From: a bacterium
GTDB taxonomy: Bacteria; UBA8248
Assembly (NCBI GenBank): GCA_965207065.1
Contig: OZ242260.1
Span: 3,488,001 to 3,552,000 of the forward strand
DNA: 64,000 nucleotides
Direction: 5' to 3'
This document shows, piece after piece, positions 1-64,000 of the stretch. A model generated the notes under the pieces. The model made no database searches and had not been told where the DNA came from. It worked only from the letters and a program-made list of their open reading frames with translations. Position numbers and translations under genes: made by a program. Each line of letters begins with the position of its first letter. Position 1 is the stretch's first letter.

Positions 1-1
1 C

Positions 2-256
2 GTAGAACAGCGCGGCCGAAGCCATGCAGCCGACCAGCAGCCATTTCCCCCCGCCGTAGGAGTCGATGATGTAGCCCGTCCCCACGCTGCTGAAAGCGCT
101 CATCACCGCTCTGCCCGTAAAAAGAAGTCCTACCTGGGTGAGCGTGAGGCCCAGATCCGCCGTCAAGTAAGGGAGTACGGGGCCCAGAACACCCTGGAAC
201 CAGTGTTCACAGGCGTGACCGGTAGTGAGCAGGGCAAGGAGTTGCCATTTCTTCAA
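2..256 (-). CDS. MFS transporter, N-terminal part (runs off window start)
   Basis: Manual translation from TTG at 256: KKWQLLALLTTGHACEHWFQGVLGPVLPYLTADLGLTLTQVGLLFTGRAVMSAFSSVGTGYIIDSYGGGKWLLVG. Typical MFS TM1-TM2 plus a motif-A-like G-x3-D-x2-G. Confidence 0.75.
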   Translation of the reverse strand, partial: MKKWQLLALLTTGHACEHWFQGVLGPVLPYLTADLGLTLTQVGLLFTGRAVMSAFSSVGTGYIIDSYGGGKWLLVGCMASAALFY

Positions 257-552
257 GGTTTAGTGTCTTTCATGGCAATCAAATCATTCGATACCGAGAT
301 GAACAATCCTAGCATTTTGACAAGAGCAGGCATAGGTGAGGAACAGCCACAAGCAACCCTTTCACGAAAACGGGCTTTTCAGTGCAGATGTTTTTTCCGG
401 CCCTGTGACAGAGGTGAACCATTCGGTTCAATAAATATGCCAAAACAATATGACTGAATCCTGAATTCCAATAAAAAAATGAAAATAAACCCCAAATCTT
501 TCGATTTTCATGTATTCTTATCCCCAAATGACGTATTTTCCCTTATTTGCTG

Positions 553-601
553 TTGACTCCCAGAAACAACAGACGTAATCTCACTGGTAGGACAATCCTA
601 C
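553..601 (+). promoter_or_regulatory. sigma70-like promoter (TTGACT-N17-TAATCT) and FadR-type operator
   Basis: TTGACT at 553-558 and TAATCT at 576-581, followed by TGGTAGGACAA and a perfect inverted repeat GTAGGA-CAA-TCCTAC (587-601). Resembles TGGT-N3-ACCA FadR-family boxes. Confidence 0.55.
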
Positions 602-665
602 AACCACCAAAGTTGGAACTGGGGTAACAGTCGATCTGAAGAAAACCGAATCTGGAGAACCTGCT

Positions 666-1373
666 GTGGCCATCAGCGACAGACTGCAGACGGTAAAGAA
701 GACGCGCGTCTACGAGGCAATCGTCGCACAGCTCACTTCCTTGATCCTGGAAGGCGAGATCAAGCCGGGCGAGAAACTGCCGTCGGAGCGCGAGTTGTGC
801 GAGCAATTCGGCGTGGGGCGTAATTCCGTCCGCGAAGCAACGCGCTCTCTTGAATCCGCCAGGCTGGTGGAGACGAGGCAAGGGGAGGGCACGTTCGTCA
901 CGGCGCATCCGGAATCCATGGTTCATGTAATTTCCGCAAAAGTCACCTCAGATGCGGAAAGCGGCATCAACCATCTTTTCGAGGCGCGCATGGTTCTTGA
1001 GCCTCAAATCGCCGCCCTGGCCGCCGAGCGTGCAACGCCCGCGGAACTCGAGGAACTCGAGGACTCGCTCCGCCGACAGCATGGCGCAGTAGAAGGTGGC
1101 GGCCTGGGCCTCGAAGAAGATACCCAGTTCCACCTGGGACTCGCAGAGGCCGCCAAGAATCAATTCCTTCACCATCTGCTCAGTAGCCTGCTCAATTCTC
1201 TGAGCGAGATGCGCGAACGCTCGCTCGGTCGTGACGAAAGCGCTCGCTTCCGCTCTTGGGAAGCGCACCAGAAGATACTCGATGCCGTCAGCAACAAAGA
1301 CCAGAACAAGGCCGTGGCGGGCATGATCAGCCACCTGGTCGATATTAAAGGCAGTGAGGTCGTATCCAGGTGA
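666..1373 (+). CDS. GntR/FadR-family transcriptional regulator (PdhR/LldR/GlcC-like)
   Basis: wHTH PGEKLPSERELCEQFGVGRNSVREA plus FCD domain (LFEARMVLE, DTQFH). Confidence 0.93.
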   Translation: MAISDRLQTVKKTRVYEAIVAQLTSLILEGEIKPGEKLPSERELCEQFGVGRNSVREATRSLESARLVETRQGEGTFVTAHPESMVHVISAKVTSDAESGINHLFEARMVLEPQIAALAAERATPAELEELEDSLRRQHGAVEGGGLGLEEDTQFHLGLAEAAKNQFLHHLLSSLLNSLSEMRERSLGRDESARFRSWEAHQKILDAVSNKDQNKAVAGMISHLVDIKGSEVVSR

Positions 1374-1480
1374 AACCGGAATATCGGGGAAAATGGAATT
1401 CTTGTGAACCGAATTTGAGGAAATACCGCCTTTAGGTTAAAAAGTCAGCTTCTTCAACTCCAAAGTGGGGGGTACCGAAT

Positions 1481-2668
1481 GTGAGTGTCATATCGTTTGA
1501 AGTGATTTACAGAGGAATATTTCAGAAAAGCCTTGCGGTGAAAATTTCGCGGACGTTGATTCTCGCGGCCGTGAAAGAAGGGAAGCCGGGCATCTCCTTC
1601 GGGCGCTACAGCGACTCGCCCGAGCGCAACGGGATTCCGGCCAAGCAGTTCGGCTACATCGCGGACAACGAGGAAGAGCTCGAGACCGTGGCGGCGCAAT
1701 ACGAGCCCAAACAGGTGGACATCTCCATCTGCGTGGACGACACGCTGTGCAAGGGCGTGGAATCGTGGGCATGGTACGGGCTTCAGCCCATCAACGCCGT
1801 CACCAAGCCCGGCGGCACGCTTATCGTCACGTCCAACCAGAAAGAAGACGAACTCGTCCAGCACATCCACCGCAGAGAAACGCCCTACAAACTCGCCATC
1901 ATCCCCGGTGAGGCGAGTTTTGCGGGTCTTTGGGTCTACAAGGACGACGGCACCGACGCGCGCTGTCTGGCCGCGGCGCTCAAGGCCGAGCCCACCATGT
2001 GTTCGATAGCCTCTCTGGAATCGGCCATCCGCGAGAACATCGGTTCTGAAACGCACGTCGAAGCCGCGAGAGAAGTTTATGAAGACCTGCGTCCGGTCGA
2101 GATAGAGCCGGGCCAGGGCAACGATGAAGTTCCCTTCACGTTCGAACTCCTCAAATGGCACGAAATGCGCCAGGGCGTCGTCATCGACGGCGTGGGCGGC
2201 CACGAGGGCTTCCGAGGCGGCGAGGGCGGCTACGAGCCGGGGCGAAACCCCTACTTCAAGAAGTGGTCGACCCGCACCATGCGTCCGGTCGTCTCGTTCG
2301 AAAAATGCACGAAGTGCACGCTGTGCTGGGTTGCATGCCCGGACACCTGTTTCGACGTCACTCCGGACGGCTTCTTCGATGCCAACATGGAGGCCTGCTG
2401 CGGCTGCGGCGTGTGCGAGGCCATCTGCCCCGTCAAGGACTGCATCACGATGGTGAACGAAGTCGTTTTTGATGAGCGCGAGAGCCAGTGGCAGATGTGG
2501 CAGGAGAACAAGGAAGATTACGACAAGTACATGGACGAGAAAATCACCACCGGCAAGATAGACGGTCGTCATCCGATCACCGGCCTTGCGGGAGCATTCT
2601 CGGGCATAGGCCTCGAAACAGGTCACAATCCCGAAACGGCGAAAATCAAACCTCTAAAAGATCTTTAA
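1481..2668 (+). CDS. 2-oxoacid:ferredoxin oxidoreductase gamma/delta fusion subunit (oxalate oxidoreductase delta-like), 2x[4Fe-4S]
   Basis: POR-gamma-like N-terminus lacking the GxGGQG loop. C-terminal CTKCTLCWVACP and CCGCGVCEAICP. Confidence 0.88.
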   Translation: MSVISFEVIYRGIFQKSLAVKISRTLILAAVKEGKPGISFGRYSDSPERNGIPAKQFGYIADNEEELETVAAQYEPKQVDISICVDDTLCKGVESWAWYGLQPINAVTKPGGTLIVTSNQKEDELVQHIHRRETPYKLAIIPGEASFAGLWVYKDDGTDARCLAAALKAEPTMCSIASLESAIRENIGSETHVEAAREVYEDLRPVEIEPGQGNDEVPFTFELLKWHEMRQGVVIDGVGGHEGFRGGEGGYEPGRNPYFKKWSTRTMRPVVSFEKCTKCTLCWVACPDTCFDVTPDGFFDANMEACCGCGVCEAICPVKDCITMVNEVVFDERESQWQMWQENKEDYDKYMDEKITTGKIDGRHPITGLAGAFSGIGLETGHNPETAKIKPLKDL

Positions 2669-2681
2669 CAGGAGCTAAAAG

Positions 2682-3899
2682 ATGGCGACAGCAACCGAAC
2701 AACAACAAGGTGCGGGAGTTCATCTCCTCACCGGGAGCGAGGTCATGGCGCATATCTGCCGCCTCGCCGACGTCGATGTCATCACGGCCTATCCCATTCG
2801 GCCGTATGACACCGTGATGCAGTACGTTTCCAAGTTCATCGCCGAGGGCGATTTCGACGCCGACTATATTCCGGCGGAAAGCGAACACGGCCAGTTCGAG
2901 ATCGTCAAACACGCCTCGGCCTGCGGAGCGCGCGTGTTCACCGGTTCGAGCGGCGTGGGCTGGCTCTATGCGATGGAGCCGCTCGCCGTTACGGCCGGCC
3001 TGAGACTGCCCATGGTGGCCCTTGTCGGCTGCCGCGCACTCGATGACCCCGGCGCATTCGGCACCGAACACAACGACGCCATGCTCGTCCGTGATCTGGG
3101 CTGGATGATCAATTTCCCGGACACGGCGCAGGAAGTCATCGAACTCGGTCTTCTGGCGTATCGCGTTGCCGAGGACCCGAGAGTCTATCTGCCGTGCGCC
3201 ATCGCAATGGACGGCGCGTTCCTGACGCACAGCCAGGCGACGGTGCGGCTGCCGGGCCAGGATGAAGTCAACGCGTTCCTGCCTCCCTACGACAGGGGAG
3301 ACCTGCTGCTTCATCCGGACAACCCCATCACCATCGCGCCACAAGCCAACGAGGACTGGCTCATGGAAGTGAGACGCCAAAGCAGCGAGGCGGCGAAAAA
3401 CTCCTACACCGTGCTCAAGGAAGCCCACGCAGATTTCAGTAAAATTTTCGGTACAAACACGAACCCCTTCCTCGATGAGTATATGACCGAGGATGCCGAC
3501 GTCGTGCTGTGCGGCGTAGGAACACTGAGTCTGCCAGTGAAAGTCGCCATTCGCGAAATGCGCAAGGAAGGCAAGAAAGTCGGTATGGTTCGCCTGAAAT
3601 GGTTCCGCCCCTTCCCGACGGAAGAGTTGCGCGAATCGCTCTCGCGCTTCAAGGCGGTGGGCGTCATCGACCGGGACTATTCCTTTGGTTCACCCTATCA
3701 CGGTGGTATCGTGTATAATGAAATTAAAGCCGCCATGTACGGGGCGGACAAGGTGCCTCACATGAAAGGATTCGTCTGCGGCCTCGGGGGCCGTGAGGTG
3801 CTGCTCGAAGACGTCAAACAGATGGCCGACAAGGTCATTTCCATGGGTCAGAACGATGCGGCCGACAACGAAGTCGACTGGATCGGCGTGAGGGGATAA
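2682..3899 (+). CDS. 2-oxoacid:ferredoxin oxidoreductase alpha subunit (oxalate oxidoreductase-like)
   Basis: AYPIRP, ESEH, VFTGSSGVG and FRPFP motifs. Confidence 0.9.
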   Translation: MATATEQQQGAGVHLLTGSEVMAHICRLADVDVITAYPIRPYDTVMQYVSKFIAEGDFDADYIPAESEHGQFEIVKHASACGARVFTGSSGVGWLYAMEPLAVTAGLRLPMVALVGCRALDDPGAFGTEHNDAMLVRDLGWMINFPDTAQEVIELGLLAYRVAEDPRVYLPCAIAMDGAFLTHSQATVRLPGQDEVNAFLPPYDRGDLLLHPDNPITIAPQANEDWLMEVRRQSSEAAKNSYTVLKEAHADFSKIFGTNTNPFLDEYMTEDADVVLCGVGTLSLPVKVAIREMRKEGKKVGMVRLKWFRPFPTEELRESLSRFKAVGVIDRDYSFGSPYHGGIVYNEIKAAMYGADKVPHMKGFVCGLGGREVLLEDVKQMADKVISMGQNDAADNEVDWIGVRG

Positions 3900-3901
3900 T
3901 C

Positions 3902-4930
3902 ATGGCAGAAACCTCAGAATACAACATCGGAACACAGGAACTTCCCTTGATGGGGAAGGTGAACGCCATTCCCGAGAAAGCGGTGGAAGAGTATTTCACC
4001 AGCGGGCACAGGACGTGCCAAGGCTGTGAGAGCGCCCTCATCATGCGCCTCATGGCCAAGGCGGCCGGCCCTCGCTCCATCATCCTGGGCAGCACGGGCT
4101 GTATGTACGTGGCGAACACCACCTACTACAGCACCCCCTGGGTGGTGCCGTGGATGCACACGCAGCTCGGTTCTTCGGGGTCTGCGGCCACGGGGACGGC
4201 GGCGGCGCTGCGCGCGCTGATGCGCAAGGGCAAGATGAAGGAAGAGCCGATCAACGTCATCGCCTTCTGCGGAGACGGCGGCGGCATCGACATGGGCGTC
4301 TCGTCCATATCGGCGGCGCTCATGCACGCGAAGTACAACCTGGCGATCATCTGCTACGACAACGAGTCGTACGCGAACACCGACATCCAGATTTCGGGCG
4401 CATCCCCCTGGGGCGCGAACACGACGTTCACGCCTCCGGGCAAGAAGTTCCGCATCATGCACGATTGCTGGAAGAAGAACATCGCCGCCATGTATGCGGT
4501 CGGCCATACGCGCTGCAACTACGTGGCCACGGCGGACGCTTCCTACCCGGCGGACCTGATCGACAAGGTGCGCAAGGCGCTGGCCGTGAAGGGACCTGCG
4601 TTCGTGCACACGCTGGACCCGTGCCCGAAGGGGTGGGACTACGACCCGTTCTACTCCCATAAGCTGGGCGAGCTGGCCGTGGAAACGGGTCTCTTCCCGC
4701 TATGGGAGATGACGGACGGGGCCCTCACCTACACGGGCATCTCCGCCCGACAGGTGTACGGCAAGCGTGGCCGCAAGCCGGTGCGAGAATACCTGGAAAC
4801 GCAGGGCCGCTTCCACCACTTCGTAGAGGAAGACTACGAATACTTCCAGAGCGAAGTGGACAAGATGTGGGACGACTGGATGGTGCCCGGCGTGATCCCC
4901 TTCAAGGTGAACGACCCGAGCAAGAAGTAG
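3902..4930 (+). CDS. 2-oxoacid:ferredoxin oxidoreductase beta subunit (TPP and [4Fe-4S] binding; oxalate oxidoreductase-like)
   Basis: GHRTCQGC, TGCMYVANT, GDGG...DNESYANT TPP motif, PCPKGW. Confidence 0.9.
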   Translation: MAETSEYNIGTQELPLMGKVNAIPEKAVEEYFTSGHRTCQGCESALIMRLMAKAAGPRSIILGSTGCMYVANTTYYSTPWVVPWMHTQLGSSGSAATGTAAALRALMRKGKMKEEPINVIAFCGDGGGIDMGVSSISAALMHAKYNLAIICYDNESYANTDIQISGASPWGANTTFTPPGKKFRIMHDCWKKNIAAMYAVGHTRCNYVATADASYPADLIDKVRKALAVKGPAFVHTLDPCPKGWDYDPFYSHKLGELAVETGLFPLWEMTDGALTYTGISARQVYGKRGRKPVREYLETQGRFHHFVEEDYEYFQSEVDKMWDDWMVPGVIPFKVNDPSKK

Positions 4931-4964
4931 GGATTCAGGGAGCAAGTTTTCGGCAAGTTTCTTG

Positions 4965-4993
4965 GCGGGGCCTTTCGGGGCCCCGCTCTTTTT
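4965..4993 (+). terminator. Rho-independent terminator after the oxidoreductase operon
   Basis: GCGGGGCCT-TTCG-GGGCCCCGC followed by TCTTTTT. Confidence 0.8.
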
Positions 4994-5030
4994 CGCTCAT
5001 GCCTGAGCGTATGAATCCAAAGAGACGAAG

Positions 5031-5930
5031 ATGAATGAAGTGACGGAAACAAAAAGAGGGAAGGACGAAGCCGCGATGGTGTTCGTGCCCGCCGGGTCCT
5101 TCCTGATGGGTTCCGAGACCGGAAACGCGGATGAGCGCCCCCAGCGCGAAGTCACGCTCGATGCTTTCTGGATCGACAAATACTGCGTGACGAACGCGCA
5201 GTACCGCGCCTTCCTGGAGGAGACCGAGGCGTTTCCCCCGCCTCCCTCATTCACGAGGGATGATTTCGTGGGGCCGGAGCAGCCCATCGTCAGCATCAGC
5301 TGGGAGGAGGCGGACGCCTACGCCAAGTGGGTGGGCAAGCGCCTGCCGACCGAGGCGGAATGGGAAAAGGCTGCCCGCGGGACGGATGGCCGAAAGTATC
5401 CATGGGGGGAGGAGGAGCCCTCTCACGCGCGAGCCGTCTATGCGAGCACGGAGAAGGATATTAGCCGCCCCAGCAATGTGAGCGATTTCGATGAAAGCGC
5501 ATCCCCTTACAATTGCGTGCAGATGGCCGGGAACGTTTTCGAGTGGGTGGCGGACTGGTTTGACGGGTTTTATTACCAGACGGGTCCGGCGGAGAATCCG
5601 AAAGGACTCGAAAAGCCTACGTTCGAGGTGGCGATGGCGAAAGTGCCCGTGTTCGCCGTGCCGGGCGGGGGAAACCTGAGCCTGGGCGAAGTAAAACGCG
5701 GCGAGCGCTACGAAATCCTGCTGCGAGACGAGGACAGCTACAAGATTCGCTTCGGGAACACCGAGGGCTGGCTCCCGCGCAGGGCAGGGTACGCCTGGAC
5801 CGCCAAGGTCGCCCGGGGCTGTGGGTGGGATTACATAGAGGACAGTCTCAGGTGTTCGGCCAGAGAAGGTTTCGAGCCCTGGTATAAGAATTTCAACATC
5901 GGTTTCCGCTGCGCGGTAGACTCCGAATAA
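5031..5930 (+). CDS. SUMF1/FGE-sulfatase (formylglycine-generating enzyme fold) protein with inserted SH3b-like segment
   Basis: F-x-MGS, VTNAQY, RLPTEAEWEKAARG, MAGNVFEWV and GFRC motifs. Extra ~55 aa between NPKG and KVARG. Confidence 0.85.
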   Translation: MNEVTETKRGKDEAAMVFVPAGSFLMGSETGNADERPQREVTLDAFWIDKYCVTNAQYRAFLEETEAFPPPPSFTRDDFVGPEQPIVSISWEEADAYAKWVGKRLPTEAEWEKAARGTDGRKYPWGEEEPSHARAVYASTEKDISRPSNVSDFDESASPYNCVQMAGNVFEWVADWFDGFYYQTGPAENPKGLEKPTFEVAMAKVPVFAVPGGGNLSLGEVKRGERYEILLRDEDSYKIRFGNTEGWLPRRAGYAWTAKVARGCGWDYIEDSLRCSAREGFEPWYKNFNIGFRCAVDSE

Positions 5931-6084
5931 TCCATTCCTGTTTCGACAACCAAGGCAACGCTCCGATTTTGCAGATCACTCCGGCGTCCTGAGGGGTCGG
6001 GCGTCCCGAGGGGAATGCCCGATGAAAAAGCCGGAATATGACCTCTACAAACATCTCTCTCCATCAAGGAGAATTTTAAATCCA

Positions 6085-6360
6085 CTCCCCCTCAAGGGGT
6101 TGTTGAAAAAGTCTAATGCGAGAGAGTTTCGATTGTTGCAGGGACAGGTCGCGACCTGTCCCTACAGTTAGCGGCGTTCTCTTCTCGTGACCCACGACGA
6201 ATTAGGTTTTGTTCGTCATTCCGGCGTTACTACTGCTCCTGTTGTAGGGGTCGCATGTATGTCGGACATATATGTCCGACATACACACAAATTGACATCC
6301 TGACCAACAAGGGGCGTGTCGAAGCCCGATAGGAGGACAGGCACGGAGGCCTCGAACAGG
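6085..6360. repeat. Cluster of REP-like palindromes with one TGTTGAAAAA terminus
   Basis: CTCCCCCTCAAGGGGTTGTTGAAAAA, GCAGGGACAGGTCGCGACCTGTCCCTAC, GTCATTCCGGC, GTAGGGGTCGCATG and GGACAGGCACGGAGGCC. Each recurs elsewhere in the window. Confidence 0.75.
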
Positions 6361-6495
6361 CGCAGGGGGCTGTCCGCTACAAAACCATCGAACCCACCCG
6401 CGCCGCTCGGAATTCCTCTCAGCAGCCGCTCGAACCTCCATACCGCACGGAGCCGAAACAGGCTCTTCGAACAACACCCCAGACGAACGATTCGA

Positions 6496-8022
6496 TCAGG
6501 CGGAAGTGCCTGCGCGGGAAACCTTGAATTTGAAGATCATCGGCACGAGCGGCAGGACGAACAAGACGGCGGAAAGCATCATCAAAGCCGCGGCTATCGG
6601 GTGGCCTGCGAAATCGAAAAAGATTCCGGGGCTCCCGTGGCTCATGATCATGCTCTGGCGGAAGGTGCGTTCCGTCAAACCTCCGAGGACCAAAGCCAGC
6701 ACCATCGGGGCGAGGGGATAGTCGAGCTTGCGGAAAATGTAGCCGACAGCACCGAATATGAACATCAGATATACGTCGAACATATCCTGCGTCGGCGAGA
6801 AACCGCCCACCGCGCAGACGACCAAAATGATCGGGGCGAGAATCGTCATGGGCATCCGGAGCATCCAGATGAAGAGGGGAACGGCGAAAATGGCGACGAT
6901 GACCGCCATCGTGTTCGCGATGTAGAGGCTCCCCGTAAGGCCCCAGACGAACTCCGCGTTTTCGACGAACAGCCGGGGACCCGGCACGAGTCCCCATACG
7001 AACAAGGCGCCGAGCATCACCGCCGTGGTCGGGGAACCGGGAATGCCCAGCGTCAGCATGGGGAGCATGGAGCCCGTGCTCGCCGCGTTGTTGGCGCACT
7101 CGGGCGCGGCGACCCCCTCGATGGTTCCCTTGCCGAATTCCTCCGGTTTTTTCGCAAACCGCTTCGCGATGCTGTAGCTCATGAAACTCGCAGGCGTGGC
7201 GCCCGCGGCGGGGAGCATGCCGACGAAAAATCCCAGGAAAGAACCTCGCAAAATGGTGGGGGTGTATTGCGTGAGGTTCTTGAGTGTCGCGAAGATTTCT
7301 TTGATGCCGAGTTTCGCCTGGTATCTCTCTTTCGTCTTGAACCCTTCTTCGAGGGTGTAGAAAATTTCCCCGACGCCGTAGATGCCGATGGCCAGCACGA
7401 GGAAATTGATGCCGTGATAGAAGCCCGTGATGCCCCCGAAAATCAGGCGCGGCGAGCCGCTCACGATGTCGGTGCCCACGGTGGACATGAGGAGGCCGAT
7501 CATGGTGGCGATAATGGTTTTGAGGGGGCTTTCCCCGCCCAGTCCCGCGAAGGTGGCGTACGCCAGCAGCACGACGGCGAATTCTTCGGGCGGGCCGAAA
7601 CGCAAGGCGAACTCGGCCAGGGGCGGGGCGAAGAAGGTAAACAGGACGATGGATATCGTCCCGCCGATGAAACTGGCCACCGCGGCCGTCACAAGGGCAT
7701 CGGCGGCTTTCCCCCTTCTCGCCAGCGGGTAACCGTCGAAAGTGGTCGCGACGGCCGTGGAGGCTCCCGGAATATTCAGCGTGATGGAGCTGATGGCGCC
7801 GCCGTACATGGCGCCGTAATAGATGGCGGCCAGGAAGATGATGGCGCTCGTGGGTGGAACGGCGAACGTGATGGGCAGGAGGATGGCGACGCCGTTCACC
7901 GAACCCAGCCCGGGCATCGCGCCGATGGCGACGCCCAGGACGACGCCGAACAGCGCCATCAAGAGATTTTGCGGCGAGAGCGCAATGCCCAGCCCGTAGA
8001 ATAGATTACCGAGAATTTCCAA
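6496..8022 (-). CDS. tctA: Tripartite tricarboxylate transporter large permease TctA
   Basis: GAMPGLG, YYGAMYGGAISSITLNIPG, PECANNA and TLGIPGS signatures. Confidence 0.93.
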   Translation of the reverse strand: MEILGNLFYGLGIALSPQNLLMALFGVVLGVAIGAMPGLGSVNGVAILLPITFAVPPTSAIIFLAAIYYGAMYGGAISSITLNIPGASTAVATTFDGYPLARRGKAADALVTAAVASFIGGTISIVLFTFFAPPLAEFALRFGPPEEFAVVLLAYATFAGLGGESPLKTIIATMIGLLMSTVGTDIVSGSPRLIFGGITGFYHGINFLVLAIGIYGVGEIFYTLEEGFKTKERYQAKLGIKEIFATLKNLTQYTPTILRGSFLGFFVGMLPAAGATPASFMSYSIAKRFAKKPEEFGKGTIEGVAAPECANNAASTGSMLPMLTLGIPGSPTTAVMLGALFVWGLVPGPRLFVENAEFVWGLTGSLYIANTMAVIVAIFAVPLFIWMLRMPMTILAPIILVVCAVGGFSPTQDMFDVYLMFIFGAVGYIFRKLDYPLAPMVLALVLGGLTERTFRQSMIMSHGSPGIFFDFAGHPIAAALMMLSAVLFVLPLVPMIFKFKVSRAGTSA

Positions 8023-8103
8023 TGTATTCGGCCCTTAGGACGAAACTTGCCCCCACGACTACAGCAATTTCCCTGAACTATGGGCAAAGTAAACGGTGAA
8101 TAA

Positions 8104-8595
8104 TCAGTTCCAGTAAAACAGAAACTCCGCATACCCCTTCGGCAAAGGGATAATCAGGAATTTCTCGAAAATGTAATACACCACGACCGGGACGCCTACC
8201 GATACGCCGACGCTCGTTCTGAGATTGTGCCCCCCGACCAGGAACAAACAATAAAAGATGAAAAGAGCCGCCGAGAAATACACCGAGATAATGCCGATCA
8301 AGAGAATCATGATCATGCCGGGCAGGCCGACCCGCAAGAGATCGCCCAGACCCTCCCGGCTCATGAAGACCCCTGCATCACTGGCAGATGATTTATCCCG
8401 ACGAGCGGAAACCAGCGACTGAATCAATACCATCAACGACACGACGGCGATTCCCAAAGAGAGCCAGAAGGGGAGGAATCCCCCTCCTGGCCCTTCTTTC
8501 GGTAGAATGCCGACAGGCAGTTCCGTAGATTTCCAGGCGACGCCGAGACTGACGAGAATCAGCCCGATGGCGACTATCCTATCCGCCCGCTGCAT
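8104..8595 (-). CDS. tctB: Tripartite tricarboxylate transporter small subunit TctB
   Basis: Four TM segments, GPGGGFLP, C-terminal LPKG, position between tctC and tctA. Confidence 0.85.
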   Translation of the reverse strand: MQRADRIVAIGLILVSLGVAWKSTELPVGILPKEGPGGGFLPFWLSLGIAVVSLMVLIQSLVSARRDKSSASDAGVFMSREGLGDLLRVGLPGMIMILLIGIISVYFSAALFIFYCLFLVGGHNLRTSVGVSVGVPVVVYYIFEKFLIIPLPKGYAEFLFYWN

Positions 8596-8612
8596 CTAAA
8601 TTCTTCTCCAGG

Positions 8613-9617
8613 CTAATTCTTCAGCAAACCCATACCCATGAGCAGCTTCTTGTGCTTGGCGTCCTCGGAGGCGAAGAACTTGCCCAGCGGGGAGCCAGTC
8701 AGACAAGCGCGATTCAGCGCCTTCTTTTGCGTATAGGTTTTCCATTCCCCGGAAGCGCACAACTTGGAGAATAAATCGCTATACCATTTCAGGGCATCCT
8801 TGGGGATGCCGCCGGGCGCGGTGATGCTGCGCTGCATGAAATACACGAGTTGCGGCTGGCCCATTTCCTTGAAAGTGGGCACTTCCTTGAAAGCGGGGAT
8901 CCGCTCAGGCGTCAGCGCGGCTATCGGCCGCATTTTGCCGGGATAGTGCGGCAGACCCTCGGAGGGGTTGTTTACCGTCGAGTCGACGTGTCCGCCGGCG
9001 AGGTTTTTCGCCACGGTGCCGCCGCCCCGGAAGGGAACGTAGGTGATCATGCCTTTCAGGCCGTAGGCCTGCATGAGCATATTTGTGACGAGCTGGTCTT
9101 CCTGCATTTTGCCCGTGCCGCCCATGGTCCACTTGCCCTTTTTGGCTTTCACGGCCTTCACGAAATCCTCCATGTTCTTGATTCCCGATTTCGGATTGAC
9201 CCAAAGCAGGAACGTGTCCATGGCTAGGCGGTAGACCGGCGTGAGTTTCGTATAGTTCACCGGAAGTTTCCGCAGGGCGGGCGTGGTGAAGAAGCTGTTG
9301 AGCGTCACGAGAATGACGTGGGGATTTCCTTTTTTCGAGAGCAGGTAGAGCATCGCCTCGGCGCCCGAGCCGCCTTTCTTGTTGATCGGCACGAGGGGCT
9401 GCGGCGACCATTTGTTCTGGGTGACGATTTTCTGCATGAGGCGGGCGATGCGGTCCGCGCCGCCTCCTTTACCCGCCATGATGACGAACTCGATCGGCCG
9501 CGTCGGCTTCCATGCAGCAAGGGCCTGTGTGGTCCCCAGCGCAACGACGATAAACAAAGTCAGCGCGAGGGTGAGGAACGGAATAGCGCGTCTTGATGCT
9601 TTCAGCGATTTCATCAT
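8613..9617 (-). CDS. tctC: Tripartite tricarboxylate transporter substrate-binding protein (Bug/TctC)
   Basis: Signal peptide, P-x-RPIEFVI-x-AGKGGGAD-x-AR, VPFRGGG. Confidence 0.9.
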   Translation of the reverse strand: MMKSLKASRRAIPFLTLALTLFIVVALGTTQALAAWKPTRPIEFVIMAGKGGGADRIARLMQKIVTQNKWSPQPLVPINKKGGSGAEAMLYLLSKKGNPHVILVTLNSFFTTPALRKLPVNYTKLTPVYRLAMDTFLLWVNPKSGIKNMEDFVKAVKAKKGKWTMGGTGKMQEDQLVTNMLMQAYGLKGMITYVPFRGGGTVAKNLAGGHVDSTVNNPSEGLPHYPGKMRPIAALTPERIPAFKEVPTFKEMGQPQLVYFMQRSITAPGGIPKDALKWYSDLFSKLCASGEWKTYTQKKALNRACLTGSPLGKFFASEDAKHKKLLMGMGLLKN

Positions 9618-9877
9618 ATTCCCTCCTTTTTGTGCTGCGGAATGTTGTGCCTGTTACAGCGAAAACGATTCCATCATCAGTTGATGACTGAAAAAAACGA
9701 TTTCACCACTCTTGCCAACGGCGGAACTTCTCGAAAAGCAATCTTTCATTACGGCTGTGAATCCATGAATATTACCACGAAGCAACACGCTTCTCAATAA
9801 TACGATTTTCGCCCATGGGCGGGAAATTGGAGGAAATTGCATTATTCGCGCCGTATGAAGCGGAAAATGGACAGCCA

Positions 9878-10321
9878 TCAGATTTCTTCGATATCTTCTC
9901 TCGACTCGAAATCCCGGACGGCGCGGCGGATGTAGGGAGGCACGCGGACGGGCTTCTGCGTTTCCTTGTCGATGATCACATAGGCCGTCTGCGACCTGGC
10001 GACGAAGCGTTCCGACTCGGCCTCGTAGATCTCGTAATCCATCCTGATGCTCGAGTTCCCGATCTCGTAAATGCGCGCGTAGACTTCCAGCACCTCGTCG
10101 AAATGCGCAGGCGCCAGAAACTGGAGCGAGGCATCGACGATGACGATGTCGTACCCCCGCTCGAGCATGTCGAAATACGGAACGCCGATGGTGCGCAGGT
10201 AATCCATCTGCGCGGTGTCGACGTAGAGGAGGTAGTTGGCGTTGAACACCACGCCCTGGAGGTCCGTCTCGCCGAAGCGCACGCGCATTTCACTCTTGTA
10301 GTTGTACTGGTCTTTCGGCAT
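9878..10321 (-). CDS. YbgC/FadM-family acyl-CoA thioesterase
   Basis: RVRFGETDLQGVVFNANYL hotdog motif. Confidence 0.9.
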   Translation of the reverse strand: MPKDQYNYKSEMRVRFGETDLQGVVFNANYLLYVDTAQMDYLRTIGVPYFDMLERGYDIVIVDASLQFLAPAHFDEVLEVYARIYEIGNSSIRMDYEIYEAESERFVARSQTAYVIIDKETQKPVRVPPYIRRAVRDFESREDIEEI

Positions 10322-10461
10322 AGGGCATTTCTAATGAAAAAAACTGATATTCGCAAACCCGCGCTTGCCAATTGATGCCGCCCTCGGCTTGTTCCCTGAT
10401 TGGCGTCGGTTATAATGGCGTCCGTGATGGCGAGCCCAGCTTCAAGCATTCGGAGTCGTTG

Positions 10462-11730
10462 ATGATCAGCGTGGAAGACGCACAGAATTCGATACTGGAG
10501 ATGATTCACCCGATGGGACGCGAGCGGGTGGGCCTGCTCGATTGCCCGGGCAGGGTGCTGGCCGAGGACGTGCAATCCCCGCGTCCCGTCCCGCCATGGA
10601 ACAACTCGGCGATGGACGGCTACGCCCTTCGCACGGAAGACGTCCGCGGCGCGAGCCGGGAGACGCCCAAAACGCTGAAAGTGATCGAGGAGATTCAGGC
10701 GGGCGTCATGGCGAGCCGCACGCTGGGTCCTGGCGAGGCCATCAAGATCATGACGGGCGCGCCCATTCCAGATGGCGCGGACGCCGTCGTGCTGGTCGAG
10801 GAGACGGAGAGAACCTCCGAGGAGGATGTCCAGATATTCCTCGCCGTGCGCGAGGGAGAAGCCATCCGTCTCGCGGGTGAAGACGTGAAGCCGGGCGAAA
10901 CCGTTCTCTCACACGGCATCCGCCTGGGTGCGGCTTCCGCAGGCATGCTGGCGAACATCGGCCGGGCGAGGGTGTACGTCTATCAAAAACCGAAGGTGGC
11001 CATCCTCGCGACCGGAGAGGAACTGGTTGACCTGGGCGACGCCCCCGGCGTCGGGCAGATTTTCAACTCTAATTCCTACGCCCTGGCCGCACAGGTGCAG
11101 GAAGCCGGCGGAGAGCCGATTCTCCTGGGCATCGCCCGCGACAACGCCGAAGACCTGACCCGCCACATCAACGACGGGCTGGCCGCCGATTTGCTCATCA
11201 CGAGTGGCGGAGTGTCGGTGGGTGATTTCGACCTGGTGAAGTCCACGCTGGGCGGGCTGGGGAACGATATGCGCTTCTGGCGCGTGCGCATGAAGCCGGG
11301 CAAACCGATGGCGTTCGGCGTCCTGAACGGCAAGCCCGTGTTCGGCCTGCCGGGGAATCCCGTCTCCACGATGGTGAGTTTCGAGTTGTTCGTGCGGCCA
11401 TCGCTCCTGAAGATGCAGGGCCATGAAAATCTCTTCCGCACGACCGTGGAGGCGCGCCTCCTGCACCCGCTCACGAAATCCCCCGAGCGGCGCCACTACG
11501 TCCGCGCAATCGTCCACCGCGACGGGGACGAATGGACCGTCCAGGCCATAGAGGCCCAAGGCTCCAACATCCTGCATTCCATGGTGCGGGCGAACGCCCT
11601 GGTCGTGTTCCCCGAATACGAGACCGAACTCGCCGCCGGGAGCCGCGTAAAAGTCATCCTGCTGGGGGAGACGCCCTCGGAAAAACCCGAGCACATCGAG
11701 GCGGCTACCCCGGAACGGGTGCACTCCTGA
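10462..11730 (+). CDS. moeA: Molybdopterin molybdotransferase MoeA
   Basis: SAMDGYA, IMTGAPIP, TSGGVSVGDFD, MKPGKP, GLPGNPVS. Start placed at ATG 10462. Confidence 0.95.
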   Translation: MISVEDAQNSILEMIHPMGRERVGLLDCPGRVLAEDVQSPRPVPPWNNSAMDGYALRTEDVRGASRETPKTLKVIEEIQAGVMASRTLGPGEAIKIMTGAPIPDGADAVVLVEETERTSEEDVQIFLAVREGEAIRLAGEDVKPGETVLSHGIRLGAASAGMLANIGRARVYVYQKPKVAILATGEELVDLGDAPGVGQIFNSNSYALAAQVQEAGGEPILLGIARDNAEDLTRHINDGLAADLLITSGGVSVGDFDLVKSTLGGLGNDMRFWRVRMKPGKPMAFGVLNGKPVFGLPGNPVSTMVSFELFVRPSLLKMQGHENLFRTTVEARLLHPLTKSPERRHYVRAIVHRDGDEWTVQAIEAQGSNILHSMVRANALVVFPEYETELAAGSRVKVILLGETPSEKPEHIEAATPERVHS

Positions 11731-11773
11731 ACAATCAGCTTCCTGACTATCGCTTCTTCCCGGGGCATTACGC

Positions 11774-12397
11774 GTGAGCAACGAAGCAGCGACCAAGCTG
11801 CCGTATTCCGCCGCCATCCTGGCGGGCGGCAGAAGCCGCCGCATGGGCCGGGACAAATCCATGATGGAGATAGGCGGAGCTCCAATTATCAGGCGCATCG
11901 CGGACACTCTAGGCGATATTTTTCCTGAAATCCTCATTATCGCGAACGAAAAAGAACAGTATGAGCGGATGGGTCTCGACGTGGTCGGAGATATCCATCC
12001 CGGCAATGACTCGCTGGGCGGCCTGCATACGGCCGTTGCGAAAGCGCAAGGCCCGCACGTTTTCGTGGCGGGATGCGACATGCCGCTGCTCAGGCCCGAA
12101 CTCATTAACGGCCTCGCCTCGATGGTGGAGGACTGGGACGTGGTGATACCCATCAAGGACGATTACCCCGAGCCGCTTTGCGCTTTCTACGGAAAACAAT
12201 GCGAGCTTCCCGTCTTAGAGTCCATTTCGGCTGGGCGTCTCAAGATGATAGGGTTTCACGAACACGTGCGCGTGAGGCGGGTGGAAGAGGCGGCCTGGAG
12301 GGCTTGGGATCCCGAGGGAGCGTCTTTTCTGAACGCGAACACACCGGAAGAATTCGAAAAAATAAAAACCATCTCGATGAGGGGAGAGCCGAAATGA
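11774..12397 (+). CDS. mobA: Molybdenum cofactor guanylyltransferase MobA
   Basis: ILAGGRSRRMGRDK, CDMP, NANTPEE. Confidence 0.93.
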   Translation: MSNEAATKLPYSAAILAGGRSRRMGRDKSMMEIGGAPIIRRIADTLGDIFPEILIIANEKEQYERMGLDVVGDIHPGNDSLGGLHTAVAKAQGPHVFVAGCDMPLLRPELINGLASMVEDWDVVIPIKDDYPEPLCAFYGKQCELPVLESISAGRLKMIGFHEHVRVRRVEEAAWRAWDPEGASFLNANTPEEFEKIKTISMRGEPK

Positions 12398-12852
12398 GCA
12401 TCGCCGAGCGAATGAGTGAACTGGGAATCGAATTGCCCGATGCGCCCGCACCCGTCGGGGCGTACGTGCCATACGTCATATCCGGATCCCTGATGTTCAT
12501 ATCGGGCCAGATTCCCATCAGGGACGGCGCGATGATTTATGAGGGGAAAGTGCCGCTCGACGTCTCCATCGAGCAGGGGCAGGAATGCGCCGCGCTCTGT
12601 TTTCTGAACGCCATCGCTCAGGCGAAAGCGGCCCTGGGCGATCTGGAGCGCGTGGAGAGAATCGTGCGGATGACGGGCTACGTTGCCGTTGCGGCCGATT
12701 TCACGGCTCAACCGCTCGTCGTGAACGGGGCGTCCAATCTGGCCGCCGAGATTTTCGGGGACAAGGGCTTGCACGCCAGAGTAGCGGTGGGCGTGGCGGA
12801 GTTGCCATTAGGAGCGCCGGTTGAGCTCGAAGCGATACTCGAGGTGAAGTGA
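12394..12852 (+). CDS. RidA/YjgF-family protein
   Basis: PVGAYVP, ISGQIP, NGAS, HARVAVGV-x-LPLGAPVE. ATGA overlap with mobA. Confidence 0.9.
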   Translation: MSIAERMSELGIELPDAPAPVGAYVPYVISGSLMFISGQIPIRDGAMIYEGKVPLDVSIEQGQECAALCFLNAIAQAKAALGDLERVERIVRMTGYVAVAADFTAQPLVVNGASNLAAEIFGDKGLHARVAVGVAELPLGAPVELEAILEVK

Positions 12853-12895
12853 GCCGTAAAGCGATGGATGGGACGAATATTTCGCCGACAGTGGG

Positions 12896-13329
12896 AGAGT
12901 TGTTGAAAAAGCCCTTACGGATCGCGCCAAACCATTCTCCCCTTGCAGAGCCCCCCAACAACCACTCCCCCCTTGAGGGGGAGTCGAGGAGGCCGAGCGG
13001 TTTATGCGAAGGCCGATTCGGTGGGGGGTGAATCGCGTTTTATCGCCACTCCGAGTTATACCCCCCATCGAATCGCTTTCGGGCTTACGCCCTCAGCTCT
13101 TCGACTCCCCCTCAAGGGGGGAGTGAAATTCACAGCGCTCCTTTGGTGAGGTTTTTCAACAGCCCCAGAGGGGGGGGGGAATTGTTGAAAAAGTTCTGAT
13201 TTCGTGATTTGGCACATGGAGGTGACAGGGGAGAGGGCGGGCACGGAGGCTTTTCCTTACACCCCTTGCGGCTTTCGCCGGAATGACGGCAGTGGTCAAT
13301 TCCGAACGAGGATAGGTTTTCCAACAGCT
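12896..13329. mobile_element. Two adjacent MITE-like units bounded by (G)TTGTTGAAAAA...TTTTTCAACAGC inverted termini
   Basis: Unit 1 (12896-13166) contains CTCCCCCTTGAGGGGGAG and CTCCCCCTCAAGGGGGGAG inverted palindromes. Unit 2 (13178-13329) contains a CGCCGGAATGAC module. Confidence 0.65.
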
Positions 13330-13432
13330 AAAACCGAGAAGCAAATATCTACTCACGCTTACAAAGACCGGGCTTCTCTGTATAATCTTGCAGGATAACA
13401 AGTCGCCTGCGAAACAAAATGGTGGGGATTCA

Positions 13433-14854
13433 ATGAATAATCGCTTCATCCTGTCGATGCTGTTGATGTTGCTCATGGGTACCGCCGCGCCTGCGCAGGC
13501 GAGCCTTGGCATCGACTATATGCGAAAGATCGAGGGGGCGTTCACGCAGATCGCGGAAAGCGTGAAGCCGACGGTGGTAAGCATACGAGCGGAGAGAAAA
13601 AAGGGAACAATCCAGCAGACGCCCCGGTCGCCCCATCCAAACATGCCGCTGTTCTCCTCCGGGTCAGGCGTCATCATCGACCCGGCCGGATATATTCTCA
13701 CGAACAACCACGTGGTCAGTAATACGCGGAGACTGCGCGTGCGCCTTTGGGATGAGTCCGCCCATTGGGCGAAAGTCGTCGGCACGGATCGCTATACCGA
13801 TCTCGCGCTGATCAAAATCAACCCGCACCGCAAGCTGCCGGTGGCGAAGTTCGGGGATTCCGACAAGGTGAAAGTGGGCCAGTGGTCGATAGCCGTGGGT
13901 GATCCTTTCGGCATTACGAGAACGTTCACGGTAGGCGTCGTGAGCGGGATGGGGCGCAGCGGCGTCGGCGTCGCGCGGTATGAGCATTTCATCCAGACGG
14001 ACGCCGCCATCAACCGGGGCAACAGCGGCGGGCCCCTTGTGAATATCGACGGGCAGGTCATCGGCATCAACACGGCGATTCCGGCTCCCGGCAGTGGGCT
14101 CGGGTTCGCCATTCCCGTCAACATGGCGAAAGACGTCATCAAATACCTGAGGAGAAGCGGAAATTTCCCGCGCGGTTATCTAGGCGTGAGCATTCAGCCG
14201 GTGAGTCAGGACATGGCCTACCTGCTGGGGCTCTCCGGAGCGAAAGGCGCGCTCGTGGGTTCTCTGCTGAAAGACGGCCCGGCGGAGGGAGCGGGCATCC
14301 GCATGGGCGACGTGATCGTCCGCCTCGGCGGAACGCGCGTCGTGGATACGGCACATCTCCAGCGTCTCGTGGGCTGGACGCCGCCGGGAGATGCCGTGGC
14401 GGTGGAAGTCGTGCGAAACGCCCAGAGAAAAAAATTCATGGTCAAGCTGGTCCGTCTGCCAGAGCAGGAAACGGCCAACGCAAAGGCGCAGCCGAGCGAA
14501 ATCGATGAACCCGAGACCAGGAAGAATTACGGCGTGGCACTTGAGAACCTGACCGACGAGTTGAAGGAGAAAGGCAAGCTGGAGACGGACGGCGGCGTAT
14601 ACATCAGCGACGTGGAAGAGGGCAGCAGGGCCTATTACGACGGCTTGCGCGAGGGCATGGTGATACGCGGACTGACCTATCGTCTGCCCGGAAACGGGAA
14701 AACGCCCATCCGCGTCTCGATAGAAAAACTCGAAGACGTCGAAGCATTGCTGAAAAAAATTCCCGCGGGCGCGAACGTCCTGGGACAGGTCGTGCGCGGG
14801 ACAGACCGCGGGGAGCGGACTTTCTTTGCCGTCCTCCACGGATTTCGACGCTAG
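13433..14854 (+). CDS. DegP/DegQ (HtrA) periplasmic serine protease with two PDZ domains
   Basis: Signal peptide, TNNHVV, DLALIK, QTDAAINRGNSGGPL, PDZ RGYLGV. Confidence 0.93.
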   Translation: MNNRFILSMLLMLLMGTAAPAQASLGIDYMRKIEGAFTQIAESVKPTVVSIRAERKKGTIQQTPRSPHPNMPLFSSGSGVIIDPAGYILTNNHVVSNTRRLRVRLWDESAHWAKVVGTDRYTDLALIKINPHRKLPVAKFGDSDKVKVGQWSIAVGDPFGITRTFTVGVVSGMGRSGVGVARYEHFIQTDAAINRGNSGGPLVNIDGQVIGINTAIPAPGSGLGFAIPVNMAKDVIKYLRRSGNFPRGYLGVSIQPVSQDMAYLLGLSGAKGALVGSLLKDGPAEGAGIRMGDVIVRLGGTRVVDTAHLQRLVGWTPPGDAVAVEVVRNAQRKKFMVKLVRLPEQETANAKAQPSEIDEPETRKNYGVALENLTDELKEKGKLETDGGVYISDVEEGSRAYYDGLREGMVIRGLTYRLPGNGKTPIRVSIEKLEDVEALLKKIPAGANVLGQVVRGTDRGERTFFAVLHGFRR

Positions 14855-14891
14855 CCCCAACGGGTTCTGGCCGCCAGAGGAGAGCGCTTTC

Positions 14892-15974
14892 ATGCCTCAG
14901 ATGAGAAGCATTCTTGTCGCCTTACTGGTCCTTGCCTTTCCGGTTCTCTCGGGCGCGAGCCCTGAAACCGAGATTCGCACACTGCTGCCGAAAGACGGCA
15001 TACCCGCCATCGATGCGCCGGAATACGCGAGCGTGAAAGACGCCAAGAGGTTCATGCAGCCGGACGAGATGGTGATCGGCATCAACATCAAGGGGGAGAA
15101 GCGGGCCTATTCCGTCCCCCTGCTCAGCTCGCACGAGATCGTGAACGACGTGGTGGGCGGGAGCGCCGTCTCCGTCACCTGGTGACCGCTCTGCTATTCG
15201 GCCATCGTGTATGACCGGAACATGGACGGGGAAAAACTCAGCTTCGGCGTTTCGGGAAAACTCTGGAAGAACGTGCTCATCATGTACGACCGCCAGACGG
15301 ATACGCTCTGGAGCCATCTGACGGGAGAGGGCCTCATCGGCCCGCTCAAGGGCAAGCGCCTGAAGACGTTCCCCGCCGCCATGATGCGCTATTCCGAATG
15401 GACGCAGCTCTATCCTGATACCCTGGTGCTGAAGAAGAAGTTGAAGGGCATGGGGGGCATGTTCCGCAGCTCCTCCCGGGACCCGTATGAGGGGTATTAC
15501 TACAGTTCGCAGACGGGCGTGATCCCCGAGAAATACCGCGACAATCGCCTGCACCCGAAAACCCTGCTGGTGGCCCTTGCGCTCGATTCCCCGAAAGAGA
15601 AAGGGGAGCAAGTATCCAAGGTGTATCCCTTCGCGGATTTGAACCGCGCGGGCGTCGTGAACGACCGCTTCGCCGGCCGGGACGTTCTGGTCACCTACTG
15701 CGAGGGGGCGGGTACGGGGGTCGTTTTCGACCGCGTCCTGAAGGGCAAGACGCTGGAGTTCGAACTCATTGCGAGCGAGGGCGCCAAAGGCGCCGCCGCC
15801 TGCCGGTTCATGAAGGACAAGAAGACCGGTTCGCGCTGGCAGCGCCTGACAGGCATGGCCGTCGATGGGCCGATGAAGGGCGCCAAGTTGAACCAGCTAT
15901 CCACGACGCTCGCGTTCTGGTTCGGCTGGAAGGATTATTATCCAAAGAGCGAGATATACCGCCACCCGAAATAA
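14892..15974 (+). CDS. DUF3179-family exported protein, probable selenoprotein (in-frame TGA at 15183-15185 = Sec, U-P-L-C)
   Basis: Two listed ORFs share a frame and are separated by a single TGA. Read-through gives KDGIPAID...HEIVND...VTW-U-PLCYSAIVYDR...FGVSGKL...MYDRQTDTLWS, the DUF3179 pattern, whose usual motif is CPLC. Confidence 0.85.
15197..15220 (+). promoter_or_regulatory. Candidate bacterial SECIS hairpin
   Basis: TTCGGCCAT-CGTGT-ATGACCGGAA starts 11 nt after the UGA, with a G near the 5' side of the apical loop. The stem is imperfect. Confidence 0.5.
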
Positions 15975-16074
15975 CCGGATGGATTTGAGAACACCGAGCA
16001 GGAGTCAAGCTGCGCCTTTTACGTCAAAAGAACGGGAACGCCGCCCGCCGCCACATGGTTAAGGAATCAGAGAT

Positions 16075-16851
16075 TTGAGCCCCGTCATATTCGAAATCGG
16101 ACCGTTCGCGCTGCGCTGGTATGGACTCATGTACGTCACCGCCGTGCTGGCCGGCGTCTGGCTGGTGAGGCGAGAAGTAGCGCGCAAGGGGATGCCCATT
16201 ACGCCCGATGAGGTGATGAACTTCGGGCTCCTCGTCATGTTCGCAGGCATCCTGGGCGGCAGAATTTATTATGTTCTCTTCAATTGGGAATTCTACCAGG
16301 GCGCAATGTGGGAGGTCTTCGCCATCTGGAAAGGGGGCCTCGCCATACACGGCGGGCTCATCGGTGGGGCGCTGGCGGGCTATCTGTATCTCAAGAACCA
16401 CGCCGTTTCCACCTGGGAGTTCGCCGACGCGGTGGCGCCCGCCATCATGCTCGGCCAGGTGTTCGGGCGGTTCGGCAACTTCATGAACGGCGACGCGCAC
16501 GGCGTGCCGACGACGATGCCCTGGGGCGTGGAGTTTCCGATGACCTCCATCGCGGGCCGGGAATTCCCCGGTCAGGCGACGCACCCCGTGATGATATACG
16601 AGCTTCTCCTGAACCTCGTCTGGTTCTTCATCCTGAGAAGATTGAGGCTTACGAACCACAAGCCGGGCTTCATCTTCTGCCTCTACTTCGTCCTCTACTC
16701 CTTCGGACGCGCCGCTGTGAGCGGCTTCCGCGCGGACAGCCTGTGGTTCGGCCCAATGCGCGCCGCATATCTCGCAAGCGCCGTGCTCATCGTCGTTTTC
16801 GGCGCGGTTATCGTGCGGTGGCGGATGTGGGAGAGGGAGGGGAGCGAGTAA
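16075..16851 (+). CDS. lgt: Prolipoprotein diacylglyceryl transferase
   Basis: LRWYGLMY, GGRIYYV, GGLAIHGG, GRFGNFMNGD, HPVMIYE. Confidence 0.95.
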   Translation: MSPVIFEIGPFALRWYGLMYVTAVLAGVWLVRREVARKGMPITPDEVMNFGLLVMFAGILGGRIYYVLFNWEFYQGAMWEVFAIWKGGLAIHGGLIGGALAGYLYLKNHAVSTWEFADAVAPAIMLGQVFGRFGNFMNGDAHGVPTTMPWGVEFPMTSIAGREFPGQATHPVMIYELLLNLVWFFILRRLRLTNHKPGFIFCLYFVLYSFGRAAVSGFRADSLWFGPMRAAYLASAVLIVVFGAVIVRWRMWEREGSE

Positions 16852-16895
16852 GGTAATACGGTATCTCCGTGGTTCTCCTTTCAGGATAATATTCA

Positions 16896-17378
16896 ATGAC
16901 CCAGATGGCTCATGACATTCATTGTATGGCGTTAAGGCAACTTAAAACCGCCCTTTACCTATACTTTGAACGAGAGGATTACTATTCCGTTATCACGTTG
17001 GCGGGTGCTTCGGAGGAGGTGTTCGGAAAGCTCCTGAAGGAAGATAATCCCGAAAACGCTTTGGATGCCATTAAAAAAGGTGGGGCGGCGATACACGAGG
17101 CGCTTTTTGAAGAAGACATCCCTGAAAAGGAGATTAGCGACAGGGCAAACTGGGCACGGAATTTACTCAAGCATTGGAGTCCGGGTCAGCCTAAAGTTTT
17201 CGAGTTCGATGCACCGGAGGAAGCCAAGGATATGCTGAATCGCGCCATCGACAACTACTATGATCTGACAGGAAATCTCACGCCTGCGATGCAGCAGTTT
17301 CAAGATATGCACGTTCAAGATAACCCACAGATTCGTCCATGTTCTGCAAGCGATGAGGAATCTTCCGCAACACAATAA
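16896..17378 (+). CDS. Hypothetical protein, HEPN-like (R-x4-H)
   Basis: Lower GC than neighbours, helical pattern, ITLAGASEE and RNLLKH. Confidence 0.6.
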   Translation: MTQMAHDIHCMALRQLKTALYLYFEREDYYSVITLAGASEEVFGKLLKEDNPENALDAIKKGGAAIHEALFEEDIPEKEISDRANWARNLLKHWSPGQPKVFEFDAPEEAKDMLNRAIDNYYDLTGNLTPAMQQFQDMHVQDNPQIRPCSASDEESSATQ

Positions 17379-17460
17379 TTGAACGAGTTTTGGTTCATTT
17401 TCGCTGACAGAATTACACGTTTTTCACTAGAATCTTGCCCTCACAGTGAGCGAAGATCCC

Positions 17461-17710
17461 CTGGATTCCGGCATTCGCCGGAATGACGACGATGCAGAAC
17501 TCAATTGTAGGGACAGGTCGCGACCTGTCCCTACGGGTTCGTTATATTGCCGGGATGTTCACAGGGGCGTCGCCTTTCCCCAAGGTTGACCCTGCGCGGT
17601 CAGGCGAAAGGCTTCGGACAGGCACAGGGACCTGTCCCTACGATTCCCGCAATCCTCCCTTACGGAAAATTTTCACGTTTCGGGCGGGCACAGAGGCCCG
17701 CTCCAACGCA
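17461..17710. repeat. REP-like palindrome cluster
   Basis: GGATTCCGGCATTCGCCGGAATGAC, GTAGGGACAGGTCGCGACCTGTCCCTAC, GGACAGGCACAGGGACCTGTCCCTAC, GGGCGGGCACAGAGGCCCGCTCC. Confidence 0.75.
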
Positions 17711-17833
17711 AAGCGGCAATCCATTTCAAGGAAAATTTTCACCCGGTGCCGGGAGATTTATGGAGCGCTCTCGGGTAGAATCGCGCCATTCAACTTTCGA
17801 CCAATCACTCGATTTAAAGTGGAGAGCAAAGAC

Positions 17834-18550
17834 ATGGGAATTCGCATCGTGGATCTGTCGCAGGAGATTTATGACGGGATGCCCGTTTATCCGGGCCACC
17901 AGCGGACGGGGGTTTTCCCGAACAAAACGCACGCCGAGACGGCCAAGGCGTATGCGAATTCGCCATCGGGCCATACCTCGACGACGAACTGCCTCGTGAT
18001 GAGCGACCACGGCCCCACACACGTGGACGCCTTTTACCACATCGACAAGGACGGGGAGACGATCGACCAGTTGGGCCTCGAGTGGTTCTACAACGAGGCG
18101 ATCTGCCTTGACCTCTCCAAATTCTGCAACACCGAGGACTGGATGGAGCCGGCGGACCTGGAAGATGCGTGCGAGAAGGCGGGACTGGAAGTGCCGGATA
18201 AGGGAAGCGTCCTCATCTGGACGGGCCACTACGAGGCGAATTACGGCGGCGATTTTCATACCTGGCTGCACGTCTACCCCGGGCTGAGCGAGGCCGCGAC
18301 GATATGGCTGGCGGACAGGGGCTGCATTAACGTCGGCATCGATTCGCCGAGCGTGGATTCCTCCCAGGCCTTCCGCGACAAGGGCTACTGGGCGCACAAG
18401 GCTTGCCGGGAGCGCAAGGTGCTGAACGTGGAGAACCTAGCGAATTTGAAGGAAGTGGTGAACACGAAGTTCTTCTTCTCGTGCCTGCCGCTCAACATAC
18501 GAGGCGGAACGGGCTCTCCCGTGCGCGCCGTGGCGATTTACCACGAGTAG
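17834..18550 (+). CDS. Cyclase-family (kynurenine formamidase-like) metal-dependent hydrolase
   Basis: IVDLSQEI-x-MPVYPG, HGPTHVDA, VGIDSPSVD, VENLANL, GSPVRAVA. Start at ATG 17834 after GGAG. Confidence 0.88.
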   Translation: MGIRIVDLSQEIYDGMPVYPGHQRTGVFPNKTHAETAKAYANSPSGHTSTTNCLVMSDHGPTHVDAFYHIDKDGETIDQLGLEWFYNEAICLDLSKFCNTEDWMEPADLEDACEKAGLEVPDKGSVLIWTGHYEANYGGDFHTWLHVYPGLSEAATIWLADRGCINVGIDSPSVDSSQAFRDKGYWAHKACRERKVLNVENLANLKEVVNTKFFFSCLPLNIRGGTGSPVRAVAIYHE

Positions 18551-18579
18551 GGGAGGTACAACGAGCAAGGGCAAGTAGT

Positions 18580-18674
18580 AATGACAACCCTTCCGGGTTG
18601 TCACTGCCCCCGTGGTTGTCCGAACCCTGGGTTGTCCCAATTCGTAAGGACAGGTACAGGGGCCTGTCCCTACG
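18580..18674. repeat. REP-like palindromes
   Basis: TGACAACCCTTCCGGGTTGTCA and GTAAGGACAGGTACAGGGGCCTGTCCCTAC. Confidence 0.65.
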
Positions 18675-19431
18675 TTCGAATCGAATTCCAAGCTTTTGGG
18701 CGGCTATCCCTGTCAAGATCGCTCTGGAGCCGCAACCCCGTACGGCCTCTGCCGCGCATTTCCCCGCATTTTCGAGGATTCTTTGCTGCGGCCCCGCGCT
18801 ATCCTCCAGAAAACCCCTCCAAGAAAGCAGGTGGAGGGGGCAGGGTGGTCGGAGCTGGCGAATCCGCGCAGTCTTCATGAGGAACAAGTGATGGGAAAGG
18901 CGATTTCAGGCGTTGATTTCATCAATACGAAACGGGCGAATTTCTCGCGCTATCCGTACGCCGGCAACGCGGATATGGCGGCAAAGCTCTCAGGCCCCCT
19001 CGCTGAAGCGACAACGGCAATCGCTCCTTCACCAGTCGCGATTGAACTGAAAAATAAGATAAATTCAGATAAATATCGATAAATTCCCGAAAATGTTTAT
19101 GGATCAACAAATTGTGTATACACCATATTATTAGAACAATATCACGATATCTTAAAGTAACACATTAGATAATTATCGAAATTTATCGAATTAAAAAAGT
19201 TTTAGGCGACCACGCAATTGCCCGCATTTGAGCGCACCGAAGTCCTCGCCTCACACGCATCCATCCGGCTGCCCGGCGGGTGGCTCTCCTCCAGAACCAA
19301 GGCGCCGCCTCCCGATTGCACGCTCCGCTTCGAGGGGATACTATCCGGTGCACATCATAGCGGCTCGATACGGATCCAGGGCTCCGGGGCTACCCTTGCC
19401 TGGCGGCGCGGCACATCAACAGGGGATGTAT

Positions 19432-20607
19432 ATGGACTTCACACTCACTCCCGAACAGGAACAGCTCCAGAAGACGGCGCACGACTTCGCCGCGCAGGAA
19501 ATACGCCCCGTCGCGGCGGCGCTCGACAGGGAACCCGACCCGATGAAGCGTTTCCCCTGGGAGGTGCTGGAGAAAGCCAGCAAGCTGGGTCTGAGGACCC
19601 TGGCGCTTCCCGAGGATATGGGCGGGCCGGGATGCGACACCCTCACGCTGTGCCTCGTGGGCGAGGAACTCGCCTGGGGCGACATGGGCACGGCCATCAC
19701 CCTCGATCAGGACTGGAAAATCACCCATCTGTTCGAGAAACTGGCGAATGAAGAACAGAAGGCGCGATTCCGGAAATCCTTCCAGGAAGACCACCAGTTT
19801 CACCTGGCCGTCGGGATGACGGAGGAAACCGCCGGTTCGGACAACATCATCCCCTACAACAGCCCCGACGCCGGCGTGCGTACGTCCGCCGTGCGCGAGG
19901 GCGATGGCTGGATAGCCAACGGGAAGAAGCGTTACATCAGCAACGGGGGGATCGCGAAACTCTGCATCGTCGCCATGCGGACGGACCCGACGAAAGGCGT
20001 GGCGGAAGGCATGACGTATTTCATCATCACGCCGGATATGGAAGGTTTCCGCTACGGAAAAATTCACGACAAAATGGGGCAGCGGTTGTCCCTGAACGCG
20101 GAACTCATTTTTGAGAATTGCAGGATTCCGGATGAAAACCGCGTCACGGAAGTGAACCGCGCCATGGAGGCGCGCCGGTTGTTCTTCCCCGGCTCGAACA
20201 TCGAAGCCGCCGCCACCGTTCTCGGCACCGCCAGAGCGGCCTATGAAGACGCCTTGACGCACGCCCGGAGCCGGGTTCAGGGGGGCAAGCCGATCATCGA
20301 GCATCAGGCGATAGGCTTTATGCTGGCCGATTGTTTCGCCGAGTACGAAGCGAGCAAGCGCTTGCTCCACTACGCCGCCTGGACAATGGGCCAGAAGGGC
20401 CTTTATGACCCCAAGATGGGTTTCATGACCAAGTGTTTCGTGTCCGAATCCTCCTACCGGGTCGCAACGCGCGCACTGGAGGTCTGGGGCGGCACCGGTT
20501 ACATGACGGATGCGCCGATGGAGAAATACCTGAGAGATGTGACCAGTTTCCTGCATTCCGACGGGACGAACCAGGTGATGCGCATTCGTTCCATGAAGTT
20601 TTTATAG
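19432..20607 (+). CDS. Acyl-CoA dehydrogenase family protein
   Basis: MDFTLTPEQ, MTEETAGSD, NGKKRYISNG, KMGQR, RVQGGKPI, WGGTGY. Confidence 0.92.
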   Translation: MDFTLTPEQEQLQKTAHDFAAQEIRPVAAALDREPDPMKRFPWEVLEKASKLGLRTLALPEDMGGPGCDTLTLCLVGEELAWGDMGTAITLDQDWKITHLFEKLANEEQKARFRKSFQEDHQFHLAVGMTEETAGSDNIIPYNSPDAGVRTSAVREGDGWIANGKKRYISNGGIAKLCIVAMRTDPTKGVAEGMTYFIITPDMEGFRYGKIHDKMGQRLSLNAELIFENCRIPDENRVTEVNRAMEARRLFFPGSNIEAAATVLGTARAAYEDALTHARSRVQGGKPIIEHQAIGFMLADCFAEYEASKRLLHYAAWTMGQKGLYDPKMGFMTKCFVSESSYRVATRALEVWGGTGYMTDAPMEKYLRDVTSFLHSDGTNQVMRIRSMKFL

Positions 20608-20617
20608 CGGAGACGAA

Positions 20618-21706
20618 ATGACGAAATTAGCCATACGCGCACTGGAGGCGATACCTCTCAAAGTACCCCTCAAAAAAACTTTTCAAAGCTCGCTCGGCGT
20701 GTATACCCACCTCGACGTCGTGGTGGTGCATATTCACACGGAAGACGGCCCGAGCGGCACGGGATTCACGATGGGGCTGGGGGGTGAAGGCGGCGTCGCC
20801 ATGCTGCCTTATATCGAAAAAGAATTGGCGCCACTGGCTATCGGGCAAGACGCCCTGGCCCCCGAAGCGCTTTGGAATCGTATGTGGGCGCCGAACAAGG
20901 CGAGGATGCGCGGTGGCTTGGGCTTGTATTCTCTCTCCGCGGTGGACATCGCCTGCTGGGATATCGTGGCGAAGTTTGCCGGTCTGCCGCTAAACCGCCT
21001 GTTGGGCGGATTTCGCCAAAAAGTGCCCGTTTACGGGAGCGGAGGCTGGCATACGCTCCCGGATTCGGAACTGCTCGAAGAAGCCCAGGAGGCCGCCTCG
21101 CTCGGCATGAGCGGCTATAAACTCAAAATCGGCACGCCCCGCGACCCTGAGCGTCTCGAATTCTTAAGAAAAAATATGGGCGATGATTTCATTCTCTATT
21201 GCGACGCGAACCAGAAATACAACGTGCGCGAGGCGGTGGAGGTTTCATCCATGCTGGCGGAATACGGCGTTGCCTGGTTCGAAGAACCCGTGCTGGCCGA
21301 TTGCGTTGATGATCTCGCAGAGGTGGCGGAGAAAAGCATGGTGCCCACCGCGGCGGGTGAAAACGCCTACATGCGCTGGGGATTCCGAGAAATATGCGAG
21401 CGGCGGGCGGTGGGTTTTTTGCAGCCCGATGTTTGCCGCTGCGGCGGGGTGACGGAGTTCATTAAAATTGCGCATCTCGCCGATGCCTTCAATATTTCGC
21501 TGAGTAGTCATCTGGCCCATGAGTTGTCGGTCAGCCTCGTGGGCGCAACGCCCAGGGGCTATATGGTGGAATACATGGAATTCTTCTCACCTGATGATTT
21601 TACGCAAGATTTCACCGTGCGCGATGGGTACATCAATGTCCCCGAGGCGCCCGGCCACGGAGTGGAATTCACACCGGATGCCATAGAGCGCTACAAAGTT
21701 TCCTGA
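20618..21706 (+). CDS. Mandelate racemase/muconate lactonizing enzyme family (enolase superfamily)
   Basis: SAVDIACWD, KLK, DAN, FEEP, AGEN, QPDV, His in SSHL. Confidence 0.9.
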   Translation: MTKLAIRALEAIPLKVPLKKTFQSSLGVYTHLDVVVVHIHTEDGPSGTGFTMGLGGEGGVAMLPYIEKELAPLAIGQDALAPEALWNRMWAPNKARMRGGLGLYSLSAVDIACWDIVAKFAGLPLNRLLGGFRQKVPVYGSGGWHTLPDSELLEEAQEAASLGMSGYKLKIGTPRDPERLEFLRKNMGDDFILYCDANQKYNVREAVEVSSMLAEYGVAWFEEPVLADCVDDLAEVAEKSMVPTAAGENAYMRWGFREICERRAVGFLQPDVCRCGGVTEFIKIAHLADAFNISLSSHLAHELSVSLVGATPRGYMVEYMEFFSPDDFTQDFTVRDGYINVPEAPGHGVEFTPDAIERYKVS

Positions 21707-21739
21707 ATTTCCAAGAATCATTTTTGCTAGGAGATAGGC

Positions 21740-22666
21740 ATGAGACTGTTGTCATACGAATACAGAGGGCTTGAGAGAGTCGGCGTGTACGTTGGGGAGA
21801 AAATTACTCACCTGTCGCGTCTGGCTGGCATATTAGGCAAAAAAGAACTTGCTTTCGGCAGTATGATAGCACTCATAAACGCATGGGAAACGCATAGCCC
21901 TGCGTTACATGATTTGATTGAACAGGCCGAAGCGAATGCGGGAGATTTGGCGCCCGTCCTCATGGCGCCCGAAGATGTGCATCACATATCCCCGATTCCC
22001 CATCCTCCCAAACATGTTCTCTGCATGGGTCTCAATTATCAGGATCATGTAAACGAGGGATTGCAAGCAAAGGATGTGCAAACGGCAAGGGTTGAACTCG
22101 ACCATCCCATATTCTTCACCAAGGCCCAGAGCACTCTCATCGGACACAATGAAGGCATACCGGCACATCGGGTGACGGAAAAGCTCGATTATGAAGCTGA
22201 AATCGCTGTCATCATCGGCAAAAAGGGAAAAAACATACCTCAAGACAAGGCCTACGAACACGTTTTCGGCTATTGCTGCGCTAACGATATCTCAGCGAGA
22301 GATATTCAAAGGCGCCACAAGCAGATATTCAAAGGCAAGACCCTCGACGGCACATGTCCGCTTGGGCCATACATCGTCCCCAAAGAGGACTATGGTGACC
22401 CGATGAACCAGACCATAAAAAGCTGGGTAAATGGCGAAGCACGCCAGGATTCAAACACGAATATGATGATTCACGATATTCCGTCAATGATCTCGGTACT
22501 TTCAGAAGGTTTCACCCTGGAGCCGGGCGATATCTTTTTGACAGGCACGCCTTCAGGCGTAGGCTACGCACGTGCAACGCCTTCGTTTCTCACGCCGGGT
22601 GATGTGGTGGAAGTGGAAGTCGGTGGACTCGGCCGACTGCGCAACGAAATTATAGAAGCGGACTAG
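21740..22666 (+). CDS. Fumarylacetoacetate hydrolase family protein
   Basis: GLNYQDH, FFTK, DYEAE, NDISARD, GK, TGTPSGVG. Confidence 0.92.
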   Translation: MRLLSYEYRGLERVGVYVGEKITHLSRLAGILGKKELAFGSMIALINAWETHSPALHDLIEQAEANAGDLAPVLMAPEDVHHISPIPHPPKHVLCMGLNYQDHVNEGLQAKDVQTARVELDHPIFFTKAQSTLIGHNEGIPAHRVTEKLDYEAEIAVIIGKKGKNIPQDKAYEHVFGYCCANDISARDIQRRHKQIFKGKTLDGTCPLGPYIVPKEDYGDPMNQTIKSWVNGEARQDSNTNMMIHDIPSMISVLSEGFTLEPGDIFLTGTPSGVGYARATPSFLTPGDVVEVEVGGLGRLRNEIIEAD

Positions 22667-22700
22667 CTGATTTTGGGCGTTATCCCTGGGAGAATGAGTG

Positions 22701-23096
22701 ATGAGCGAAGAGTTTTACCCACCAGCAATTCGGCGCGGCGATACACAATACGGAGAAGGTTACACGGAAAAACTATTTGGTCGGTTGAATAAACTCGACC
22801 CTGACTTCTCCATGATGTTCCAGCGTTTCGTTCACGGGGGGCTGTATGATCGCGATGTTCTCCCACACAAGACGAGAGAATTTTGTGCTTTGGCGGCGTT
22901 ATGTGTTACTGGCCGTTTCAACCAGATGCGTTCTCATTTCACGGCTGCGAGAAGCTACGGTGCAACAGACAAAGAAATCATGGAAGTGATTTTCCAAATG
23001 TCGCCATATAGTGGTGTTCCCGCCGTCCTGGAAAGCCTCCGGGTGTTTGAGGATTGGTTGGAATCGGGAGGTGCGATGACAGGGTATGGGAAGTAA
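22701..23096 (+). CDS. Carboxymuconolactone decarboxylase family protein
   Basis: GGLYDRDVLPHKTRE, H-x2-AA-x2-G, EVIFQ-x2-YSGVP. Confidence 0.85.
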   Translation: MSEEFYPPAIRRGDTQYGEGYTEKLFGRLNKLDPDFSMMFQRFVHGGLYDRDVLPHKTREFCALAALCVTGRFNQMRSHFTAARSYGATDKEIMEVIFQMSPYSGVPAVLESLRVFEDWLESGGAMTGYGK

Positions 23097-23099
23097 GCG

Positions 23100-23930
23100 A
23101 TGCTTTCACCTTTGGCAAGGGAACGCGGCCTTAAAGGGAGGGTAGCGCTCATCACAGGCGCTGGAGGTGGAATAGGTCGAGGAATCGCTCGATGCCTAGC
23201 GGAAGAGGGTGTCCATTTAGCACTAGCCGATATTTCAAAATCCGGTGCTGAGGCAGCAGCAGAAGAAATAAGAAAATTCGACGTGAACATCATTCCATAC
23301 GTCCTTGATGTGACAGATAAGAGTCAATGCGCAGACATCGTAGATGCAACCAATAATGAAATGGGCAGCTTAGATATTGTGATCAACAATGCAGGTGTCA
23401 TAGGCGGAGCAGATTTCAAGCTAGGTATGCCTCTATCCGATATCAATGAAGACGACTGGGATGACACCTATAACGTCAACGTCAAAGGTGTCTTTTTGCT
23501 GTGTCAAGCATCGCTTGAAAAGATGAAGGGGAAAGGTTGGGGACGTATCATCAATATTTCCTCGCGAGCTGGACGTGATGGCCGCGAAACCATACCCCAT
23601 TACAGCGCGAGCAAAGCGGCGGTAATTATTTTTACCCAAGCGCTCGCGCGCGAAGTAGCTCGAGCAGGAATTACGGTGAACGCTGTTTGTCCAGGTCTGA
23701 TTTGGAGCGCAATGTGGGAACAGTTGGCCGGTAAGTTCAGAATAAAATTTCCAATTTTCAAAGGAAAAACTGCCAGAGAAGTTTTCGAGCATTTTGTGGA
23801 ACAAACACCTATGGGAGTCGAACAATCGACTGAAGATATCGGGCGTGCGGTCGCCTTTTTAGCGAGCGATGATGCGAAAACTATTACAGGCCAAGCTATT
23901 CTGGTCGACTCAGGAGCTGTCATGCGTTGA
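23100..23930 (+). CDS. Short-chain dehydrogenase/reductase
   Basis: TGAGGGIG, NNAG, YSASK, NAVCPG. Confidence 0.92.
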   Translation: MLSPLARERGLKGRVALITGAGGGIGRGIARCLAEEGVHLALADISKSGAEAAAEEIRKFDVNIIPYVLDVTDKSQCADIVDATNNEMGSLDIVINNAGVIGGADFKLGMPLSDINEDDWDDTYNVNVKGVFLLCQASLEKMKGKGWGRIINISSRAGRDGRETIPHYSASKAAVIIFTQALAREVARAGITVNAVCPGLIWSAMWEQLAGKFRIKFPIFKGKTAREVFEHFVEQTPMGVEQSTEDIGRAVAFLASDDAKTITGQAILVDSGAVMR

Positions 23931-24093
23931 ATTTGATTTATTTGATTTCAACTGCTTCTCGTTCTAAATTTTAGTTTGACTTGTTTCCGCAGCCTTGTTA
24001 ATTTGTTTTATCTATTACAAGTGAGTGACTGGGGTAACACTTGCTTTCATTTACAAAATAAACATGTCAGCAAGTTCCTGGGAGGTGTACCCC

Positions 24094-24999
24094 ATGCGCA
24101 AGAAGTACACCATTGTGGTGATACCAAGCAATTCCAGCAAAACCCGTCGCCTCAGTATCACGAGGGCAATGTTGATCCTGTTGGTTTTTGGGCTTTGTTC
24201 TCTCGCAGGAACAACGCTTTACCTAGCACAAGAGAGAGTTCATACAGCAAGGCATTTGGCTAAACTCTCCCCTCTGGAAAATCAAAACCAAACACAAAAA
24301 GAACTTCTCGAAAAATTCAATGCCAAGCTCCAGTCCCTAGACAACAACCTGATACAACTCAAACAACAAGAAGAAAAACTTCGAATCATGGCCTCGCTGA
24401 AACCGGGCAAAGAAAAAGACGACTTGGGAGTAGGAGGTGTCTCAAAAGATGCGCTTCCTGAAGGTTTGGAGAAACTTGCCCCGTCTGAACAAAGATTTAT
24501 TCGGAGATTAAATCGTCAATTCCAGGACATCGAAAAGCGTACCGCCGAACAGGAAAGCGCGTTCAAAGACCTATTGAGAGCGTTCCGCGACAGAAGTATC
24601 TTGCTTGCACACACACCTTCCATATGGCCTGTGAAGGGTTGGCTTTCATCCAGCTTTGGCTACAGGCGCTCTCCATTTACAAATCGACGAGAATTTCATG
24701 CTGGAATTGATATCGTCGCAAGGGAAGGAACCTCCATATTCGCCCCAGCAGATGGCGTTGTTATTAGCGATAGAAGAGCGGTAGGTTATGGCAAAATTCT
24801 TAAAATTCAGCACATGCAGGGTATCGTTACTACATTTGCTCACAATAGCGTGCATTTAGTGAAAGTCGGGCAACGCATACGGAGAGGCGACATCATTGCC
24901 AAAGTCGGTTCCACAGGCAGGTCCACAGGACCACATCTTCACTATGAAGTTAGAATAAATGGAGTCGCAGTCAATCCAAGACTATATATTGTCGAGTAA
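24094..24999 (+). CDS. M23-family peptidase with coiled coil (DUF5930-like N-terminus)
   Basis: HAGID, GRSTGPHLHYEV. Start at ATG 24094 after GGAGG. Confidence 0.9.
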   Translation: MRKKYTIVVIPSNSSKTRRLSITRAMLILLVFGLCSLAGTTLYLAQERVHTARHLAKLSPLENQNQTQKELLEKFNAKLQSLDNNLIQLKQQEEKLRIMASLKPGKEKDDLGVGGVSKDALPEGLEKLAPSEQRFIRRLNRQFQDIEKRTAEQESAFKDLLRAFRDRSILLAHTPSIWPVKGWLSSSFGYRRSPFTNRREFHAGIDIVAREGTSIFAPADGVVISDRRAVGYGKILKIQHMQGIVTTFAHNSVHLVKVGQRIRRGDIIAKVGSTGRSTGPHLHYEVRINGVAVNPRLYIVE

Positions 25000-25143
25000 A
25001 TAAAATCCCAGCAACCAGCCTGAAGATTCAGCTTTTTCTCCCTAATACAGCATGGTAGTCTATATATGCGCAAAGGTAGCTTGTACGCCTTCATCCCAAT
25101 GGAGATGTGATTGATGGTCTCAGTTTTTGAATCAAGTTTATCG

Positions 25144-27933
<2,790 letters not shown>

Positions 27934-28048
27934 CGCTTACATCTACAGAATTGGCATGTAACAACTAATGTTTCCATTCAGGCGATGGATTCGTTAGCTT
28001 GCGTCCAATAGAGAATGAAACATTTTCTCCAATCGTGAAGGTACAACC

Positions 28049-29062
28049 ATGAAATTCGGCATCATGCTCAGAGGTCAATTCACCTTGGAAGATGATATGC
28101 GATCTCGGTTCCATGAATTGATGGAACAAGCAAGAAGAGCCCAAGAATTAGGATTTGTTTCGATTACCAAAGGAAACCACTATAGCGCATATCCACTTCA
28201 GGATTTCCAGCAATTACCTTTTCTCGCTCGTATCAGTGCTGAAGCGCCAAAACTGCGTCTCAATGCCGGCATTGTACTCCTGTCTCTCCACAAGCCAATG
28301 GATATCGCCGAGCAGTTGGCAACCATTGACGTGATGTCAAGCGGGAAGCTCATATTTGGTGCCGGGCTTGGCTATCGTGAAGTGGAATTCAGGGGATTCG
28401 GCACAACGCAAAAGGAGAGGGTAAAGCGACTCGAGGAAAACCTGGAGGCCATCAAGCGACTATGGTCAGAAGAGAAAGTGTCGATGAAAGGATCACACTT
28501 CGAGCTCATCGAAGCATCTTGTCCTATGAAACCTGTTCAGAAACCACATCCGCCCATCTGGATCGGAGCGAACAGCGACGCTGGCATACGCCGTGCAGCC
28601 AGGCTAGGGGATTGTTATTACGTAAATCCACACAATCGCCTCGACACCACAAAGCGCCAGATAGAGCTTTACCGCCAGACTCTCGATAAAATCGGGAAAC
28701 CCTTCCCTGAAGAATTTCCGATGCGTCGTGAGGTGTTCGTCGCAAAAGACCGTTCAGAAGCCATTCGGCTCAGCAGGCCTTTTCTCGAGATAAAATATCG
28801 GGAATACCACCGTTGGGGCCAAGACAAGGCCATGCCCAAAGGAGATGACGATCTGGGGCAGCAGTTCGATGATTTATTGGAGGACAGGTTCATCCTTGGT
28901 TCGCCAGACGAAGTGGCAGAAGGGATATTGGAACTGGCAGATCTCGGTATTAATCACCTCATCATGAGCATTCAATGGCCGGGGATGCCTCAATCTCTCG
29001 TTTTGGAAACGATGCAGATGATGGCAGAAGAAGTGTATCCAAAAGTTCTGCAGGGAGTATAG
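28049..29062 (+). CDS. LLM-class flavin-dependent oxidoreductase (luciferase-like)
   Basis: AEQLATIDVMSSGKLIFGAGLGYR, PVQKPHPPIWIG, GSPDEV. Confidence 0.9.
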   Translation: MKFGIMLRGQFTLEDDMRSRFHELMEQARRAQELGFVSITKGNHYSAYPLQDFQQLPFLARISAEAPKLRLNAGIVLLSLHKPMDIAEQLATIDVMSSGKLIFGAGLGYREVEFRGFGTTQKERVKRLEENLEAIKRLWSEEKVSMKGSHFELIEASCPMKPVQKPHPPIWIGANSDAGIRRAARLGDCYYVNPHNRLDTTKRQIELYRQTLDKIGKPFPEEFPMRREVFVAKDRSEAIRLSRPFLEIKYREYHRWGQDKAMPKGDDDLGQQFDDLLEDRFILGSPDEVAEGILELADLGINHLIMSIQWPGMPQSLVLETMQMMAEEVYPKVLQGV

Positions 29063-29066
29063 TGAA

Positions 29067-30524
29067 GTGTCACCAACGCCTAGTGAAACATTGTGCCAAT
29101 TTTCCCATGACTTGGCATTTTATGACATCCCTACCGCAGTGGTTCACAAAGCGAAATTATTGATCCTTGATTTTCTAGGGATTGCTCTTGCAGCTTGTTC
29201 CATGGAAATTGACAAACCCTTGCGTGCAATGGCGATAGCTATGACGGGGAATATTCCGGCCACAGAAAACACCTCTTATGATTCGGGACCTTGCAGCACT
29301 ATAGGAGAGAAGTATCGAATGCCCGCGGCCACCGCAGCTTTTTTGAATGGTGCTCTGGGTCATTCACTCGATTTTGACGATACACACGCAAAATCAATCA
29401 TTCACACAGCAGCGCCTGTCGTGCCAGCGGCTTTTGCAGGAGCAGAAGTATTCCAGAAAAAAGGACAAGATATGATTCGAGCATGCGCGGCCGGGTTCGA
29501 ATCAGAAATTAGAATAGGGTTAGCTGCTCCAGGTAAATTTCATGCCCGTGGTTTCCATATGACCGCAATAGCCGGTACTTTTGGCGCCGCCATAGCCTAT
29601 GCGCTTCAAAGTGGGCTGAGCGCCGAAAGAATGAACTGGTCACTTGGTATATGTGGAAGCATGGCTGCCGGGCTCTTTGAATATTTGGAAAACGGGAGTC
29701 CAGTAAAGGCGCTTCATCCCGGTTGGGCGGCGCATGGCGGTATTTGTTCCACGATTCTCGCAGACAATGACTTCTCCGGTCCACAAACTGTTCTTGAGGG
29801 CAGATTCGGCTTGCTGAAGAGCCACTTAGGTGATGAAGAATTCGAAGTAGAAGCACTTACACGAGGGCTGGGTGAAATCTGGGAAACCTTGGCCACAGGC
29901 TTCAAACCCTATCCTTGCGGCCATGTGATTCATTCGTTTTTGGATGCCGGATTGCGCCTCAAAGAACGTGAAAAAATACATCACGCCAAAATTAAAAACA
30001 TCGTTTGTCATGCAGCCAAGGGGGCAATCGACCTGGTGCTTGATCCGATAGAGGTAAAGCGAAAACCTCGTGGTGAATACGACGCAAAATTCTCTTTGCC
30101 TTATTGTTTGGCGAGTATTTTTGTGAGGGGTAGGTGTGGAGTAGAAGATTTCGATAAACGCGCGATTGAAGACTCCACAGTATTAGCACTGTCGAATAAG
30201 GTTTCCTTTGCTCAAGATGATTCACAGGATTTTCCGAGATTTTTCCCCGGGGTTGTTGAAGTTCGTCTTGATGATGGGAGCACGTTTTTCGAGGAGGAAA
30301 AACATCAAAGAGGGTGCCCAGAAAATCCATTCACTGACGATGATGTTTATGAGAAATTCAAGGACAATGCCCAGCGCAGTCTCTCATCTGTAGAGGCAGA
30401 TAATTTGAAGGCGATGGTGATGAGCCTCGAGGATTTGGAAGACGTAAATGGTATAGGTGAATTGTTAAGAAGTGCAACTAATCATAGAGTGGATCCTCGA
30501 TCACTGTTACAAAATCCGGCATAA
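29067..30524 (+). CDS. MmgE/PrpD-family protein
   Basis: NGALGHSLDFDDTH, GFH, FKPYPCG, AKFSLPY, G-x-PENP. Confidence 0.9.
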   Translation: MSPTPSETLCQFSHDLAFYDIPTAVVHKAKLLILDFLGIALAACSMEIDKPLRAMAIAMTGNIPATENTSYDSGPCSTIGEKYRMPAATAAFLNGALGHSLDFDDTHAKSIIHTAAPVVPAAFAGAEVFQKKGQDMIRACAAGFESEIRIGLAAPGKFHARGFHMTAIAGTFGAAIAYALQSGLSAERMNWSLGICGSMAAGLFEYLENGSPVKALHPGWAAHGGICSTILADNDFSGPQTVLEGRFGLLKSHLGDEEFEVEALTRGLGEIWETLATGFKPYPCGHVIHSFLDAGLRLKEREKIHHAKIKNIVCHAAKGAIDLVLDPIEVKRKPRGEYDAKFSLPYCLASIFVRGRCGVEDFDKRAIEDSTVLALSNKVSFAQDDSQDFPRFFPGVVEVRLDDGSTFFEEEKHQRGCPENPFTDDDVYEKFKDNAQRSLSSVEADNLKAMVMSLEDLEDVNGIGELLRSATNHRVDPRSLLQNPA

Positions 30525-31551
30525 TGCGGAACCTGATCTCTTCACCTACATCTACCCTTAGATTAGGGTGTACACGCATTTTCAGCCGGTGTCCCTTGCC
30601 TATTTCATCGATTATTTCGACTTCCAACAAGATTGATTGTCCCACATAGCGAATAGTACAAACCTTCGCCCCAAAGGGACCGTTTTGGTCGATTTCAAAA
30701 CTCTCGGGCCTGACGGATATAAAAGCATCCGTGCCGAATTCGAGGTTTCGCATGGAGAGACAAGGAACTGGCCCAATGCTCGTCATCACCTCATCATAAC
30801 CGGCCGATAAAACGATACCTTGTAAAATATTTGTCTGTCCGACAAAACGAGCAGCGAATTCCGTAGCGGGGAATTGGTAAATTTCACGAGGCGAGCCGCC
30901 TTGTTCAACTTTTCCATTTCGCATGATTAAAATATGGTCCGCCATATACATCGCTTCTTGCGGATCATGAGTGACCATTAACGTGGTAACACCCATTTGC
31001 TTAATCAATTTCAGCGTATCTTCGCGCACCTGGACTCGCAGGTTGATGTCAAGCCCGGAAAATGGTTCATCCAAAAGCAGAAGCCGAGGGAGAGGCGCCA
31101 ATGCCCGAAGCAGGGCAACGCGCTGTTGCTGGCCTCCTGAAAGGGTATGGGGGTAAGCATCTGTTAATTCTACGATATCCATTTGGATCATGGTTCTTTG
31201 TATTTCAGCCATTATTTCTGGTGAAGGCTTATTGAAGCCGAAGGTGATGTTTTGCAATACATTCAAGTGGGGGAAGAGGGCATAATCCTGAAACATGAAC
31301 CCCACATTTCTGATTTCCGGAGGCGTCTCAATTCCACTTGCGGGATCGGATATCACAATTTTGTCGAGGCGAATCCTTCCAGATTGCAGAGAAGTCAGCC
31401 CAGCCACCAAACGCAATAATGTCGTCTTGCCACATCCAGAAGGCCCCAGCAGGCACGCAACCTCACCCTCTTCGACAGTCAAGGATAAGTTTTCGATTAC
31501 TCCTTTGTCGCCATATGAATGTGAAATTTTTTCAATATCGAGTTTGGCCAT
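30478..31551 (-). CDS. Fe(III) ABC transporter ATP-binding subunit (FbpC/FutC-like)
   Basis: GPSGCGKT, FQDYALFPH, LSGGQQQRVAL, LLLDEPFS. Confidence 0.9.
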   Translation of the reverse strand: MAKLDIEKISHSYGDKGVIENLSLTVEEGEVACLLGPSGCGKTTLLRLVAGLTSLQSGRIRLDKIVISDPASGIETPPEIRNVGFMFQDYALFPHLNVLQNITFGFNKPSPEIMAEIQRTMIQMDIVELTDAYPHTLSGGQQQRVALLRALAPLPRLLLLDEPFSGLDINLRVQVREDTLKLIKQMGVTTLMVTHDPQEAMYMADHILIMRNGKVEQGGSPREIYQFPATEFAARFVGQTNILQGIVLSAGYDEVMTSIGPVPCLSMRNLEFGTDAFISVRPESFEIDQNGPFGAKVCTIRYVGQSILLEVEIIDEIGKGHRLKMRVHPNLRVDVGEEIRFRIMPDFVTVIEDPLYD

Positions 31552-31565
31552 TTAGAGCATGAACC

Positions 31566-33260
31566 TCATTTTCCAGCTCCAGGGCGCGCGTCTCGAATGG
31601 TGCGGCTCAAATAAACGACGGGCAATAACCCTGCCGCAACGATACTCAAAGAGCCAAGAGCGCTTTCTTCTAATAGTTCATCTGTGGCCAGTTGGTGGAC
31701 TTGCGTTGCCAGCGTTTCAAAATTAAACGGACGCAATATGATCGTCATTGGGAGTTCTTTCATCGTATCAACAAAAACCAAAATCGCTGCCGCCAGGATA
31801 CCCCCACGGATCATAGGTATGTGAATACGCTTGAGGGTTCTAGCAGGCCCCAGACCCAGCGTTCGAGCGGCGCCATCCATGTTGGGCGTAATTCTCATCA
31901 GGCTGGCTTCCATCGTGCCGTAGGATAGCGCCAAAAACCGCGCCAGATATCCGTAACTGACGGCTGCGATCGTGCCGCTAAAGAACAAGCCTGATGAGAT
32001 GCCAAAAGTATTGTTGAGAAACCCTTGGATAAAAACATCCATCTTACCCATGGGAATCAGGACCCCGACGGCGAGAACCGCACCGGGCACAGCATATCCG
32101 ATACTGGCGAACCGGGCAGTCGATTTCAGCAACTTGTTATCCTTCAGGCGCACAGCATAGGAAAGATAAATACCAGCCACTACGGATAAAGTTGCACTGA
32201 GAGTTGATAAGACGAGGCTATTTGAAAGAATGGAATAAAAATCACGTGAAATGCTTTCTTCATAAAAGCCCCATGCGTAATAGCCTAAAATACATGATGG
32301 CGCTATGAAGCCGAACCCGATCGGTAACAAACAGAAGCTCACCGCGCACAACATCTTTATGCCTCGTAATTGGTAATTTGGGAGGGCTTGAAATTTAGTG
32401 AAAGTGCTAAAATATCTTTGATTGCTGCGCGATTTTCTCTCCGCCCACAAAAGAAGCAAGACAAAACAAAGAGCGACAACGGCAAGTTGAGCAGCGCCTG
32501 ATAGATTATTCATGTTAAGCCACACGTCAAAGATTCCAGCCGTGAGCGTCTCAACTGCAAAGAAATCAACCGTCCCAAAGTCATTCAAGGCTTCCATCAG
32601 AACCAGACTCACGCCGATGATCAGCGATGGTCGTGCCGAGGGCAGGGCGATGGAAAAAAAACTTTGCCATGCGGTTTTGCCCAAAGTTCTGCTCACCTCC
32701 AATATACAAACCGATTGCTGCACAAAAGCGACGCGCGCGAGCAGGTAGACATAAGGGTAAAGCGTGACTGTCATCACAAAAATTGCGCCGCCGAGAGAAC
32801 GTATCTCCGGAAACCAGTAGTCTCGACTTGATTCCCACCCAAAGATAGCTCGCAATAACGTCTGCACCGGGCCCGCATACTCAAATACGTCGGTATACAC
32901 ATAGGCCACAACATACGCGGGCATCGCCAGGGGCAGGAGGAGCGCCCATTCAAATATTCGTCGTCCCGGGAATCGGCAAAGAGTCACCAACCAAGCAGTG
33001 CCGGCTCCGATGAGCAACGTACCTATGCCTACTCCCAGCATCAGTCCGATGGTGGTAATCACATAGCGTGACAATACAGTTGTGAGCAGGTGATGCCAGA
33101 TGTCACCACTAGGCTGCAGGGCGAGATAGCTTACCGATAGAAGAGGAGCCGCAATGAACAATGCGAGCAGAAGGGTTCCACTCGTCCAGAAATCTACTTG
33201 AAACCTTTTAGCCAAACGCCTAGGGAAGGCTACTATGTTTAATCCAGCACCTGCACTCAT
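31566..33260 (-). CDS. Fe(III) ABC transporter permease (FbpB/FutB-like)
   Basis: LLLPLAMPAYV, YPYVYL, NDFGTV, MKELP-x3-LRPFNFETLA. Confidence 0.92.
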   Translation of the reverse strand: MSAGAGLNIVAFPRRLAKRFQVDFWTSGTLLLALFIAAPLLSVSYLALQPSGDIWHHLLTTVLSRYVITTIGLMLGVGIGTLLIGAGTAWLVTLCRFPGRRIFEWALLLPLAMPAYVVAYVYTDVFEYAGPVQTLLRAIFGWESSRDYWFPEIRSLGGAIFVMTVTLYPYVYLLARVAFVQQSVCILEVSRTLGKTAWQSFFSIALPSARPSLIIGVSLVLMEALNDFGTVDFFAVETLTAGIFDVWLNMNNLSGAAQLAVVALCFVLLLLWAERKSRSNQRYFSTFTKFQALPNYQLRGIKMLCAVSFCLLPIGFGFIAPSCILGYYAWGFYEESISRDFYSILSNSLVLSTLSATLSVVAGIYLSYAVRLKDNKLLKSTARFASIGYAVPGAVLAVGVLIPMGKMDVFIQGFLNNTFGISSGLFFSGTIAAVSYGYLARFLALSYGTMEASLMRITPNMDGAARTLGLGPARTLKRIHIPMIRGGILAAAILVFVDTMKELPMTIILRPFNFETLATQVHQLATDELLEESALGSLSIVAAGLLPVVYLSRTIRDARPGAGK

Positions 33261-33317
33261 GCCATCCCTGCCACAAGACTTACTTCAAGTAATCGCCTCT
33301 CGGAATCTCTTGATATA

Positions 33318-33372
33318 AACAAAGACCCCAAAAGCCTTTGTATCTGTAACCAGAATACTAAGACTTTTGGGG
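33318..33372 (-). terminator. Long intergenic hairpin after the Fe(III)-binding protein gene
   Basis: CCCCAAAAG...CTG-TAAC-CAG...CTTTTGGGG, followed on the minus strand by TCTTTGTTT. Confidence 0.55.
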
Positions 33373-33387
33373 CCTAGATACTAGCTG

Positions 33388-34458
33388 CTAATTACTGGGA
33401 CTGAAGTTGTTGTAATCTACCTTGTCCACCAGTTTGGAGGCGATAGCCCGCTTATTCGCCACTTTGGCCAAATTGATTGTATCGGCCTTGAATTTCCCCC
33501 ATGAATCGACAAGTGGGTGGGTCTTCACGCCCTTTTTCAACGGATATTCATAATTCTGCTCGGCGTAGAGTTTCTGCGCGTATTCGCCACTCAAGTACTC
33601 GATGAGGCGAACCGCGTTTTTCCGGTTTTTCGCATGCTTGGCAACGGCGGCGCCGCTGATGTTGACGTGCGCGCCCCTGTCCTTTTGATTCGGAAATACG
33701 ATGTATACGGCTTTCGCCCATTCTCTTTGAACTTTCTTTTTCTTGTTGGTTGCCATTTTCGCCATGTAATACGTATTGGCCAAAGCGAGATCGCATTCAC
33801 CTGCATGAATGGCTTTCGCTTGCGCACGATCGTTGCCGCTGGGCTTACGGGCGAGGTTGGACTTGAGGGCCATCAACCATTTCTTGGCTTTCGCTTCGCC
33901 CGAGTGTGCCACTATGGAAGCGAACAAGGATACGTTGTAAACGTGTTTTCCCGAACGCGTACAAATTTTGCCTTTCCATTTGGGGTCGGCCAGATCCTCA
34001 TAGCGGGTGATTGCTCCCGGCTTTACGCGCTTTTTGCTGGCATAGATGACGCGTCCGCGCAGCGTGAGACCAAACCAGTGGCCTTTTGGATGTCGATAGG
34101 AGGAGGGGATATTCTGCTCCAATACTTTCGACTGTACGGGCTGCAACAACCCTGCCTCATCCATGTCGTGGAGACGACCAATGTCCACAGTCAACACGGC
34201 ATCTGCCGCCCCTGGTGTCGCCTTGATTTTCTCGAGCATACCTTTTTTCGCAAAAACGATATTGGTCTTGATGCCCGTTTTTTCAGTGAACGCTTTCAGA
34301 ATCGGCTTGATGAGAAAAGGCTGCCGATAAGAATAGAGGTTTACGACCTCTTCGGCGTTGGCCGTGGTCTTGCCCAATGCCAGTATAGCCAAGATGACGA
34401 ACATGGAAATTCCAACGTACATCCTCGTACACTTTGCTCGGTTTAGTGCTGCAAACAT
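33388..34458 (-). CDS. Fe(III) ABC transporter substrate-binding protein (FutA/FbpA-like)
   Basis: VNLYSYRQ, LTVDIGRL, RSGKHVYN, GNDRAQ, ANTYY iron-ligand tyrosines, HVNISG. Confidence 0.92.
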   Translation of the reverse strand: MFAALNRAKCTRMYVGISMFVILAILALGKTTANAEEVVNLYSYRQPFLIKPILKAFTEKTGIKTNIVFAKKGMLEKIKATPGAADAVLTVDIGRLHDMDEAGLLQPVQSKVLEQNIPSSYRHPKGHWFGLTLRGRVIYASKKRVKPGAITRYEDLADPKWKGKICTRSGKHVYNVSLFASIVAHSGEAKAKKWLMALKSNLARKPSGNDRAQAKAIHAGECDLALANTYYMAKMATNKKKKVQREWAKAVYIVFPNQKDRGAHVNISGAAVAKHAKNRKNAVRLIEYLSGEYAQKLYAEQNYEYPLKKGVKTHPLVDSWGKFKADTINLAKVANKRAIASKLVDKVDYNNFSPSN

Positions 34459-34549
34459 AAGTTCCGTCTCCTGTGTAGCGTAGCGGCCATTTGGCGGGGT
34501 TACGTGAAGTTGGCTTCAGGGTGAGCCGGGGCACACAAACCCGTAAATT

Positions 34550-35104
34550 TCAGACTCGTCGTTTGGATTGCTTTATTTTTTGGGACATATCGTCGAAATC
34601 GATAACGCTGATGTCGCAATGGTAAGAACATGTCGGGCACGTATCGACACTCTCGCACGAGCGGCGAAACTGATGGAATTTCTCCAGGATTTCCTGATTA
34701 CCGTGCTCTTCGAAAAAGCGCAGGAGATCCAAAAACCGGTCTATGGAGTTGCCGCTCACGTAATGCTCCATCACGCAGGCGTCGACAAAGGCTTGTTCTT
34801 CTTCTACTCCCAATACGTCTATGAGGAAGTGCATTAGGATAGAGAATTTGCCCGATACGCTCTTAGCCCGTTTAGCGCCTTCTTCCGTTAAAAGAATGCT
34901 TTCGTAGACACGATGGGATACCAGTCCATTGGAGCGGAGTGTCTTTACGGCGGCAGAAACGGCCGGTTTCGCCACACCCAGCGTGGAGGCGATATCCGTT
35001 ACGCGCGCGTAACCTTTACTCTCCTGAAGGTCGAATATGGCGCGAAGATAATGTTCCAGACTGGGCGAAAGAGAACCGCGCGAATGTTGTGGCTGTGGAG
35101 TCAT
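34550..35104 (-). CDS. DtxR/MntR-family metal-dependent regulator with C-terminal Cys cluster
   Basis: SLEHYLRAI, ARVTDIASTLGV-x-KPAVS, ACVMEH. Tail CESVDTCPTCSYHC. Confidence 0.88.
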   Translation of the reverse strand: MTPQPQHSRGSLSPSLEHYLRAIFDLQESKGYARVTDIASTLGVAKPAVSAAVKTLRSNGLVSHRVYESILLTEEGAKRAKSVSGKFSILMHFLIDVLGVEEEQAFVDACVMEHYVSGNSIDRFLDLLRFFEEHGNQEILEKFHQFRRSCESVDTCPTCSYHCDISVIDFDDMSQKIKQSKRRV

Positions 35105-35122
35105 AGTTAAAATCCCTTTGGA

Positions 35123-35174
35123 AATTGAATGTTCAATTGTTGTGGTTAGGCAATAATGTTAAACACAATTAACA
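35123..35174. promoter_or_regulatory. Candidate DtxR-type operator palindromes upstream of the regulator
   Basis: AATTGAA-TG-TTCAATT (35123-35138) and TGTTAA-ACACAA-TTAACA (35157-35174). Confidence 0.45.
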
Positions 35175-35283
35175 ATGTTGCAAATTGTTTACCGATTGTC
35201 AATATAGAAATGGGAAATTTTTCGAATTATTTTGCAGATATTCAATGCAGGGCAAAAATTTACAAATCTGACTATCTCGCTTC

Positions 35284-36216
35284 TTACAATAAAGGTTGAA
35301 TAGCGCCCCTGACACCCGCCCATTCTCCCAATTTGCCCAAAACTACTTTTGATGAACTGCTCGATTGTTCGAAAGACCTCTCCTCCCAAGCCATCCGGGC
35401 AGTTGGCAGGAAATGTCCTTTCGCGTTCACCAGCCCTCCCACGAGAACGATTCTTTCCGGATTCAGCAAATTCATGATGTTGGCGATTCCAATTCCGAGC
35501 GCATAACCGCCATTTTCCCAGATTGTTCTTGCTTCAAGGTTCCCGGAGTCAGCCAGTTCGGATAAGCTGGCAGCTGAAATTTTATCAATCAACCCGATAG
35601 CGGAATCCGGGTATCGTTCCGCATGGTTCCTGGCGTCTCTTTCCAGAGCCCAGCCCGAAAAATAAGCTTCCAGGCACCCGCGGGAGCCACAAGTACACGG
35701 CTTGCCGTTTGTTTCGATTGCCATGTGGCCGATTTCTCCCGCCATTCCAGATGCCCCCCCCCAGATTTCTCCATTTTGCACAAATCCTCCTCCCACACCG
35801 GTGCCTAGCGTGAGAATGAACATGCTCTCGCATCCTACGCCCGCGCCAGCGAAAAATTCCCCCAAGGCAGCGGCATTCGCATCGTTCATCATCTGTGGCG
35901 GAATAGGGGAGAAGGAATCTTCCAACATCCCGAGAAGGGGAACTCCACAAAGAGCGGGCAAGTTGGGAGAGTCGATTACTTTGCCGGCATCCAGGTCCAG
36001 AACGCCTGCAACAGCAACCCCGATGCCTTTGAGATGTTTATTCGAAGAGAGGGATTTTGCGGCATCCTTGAATAAATCGAGGTAATCTTCCGGCCTAAGG
36101 CACCGCTGCGTATCCATGGAACAGCGCTCTTGTAATTCTCCATCCAAATCGAATGATGATGCCTTGAGAAAAGAACCCCCGAGATCGAAGCCAACATAGA
36201 TTTCGTTGCCGGGCAA
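35284..36216 (-). CDS. ROK-family sugar kinase (glucokinase-like)
   Basis: GFDLGGS, NDANAAALGE, TLGTGVGGG, GEIGH, CTCGSRGCLE. Confidence 0.92.
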   Translation of the reverse strand: MPGNEIYVGFDLGGSFLKASSFDLDGELQERCSMDTQRCLRPEDYLDLFKDAAKSLSSNKHLKGIGVAVAGVLDLDAGKVIDSPNLPALCGVPLLGMLEDSFSPIPPQMMNDANAAALGEFFAGAGVGCESMFILTLGTGVGGGFVQNGEIWGGASGMAGEIGHMAIETNGKPCTCGSRGCLEAYFSGWALERDARNHAERYPDSAIGLIDKISAASLSELADSGNLEARTIWENGGYALGIGIANIMNLLNPERIVLVGGLVNAKGHFLPTARMAWEERSFEQSSSSSKVVLGKLGEWAGVRGAIQPLL

Positions 36217-36309
36217 TTGTCAAAACCTCAGCTCAGCCGAATTGTTGCTTTGTTTATCTGCCGTGCAGAATGCACCTGTAATGAGAATGAAAGTCGATTC
36301 AGTTCTTTT

Positions 36310-37080
36310 TCATTCATAGACCCAGGCCGTGGAGCCGACTGCTTTAGCGAAGCGGTCATATTGCTCAGCAGACGAAACCCTGGGGACATCGCCTTTGAAT
36401 TCGACTCTTGCAAAATAGCTCTCTGCATGAGAAAGCGTATCGTCCGTATCTATCATCAACGCGATACCGCCAATTTCGGGCGCCTCAGAACCAAAAACCG
36501 TAAAATAATCATCCATTACATTGCGTTTTTCGGTTATCCATCTGCCGAGATTATCTATGCCGCTTCTGACCACGATATAATGGACCATCGGGTTTTTACG
36601 ACTTCTCAGTATCGACCCTTCAGGCGCACTCGTGTCCCAGACGTAACCAATCAGTCGGCTATTGATAAAACTAGGGAACCGGGGAAATACGACATAAATA
36701 CCAGCCGCCTGGTCATCAGATTCAACATTCCTCGCATCCGCGCCCTTGGGGAGTTCCGTTACTTTCCATTTCCATGAAAGAACCGGAAACTTCTTGAGAT
36801 CCAGTTTCACTTCCCGGTAAATAGAAACAGACGCTTTTTCGCTTCTCATGCGAAGCACTTTCGCATGTCTGTTGAAATCCCGGATCAGTCGAACATCGGC
36901 CTTTCCATGCCATACCTTGAGTGCCCACCCTTTTGGCAATTGGTCGGAATTGTTCTGAGCCGGACTCAAGGCGAAGTCCGTCACGATCATATTTCCCTTC
37001 TGGGCATACGCAGGGCCAGGCAGTTGGATGGTCGCAAATATCGCCAGAGCGGCGAAAATAGCCGGATAGATATACTTCAT
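36310..37080 (-). CDS. DUF3047-family exported protein
   Basis: Signal peptide, LSWKWKV, DDQAA-x-IYV, IGYVW, W-x-TEKRN-x2-DY, IALMIDTDDT. Confidence 0.8.
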   Translation of the reverse strand: MKYIYPAIFAALAIFATIQLPGPAYAQKGNMIVTDFALSPAQNNSDQLPKGWALKVWHGKADVRLIRDFNRHAKVLRMRSEKASVSIYREVKLDLKKFPVLSWKWKVTELPKGADARNVESDDQAAGIYVVFPRFPSFINSRLIGYVWDTSAPEGSILRSRKNPMVHYIVVRSGIDNLGRWITEKRNVMDDYFTVFGSEAPEIGGIALMIDTDDTLSHAESYFARVEFKGDVPRVSSAEQYDRFAKAVGSTAWVYE

Positions 37081-37150
37081 CAGTATGTCCTATGGATTTC
37101 TCAACGATTGGGCGACCGCGGAATCACGGATAACCGCTGAGAGTTAGGCG

Positions 37151-38506
37151 TTAACAGCAATTCACCAACAAAATGACCAAATCCATTACATTGGTTCCAC
37201 TTGGTCCGGTGTATACACAAGCTCTCCGGCGGCGGAGGAAAACATGACTATTATTATCGCGCAAATGTGCATAAGGGTCAAGCCCTTGATTTTGCGTTGT
37301 TTTAGCTGTTTTACCATCGACGATCGCACCTGCGGCATCAGTTGGCCCGTCTTTTCCATCGGTACCCGCAGCGAGAAGGCAGATGTTCTTATGGCCGCCA
37401 ATCTCAATGGCGAAAGACAGAGCGAGTTCCTGGCACCTGCCACCCACACCATTTCCCAACACTTTGACTGTAGTTTCGCCGCCATACAGAAGGCATTGAG
37501 GTGAGTTTTTTTTGCGTGAATTGTCTAAAATCCCTTTGGCGTCTTCCGCGATAGATTTACCCGCGTCTTTGGCTTCGCCGCTGAGAGAATCGGATTGCAC
37601 CTTCACGCTGTAGCCCATGGATTTGGCTTTTTCGTATACGGCTTTGATGGCGATTTTGTTGTTTGCCACTACATGGTGGCTCACACGACTGAATATCTTG
37701 TCCCCCAGAACAGGGGTATCTGGGATATCTCCCCGGCAACCAGCTTCAATCCTTTTTTTGATTGCTTCTGGCATATCACGGAACACACCGTAGCGCTGCA
37801 AGTACACTTTAGCCTGAGAGAACGTGGTCGAATCACCGGAAGCAGGACCTGAGCCAATCACATCCAGGGGGTCACCAATCACGTCCGATACGAGAAGAAC
37901 GATCATACGGGCAGGGAACACTTTCTGGGCCAGATTACCGCCTTTAAGTTCGGACAAGTGTTTGCGCACGCAATTGAGAGCTTCTATTGGGGCGCCTGCT
38001 AGCAGCAGTGAATTCGTGACGGATTGTTTATCCTCGAGAGAAATTCCGGGCGCAGGTGCGGGCATCAGAGCTGAGCCTCCACCGGATAGCAGGAATAACA
38101 CCATATCCTCTTTCCGGGCGCCGGCAGCCAATTCTTCTATTTTCCGGGAGGCTTCCAAACCTGAGCTGTCGGGTACAGGGTGCGAAGCTTCGAGAATTTC
38201 AATGGATCTACACCTTTCGCCATAGCCATATTGGGTGACGACGGCGCCACCATCAATTCGATTTCCGAGACGCCGCTCAACCGCACGCGCCATTTGAGAG
38301 CTCGCCTTCCCCGCGCCTAAAACGAGTATGCTCCCCGTCTCATTTAGGGATATTTTTTGTTTGCCCAAAATGAGAAAATCATTGTCCTTATCCTTTTCGA
38401 CTTTCATATAACGATAAACAGCTTCACCTGCATGAACGGCATTCAGTCCGGCCCGGAAGATGGCGCGCGCCTCTCTTTTGAGGGATCTTCTGCGTTTTGA
38501 TTGCAT
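37151..38506 (-). CDS. Glycerate 2-kinase (class II, DUF4147/MOFRL)
   Basis: GAGKAS, ASHPVPD, LLSGGGSAL, RKHLS-x2-KGG, GGETTV, GTDGKDG, TGPSGTNVMD. Start approximate. Confidence 0.9.
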   Translation of the reverse strand: MQSKRRRSLKREARAIFRAGLNAVHAGEAVYRYMKVEKDKDNDFLILGKQKISLNETGSILVLGAGKASSQMARAVERRLGNRIDGGAVVTQYGYGERCRSIEILEASHPVPDSSGLEASRKIEELAAGARKEDMVLFLLSGGGSALMPAPAPGISLEDKQSVTNSLLLAGAPIEALNCVRKHLSELKGGNLAQKVFPARMIVLLVSDVIGDPLDVIGSGPASGDSTTFSQAKVYLQRYGVFRDMPEAIKKRIEAGCRGDIPDTPVLGDKIFSRVSHHVVANNKIAIKAVYEKAKSMGYSVKVQSDSLSGEAKDAGKSIAEDAKGILDNSRKKNSPQCLLYGGETTVKVLGNGVGGRCQELALSFAIEIGGHKNICLLAAGTDGKDGPTDAAGAIVDGKTAKTTQNQGLDPYAHLRDNNSHVFLRRRRACVYTGPSGTNVMDLVILLVNCC

Positions 38507-38635
38507 ATTTCGAGTCATCTCATCGATCGGTGAACAGTATACGGGTAATGCTTCGCCCTTTGCCTTGATTCGATGTAATCTTGACTTTACATGAATCCAG
38601 TTATTCTTTCCTGGCAGAACAGTAAAGGAGAAGGA

Positions 38636-39640
38636 GTGGTAAGTGTAGGAATAATCGCGAACCCGCAATCAGGTAAAGACATCCGGAGGCTGGTGGCGCT
38701 GGCAAGTTCTTTCAGTAACAACGAAAAGGTTTTGATGCTTCGCCGAGTGATGGCGGGGATTTCTGCAATTGGACTGGATAATATCCTGATGTTCAATGAT
38801 CTCGGTTCCCTGGGCGCTGTCGCTGTGGATGGGTTTCGTCATGAGAACAAAAACCCGAAAGTGCAACTCTTTGAAGTGGATGCCAGTGGAGAAACGGCTG
38901 ACTCCACCAAAGCGGCTTACAAACTCGCTGAACTGGGCGTTCGATGTATCATTGTTCTCGGAGGGGATGGCACTTGTCGCGCTGTCGCCAAAGGGTGCAG
39001 CAAAATTCCCCTGATCCCTTTATCCACTGGGACGAACAATGCCTTTCCGTTTTCCTGGGAAGGAACTGTGGCCGGTATGGCCGCGGCTTTTTATGCCCTT
39101 CACCCAAGAGTATATGGAAGCGAGAAAAAGGTGACGAAACAGCTTCATGTGAGCCTTGATGGTAAATCCGAAAGTGCCCTGGTTGATATCGCTATCATCA
39201 AGGAATCATTCTATGGGGCGCGTGCAGTCTGGGACATCGGGCGCGTGGACTCGGTGGCGCTGACCAGAAGCGAGCCCGGGCGTTTGGGGCTGTCTTCACT
39301 AGGTGCGAGTTTGCGTCCGATTGATTCGAATGAACCAGTGGGGTTGTGGTTGAAGCTGGGAGCGAAGAGCAAATCCAATCAACGCATTATTTCGGCAATC
39401 GGACCTGGGCAGGTTGCTTCCGCCAAGGTATTGGAACACAAGGTCGTCAAACTTGGAGAAACCATAAAATATCGAGCACCAGATGTTCGCGTGCTGGCCT
39501 TCGATGGGGAACGGGAATACTTGTTAAGCAAGAGGGAAGAAATAGAAATAACGCTGGAACTCGATGGGCCTGCGATACTGAATGTTCCTGCGATATTGAA
39601 AAAGGCGGCCATCCGAGGCGATCTTCAAACGAAGAATTGA
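38636..39640 (+). CDS. AcoX-like ATP-NAD kinase family protein
   Basis: VGIIANPQSGKDIRRLVA, LGGDGTCRAV, STGTNNAFP, AFDGERE. Confidence 0.85.
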   Translation: MVSVGIIANPQSGKDIRRLVALASSFSNNEKVLMLRRVMAGISAIGLDNILMFNDLGSLGAVAVDGFRHENKNPKVQLFEVDASGETADSTKAAYKLAELGVRCIIVLGGDGTCRAVAKGCSKIPLIPLSTGTNNAFPFSWEGTVAGMAAAFYALHPRVYGSEKKVTKQLHVSLDGKSESALVDIAIIKESFYGARAVWDIGRVDSVALTRSEPGRLGLSSLGASLRPIDSNEPVGLWLKLGAKSKSNQRIISAIGPGQVASAKVLEHKVVKLGETIKYRAPDVRVLAFDGEREYLLSKREEIEITLELDGPAILNVPAILKKAAIRGDLQTKN

Positions 39641-39693
39641 CGTCTTTGAAAAGACTTTTCACCCCTGGAGGGGAAGAAAATTTTTTTCTGTAG

Positions 39694-39722
39694 TTGACAA
39701 AAGAAGGCCAAGTGACTATTTT
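39694..39722 (+). promoter_or_regulatory. sigma70 promoter
   Basis: TTGACA (39694-39699), 17-nt spacer, TATTTT (39717-39722). Confidence 0.7.
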
Positions 39723-39726
39723 TATT

Positions 39727-39753
39727 TTGGCACTCAGCGCTATCGAGTGCCAA
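39727..39753. promoter_or_regulatory. CIRCE element (HrcA operator)
   Basis: TTGGCACTC-AGCGCTATC-GAGTGCCAA versus consensus TTAGCACTC-N9-GAGTGCTAA. Perfect inverted repeat, exact 9-nt spacer, located at the predicted +1. Confidence 0.88.
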
Positions 39754-39919
39754 GGCATTGATAAATAAAGAATTTAACGGGTTATCCTGTTCATCTCAGA
39801 AGTTTCGGGATGTTTTTTTTACACAAATGTATCGGTCAACTTGATATCTGAAAAGTGAAGAACGGCTTTGGCACCATTGTGGCGAATGATTATGGATAGC
39901 ATTTTTTAGGGAGTTCTTC

Positions 39920-40900
39920 GTGATTCGAGTTGAGAACCTTACAAAATATTACGGTAATCTCCGTGGTGTGACGGATATATCCTTTCGAGTCGAAGAAGGT
40001 GAGGTGCTCGGTTTTCTTGGGCCCAATGGCGCCGGAAAATCTACGACCATGCGCATTTTGACGGGGTATATGCCTCCAAACTCAGGTTCCGCCTGGGTGG
40101 CTGACATCAATGTCTCGGAATCACCGCTGGAAGCCCAGAAAAATCTCGGATATCTCCCGGAAACCAATCCGTTATACGCAGAGATGACCGTTAGAGCCTA
40201 TTTAAATTTTGTTGCATCCATGAAAGGTATGAGCGGGACGGATAAAGAAGCCGGCATTCGGAGGGTTGTCGGCAGTTGCGGCCTCGAGGATGTCGCCCAC
40301 CGTCTCATCGGCAATCTCTCGAAAGGATATCGTCAGCGTGTCGGATTGGCGCAGGCAATGGTGAACGACCCGCCTGTGTTGATTCTTGATGAACCCACAT
40401 CAGGCCTCGACCCGGCTCAGATTGTGGAAATCCGGAATTTGATTTCTGAACTCAAGGGCAACCGAACCCTTATTCTAAGCACGCATATTCTTCCTGAAGT
40501 AAACATGGTTTGCGATCGGGTTGTCATCATCCACCAGGGCCGGATAGCAGCCGAGGGAGCTCTCGATACGCTGGCGGCAGACATGCAGGCCGACTCGATG
40601 ATACGCATTTCGGCAGTCGGAGTCACCGACGCGCTGTCCGGTAAAATGAAAATGGTATCAGGGGTTGAACGCGTAGAACTTGTAGGTACTTCAACTGGAG
40701 AGGAAGCGCATTTCGATGTGCACGCAAAAGGCGGTGATGACATTCGCTCTGACTTGGTTGCCGCTGTTTTCGCGGCGGAGGGGAAACTGACTGAAATTCG
40801 CCAGATGAGGCTTACGCTGGAAGACCTTTTTGTTCGTATCGTGAGTGGAGAGCAGAAACACGATGAGGAAACTGTTGATGAGGAACCTGTAAATGCATAA
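39920..40900 (+). CDS. ABC transporter ATP-binding protein (GldA-like)
   Basis: GPNGAGKST, LSKGYRQRVGLAQA, ILDEPTSGLDP, LSTHILPEV. Confidence 0.92.
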   Translation: MIRVENLTKYYGNLRGVTDISFRVEEGEVLGFLGPNGAGKSTTMRILTGYMPPNSGSAWVADINVSESPLEAQKNLGYLPETNPLYAEMTVRAYLNFVASMKGMSGTDKEAGIRRVVGSCGLEDVAHRLIGNLSKGYRQRVGLAQAMVNDPPVLILDEPTSGLDPAQIVEIRNLISELKGNRTLILSTHILPEVNMVCDRVVIIHQGRIAAEGALDTLAADMQADSMIRISAVGVTDALSGKMKMVSGVERVELVGTSTGEEAHFDVHAKGGDDIRSDLVAAVFAAEGKLTEIRQMRLTLEDLFVRIVSGEQKHDEETVDEEPVNA

Positions 40901-41669
40901 CACCTTTTACATATGCCGACGCGAACTAACCTCGTTTTTCTTCTCGCCTATCGCTTATGTCATCCTTGCCGCATGGACGGTATTGATGGGATTCTTCTAT
41001 TCTGGCGCTTTTCTCTCCTACGCCGTCGTATCAATGCAATTGGCCAGAAATCCCCAGGCGGCAGCTCAATACAACATCACGCCGACTTCCGCTGTTCTGG
41101 AACCGGTTTTTTCCAGCGTCACCGTGATTCTCTTGTTCGTCGCTCCGTTGCTTACAATGCGCCTGTTCAGTGAAGAGAAAAAACAGGGCACCATAGAGCT
41201 GATGCTCACCTTCCCACTGCGCAACGGCCAATTATTCGCCGGCAAGTATCTCTCCGTTTTATTCATCTATTTGATAATGCTGGCAATTACTATCGTATAT
41301 CCGATTATTCTGAGTGCTTTCGTCAAGGTGGATTGGACCATCGTTTCCTCGGCCTATCTGGGAATGGTATTGACGGGCATGGCGTTCCTTTCCGTTGGCC
41401 TTTTGGCCAGTTCATGGACCTCGAACCAGATCGTCGCAGCCATGCTTGCCTTCATGATCCTTCTCGCAACTTTCCTGGTAGAAGCGCTCGCAATATCGGC
41501 CGGGGAGCCGTTATCTTCGATACTCAGGCATCTTTCATTGGGCATGCATTTGCGAAATTTCATTCGAGGCATCGTCGATACGCGCGACGTTATTTATCTC
41601 ATCAACATCAACCTCTTATGTGGTTTCCTCGTGCTCAGATCACTTGAATACTATAGGTGGAGAGGGTAG
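40893..41669 (+). CDS. ABC-2 type permease (GldF-like)
   Basis: RRELTSFFFSPIAY, PLLTMRLFSEEKKQGTIELMLT, T-x-NQIVA. Confidence 0.9.
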   Translation: MHNTFYICRRELTSFFFSPIAYVILAAWTVLMGFFYSGAFLSYAVVSMQLARNPQAAAQYNITPTSAVLEPVFSSVTVILLFVAPLLTMRLFSEEKKQGTIELMLTFPLRNGQLFAGKYLSVLFIYLIMLAITIVYPIILSAFVKVDWTIVSSAYLGMVLTGMAFLSVGLLASSWTSNQIVAAMLAFMILLATFLVEALAISAGEPLSSILRHLSLGMHLRNFIRGIVDTRDVIYLININLLCGFLVLRSLEYYRWRG

Positions 41670-41673
41670 GAAC

Positions 41674-43362
41674 TTGGAAAACAGAAATCTTTACTTGTTC
41701 ATCGCCTCAGCCGCCTTATTGCTGATTGGCATCTCCGGCTGGGCCGGGCATGACCAGTTTTCGGAACCTCCCCGATGGGCTTTCGCCATTATCGCCCTGG
41801 GAATTGTTTGTTTCGTTTATACGGTGTGGATATCCCGGCGCGAACTCCAAGGCGGCATTCGGCTCCGCTCTACCAGAACGGGCATACAGGTCGCGCTCAT
41901 GATCGTTGTGGTGACCTCTATTTTGGTCATCGTTGAACTCGTGAGCGTCAAATACTTCAAGCGTTGGGACGTCACTCCTGGAAACTTCTACAGCTTGTCC
42001 GCGAAAACCATCAATCTGTTGAAAAAGCTCGATAGAGAAAAGAAGCGAATCGAGATCATTGCCTTTACACGCAAACTTGAAGAACCTGCTGTAACGGAGA
42101 TTTTGGAGCAATATAAACGGGCATCGAAACAAATCTCTTTCCGGTTTTTGAACCTCGACGCCTCCCCGCGCACCGCCAAGAAATATGACGCAGACGCTTA
42201 TGGCACATTGGTCGTGATTCACCATTTCGACAAAGAGCAAATCGAGAAACAGAACAAATCGAACTCCGCCGACCAGGAGAAGAAACCGACCTTCAGATCG
42301 GAAAAGATATTCAATCTTTCGGAAAACGCGATCGCCAATGCGATTCTGAAAACCATCCAATCCGAGCAGAAACGCGTATATTACCTCACGGGCCATGGAG
42401 AACGACTTTTCACGGGTCAGGGACGCGAGGCGATGAGGGCGCTGGCCATCGGTATGAGGGATGACAACTACCAGGTAGATGAACTTCTGCTGCTCAGGAA
42501 AAAGGGCGTGCCTCAAAATACCAGCATGCTGATTATCGCGGCGCCCCAAAAAGAGTTGGAAGAAGCTGAAGTCAAGTATATCGACGATTACATCAAATCC
42601 GGCGGAAAGCTTCTTGTTTTCCTGGAACCCGGAATGAAGCCGGGGCGCCTTACAGCGCTGTTGGAGAGATACGGATTTGAAATTCCCGAATCTTTCGTCG
42701 TCGACCCCGAATCGGTGCGCTATGAATTGGCGGGCGGAAATATAATCACGCCGTTCGCCGTTAACTATGGGTTGCACGAAATCACCAGGCAATTAAAGGG
42801 TTTCGCTACGGTATTTCCAACGGTGAGGAAGGTATCCGCCAAGGGTCTGCCCAAGGCGGGGCTGCACTCAGAGGAACTGGTCAGGACGGGTCCCGGAAGT
42901 TTTACAGTCGAGGAGATATCGATCCAGAACGGGCAACTTCACTTCGACCCGAAAACCAAGAAAGATGGTCCCGTGCCGATTGGCGCCGCTGTCACGGTTA
43001 CGCTGGATCTTTACAAACTTGCGCAAGGGCAGGGGGCTGCAGACGATGCCAAAACACCAGCCTCCCAGAAGAAAACGAACGAGAAAAACGAGGCTAAAAT
43101 TGTCGTTTTCGGGGATGCCGATTTCGCGAGCGATGCTTTCATCGGGGCGCAAGGCAACGGGAATCTTGTGTTTAATTCCGTGAACTGGCTCGGCGGCGAG
43201 AAAGACCTGATCACCATTCGTCCGAAAAGCCGTACGGGCGAACCTCTCGTGCTGGCCGGCGGGGAGGGGCGGTTCGTTCACTTGTTCACTGTCTGGGTCA
43301 TGCCGTTGTTCATCATCCTCATCGGTGCCGCCGTCTACGTCAGGAGAAGGCAACTGCGGTGA
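41674..43362 (+). CDS. GldG-like ABC auxiliary/periplasmic component
   Basis: RWDVT-x4-YSLS-x2-T, YYLTGHGE, GGKLLVFLEP, VVFGDADF, NSVNWL, C-terminal TM. Confidence 0.87.
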   Translation: MENRNLYLFIASAALLLIGISGWAGHDQFSEPPRWAFAIIALGIVCFVYTVWISRRELQGGIRLRSTRTGIQVALMIVVVTSILVIVELVSVKYFKRWDVTPGNFYSLSAKTINLLKKLDREKKRIEIIAFTRKLEEPAVTEILEQYKRASKQISFRFLNLDASPRTAKKYDADAYGTLVVIHHFDKEQIEKQNKSNSADQEKKPTFRSEKIFNLSENAIANAILKTIQSEQKRVYYLTGHGERLFTGQGREAMRALAIGMRDDNYQVDELLLLRKKGVPQNTSMLIIAAPQKELEEAEVKYIDDYIKSGGKLLVFLEPGMKPGRLTALLERYGFEIPESFVVDPESVRYELAGGNIITPFAVNYGLHEITRQLKGFATVFPTVRKVSAKGLPKAGLHSEELVRTGPGSFTVEEISIQNGQLHFDPKTKKDGPVPIGAAVTVTLDLYKLAQGQGAADDAKTPASQKKTNEKNEAKIVVFGDADFASDAFIGAQGNGNLVFNSVNWLGGEKDLITIRPKSRTGEPLVLAGGEGRFVHLFTVWVMPLFIILIGAAVYVRRRQLR

Positions 43363-45221
43363 ACCCTAAGAAAAATCTCATATTACTACTCGTTTTGATC
43401 ATCCTTGGTAGCGCGTATTACGTCTACGGCGTGAAATGGGCGTCCGAGGAGCGCGCCGCCGAAGAGCGCAAGGTCAAACTCCTGAAAGGAATTGACGAAA
43501 AGGCGCTGATCAGAATTGACGTAACGAGAGAAGAAGAACCATACCAAATCATCCGGACGGAGAAAGGGTGGCGTTTCGTGAAACCCGTCGATGCCGCCGT
43601 CGATTCGGATGAAGTCGAGAAACTACTCGAAGCGGCGACGAAACTCCGCGAGCGCCGGCGTATTGGAAACGTAAAAGACAGGACAGAGTTTGGAATGGAC
43701 AAGCCCAGGATGAAAATCACCTTTGGGCTGAAAGACAAGGATGATGTTTCCATCGAGATTGGCGATAGAACCCCCACGCGCGAATTTCGATATGCCTCGG
43801 TAGCGAAGAATCCTGAAATCTTTACCCTCCAGCTTTCCGACATCGCCAAATTCGATAAAACGGTATTCAGCATACGGGACAGGTCGATTGTCCCGGTGAT
43901 GCCCGAAAGCGCGAATAAGGTGATCGTCGAGCCTCAGGATGGAGGCGAATACACCGTTGTCCGCAAGAGCAAAGATGAATGGGCGCTCGTGAAACCCATC
44001 CAGGACAGGGCCGACGCCATCGATTCCGAGGGCATTGTTTCTACCCTCAGATGGGACAAGGTGCAAAGATTCGTTGATGAAGCACCAAAGAACCTCGCCC
44101 CTTATGGTCTGGATAAACCCGGACTCACGGTGCGCATTTTCACCGAGGACAATGACAAGCCTGCAGACGGGGTTATCCTGGGCAGCAGAAAAGTGGAAGC
44201 GCCGGAGCCGAAGAGCGGCAAGAAAAAACCAAAAGCATATTACTACGCCAGGAGGCTCTCCGGCGGCCCCGTGATGCTCATCAATGAGAAAACAGTCAAG
44301 GAATTGCCTAAATCCGTATTTTCGCTAAGGCACAAGACTGTCATCGATTATGATGTCGACCACATCACGCGCCTTCTGGTTGAATCGAAATCTCAAAAAA
44401 TAGACATCGTCCGAAAAGCGAAAAAGAAGTGGGACCTCCACGTCACTACGGCGGATGGGAAGAAAGAGAAACTCATCGGTCGCCACAAGCACGTGGACGA
44501 CCTCTTGTGGGACATCAAGTGGAGCAATTCGATTGACTATGTGGATGACCCCGGGAGCGATTTGTCGAAATACGGCCTTGCGCGGGCGGACGGCAAGGGC
44601 GCGCCGCTTCGCTTCACCCTCTGGCTGAAGAAGAAAGAAGATGCGCCTCTGGAGGATAAGTCTTTGATTATCGGGCGTTTTCTGGAAAAGAAGAAGAGAG
44701 CCTACGGCCGAATCGAGGGGGAAAAACGTCTGTTCGCCATCAAGAAAGAAGACTATGACAAGCTCACGAAAACGCCCTATTTCCTGAGCGAGCGGCGGCT
44801 GCTCCTGTACGCGAAAGACGAGGAAATTACGGAAGTTACGGCGCGCTTCCCGGATAAATCCTCTATGAAGCTCGAGCGCTTCGGCGATAGCTGGCGGTTC
44901 CTCTCCCCAGAGGGCAGGGAGGCCGAGCCCGGCAACGTGAACGATCTGGTAGGCGCCCTCAGGGATTTCGAGCGGGAAGGGGAGGCGGAACCCGGCGAAG
45001 CGCCTGATTTCAAAGACTTTATCGTCGAACTCTCGGGCCGGGACATCCGCCACGGCGAGTGGGGCCCGTTCCGCTTCGCGGGTAAGGAAGGCTCTGAGTT
45101 CATGTACATGCGAGAGGGCGGAAAGACCTACCGCATCACCAAGAAATGGAATGAAGATAAGCTTCCCAAGTCCTTGAAAGACTGGGAGAAAGAGAAAAAA
45201 TCCGACGACGGTTCCGCATAG
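43359..45221 (+). CDS. DUF4340 repeat-containing membrane-anchored protein
   Basis: N-terminal TM and repeated W-x4-P...A-D...(Y/F)GLD-x-P units. Typical last gene of gldAFG-like operons. Confidence 0.8.
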   Translation: MNPKKNLILLLVLIILGSAYYVYGVKWASEERAAEERKVKLLKGIDEKALIRIDVTREEEPYQIIRTEKGWRFVKPVDAAVDSDEVEKLLEAATKLRERRRIGNVKDRTEFGMDKPRMKITFGLKDKDDVSIEIGDRTPTREFRYASVAKNPEIFTLQLSDIAKFDKTVFSIRDRSIVPVMPESANKVIVEPQDGGEYTVVRKSKDEWALVKPIQDRADAIDSEGIVSTLRWDKVQRFVDEAPKNLAPYGLDKPGLTVRIFTEDNDKPADGVILGSRKVEAPEPKSGKKKPKAYYYARRLSGGPVMLINEKTVKELPKSVFSLRHKTVIDYDVDHITRLLVESKSQKIDIVRKAKKKWDLHVTTADGKKEKLIGRHKHVDDLLWDIKWSNSIDYVDDPGSDLSKYGLARADGKGAPLRFTLWLKKKEDAPLEDKSLIIGRFLEKKKRAYGRIEGEKRLFAIKKEDYDKLTKTPYFLSERRLLLYAKDEEITEVTARFPDKSSMKLERFGDSWRFLSPEGREAEPGNVNDLVGALRDFEREGEAEPGEAPDFKDFIVELSGRDIRHGEWGPFRFAGKEGSEFMYMREGGKTYRITKKWNEDKLPKSLKDWEKEKKSDDGSA

Positions 45222-46278
45222 GATTCACACCCTCCGGTACCCCTCGCAAGTCGGCGGAACCTGAAATTCCGCAACACCAAAGCGTCAGCTCATCGTTTCA
45301 TGCTCTACTTCTTATTTATCAATCATATATGACGTATATTTGGAATTGTGTTTAGTAAAATATCCCGCCGGTTTCGCGCACGCATCCACCCGCATTTGCG
45401 CGCATTTGCCGTCATCGTCCAGGGCGCAGCTTATGGCAGAATTCCCCTGAGTCGCGACCCCGTTGCGTCTTGTCCCTGATAATTAATTGTCGGAAATTTA
45501 CGGAAAAACCCTGTGAATTTATCTAATTTTATTGATATTTTCAGAAATTCCACAGGCCTGAGCGCGTCGAATCGCTCCATCGTCACACATGCAGGCGTAT
45601 CGGGGCTGATGACAGTGAGTGCGCCTTCAACTCCGAGTGAAGAAGATCGGCTCTTGCCGGAAAAGATCAATCACGACTGATGAAGAAGTGGTCTGCGTGG
45701 CGGAAGAGGAATCGTTTGCCGATCGTGAGTGGCTGCGGTTTTCATAACGCTCCGTATTGTCGGTCCGTATTCTCCCTCCCCGCGCAAATGAGAACACTCC
45801 CTTTTCCGTGCGGTGTTTCTCGTCCGTTCCGCCGAAAAGCCATAACGCTGGCCGCGAACTACTGCGTCCGCATTGAGCCGCTCCCTCCCCGGTTCAGGGC
45901 TTGTTTACGTCCGAAAGTTTCCGCCTTGTGCGAATGCGGCGTTTGTGGCTATCATTTTCGCATCACGAGGGGAGCGAGCCAACAGAACAGACGGGAAGCG
46001 ACCTGACAGTACAGACGGGAAGGGAACGATCTCATCCGGCGGCTCGCTCGCAGCCGCATGGAAGCTCATCCATACCAACTGTCCCCTTGACGGAAGTTTT
46101 CCGCAAGACAATCGAAAGCGCGCATACGTTTGCGCCCGGGGCTTCGCCGCCGCGCAGCATAGCCGGTCTTTGAGAACGCGCGCGGAAAGAAGTATGCTTG
46201 CCGGGACGCTTACTGCTCGTGGCGATGGCTGCCTCGGAACGGGCGGCTGCCGGTCAGGCAAAAACGTCAGGGGAGTAC

Positions 46279-47676
46279 ATGAGGTCGCATCCGGACGCAC
46301 GGGAAATCATTATCGTAGGGGCAGGCGCCGCAGGCCTGGCCGCCGCGTGGACACTCGCATCGCACCGCCGACATGGCGACTACCGGGTCCAGATACTGGA
46401 AGCCTCGGAGAGGATTGGCGGTCGCATGTTTTGCGAGGAGGTCGACGGCTTTCAGGTGTACGGCGGCGCCAGCGTCATCCACGAGTCATTCGCAACCGTC
46501 AGGGAAGTGGCGCGTGCGCTGGACGTGGAGCTCCACCCGAGTCCCGGCAAGAAAGGTGCGCAGAGTTTCGCTGACGGACGATTCTGGAGCCTGTACGTGG
46601 GGGGGTCGCTGAAGCAGAAGCTGGAGAGCCTCCGCACCATGTTTTTCTCGCCGCAGAATTCGCTGAGGGGAATGTGGGAGCTTGCGCGCCTTTTCGCGAA
46701 GCTGAGGAAACACAGCGATGAACTCGACTTCGAGGACCACACTCGGATCTTCGACCTGGACACGGGGGAGAGTTTCGCCGAATTTGCCCGCTCCAATAAC
46801 CTGAACCGATACCTGAAGCACGGCGGGGAACTGGACATCAACTGCTTCACGGGGGGCAGTCCCGAGCAGGTGGGGGCTGCGTATGGAATGGCGCTGCTAT
46901 GGCTCTGGACCTTCAATCAGGCTGAGCGCAGCTATCTGCCTAAGCAGGGGGTCGCTACATTCGCCAAGGCTCTAACCGATACCGTTGCAGACTCCATCCG
47001 TGTCGCCACGCCGGTCGAACGAATCCTCACCGAGGCCGGGGCGGCAAGAGGTGTCGTCACGGTAAGTGGAGAAGAAATCCGTGCGGACGCGGTCATTTGC
47101 GCAACCACGTCCTCGACCGCCGCGCGCATCATCCCGGACCCGGCGGTGCGGGAGGTGCTGGAGCGTGTCACCTACAGTTCATGCTGCAATGTAGCGTTCG
47201 GCCTGGATGTGAACATCCTGCCGGAGGATTGCCATGCGGCCCTTTTCCCCCGGGGTTCTCAGACGTTTCTGACCATGGTCACCAATCTGGCGGGCCTCAC
47301 CCCTGAAGCGGCGCCACCCGGGAAGACCCTTGTTCACGCGCTGGTGATAGACGAACACGCAAGAGAGTTGTTCACCTGTAGTGACGATGAGGTCCTGCGC
47401 CGTGTCATGGGCGAAATGCGCCGGTTCTTTCAGGCAATGCCCGAACAACCCGTTTTCGGGAAGGTGTACCGATGGCCGGAAGCCATATGTCTGATGCCCG
47501 GCGGAATGCTCAGGGAGATGCATGAGATGCGTACCCGGCTCCCGGACCGTATAGGGGGGTTGTTCGTTGCCGGCGACTACACACGGCTGCCTTCCCTGAA
47601 TGGCGCAATGAAAAGTGGCGTGGAAGCCGCCGAGGACAGCCTGGCGTATCTGGAAAACCCGCGCTTGCACCGTTGA
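46279..47676 (+). CDS. FAD-dependent oxidoreductase (amine oxidase/protoporphyrinogen oxidase family)
   Basis: IVGAGAAGL, LEASERIGGR, AGDY-x4-SLNGA-x-SG. Confidence 0.85.
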   Translation: MRSHPDAREIIIVGAGAAGLAAAWTLASHRRHGDYRVQILEASERIGGRMFCEEVDGFQVYGGASVIHESFATVREVARALDVELHPSPGKKGAQSFADGRFWSLYVGGSLKQKLESLRTMFFSPQNSLRGMWELARLFAKLRKHSDELDFEDHTRIFDLDTGESFAEFARSNNLNRYLKHGGELDINCFTGGSPEQVGAAYGMALLWLWTFNQAERSYLPKQGVATFAKALTDTVADSIRVATPVERILTEAGAARGVVTVSGEEIRADAVICATTSSTAARIIPDPAVREVLERVTYSSCCNVAFGLDVNILPEDCHAALFPRGSQTFLTMVTNLAGLTPEAAPPGKTLVHALVIDEHARELFTCSDDEVLRRVMGEMRRFFQAMPEQPVFGKVYRWPEAICLMPGGMLREMHEMRTRLPDRIGGLFVAGDYTRLPSLNGAMKSGVEAAEDSLAYLENPRLHR

Positions 47677-47703
47677 AGGTGGACAGATTGCCGCGCCTGT
47701 GGT

Positions 47704-49107
47704 TCACCGGAACGACTCGAACGCCGGCGACTTGCCCCAGCCGCCGCGTTCCTCCTCCAGGGCGTGGGCGATTCTGTAGAGCGCGGCCTCGCTGAAAACA
47801 GGCCCGACCAGCTGCACGGCGAGCGGCAGCCCGTCTCCTGAAAACCCCCAGGGCAGGGATATCGCCGGTGCGCCCAGGGTGTTGACCCAGCGCGTGAAAC
47901 GCGTGAGCGTTGGAATCAGCGCCTCGGCTTCCGAGCGCGCCTGCGCGTGTGAGGGCGCGGGAGTAGGCGTCGTCGGCCCGGCCAGCGCGTCCACGGCGGA
48001 GAACACCTCCTTCTCGTAGTGGCGGATCAACTCCTCGCGCCTGGCGAGTGCTGCGTGATATTCAGCCGACTGGACCCCGCGCCCGGCTTCCAGGCGCGCC
48101 AGAATTTCGGGCGTCACCTGGTCTTCGTACTCCTCCAGTCGCTCGCCGTGTATCATCAGCGCCTCGTATTTGAAGATCGTGTTGGCGAGTTCCTCGAGTT
48201 CTTCCGTATGAGGAGGCGTCATTGGTGCGAGACGCGCGCCCAGGCGTTCGAGCGCCCCGCATATTTCTCCATTTGCGGACTGCACCTCCTCGGATGCGCC
48301 CCGCAACTCCGCACCTTCCAGAACACCCACGCGCATGCCCTCGACGCTCTCTCCGAGTGCCCGGGTGTAATCGGGGACGGGCCGCGCGCTTGCACTCGCA
48401 TCCAGGGGGTCGGCGCCCGCGATGGCGGAGAGCACCAGCGCGTTGTCCGCCACCGTTCGCGTGAGCGGGCCGAAGGTATCGAGCGTCCAGGAGAGCGGCA
48501 TCCCCCCATGCCGGCTCACGCGGCCGTTCGTGGGTTTCAGGCCCACCACGCCGCAAAACGCCGCCGGCAGCCGGATGGAGCCGCCCGTATCCGTGCCGAC
48601 CGCCGCCAGCGCCAACCCGCCGGCCACCGCGCAGCCCGACCCGCTGCTCGACCCTCCCGTAACATAACCCTGCTTCCAGGGGTTCTGCGGGTCTCCGAAA
48701 TGCTTGTTCCGTCCCGTCGGTCCCATGGCGAGTTCCGCCATGTTGAGTTTCCCCATGTTGACGGTCCCGGCCTCATCGAGCCGTTTCCAGACGCTCGATA
48801 CCGCGTCCTGGGGCGGGTCGTCTTCGAACATCATGCTTCCGCAGGTCGTGGGAGTCCCCGGAATGTGGCAGAGGTCCTTGTAGGCCACGGGAACCCCGTC
48901 GAGGGGCCCGAGTTCATCGCCGAAGCGGAACCTTCGCTCGGATTCCCGCGACTCTCTGCGCAACTCTCTTTCGCTGACGTGTAAAAAGGCCCTCAGGTGG
49001 AGATTCCACTCTTTGATGCGGGCGAGGGCGTCTTCGGCGACTTCGACGGGCGAGACTTCACCGGCGCGGTAGGCATCCCTCAGCGCCGTGATCGTCCAGT
49101 CGCTCAT
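47704..49107 (-). CDS. Amidase signature family protein
   Basis: GPLDGVPVAYKD, GGSSSGS, GTDTGGSIRLPA. Confidence 0.92.
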   Translation of the reverse strand: MSDWTITALRDAYRAGEVSPVEVAEDALARIKEWNLHLRAFLHVSERELRRESRESERRFRFGDELGPLDGVPVAYKDLCHIPGTPTTCGSMMFEDDPPQDAVSSVWKRLDEAGTVNMGKLNMAELAMGPTGRNKHFGDPQNPWKQGYVTGGSSSGSGCAVAGGLALAAVGTDTGGSIRLPAAFCGVVGLKPTNGRVSRHGGMPLSWTLDTFGPLTRTVADNALVLSAIAGADPLDASASARPVPDYTRALGESVEGMRVGVLEGAELRGASEEVQSANGEICGALERLGARLAPMTPPHTEELEELANTIFKYEALMIHGERLEEYEDQVTPEILARLEAGRGVQSAEYHAALARREELIRHYEKEVFSAVDALAGPTTPTPAPSHAQARSEAEALIPTLTRFTRWVNTLGAPAISLPWGFSGDGLPLAVQLVGPVFSEAALYRIAHALEEERGGWGKSPAFESFR

Positions 49108-49141
49108 TGGTGGGTTCTGCGGAAGGGTGCGGCCGGGCGCA

Positions 49142-49696
49142 TCATCCGCTGCCCGGGTAGCCCGGAGCCTGGAGGACGCGCGTCATCTGGTCCTGATGGA
49201 GAAAATCGTGTGTCCCCGAATAGACGATGCGGTCGTAGATGTTGAGGTCGCCGTAGCGGAAATGCTTATGCGTGTAGCGGCTCATGTCGGTGCTCCGGTG
49301 GGGGAGCATCATCTGGTGAACCGCCTCCCGGTTGGGCATGAGCCTGGTTATCATGTCACCGAATTCGCCTTCGCCCTTCGGGATGAGGAAATCGGGCGCC
49401 GGAACCCGGCCCTGCTCCCTGCGCCTGAGCGCCTCCCGGCTCATCTTCTGGGGGTTCTCGGGCCCCGTATCCCACGACCCGGACTCCGCCGCTTCCGCGA
49501 GACCCTTTTCGAGGGAGCGCGCGTAATAATTGTCCGTCAAGAGCATGTGCTCGAGGTTCTCATGCAGGGACCATTCGCAGTCGGGAGGCTTCCAGTGAAC
49601 GTGGGCGGTGTCGATGCCTTCCAGAAAGGCGATCAGGTTTCTTCTGTCATTGAAAGCCGAGTCGAAGGCCTCATCGAACATCTCTTCTGGAGTCAT
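49142..49696 (-). CDS. DinB-family protein
   Basis: WSLHENLEH and HDFLHQDQ His pattern. Confidence 0.8.
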   Translation of the reverse strand: MTPEEMFDEAFDSAFNDRRNLIAFLEGIDTAHVHWKPPDCEWSLHENLEHMLLTDNYYARSLEKGLAEAAESGSWDTGPENPQKMSREALRRREQGRVPAPDFLIPKGEGEFGDMITRLMPNREAVHQMMLPHRSTDMSRYTHKHFRYGDLNIYDRIVYSGTHDFLHQDQMTRVLQAPGYPGSG

Positions 49697-49761
49697 TGCC
49701 GATATCCTTCATGTCAAGATAGCAAGTGTTCTGATCCAATCGTAATTTTCTGAGGAGGGAC

Positions 49762-50670
49762 TCAGGACGCCCGCCCTGCGCCGGGAGAGCGCACCTCGAT
49801 ATCCAGCCATTCCTCCCAGAGCTTGATGAGCGAGGCGTATTCTTCGGCCCCGTATCCTTTCTGTATCGCCATCTCATAAACGTGATGCGTAGCACTTGCG
49901 ATGAAGGTGGGAACGCGGAGTTCACGGGCCAGTTCGAGGCACAGGTCGGAATCTTTCGTCGCCAGGTCGGTCGTCATCCCGGGCGTGAACTCTCCCGGCA
50001 GGATGTGCTTTCTGAGCCTGTCCTCCACCTGGCGGCTGCGGCCCGAACTGACGGCGATGACGTCGCAGAGCAGGTCGGGGTCGGCGCCCGCCGCGACGCC
50101 CAGCGCCATGGCCTCGGTCAAGGCCGCGAGGTTCACGTGCGAGAGCATGTTGTTCACGACCTTGAACAGCATGCCCATGCCCGAAGCGCCGCAGTGAAAG
50201 ACGTTTTTTCCGAAACACTCGAGAAGGGGCTTGAGCCTCTCGAACCCCGCTTCGCCGCCGCCCACCATCAGCGTGAGCGTGCCGGACTTGGCCCCCTGCA
50301 CGCCGCCGCTTACGGCGGCATCCATCAGTTCGGCCCCTTGCGCGCGCACTTGTGGAGCAAGCTCCTTGATGAGGGAAGGGGAAACGGTGCTCGTCTCGGC
50401 CAGGAGCGCGCCGTCTCGCGCGCCCGCCAGGATTCCCTCCTCACCCAGAATCACTTCGCGCGATATGTTGGGGTGCGGCAAGGACGTGAAAATAACTTCT
50501 GAGCGGGAGGACACGTCCGCCGGGCTGCGTCCGGCGCGCGCGCCTTTTCTCTCGGCATCCAGCGTTGCTTCCTCTCGAACGTCGTACGCCGTTACCTCAT
50601 GACCGGCCCCGATAAGGTGGGCGCAAATCTCGCTTCCCATCCTCCCCAGGCCGATGAAACCAAGCTCCAC
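49762..50670 (-). CDS. NAD(P)-dependent beta-hydroxyacid dehydrogenase (3-hydroxyisobutyrate dehydrogenase/tartronate semialdehyde reductase family)
   Basis: GFIGLGRMG, DAAVSGG, GTLTLMVGG, KVVNN. GTG start after GAGGAGG. Confidence 0.9.
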   Translation of the reverse strand: MELGFIGLGRMGSEICAHLIGAGHEVTAYDVREEATLDAERKGARAGRSPADVSSRSEVIFTSLPHPNISREVILGEEGILAGARDGALLAETSTVSPSLIKELAPQVRAQGAELMDAAVSGGVQGAKSGTLTLMVGGGEAGFERLKPLLECFGKNVFHCGASGMGMLFKVVNNMLSHVNLAALTEAMALGVAAGADPDLLCDVIAVSSGRSRQVEDRLRKHILPGEFTPGMTTDLATKDSDLCLELARELRVPTFIASATHHVYEMAIQKGYGAEEYASLIKLWEEWLDIEVRSPGAGRAS

Positions 50671-50721
50671 CTTTCGCCTCCTCGCCGGATACGCTGTCCA
50701 CTCTTCACGAAAGAATATAAA

Positions 50722-50798
<77 letters not shown>

Positions 50799-50919
50799 AC
50801 CGAAAGAATTGTTCCGCGCAAAAGGCCCGGGCGCGACAGGGATGGCGTGTCGAACCGATCCGGGTTTTTGGCGAAAGAAATATCACAAGCTATTTAGTAA
50901 GGCTTAAGCGTGGCTTACG

Positions 50920-51603
50920 TCAAGGGCTTCGCGTCACCGAAGCCGGGGAAATGTATTTGTCCCGGAAACGGCGTTTTGAAGAGGAGGAATTTCCGGTAAG
51001 GGGAATAGGGGAGAAGAGGCTGGGTATCCGGGGGTCGCCGCTATACATGGTGGCGATCCGGTGGCCCCCCGTTTTCGATACCGTGGTGCGCGTCATCTCG
51101 CGCAACGGGACGGCCTGACCGCCGACAAGCAGGCGCATTCGTCCTTTCTTGAGGAATACGGTGGTGAAGCGGTCATAGGCTTTCAGGGCGAATTCAACTC
51201 CCTTGCCGCGCAATTCTCCCGCAGGCGTCACCACGCTCAGGCTCAACCCGCAGGAAGCCTTGTAGCACTTCACCGTGCCCCTGTTCAGTTTCGCCGAATA
51301 CGTGCCGCCCCGCCTCAGGCCCACCAACTGAAAGGAAGTGTTCGGTTCCACCAGGAGCCGGCAACCCGGGCGACGCCGGAAATGAATCAGCGCACGCGAA
51401 CGCGCGCTCGTCACGATGTGATCGCCCGGGAGCATCAAACGCCGGCCTCTGAAGGAAACTTTTTTCCCGCGCGAGAAAACGATGTGGGGCTGGCCGGAGA
51501 TTGCTCTCATTTCAACGAGGAATTTATTTTCTGCGAGGGCGGAGGAAACGACGCACAGGGGGAGCAGATGTATCCCGAGAATCAGGATTTTGAATCTGGT
51601 CAT
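50920..51603 (-). CDS. FecR-domain exported protein
   Basis: Signal peptide, L-x-PGD-x-IVT-x3-SRA-x-I-x-F, NT, L-x2-G, TPAG-x3-KG-x-EF, GRM. Confidence 0.65.
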   Translation of the reverse strand: MTRFKILILGIHLLPLCVVSSALAENKFLVEMRAISGQPHIVFSRGKKVSFRGRRLMLPGDHIVTSARSRALIHFRRRPGCRLLVEPNTSFQLVGLRRGGTYSAKLNRGTVKCYKASCGLSLSVVTPAGELRGKGVEFALKAYDRFTTVFLKKGRMRLLVGGQAVPLREMTRTTVSKTGGHRIATMYSGDPRIPSLFSPIPLTGNSSSSKRRFRDKYISPASVTRSP

Positions 51604-51809
51604 GTCATCCCCGTGGAGAAGCGGCAAAGCGGCAGACCTCTTAAGGATATGTAAAGGATTTTCTGGAGATTTGCAAGTTCCCTAACTACCGGAAAAGCAA
51701 CCACATCCCGAAATTCGGGCTAGAAGGGGGGGGAGCGCTTGGTTGGCGTTCTGCAAGAGGGGTGGTTCTGCTGCCTGGAGATTTTGCAGGAGACCCGTAG
51801 TTGTCCTTT

Positions 51810-52099
51810 ATCGGACAGGCACGGGGGCCTGTCCCTACGCCTCGTTTCGAACGCGGGGTTTCGTAGGGGCGGCCCCCCGTGGCCGCCCGCGCCGGAGGGT
51901 TGAATCCTTCAGCCGCTCCGCTCGCCCTCCCTCGGCGTGAAGCCAACCCCCTGATCCCTTTGCCAAGGGGTAAAGGCAACGTCCCCTCAAAGGAGAGGGT
52001 GGCAGAAAAACCCCCTTGCCAAGGAGTATTGAAAAAGCCTTTGTCCATCGAGAGGGGCGTCTTCTCTATCCCCGAAAAGGGGGCTTTTTCAACATCCCC
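51810..52099. repeat. REP-like cluster plus short TIR-bounded unit
   Basis: GGACAGGCACGGGGGCCTGTCCCTAC, GTAGGGGCGGCCCCCCGTGGCCGCCC, and GGAGTATTGAAAAAGCC...GGCTTTTTCAACATCCCC (52023-52099). Confidence 0.7.
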
Positions 52100-52214
52100 A
52101 TGAGGGGAAAGTGATTTTACAAACCGAGGCGGAGTGGCGAATAAGGGGAGAGTGTATCTGTTGCTTCTCGTAGAACGCGTTGAAGCATTCTTTATCAGGA
52201 GTTTTCGACACCCC

Positions 52215-52697
52215 CTATATGAGCGGGTCTCGGCGCGTCGTGATGACGCCGGTCCGCATCCCCGCCGTGTGCAAACCGCCCCTCAGGCGGCCGTGTTCGA
52301 TCTTCATGCATTTGTCCATGACGACGAGGAGCCCTGCGTTTTGCGCGCGCGCCGCTTCGGCCTCGTTCACCACTTCGAATTGCAGCCACAGCGATTTCGC
52401 GCCGACTGCTATCGCCTCATCGACCACTTCTGAAATTTCATCCGGCCTGCGAAACACGTCCACCACTTCGGGAGGGTCGGGTATCGACGCGACATCCGGG
52501 TAGGATTTCTGCCCCAGTATCTGCTCGTACCTCGGGTTCACCGGAATTACGTCGTAGCCCATCCTCTGGAGGTAGTACCCGACGAAATAGCTGGGTCTCG
52601 ATTCGTTCGCCGAAAGCCCCACCATCGCCACGCGGCGGTGATTCCGCAGGATGCGGCGGATCGTGCGCGGGTTCTGGTATTCGGGGAATCCCGTCAT
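52215..52697 (-). CDS. CoA-binding protein (YccU-like)
   Basis: VAMVGLS-x4-[26 protein letters not shown]. Confidence 0.9.
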
Positions 52698-54013
52698 TTG
52701 CGCGCCGTCGCCGCATCGAGGGCCTGGTCCAGGTCCCACAGAATGTCGTCGATGTGTTCGAGGCCCACCGATATCCGGATGAGGTCGGGCGTGAGGTTCC
52801 CCGCCTTCATGTCCTCCTCGCTCAACTGGGCGTGCGTCGTGGAAGCCGGGTGGATGATGAGGCTCTTCGCGTCGCCCACGTTCGCGAGATGGCTGTGCAG
52901 CTGAAGGGCGTTGATGAAGCGGACGGCCGCCTCGAATCCGCCCTGGACGCCGAAGGAAAAGACGGCGCCCTGGCCGTTCGGCAGATATTTTTTCGCCCGC
53001 TCGTGCTCGGGGTTGTCCGCCAGTCCGGGGTAGTTCACGAAACTGATGCGCGCATCCCGTGCGAGATAATCAGCCACCTTCTGCGCGTTCTCGCAGTGAC
53101 GCTCCATGCGCAGGCTCAGTGTTTCCAGCCCATGGGCCAGCAAAAAACCGTTGAACGGGCTCAGGCACGACCCGATGTCGCGCAGGCTCTCCGCGCGCGC
53201 CTTCATGAGGAAGCCCAATTCGCCGAAGGTCTCGAAGAAGCGCAGCCCATGATAGCCCGGAGAGGGGTCGACCATGCCGGGGAACTTCCCGTTCGCCCAG
53301 TCGAAGCGGCCCGAATCCACGATGACGCCGCCGATGCTCGTGCCGTGCCCGTCGATGAATTTCGTGGCCGAATGCAGAACGATGTCCGCTCCCCACTCGA
53401 TGGGGCGGCAGAGGTAGGGAGTCGCAAAAGTGTTGTCCACGACGAGGGGGACCCCCGCATCGCTCGCAATTTTCGCCAGGGCCTCCAGGTCGGCGACGTT
53501 GGTGGCCGGATTCCCTATCGTTTCGCAGTAGATGACGCGTGTTTTCTCCGTCACCGCGGCCCGGAAATCTTCCGGCCGCGTCGGGTCGACGAATGTCGTG
53601 TTGATGCCGAGTTTTCTGAGCGTGATGTCGAACTGCGTGTACGTGCCCCCGTAGAGAGCGGCGGAAGAAACGATTTCATCCCCCGGGTTCGTCAGGGTGA
53701 ACAGCGCGATGAACTGGGCGGCCTGTCCCGAGGCCGTCGCGAGCCCGCCGACGCCTCCTTCGAGAGCCGCGATGCGCTCCTCGAAGACGCTCGTGGTGGG
53801 GTTTCCGATGCGCGTGTAGACGTACCCGTAATCCTGCAGGGCGAAGAGACCCGCGGCGTGTTCGTCGTCGTCGAAAACGAAACCGGTGGATTGGTAGATC
53901 GGCACGGCCCTGGCGCCGGTGGCGGGGTCGGGCCGCGCGCCCGCATGGAGGGCGTTGGTATCGAAGTGAAACGCTCTCGGGGCCGTTTCCTCGGGTCTGG
54001 AATCCTCGTTCAT
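52694..54013 (-). CDS. metY: O-acetylhomoserine aminocarboxypropyltransferase (MetY), paralog 1
   Basis: [44 protein letters not shown]. Confidence 0.9.
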
Positions 54014-54104
54014 GTGCGCTCCTTGAAAAATGGCATGGTTCCGGTTTTGTAATCTCTACGATCCATTAAAGCAAGCGACGGCCTCCAAGAAAAGGCCCCA
54101 CTAG

Positions 54105-54375
54105 GAGGTTGTTGAATTTCCCCCTGACAGGGCAAAGGCAACCCTCTTGAAGGAGAAACCCCATAAAAGCAACCCCCCCTACCCCCCCTTGTCAGGGGTC
54201 AAACGCGAGTGAGGAACGAGCGTTTGCATGAGCCATTGACGAGAAACACATCGGCTCGCAAAACCTCCCTCTTCGGTCGGTTTTGACCCTGACAAGGGGG
54301 GGTAGGGGGGGTTGCTTTTCCAGTCGAGAGGCATCGCCGTTATCTCCCTTGGCAGGGGACTTTCCCAACAACCCC
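54105..54375. mobile_element. MITE-like unit with TGTTG termini and a long internal inverted repeat
   Basis: GAGGTTGTTGAA...CCCAACAACCCC. Internal AAAAGCAACCCCCCCTACCCCCCCTTGTCAGGGGTCAA paired with TTGACCCTGACAAGGGGGGTAGGGGGGGTTGCTTTT. Confidence 0.65.
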
Positions 54376-54480
54376 GCAAGAAGGCGAATACTCCCCGGCG
54401 GCGTTGATTTTCTCTCCCCGGCTACACCATAATCCGGGGTCGTGATGAATGCGCCCGCCCCGCACGCCCATTGAAAGACC

Positions 54481-55236
54481 ATGGCTCGAATACTTCTTTG
54501 TAATGATGACGGCATCGATTCGGAAGGCCTGCGCGCCCTCTACGCGGCCCTCGCTCCGCTGGGGGAGTTGATCGTCGTGGCGCCGGACAGGGAGCAGAGC
54601 GCGGCGGGACACTCCCTGAGCCTGCACCGTCCCCTGCGCATCAACGAGCTGGAGCACAACTGGTTCTCCGTGGACGGTACGCCGACGGACTGCGTGAATC
54701 TCGCCCTGAACGGCCTGTTCAAGAACGAACACCCCGACATGCTCGTCTCCGGCATCAACCGGGGCGGAAACCTGGGCGACGACATCACCTATTCAGGAAC
54801 CGTGGCCGCCGCGATGGAGGCCACCCTCCTGGGGCTTCCGGCGGTGGCGGTCTCACTCGCCCACGAGGACGGGGAGACGCTCCGCTTCGATTTGGCGAAA
54901 AAAGTTGCGCGCGCCGGCGCGAGGGAAGTATTATCCCGGGGGCTCGCGCCGGGCGTTCTGCTGAACATCAACGTCCCGAACATACCTCCGAAACAGTGCA
55001 GGGGAGAGCGGATCACCCGTCAGGGCAAGCGCGTCTACGAGGAAGCCATCGTGGAAAAACTGGACCCGCGTGGGCGTGAGTATTACTGGATAGGGGGAGG
55101 CAGCCTGCGGTGGAAGGATGAGCCCGACACGGACTTCGAGGCGATTTCGAACCACCAGGTCTCCATTACCCCCCTCCGGCTGGATCTCACGGACTACGAC
55201 GCGATGAAAGGGCTGGAATCTTGGCGTTTTCATTAA
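54481..55236 (+). CDS. surE: 5'/3'-nucleotidase SurE
   Basis: [39 protein letters not shown]. Confidence 0.96.
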
Positions 55237-55901
55237 GCGGAAGAAGAGAGGACCGCTGGCGGCGCGCACGCGAGGATATGGTGGCCAGGCAAATCGTAGC
55301 CCGCGGGATCGCGGACGCGCGCGTGCTCGATGCCCTGCGCGATGTGCCGAGGCATCATTTCGCCCCTGACATCTTTCGCGAAACCGCCTACGCCGACAAG
55401 GCGCTGCCCATCGGACACGGACAGACCATCTCCCAGCCCTATATGGTGGCGGCCACGCTCGAGGCCCTTGAACTCAAGGGCGCGGAGAAGGTGCTTGAGA
55501 TCGGAGCGGGTTCGGGGTACCTTACCGCGCTTCTGGGGAGGCTCGCGGGTTCCGTCCGCGCGATCGAGCGGGTGCCGGAGCTTGCGACGAGAGCCAGGGA
55601 GCGGCTTGATTCTTTCGGCTTGACGAATTATATGCTCTGGACGGCGGACGGCACTTACGGCTGGCCGGATGAGGCGCCTTTCGACGTCATCGTGAGCGCA
55701 GCTTCGGCGCCCAGCGTGCCTGCGCCGTGGATGCAGCAGACAGCCCCCGGCGGGCGAATCGTTATGCCCTTGGGGGAGGGGGAGAAACAGACCCTCGTAC
55801 GATACCGCGTCTCGGGATCGGGTGAGATACCTGCCCCCGAGGAGTTGGTGAACTGCGTTTTCGTGAAACTGGTGGGAAAATACGGCTGGGAGAAACCATA
55901 G
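55221..55901 (+). CDS. pcm: Protein-L-isoaspartate O-methyltransferase
   Basis: VPRH-x-[21 protein letters not shown]-x2-GW-x3-APFD. Start may be 55278. Confidence 0.94.
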
Positions 55902-55935
55902 GCGGGTGTCGAATCCGCCGTCTCGCGGCTTGTGT

Positions 55936-56012
<77 letters not shown>

Positions 56013-56291
56013 TTTTCTCAACCTGAAAACTCACCGGACAGAAGCCTTTCAGGTCGTTCCCCGATACGGCCGATGTCCCTGGACTTGAAGTAATACTTCA
56101 TGTTTATCCATAGTTTATTGAATTAGCTATTACATTAACTTCAAATAAATAACTCCATTTATATAATAAAATACATTAGATATATTATCGACAGCCTCCT
56201 GGCAACGAAAATGCGTATACACGCTGAAAGAAACGTCTCGACTCCGCCTTTTGCCGACATCTTTCGGTTGAATTCGAAACGCGGAAGATGC

Positions 56292-56661
56292 GTAGGGGCG
56301 AGCCCCTGTGGTCGCCCGACTAGCTGACCTAGGAGTCTGTAGGGACAGGTCGCGACCTCGGACAGGCGCATGGGCCTGTCCCTACAGGAGGCGTTACGGG
56401 GTTGTTGAAAATGTCCTCCAGGGGGGAGTGATGCCCCAATGAGCGCTACCCAATGCGGGAAGGTGGTTTTGCTCTTCGCTTTTGATCGTCATTCCAGCAT
56501 ACGCCGGAATCCAGAACAGACTGGATTCTCGAATCGCAGGATGACTATGAAAAACGATAAAGCGATAAGACAAATAGAAAATGCAAAGTACATGGATTCC
56601 GGCGTGCGCCGGAATGACGGTGGTGGTCAATTCCGAGTGAGGAGGAGGTTTTCAACACCCC
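56292..56661. mobile_element. GTAG-type REPs followed by a TIR-bounded MITE-like unit (56398-56661)
   Basis: GTAGGGGCGAGCCCCTGTGGTCGCCC, GTAGGGACAGGTCGCGACC, and GGGGTTGTTGAAAAT...TTTTCAACACCCC enclosing the inverted pair GTCATTCCAGCATACGCCGGAATCCA / TGGATTCCGGCGTGCGCCGGAATGAC. Confidence 0.7.
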
Positions 56662-56689
56662 CACGCGTCCACGCTTTCCCGCTCACCCC

Positions 56690-56721
56690 AAAAAAAGAGG
56701 CGCCCCGGTGAGGGACGCCTC
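56690..56721 (-). terminator. Rho-independent terminator after metY paralog 2
   Basis: Minus strand GAGGCGTCCC-TCACC-GGGGCGCCTC followed by T7. Confidence 0.8.
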
Positions 56722-56746
56722 CTTATCGTTTCTTTCGTGCGATGCG

Positions 56747-58051
56747 CTATGCGGCGTCCAGGGCCTGTTCGAGGTCGGCGATGATGTCGTCGATGTGCTC
56801 GATGCCGATGGAAAGCCGCACGTAGCCCGGCGTCACGCCTGTCTGTTCCTGCTCCTCGGAGCTGAGCTGGGAGTGCGTGGTGCTCGCCGGGTGGATGGCG
56901 AGGCTCTTCGAATCGCCGATGTTCGCCACGTGGTAGAACATCTTGAGCGCGTTGATGAAGTTCTGGCCCGCCTCGAAGCCGCCGGTGAGGTCGATTCCGA
57001 CCAGGCCGCCGTAGCCGCCTTTGAGATACGTGTCGGCGCGGTTGCGGAACTCCCCGTTCATGAGGCCGGGGTAAATCGTGGTGTTCACCTTGGGGTGGGC
57101 GTTCAGGTATTCCGCCGCGACGGCGGCGTTCTGGCAATGACGCTCCATCCGCAGGGGCAGGGTTTCCAGGCCTTGTAAGAACAGGAAGGTGTTGAAGGGG
57201 CTCATCGCCTGGCCGGAGTCGCGCAGGAGAGTGACGCGCGCCTTGATGATGTAGGCGATGGGGCCGAGCGGCTTGACGGCTTGGGACCACACGGCGCCGT
57301 GGTAGCTCGGGTCCGGCTGGTTGAGGTAGGGCTGCCTCTCGGGGTGCGCCTCCCAGTCGAAGTTGCCCGCGTCGATGATGATGCCGCCGATGGAGTTGCC
57401 GTGCCCGCCGATGTATTTCGTGCACGATGAGGCGATGACGGCCGCGCCGTGCTCGAAGGGCTTGCAGAGACCATGGGCCGCCGTGTTGTCCATGATGAGG
57501 GGAATCCCCAGCTCACGACCGAGGTCGGAGACTTCCCTTATCGGGAAAACGTGCAGCTTCGGATTCGGCAGCGTCTCGGCGTAGTAGGCGCGCGTCTTGT
57601 CGTCCGTCGCTTTGACGAAATTCTCAGGGTCCCCCGGGTCCACGAATCGGCACTCGATCCCGATGTCCTCCAGCTGATTCGCGAAGAGGTTCCACGTGCC
57701 GCCGTAGAGGTCCGTCGAACTCACGATGTTGTCCCCGGCGCGCGCGACGTTCATCACCGCCATCATCGAGGCCGACTGGCCCGAGGAGACCGCGAGGCCG
57801 CCGACGCCGCCTTCGAGCGCCGCCAGGCGTTTTTCGAGCACGTCGTTCGTCGGGTTCATGATTCGCGTGTAGATGTTGCCGAGCTCCTTCAGCGCGAAAA
57901 GATCGGCCGCGTGGTCCGTGCTGTCGAACTGGTAGGAGGACGTCTGGTAGATCGGTACGGCCACGGCGTTCGTGGTGGGGTCCTTGCGGTATCCGGCGTG
58001 AAGAACGATGGTTTCGTTGTTGCTGAGTTCCAGCTCTGTTTCCACTGTCAT
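56747..58051 (-). CDS. metY: O-acetylhomoserine aminocarboxypropyltransferase (MetY), paralog 2
   Basis: [46 protein letters not shown]. Confidence 0.9.
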   Translation of the reverse strand: MTVETELELSNNETIVLHAGYRKDPTTNAVAVPIYQTSSYQFDSTDHAADLFALKELGNIYTRIMNPTNDVLEKRLAALEGGVGGLAVSSGQSASMMAVMNVARAGDNIVSSTDLYGGTWNLFANQLEDIGIECRFVDPGDPENFVKATDDKTRAYYAETLPNPKLHVFPIREVSDLGRELGIPLIMDNTAAHGLCKPFEHGAAVIASSCTKYIGGHGNSIGGIIIDAGNFDWEAHPERQPYLNQPDPSYHGAVWSQAVKPLGPIAYIIKARVTLLRDSGQAMSPFNTFLFLQGLETLPLRMERHCQNAAVAAEYLNAHPKVNTTIYPGLMNGEFRNRADTYLKGGYGGLVGIDLTGGFEAGQNFINALKMFYHVANIGDSKSLAIHPASTTHSQLSSEEQEQTGVTPGYVRLSIGIEHIDDIIADLEQALDAA

Positions 58052-58344
58052 TCCAATAACCCTCTTTTTCGAAAAGAAAAGATATCGTCAGGGATGCGAG
58101 ATGACTCGCATGAACTTCCCAACCCCTGCTGTTCTGGAAAAACAAAAACGAGAATCTACACAAAATCAATGGATTCGGCAAATACAATCGGGGAAAAATC
58201 ACTTTATCGGAGATCGCCGGAAGCGGTTGACCTCGAATGGCCCCTGGCCCGAAGATAGCCCGCTGAATCCGGCGTCATACCGACTTGGAAAAGGCGAGTG
58301 AAAAATCTCGCCCCATCACCCATACGAAAGGAGAAGGTAGCGGC

Positions 58345-59532
58345 ATGAGAAGACAGGCGTCACGCGCGAATCAGAACTGGATTTTCGACAATTTCCTCAA
58401 ACTCTCCGACAACGAGGACGTTCTCCACCCCGGCATCATGGGCACGCGCTATGAGCGGGGTTTCCGGCACCAGGACCTGGAAGCCGTCTACTCGAAGGTC
58501 TCGGGCAGGCGCTCCATCCCCCTCCTGTGGGGCAAGCAGGCCGCACTTCAGGAGCAGAAGGCGATAGCAGCGGAAGAGGCGGGAAACCTTGTGACCGCCG
58601 CCATGCACTACAACCGCGCGGGCCTTTGCTACGGACGCGGCCAGCACCTCATCCCCGTCGATGGACATCCGCGCAAGAAGGAATACTACGCGGGCGTCGC
58701 GCGCTGCTTCGACAAGATGCGCGAAGTCAGGGGCGGCGACATCCAGAAGCACCAGGTGGAGTTCGACCCCGGCAAGAATGCGTATTTCTATTTCTGGCCT
58801 GCGGAGGGGGAAGGGCCGAAACCCACCGTGCTCCTCATCCCCGGCATGGACATGATCAAGGAAGACGGTCTCTTGCCCTACAACAACTGGTTCCATTCGC
58901 GCGGCATGAACTTCGCCATCATGGACGGGCCGGGGCAGGGCGAGTGCAACATCAACCAGGTGTGGGTCGATCACCACAACTACGCGCGCGCGGGCAGCAA
59001 GGTCATCGACTGGCTCACCGCGCGCGACGAGGTGGATTCCTCAAGAGTCGGCATCATGGGCATGAGCATGGGCAGCCGCTGGACGGTGGAAATCGCTGCG
59101 CAGGACGAGCGCGTCAACACCGTCGTCGGCCAGATGGCGAACGTGGGGCCTTCGGACATCATCTTTAACCAGGCCCAGCCCAACTTCAAGCGCATCTACA
59201 TGTACATGACGAACATTCTCGATGAGGATGCGTTCGACGAGTTCGTCGAGGAGCGCGACAACATCTGGCTGCCCCTGGTGGGCAAGATGAAGTCGAACTA
59301 CCTCCTCGTGGCGGGCGACATGGACGAGCTCTGCACGCCGGACGACATCGACGCCTTCTTCTCGCACCTCACCTGCCCGCGCGAGCTCTGGTTGTATGAG
59401 GGCGTCTTCCATCCCATGGGCGAGGTCGCGGCGGACATGTACCCCGCCATCGCGGACTGGATGCTGCACTCGCTGAACAACGGCCTGCCGGCGGACCACA
59501 ACAAGCGGGTGATCGTTCCCGAGGGAGGATAA
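58345..59532 (+). CDS. Alpha/beta hydrolase (FrsA / 2,6-dihydropseudooxynicotine hydrolase-like)
   Basis: PGMDMIKE, DGPGQGE, GMSMG nucleophile elbow, GDMDEL, GVFH. Confidence 0.85.
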   Translation: MRRQASRANQNWIFDNFLKLSDNEDVLHPGIMGTRYERGFRHQDLEAVYSKVSGRRSIPLLWGKQAALQEQKAIAAEEAGNLVTAAMHYNRAGLCYGRGQHLIPVDGHPRKKEYYAGVARCFDKMREVRGGDIQKHQVEFDPGKNAYFYFWPAEGEGPKPTVLLIPGMDMIKEDGLLPYNNWFHSRGMNFAIMDGPGQGECNINQVWVDHHNYARAGSKVIDWLTARDEVDSSRVGIMGMSMGSRWTVEIAAQDERVNTVVGQMANVGPSDIIFNQAQPNFKRIYMYMTNILDEDAFDEFVEERDNIWLPLVGKMKSNYLLVAGDMDELCTPDDIDAFFSHLTCPRELWLYEGVFHPMGEVAADMYPAIADWMLHSLNNGLPADHNKRVIVPEGG

Positions 59533-59544
59533 GGCGCAGCCGCA

Positions 59545-59757
59545 GACCCTTTAAGAGGGGGTTATCGACAAACCCTCGTCGGGGGTATCGCCTTTACCCC
59601 CTGGCAAATGGTTGTTGGAAAAGCCAGAGGGGATAATTTGTTGCTGTGTAGGGGTCGCATACATGCGACCCTGCCTTTTACGCCTGCGGACAATGGGACG
59701 CATATATGCGTCCCCTACAAACCAAATTCGATTGATGAGGGTTTTCCAACTATCCTC
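59545..59757. mobile_element. TIR-bounded unit (59609-59755) enclosing a REPIN-like inverted REP pair
   Basis: TGGTTGTTGGAAAA...TTTTCCAACTATCC around GTAGGGGTCGCATACATGCGACCC and GGGACGCATATATGCGTCCCCTAC. Confidence 0.65.
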
Positions 59758-59913
59758 AGGGCGGCGCTTTTATCCCCTGACAAGAAGAACAGGTATGTGG
59801 GACGCAAGGCCTGATGAAAATATTTCACTGAGGCTGTCGCGCACCGCCACTTGACGCGAGCCGCACGCCCGATAAAATCAGGAAGTCTGAATTCCGCCCC
59901 GGGATAATTTCTG

Positions 59914-60363
59914 ATGCGAACCATCATCGGCGTCATCGGCGATTCCGACCCCGACCCCGAAACGGCCGCTCTGGCCGAGGAGGCGGGCGCCGAGATTGCG
60001 CGCGCGGGCGCAGTGCTGGTGTGCGGCGGGCTGGGCGGCGTCATGCAGGCCGCGGCGCGCGGTGCGAAAGGAGCGGGCGGTTTAACGGTGGGCGTCCTGC
60101 CATCCTATGAGCCTGAGTCCGCCAACCCGTTCATCGACATTCCCATCGTTACCGGAATGGGCCACGCCAGAAACGTCGTCATCGCGGCGACGGCCCACGC
60201 GCTAATCGCCATGTCGGGCGCGCACGGCACCCTCTCTGAAATCGCTATCGGCCTCAAGCTCGGCAAGCGGGTCGTCTCGCTGGGACGCGACGAAAGCCCT
60301 GCGGGAGTCGTCGCAGCGCCCAACGCCCGGGAGGCCGTGCGGATGGCCCTGGGCGACGCATGA
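59914..60363 (+). CDS. TIGR00725-family (LOG/SLOG-like Rossmann fold) protein
   Basis: IGVIG, VCGGLGGVM-x-AA, TGMGHARN, GTLSEI. Confidence 0.88.
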   Translation: MRTIIGVIGDSDPDPETAALAEEAGAEIARAGAVLVCGGLGGVMQAAARGAKGAGGLTVGVLPSYEPESANPFIDIPIVTGMGHARNVVIAATAHALIAMSGAHGTLSEIAIGLKLGKRVVSLGRDESPAGVVAAPNAREAVRMALGDA

Positions 60364-61259
60364 GGGACGGCATGGATTTGCCCGTATCAAGCATTTCGCG
60401 CGCATCGGGTTTTTGGAGACGGCGTTCCATGTGGCGTAGAGGATGCCTCCTCTTTCTCTGCTTTCTCACCGGCTGCGCTTTCGTCGCGCCCCCGGTAGCG
60501 CCGCCCACGAAAAGCAGCCGCGAGGTCGGCGGGGTCCACCACATCGTCAAGCGCGGCGAGAACCTCTGGCGCATCGGGCGCGCCTATGGCGTGGAGGTCG
60601 AGCAGATCGCCGTCCTGAACGGCATCGGCAACCCCGACCGCATCGAGATAGGCGTGCGGCTCTTCATCCCCGGGGCGAGAACCGTCCGCCTTGTCCGGAA
60701 GAACGTCAGTGCCACGCCGCCCGAACGCCGTCCGCGCTGGGCGGCTCCTCTGCCCCGCAAGTCACCGCCGCGCCGCAAGACGTATTCAAAACCGGCCCGG
60801 AAACCATCCGGAAAGTCGAAGAACACGACTCGTACGCACCGCCCGAAGAACCGGAAGCCGGCGTACCGCAGGGCGCGCGGCAAAGGCCCGAAATTCTCAT
60901 GGCCCCTGCAGGGACGCCTGATTCGCCGCTTCAAGAGTAGTGGCAGCCACAAGGCGGACGGCATCCTCATCGCCGCACGCGAACGCGCCCAGGTTCGCGC
61001 CGCCGCCTCCGGCCGCGTCATTTTTTCTGATTTCGGGCCCGGAAACATGGGGCGCCTCATCATCCTGCGCCACCACGGGGGCGAGTATCACTCCATCTAC
61101 GCCAACGTCGCCGAGAACCTCGTGCGCAAGGGGCAGAGCGTCTCGCGCGGCGCGCCCATCGCCCTTACGGGCCGCACGCCGCGCTTCCGGACCGCGCGCC
61201 TTCATTTCGAGATCCGCCATCGCACGCGGCCGCGGAACCCGCTGTCCTACCTGCCATAA
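60360..61259 (+). CDS. nlpD: LysM + M23 lipoprotein (NlpD-like)
   Basis: Lipobox LTGC, LysM HIVKRGENLWRI, degenerate M23 (ADGILI, LHFEIR). True start may be 60429. Confidence 0.8.
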   Translation: MRDGMDLPVSSISRASGFWRRRSMWRRGCLLFLCFLTGCAFVAPPVAPPTKSSREVGGVHHIVKRGENLWRIGRAYGVEVEQIAVLNGIGNPDRIEIGVRLFIPGARTVRLVRKNVSATPPERRPRWAAPLPRKSPPRRKTYSKPARKPSGKSKNTTRTHRPKNRKPAYRRARGKGPKFSWPLQGRLIRRFKSSGSHKADGILIAARERAQVRAAASGRVIFSDFGPGNMGRLIILRHHGGEYHSIYANVAENLVRKGQSVSRGAPIALTGRTPRFRTARLHFEIRHRTRPRNPLSYLP

Positions 61260-61414
61260 ATTTCAGGCAGGCGTCGTGGTGACATACCGGGAAGGGAATG
61301 CTATCTAGGGTTCGCTTGTCCACTGGATAAGAAACCGACGAAAGGGCCGCGACGCACCCGGCAGGGAACATCAAGAAGAATCAAGAGTTCACACATCCAC
61401 GAGGGGTAGATTTC

Positions 61415-61942
61415 ATGTCCGACATCAATCAGCTTCTGGCGCACATTCGCGACGTGCCCGATTTCCCCAAAGAGGGGATTTTGTTCAAGGACATCACGCC
61501 CATGTTCCAGAACCCCCAGGCCTTCCAGAAGGCGGTGGACATGGCGGCGGAGCCTCTGATGGGTGAGGGCATCGACGTCGTCCTGGGCGTCGAGGCGCGC
61601 GGCTTCATCATCGGAGCGCCCATCGCCTATAAACTCGGCGCGGGCTTCGTGCTGGTGAGAAAAGCGGGAAAACTTCCCTGGGAGAAAACCCAGGCGACGT
61701 ATGATCTCGAATACGGCACCGATACGCTCGAAATTCACAAAGACGCCATCGCGCCCGGCGACAGGGTGCTCATCGCAGACGACGTGCTCGCCACCGGCGG
61801 CACCGCCACCGCCTGCATATCCCTCGTGGATTCGCTGGGCGGGAGCATCCACGGCTTTTCCTTCCTCATCGAACTGGCGTTCCTGAACGGACGCGAGCGC
61901 CTAGCTCCACACCCCGTGCGCTCTTTGATACGATACGACTGA
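61415..61942 (+). CDS. apt: Adenine phosphoribosyltransferase
   Basis: PDFPKEGILFKDI, EARGF, RKAGKLP, LEYG, DDVLATGGT. Confidence 0.96.
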   Translation: MSDINQLLAHIRDVPDFPKEGILFKDITPMFQNPQAFQKAVDMAAEPLMGEGIDVVLGVEARGFIIGAPIAYKLGAGFVLVRKAGKLPWEKTQATYDLEYGTDTLEIHKDAIAPGDRVLIADDVLATGGTATACISLVDSLGGSIHGFSFLIELAFLNGRERLAPHPVRSLIRYD

Positions 61943-61970
61943 CGCGCGCCTCACCGAGCCGCGCAACCAT

Positions 61971-62047
61971 GCCCCCGTAGCTCAGCAGGATAGAGCGCCG
62001 GATTCCTAATCCGTAGGCCGCAGGTTCGAGTCCTGCCGGGGGTACCA
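61971..62047 (+). tRNA. tRNA-Arg (CCT)
   Basis: 77-nt cloverleaf GCCCCCG...CCGGA-TT CCT AA-TCCGT...GGTTCGAGTCC...CGGGGGT-ACCA. Confidence 0.95.
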
Positions 62048-62106
62048 GACTTAAATCCACTTACCCATTTTCCGTGTCGTAGTAGTAATGAATGTCACTA
62101 CAGGAC

Positions 62107-62337
62107 GGGCTGTTGAAAAAGCCCTGATGAACGAGGGTTTGGCGTAATCGGGAGGGGGACAGTTTTTGTAGGGGCGGGCCTCTGTGCCCGCCCTCTGTTG
62201 TTGTCCCTCGTCAAGTCAGGCATGGAGGCCTCGGACAGGCACGGAGGCCTGTCCCTACGGACCTCCCACCCGGTTGCTTTTATTCGCGAAATCACGGAAC
62301 CAGGGGTGACTCAACAATCCCTCAAGGGGGGAGTGAG
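62107..62337. repeat. TIR plus REPIN-like pair immediately after tRNA-Arg
   Basis: GGGCTGTTGAAAAAGCCC, GTAGGGGCGGGCCTCTGTGCCCGCCC, GGACAGGCACGGAGGCCTGTCCCTAC, TCAACAATCCCTCAAGGGGGGAGTGA. Confidence 0.7.
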
Positions 62338-62492
62338 TTTCCTCTCTACTCGGTCTGCGACAACTCGAAAAGCGGGGAATGAAGTTTCCACCCGTCCCGG
62401 TCCAGCACACGACCGCTGGCGCGCTTTGGTGCGTGAACTTATGGCTTGATGTAGAATAACTTTATTCGATTCTTGCTGAATATGGAGGAAAA

Positions 62493-62873
62493 ATGGGTTA
62501 CGTTGAAAAAACTTTAGGTTCCGACGAAACAATTTTATACAAAGGGAATTTTCATTGGCTGGAGCGTCTCTTTGCTTGGATTTTATTTTTCATTCCGATT
62601 TTTCTGATTCGTATTTGGACTACCGAGATTGTAGTTACCAACCAACGCTTGATCTACAAGCGAGGATGGATTTTCAGGAAAACCGATGAGATCAATATAA
62701 ACAGGCTTGAAGAAACAAATCTTAGGCAAGGGATTGTGGGGCGCATATTTGGCTATGGCAGGTTGATATTTAGTGGGGTGGGAGTTGGAAATATCGAATT
62801 GCCGACAATGGCCAAGCCCTTAGATTTCAGGAAAGCTGTAATTGATGCGCAGGCTAAGCGATCGAATGATTAA
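62493..62873 (+). CDS. Bacterial PH-domain (bPH_2) membrane protein
   Basis: YV-x2-TL-x2-DE, TTEIVVTNQRLIYKRG, Q-x3-GRIFGYG. GGAGG RBS, low GC. Confidence 0.8.
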   Translation: MGYVEKTLGSDETILYKGNFHWLERLFAWILFFIPIFLIRIWTTEIVVTNQRLIYKRGWIFRKTDEININRLEETNLRQGIVGRIFGYGRLIFSGVGVGNIELPTMAKPLDFRKAVIDAQAKRSND

Positions 62874-62979
62874 CAAAGACATGCCGCGCAAATTGTTGCA
62901 AGCCGAAACGTGAGGCCTATACTTTTTGACGTGGCGAAGACCAACCGTGAAGAACTCGTAAGGGTTCTTCCTTTTTTTA

Positions 62980-63184
62980 AAGGGGAGGGGGAGGTTTGCT
63001 CTGTGACATGTCCCCACACCGACTCGCTTGCGGGCTTGCGCCCTTACCTCGTCGACTCCCCCTCAAGGGGGAGTGAATTTCCTCTCTCGTCGGTCTGCAA
63101 GAACTTGAAGGGCGGAAAGAAGTTTTCTCCCTACTCAATCGGTCCCACACGACGAATCATGAAATCGGAGTATTTCAACATCCC
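62980..63184. repeat. CTCCCCCTCAAGGGGGAG palindrome and right-hand TIR
   Basis: TCGACTCCCCCTCAAGGGGGAGTGA (near-identical to 13101-13126) and TATTTCAACATCCC at 63171-63184. Confidence 0.6.
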
Positions 63185-63242
63185 AACACGCGAGAAAATC
63201 CTCACCGAAGATGGATTAAATCTTTGAGTAGAAAAGAGCGGC

Positions 63243-63935
63243 TTAAAACTCACCTTGCGACGTGAGATTGAGATGCGACGGCACGCTTAAATCAAATTCG
63301 CTTGGGTGATATCCCACCTTTTTTGCGTTACGAATATATTTTGAAAAAATAATTGTGTTCATTGGCTTAGTATAATTTTCCCATCGAACTTTATCGTCAT
63401 CTCCATTCATTATTCCTTTGTCACTCGACAAGTCGAAGAGCTCAATTTCGTTGGGGATATTCCATATAACCGCTGGTATAACTTCTGCTATACCTTTCTT
63501 TTTTGGGGCGGGGTAGGTACAAACCAAATCCCAAGACCAAGGTATTTTGGGAAGTTTTCCACATGCAATGCCTATCCAATCCAACGCTTTCTCAAGTTCG
63601 TGTGCCTTAACCACGGCTTTGCCGTAGATCATATCTTTTTCCCAAGAGACATCACCATAAGTAATTGCCCCTCGTATCGGAAAACATTTTTCAATACCTC
63701 TCTCTAACAATAATTTGGAGAACCGGAAAAGGCGCATGACTCCGTCTTCAGAATCTTCTTCCTGTGCAAATATCGTGTCAGATGCCAGTTGGATATATTT
63801 AATGCCTGTTTCATCTCCGACATCTTTAACCAAACCAACCCAAGTGTTCATACGATCTGAGAGAATATCGTGTGATAAATTTGATGCGATATTTGAGAAG
63901 CCGAGAACATCAGCGACTAAGACATAGCTACTCAT
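63243..63935 (-). CDS. Class III nucleotidyl cyclase-like orphan protein
   Basis: VLVADVLGFS, ASDT, IRGAITYG, IYGKAVVKAHELE. Low GC, GAGGAG RBS. Confidence 0.65.
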   Translation of the reverse strand: MSSYVLVADVLGFSNIASNLSHDILSDRMNTWVGLVKDVGDETGIKYIQLASDTIFAQEEDSEDGVMRLFRFSKLLLERGIEKCFPIRGAITYGDVSWEKDMIYGKAVVKAHELEKALDWIGIACGKLPKIPWSWDLVCTYPAPKKKGIAEVIPAVIWNIPNEIELFDLSSDKGIMNGDDDKVRWENYTKPMNTIIFSKYIRNAKKVGYHPSEFDLSVPSHLNLTSQGEF

Positions 63936-64000
63936 CAGGTTCTCCTCAAATTCTCTAAGGTGCTATAGAGTCGATGATTGCGTGGGATAAGGTGTGGGTA

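Follow-up and report, generated by a model that had tools for sequence, protein, structure and literature searches.

The window, i.e., the whole stretch of 64,000 nucleotides that was analysed, contains two open reading frames (14826-15185 and 15207-15974) that belong to the same frame and are separated by a single stop codon, TGA 15183-15185. When this TGA is read as selenocysteine (Sec, U), translation from the ATG at 14892 yields 360 residues with the sequence ...SAVSVTW-U-PLCYSAIVYDR... around the Sec position, and translation of 14892-15974 reveals no frameshifts or stops apart from this TGA. ORF coordinates and the read-through translation thus confirmed the claim of the preliminary description that the two frames are split by the TGA alone, and the region 14892-15974 of the window is one gene, which encodes a DUF3179 protein. 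A search of the 64-kb window for other TGA-interrupted reading frames gave only antisense shadow frames besides this gene. The features of the locus, including the neighbouring genes of DegP and Lgt, are listed in Table 1.

Table 1. Features of the DUF3179 locus (coordinates are those of the window)
Feature	Position	Strand	Details and basis
DegP/HtrA-type serine protease with PDZ domain	13388..14854	+	Upstream neighbour; adjoins the gene in 28/32 informative related loci
Shine-Dalgarno-like element GGAG	14879..14882	+	9 nt 5' of ATG 14892; read directly from the sequence
Predicted DUF3179 selenoprotein gene, complete, 360 codons	14892..15974	+	ATG 14892, stop TAA 15972-15974, in-frame TGA as Sec; frame, PF11376 match, dN/dS
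Signal-peptide-like N-terminus, residues 1-22, MPQMRSILVALLVLAFPVLSGA	14892..14957	+	By eye; no lipobox Cys; like N-termini in 30/31 related loci
TGA as putative selenocysteine, U98	15183..15185	+	Pairs with Cys in 62/69 homologues; TGA in 32/32 informative related loci
U-P-L-C motif, U98...C101	15183..15194	+	Turn joining strands 91-98 and 103-108 in the AlphaFold2 (AF2) model; alignments
SECIS-like hairpin	15197..15219	+	Core 15199-15217, CGGCCAU-CGUGU-AUGACCG; MFE fold, core and synonymous-site conservation
Cys270 (TGC), Sec-clade-specific, repeat equivalent of U98	15699..15701	+	Invariant in 26 aligned clade sequences
Cys304 (TGC), conserved almost throughout the Sec clade	15801..15803	+	Absent from other family members
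Prolipoprotein diacylglyceryl transferase Lgt	16075..16851	+	Downstream neighbour; PF01790, 1.2e-69; 3' of the gene in 30/33 related loci

According to the Pfam analysis, the read-through protein belongs to the DUF3179 family (PF11376) with a score of 305.3 bits (cut-off 27, E 6e-91), and the match consists of two stretches located on both sides of the TGA. The conserved motif of the family, H-E-I-V-N-D followed by [WYF]-C-P-L-C, is present as HEIVND...TW-U-PLC. In 14 of 17 full-length homologues the TGA column corresponds to the first Cys of [WYF]-C-P-L-C, the remaining three having Arg (one) or Ser (two). The alignment of the TGA with this Cys, which had been both claimed and suggested as a check, was also borne out in a wider set of 70 sequences comprising the query, its U scored as C, and 69 homologues; the few homologues without Cys in this column carry Ser (five), Ala (one) or His (one). 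Other positions of the motif are highly conserved in the same alignment (H 66/70, E 67/70, N 68/70, D 69/70, P 67/70, L 69/70). The PDB sequence search with the protein returned only chance matches to antibody chains, and in the papers covered by a full-text literature search on the family name, DUF3179 is listed in selenoprotein tables without a described function.

Conservation of the TGA was analysed by scanning species-representative genomes, which gave 45 loci (L001-L045). Thirty-three of them (L001-L033), labelled Nitrospinota, Nitrospinaceae, Tectomicrobia or simply "bacterium", are close relatives; the contig of L030 ends before the TGA site, leaving 32 informative related loci. All 32 contain TGA in the U98 column at protein identities of 49-96%. 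Thirty-one were found by pattern, and the other one, the frameshifted contig L033, reads W-TGA-P-F-C. In L024 the DUF3179 gene is present in two tandem copies, both of which carry the TGA. As for the distant loci from Zetaproteobacteria and archaea (L034-L044), all 11 have a Cys codon in this column (TGC in eight, TGT in three); L045 lacks the region of the TGA column and is outside this count. The possibility that close relatives have neither TGA nor Cys at this column, which had been named as evidence against the selenoprotein, is thereby answered. Twelve comparisons with the window gene gave dN/dS values of 0.07-0.58 before the TGA (66 codons) and 0.10-0.44 after it, i.e., purifying selection acts on both flanks. 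In addition, TGA terminates 16 of the 44 Pfam-backed genes of the window, which indicates that it is a normal stop elsewhere and that there is no genome-wide reassignment.

The region immediately 3' of the TGA contains the imperfect hairpin that had been proposed to start 11 nt after the UGA. It was recovered in the MFE fold of 15195-15222 at exactly this UGA-to-stem distance, although it is weak: positions 15197-15201 pair with 15215-15219 and positions 15203-15205 with 15211-15213, the energy is -5.8 kcal/mol, and 50 of 200 shuffled sequences fold equally well. In the core, one C.A mismatch interrupts the seven stem positions, and the loop of 5 nt (15206-15210) starts 20 nt past the UGA. In the MFE fold of the longer region 15183-15260 the hairpin is absent, and that fold is no better than those of shuffled sequences (z +1.56). 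The Rfam search at the TGA site found nothing at the gathering score and only chance snoRNA matches at E up to 10. A competing hairpin with the loop GCCAU can form at 15195-15211, but it would leave the frozen third positions of the TAT and GAC codons unexplained.

The case for the hairpin comes from its conservation. Thirty of the 33 sequences share the same 19-nt core, and the three variant cores shift or close the C.A mismatch, that of L024 forming a perfect 7-bp stem with -11.5 kcal/mol. In the codon alignment of 32 sequences, from which L033 was left out owing to its frameshifts, codons 104-108 (GCC ATC GTG TAT GAC) and Cys101 (TGC) are invariant, and wherever Thr occupies position 103 (24 sequences), its codon is ACG; outside residues 101-109, just five of 147 conserved degenerate columns use a single codon. 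Covariation is almost nil (five of the seven pairs are invariant and one is altered on both sides), so the hairpin is supported by conservation and not by compensatory change. The bacterial SECIS model given in the legend of Fig. 2 of PMC13188914 includes an apical loop of 3-9 nt with a G within its first two positions, a UGA-to-loop distance of 16-37 nt, an upper stem of 4-16 bp, and an MFE of -7.5 kcal/mol or lower. The 5-nt loop CGUGU, with G and U at its positions 2-3, and the 20-nt spacing fit this model, whereas the energy of the window hairpin misses the stability threshold, which is reached by six of the 33 sequences. Judging by the conservation of the element, the hairpin is probably a SECIS: this small stem-loop located 11-35 nt 3' of the UGA would serve as the recognition element for SelB.

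The preliminary description also predicted that standard gene calling would split the gene, and this is what the databases contain. All 38 matches with at least 58% identity are pieces of 202-260 aa that cover at most 71% of the query, and the 25 pieces that were aligned all begin 3' of the TGA column, as is expected of gene callers that stop at TGA. A whole clade of selenoprotein genes thus appears to be mis-called, every one of these close entries being split or truncated, and the NCBIfam search of the read-through protein found no family model.

Two explanations without Sec were considered. A lone in-frame stop, taken by itself, resembles a pseudogene, and the TGA could also have arisen from TGC or TGG through an error of sequencing or assembly. 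However, the same codon occurs in 32 independent assemblies of such diverse identity, as well as in both copies of L024; dN/dS is well below 1 on either side of it, and the window gene has no other stops or frameshifts. The lineage-wide TGA, the selection on both flanks, and the use of TGA as an ordinary stop are taken together to exclude a reassigned code, as well as decay and error, either of which would be extremely improbable. Alternatively, translation might end at TGA 15183 and give an exported peptide of 97 residues and a separate cytoplasmic protein of 255 aa starting from GTG 15207. Such a scheme is implied by current annotations; it is in line with the database entries, where in all 38 closest matches the 3' part is a protein of its own with about 250 aa, and with the hairpin, which is less stable than the SECIS rule demands. 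Against it, the split would sever a beta-hairpin within one confidently modelled domain; the 3' product would lack both the signal peptide and the conserved N-terminal third of the family; and the starts of the database pieces vary (MYDR..., MLEG..., MVDG... and others). In addition, the stop coincides exactly with the family Cys column in all 32 loci and is immediately followed by frozen synonymous sites. Two separate products therefore seem very unlikely, if somewhat less so than decay or error. The gene is, with high probability, a genuine DUF3179 gene in which the TGA is decoded as Sec.

Signs of the Sec machinery were sought in the window and in the related contigs. The 64-kb window contains three tRNAs (two for Pro and one for Arg) but, according to ARAGORN and Rfam, no tRNA-Sec, and no SelA, SelB or SelD domains were detected among the 60 ORFs scanned there. 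In the L028 contig, a tRNA-Sec is located in the first 98 bases, 3.4 kb from the TGA-bearing DUF3179 gene (ARAGORN; Rfam 75.2 bits, cut-off 47), and 54 selenoprotein genes are given for the organism of L023 in Table 2 of the BSepDB paper. These two observations are indirect support for Sec decoding in the lineage. In the portion of the BSepDB supplement available, the organism table makes no mention of DUF3179. The host lineage has been reported as rich in selenoproteins.

The N-terminus of the protein, MPQMRSILVALLVLAFPVLSGA|SPE, has the look of a Sec-type signal peptide, as had been suggested earlier. By eye, it shows one Arg as the basic residue, followed by the 13-residue hydrophobic core ILVALLVLAFPVL and by S-G-A, with small residues at positions -3 and -1. 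Similar N-termini of divergent sequence are present in 30 of 31 related loci, the exception, L015, being doubtful. Many Cys-type homologues also have signal, membrane-anchor or lipoprotein-like N-termini, and Cys-type homologues are likewise fused to fn3, Ig-like, NHL, WD40 and VWA domains. The protein would thus be exported and act outside the cytoplasm. Some Cys-type homologues do carry lipobox-like N-termini; in the protein under study residues 1-97 contain no Cys, the c-region being V-L-S-G-A-S, and without a lipobox Cys it is not a substrate of Lgt.

The protein consists of two related halves. They align in BLASTP with E 7e-11 (83 columns, 30% identity), and Cys270 (...VLVTY-C-EGAG...) stands opposite the TGA, in agreement with the pairing of the TGA with a Cys of the second half-repeat that had been noticed in the sequence. 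The secondary-structure string of the AF2 model repeats in the same manner, with strands that end at residues 98 and 270. The pLDDT is 92.8 for this model and 97.7 for a model of the N-terminal half, and residues 91-98 and 103-108 form adjacent strands of one domain. In the rest of the family, the column of residue 270 is mostly Asp.

The genes of DegP, the DUF3179 protein and Lgt are co-oriented and lie 37 and 100 nt apart, with nothing resembling a terminator between them. In the preliminary description this context was taken to suggest a role in envelope protein quality control or in lipoprotein-cysteine redox, i.e., work together with DegP and Lgt. The adjacency of both genes in most related loci (Table 1) and the action of all three products at the envelope speak for this proposal. 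However, the gene order is collinear in the lineage over about 12 kb (TctC, orf186, MoeA, MobA, RidA, DegP, DUF3179, Lgt, cyclase, acyl-CoA dehydrogenase), and the block includes the unrelated MoeA, MobA, RidA, cyclase and acyl-CoA dehydrogenase. DegP is not beside the gene in L018, L021 and L028 and lies 3 kb off in L031. The last two loci also lack Lgt (the L005 contig ends too early to tell), so that in each of them both neighbours are gone or distant. Neither DegP nor Lgt was found near the Cys-type homologues in eight distant loci examined (Zetaproteobacteria and archaea), where the neighbours are unrelated, and neither a protease nor Lgt occurs as a fusion partner in the 26 long fusion forms of the family described below. 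Since the block is collinear within the lineage and absent elsewhere, the adjacency reflects shared ancestry and is not evidence of shared function; the protein also has no lipobox Cys. The proposal was accordingly not upheld, and joint work with DegP and Lgt is considered improbable. The distant Cys-type loci showed no recurrent partner that would suggest a function, and the Pfam analysis of neighbouring ORFs of unassigned function in the window gave nothing. In four loci of Zetaproteobacteria (L036, L037, L040, L042), a gene of M24 peptidase is located immediately upstream.

More information on the possible function was obtained from domain fusions and from the way in which Cys residues are lost. 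In the 26 long homologues scanned, the commonest partner is a TlpA-like AhpC-TSA/Redoxin domain at the N-terminus (12 proteins); fn3-type domains are present in four, NHL, WD40, ArsP permease, FlgD-Ig and BNR in one each, and five contain DUF3179 alone. All 12 redoxin fusions retain both motifs, CxxC in the redoxin domain and CPLC in DUF3179. Among the 69 homologues, 52 have His81 and both Cys residues, seven retain the first Cys alone and one the second Cys alone; the second Cys position is occupied by Thr, Ala or Ser in 13. The persistence of the first Cys beyond the second one, together with the redoxin fusions, points to a nucleophilic Cys or Sec with a dispensable resolving Cys and a thioredoxin-like reductant. 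In the putative mechanism, the protein would be made with an N-terminal signal peptide and work extracytoplasmically, U98 in place of the first Cys of C-P-L-C would be the reactive residue, C101 would be its partner (selenenylsulfide or selenol-thiol), and TlpA/ResA-like extracytoplasmic thioredoxins would keep this selenol/thiol oxidoreductase reduced. With respect to the periplasmic UxxC redox selenoprotein of the preliminary description, the UxxC motif, the Sec/Cys pairing and the N-terminus are supported by the data, while the redox function is the best reading of the fusions and Cys loss. Taken separately, the redox mechanism with TlpA-like thioredoxins as the reductant could prove right or wrong with about equal probability.

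Structural comparisons complicate the redox reading. Beta-strands make up most of the AF2 model, two of them flanking the motif, and there is no thioredoxin-type Pfam match. In the fold searches of the PDB with the whole model and with its N-terminal half, no match was found at E of 0.001 or lower and no listed match was described as thioredoxin-type; the best matches in both cases were Rieske-type ferredoxins (E 0.015-0.13, the best ones 0.015-0.04; target-normalised TM 0.48-0.58; 10-16% identity). The ligand motif of Rieske proteins is Cys-x-His...Cys-x-x-His (CxH...CPxH). The corresponding sequence of the protein is S-S-H81...U98-P-L-C101, and two of the four ligand positions differ. An invariant His close to a C-P-x-C at a beta-turn is also what a metal site would look like.

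An alternative is therefore that U98, C101 and His81 form a metal site (Cu, Zn, Fe or Hg) on a beta-sandwich that resembles the Rieske fold, with Sec as a ligand and not a redox nucleophile, and that the protein is a periplasmic metal chaperone, sensor or metalloenzyme. In addition to the Rieske-type matches and to the location of C-P-L-C at a turn between two strands, this agrees with the presence of His81 in 66 of 70 sequences at 17 residues before the motif, a spacing that resembles that of the Rieske ligands. One homologue is fused to an ArsP-type permease, a fused redoxin could merely hold a ligand Cys reduced, and in the selenoprotein review tables the adjacent families are metal-related (MerT, P-type ATPase with UxxC, YHS, CobW-like). 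On the other hand, no PDB match reaches E 0.001, there are three candidate ligands compared with four in the Rieske site, and the second Cys position carries Thr, Ala or Ser in 13 of the 69 homologues, seven of them still having the first Cys, which is the usual behaviour of a resolving Cys and not of a ligand. A metal site is thus rather unlikely, albeit a more serious alternative than joint work with DegP and Lgt.

Overall, the data are probably best explained by an exported Sec-containing DUF3179 protein with a SECIS hairpin that would act as a selenol/thiol oxidoreductase kept reduced by TlpA/ResA-like thioredoxins. The alternation of Sec and Cys would mark residue 98 as reactive and the TlpA-like redoxin fusions would point to its partner, in a very large family for which 9718 representative clusters (50% identity) match at E 0.001 or better. 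A broader suggestion is more speculative and, on balance, doubtful: the family as a whole may consist of thiol/selenol oxidoreductases that act outside the cytoplasm, have a duplicated Rieske-like beta-sandwich in place of a thioredoxin fold and receive electrons from TlpA-like thioredoxins. The Nitrospinota/Tectomicrobia-labelled Sec clade would then have gained C270 and C304 as a second, internal relay or resolving site.

DUF3179 proteins that contain Sec were already known, in accordance with the earlier statement that Sec variants of the family have been annotated, and the gene is a further member of a listed family. Such proteins are tabulated as a prokaryotic selenoprotein family with the motif UxxC/T in PMC9312934 (example MBW1804167.1), and PF11376 is tabulated with the same motif in PMC13188914 (example MDJ0986319.1). 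Both tables attribute the family to Zhang and Gladyshev 2007 (PMC1976440), the available passages of which name the new families OS_HP1-3, YHS and others, and not DUF3179. In a comparison limited to these table rows, the protein shares with the tabulated ones the Pfam family, the U-x-x-C motif and the Sec/Cys column, while its clade is distinguished by C270, C304 and the nearly invariant 19-nt hairpin core.

The Cys-type members of PF11376, among them redoxin fusions (e.g., P0158 and P0230), have the same domain with 33-47% identity over the full length, and their N-termini are likewise extracytoplasmic in type. They differ in having C-P-L-C in place of U-P-L-C, mostly Asp at position 270, and no C304; unlike the redoxin-DUF3179 fusions, the protein under study has no fused redoxin, and none was found among its neighbours. 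Exported thioredoxin-fold selenoproteins with UxxC or CxxU (thiol:disulfide interchange, Dsb-like) are listed in Table 1 of PMC1976440. A signal peptide and a redox-type motif with two residues between Sec and Cys are common to both, and selenenylsulfide chemistry is likely to be shared. In contrast, the DUF3179 protein shows no thioredoxin Pfam match, its model is all-beta with a duplicated half-domain, and its motif is located on a beta-turn and not at a helix N-cap. As for the Rieske-type [2Fe-2S] ferredoxins (PDB 5bok, 2qpz, 3gce), they are the best, though weak, structural matches, and in place of the CxH...CxxH ligand set the protein has only His81...Sec98-x-x-Cys101. Compared with the table entries, the lineage-wide TGA with the conserved 19-nt core, Cys270 and Cys304, the redoxin fusions, and the weak lead to a Rieske-like fold appear to be additions to what is known of the Sec-containing DUF3179 proteins.

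The gene encoding the DUF3179 protein, with its in-frame TGA read as selenocysteine (Sec98), lies within a block of approximately 12 kb that is collinear in more than 25 species-level genomes, according to the comparison of the window with the related loci L001–L033. Within this block, the longest MobA-like and RidA-like ORFs overlap by 220 nt. Since the Pfam match of the RidA-like ORF begins only at residue 78, the true start of this gene is probably located downstream of the longest-ORF start. Third-position G+C is heterogeneous between positions 1–22000 and 22000–45000 of the window, the values for the called ORFs being ~0.7–0.88 before ~21.7 kb and ~0.4–0.55 at 21.7–39.7 kb.

Features of the window and of related loci.
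Feature	Coordinates	Remark
Collinear gene block	window 8613–20607	TctC, orf186, MoeA, MobA, RidA, DegP, DUF3179, Lgt, cyclase, acyl-CoA dehydrogenase
MobA-like ORF	window 11774–12397	longest ORF
RidA-like ORF	window 12178–12852	longest ORF
Alternative hairpin	window 15195–15211	UAUUCG-GCCAU-CGUGUA; overlaps SECIS-like hairpin
Cys270	window 15699–15701	conserved in Sec-bearing clade only
Cys304	window 15801–15803	conserved in Sec-bearing clade only
tRNA-Sec gene	L028:2–98	anticodon TCA
Tandem DUF3179 copies	L024:8700–11030	TGA in frame in both
Frame-changed DUF3179 gene	L033:5591–6660	two frame changes

A tRNA-Sec gene (Rfam RF01852, 75.2 bits) was identified at the extreme start of the L028 contig, labelled Tectomicrobia, 3.4 kb upstream of the DUF3179 gene with TGA encoded by the same contig. 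In the L024 locus, where the DUF3179 gene is duplicated in tandem, the sequences around the TGA are VTW-U-PLCYTAIVYDR and ITW-U-PLCFTAIVYGR, and the downstream copy contains a 7-bp hairpin without mismatch. The L033 gene retains both the TGA and the hairpin; its frame changes are probably assembly errors in a low-coverage MAG. As for the RNA fold, the equivalent of the alternative hairpin is the MFE structure in several relatives, e.g., L007, L010, L016, and L018.

Cys270 is the counterpart of Sec98 in the internal repeat. The columns of Cys270 and Cys304 are mostly occupied by Asp or a gap in the remaining DUF3179 proteins. A disulfide between the two residues, or a second redox site made up of them, is conceivable.

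Among the homologues found in protein databases, three full-length members of one subgroup (P0045, P0049, and P0057) contain Arg (WRPLC) or Ser (WSPLC) in the column of Sec98. Because CGA and TCA each differ from TGA by one base, these proteins may have descended from Sec-containing ancestors, or the residue may be a misreading. Seven further representative clusters (P0178, P0179, P0214, P0218, P0250, P0257, and P0264; 233–238 aa, 41–42% identity in the alignment) share a common start point right after the motif and contain neither Cys270 nor Cys304; they may represent additional split Sec forms from other lineages.
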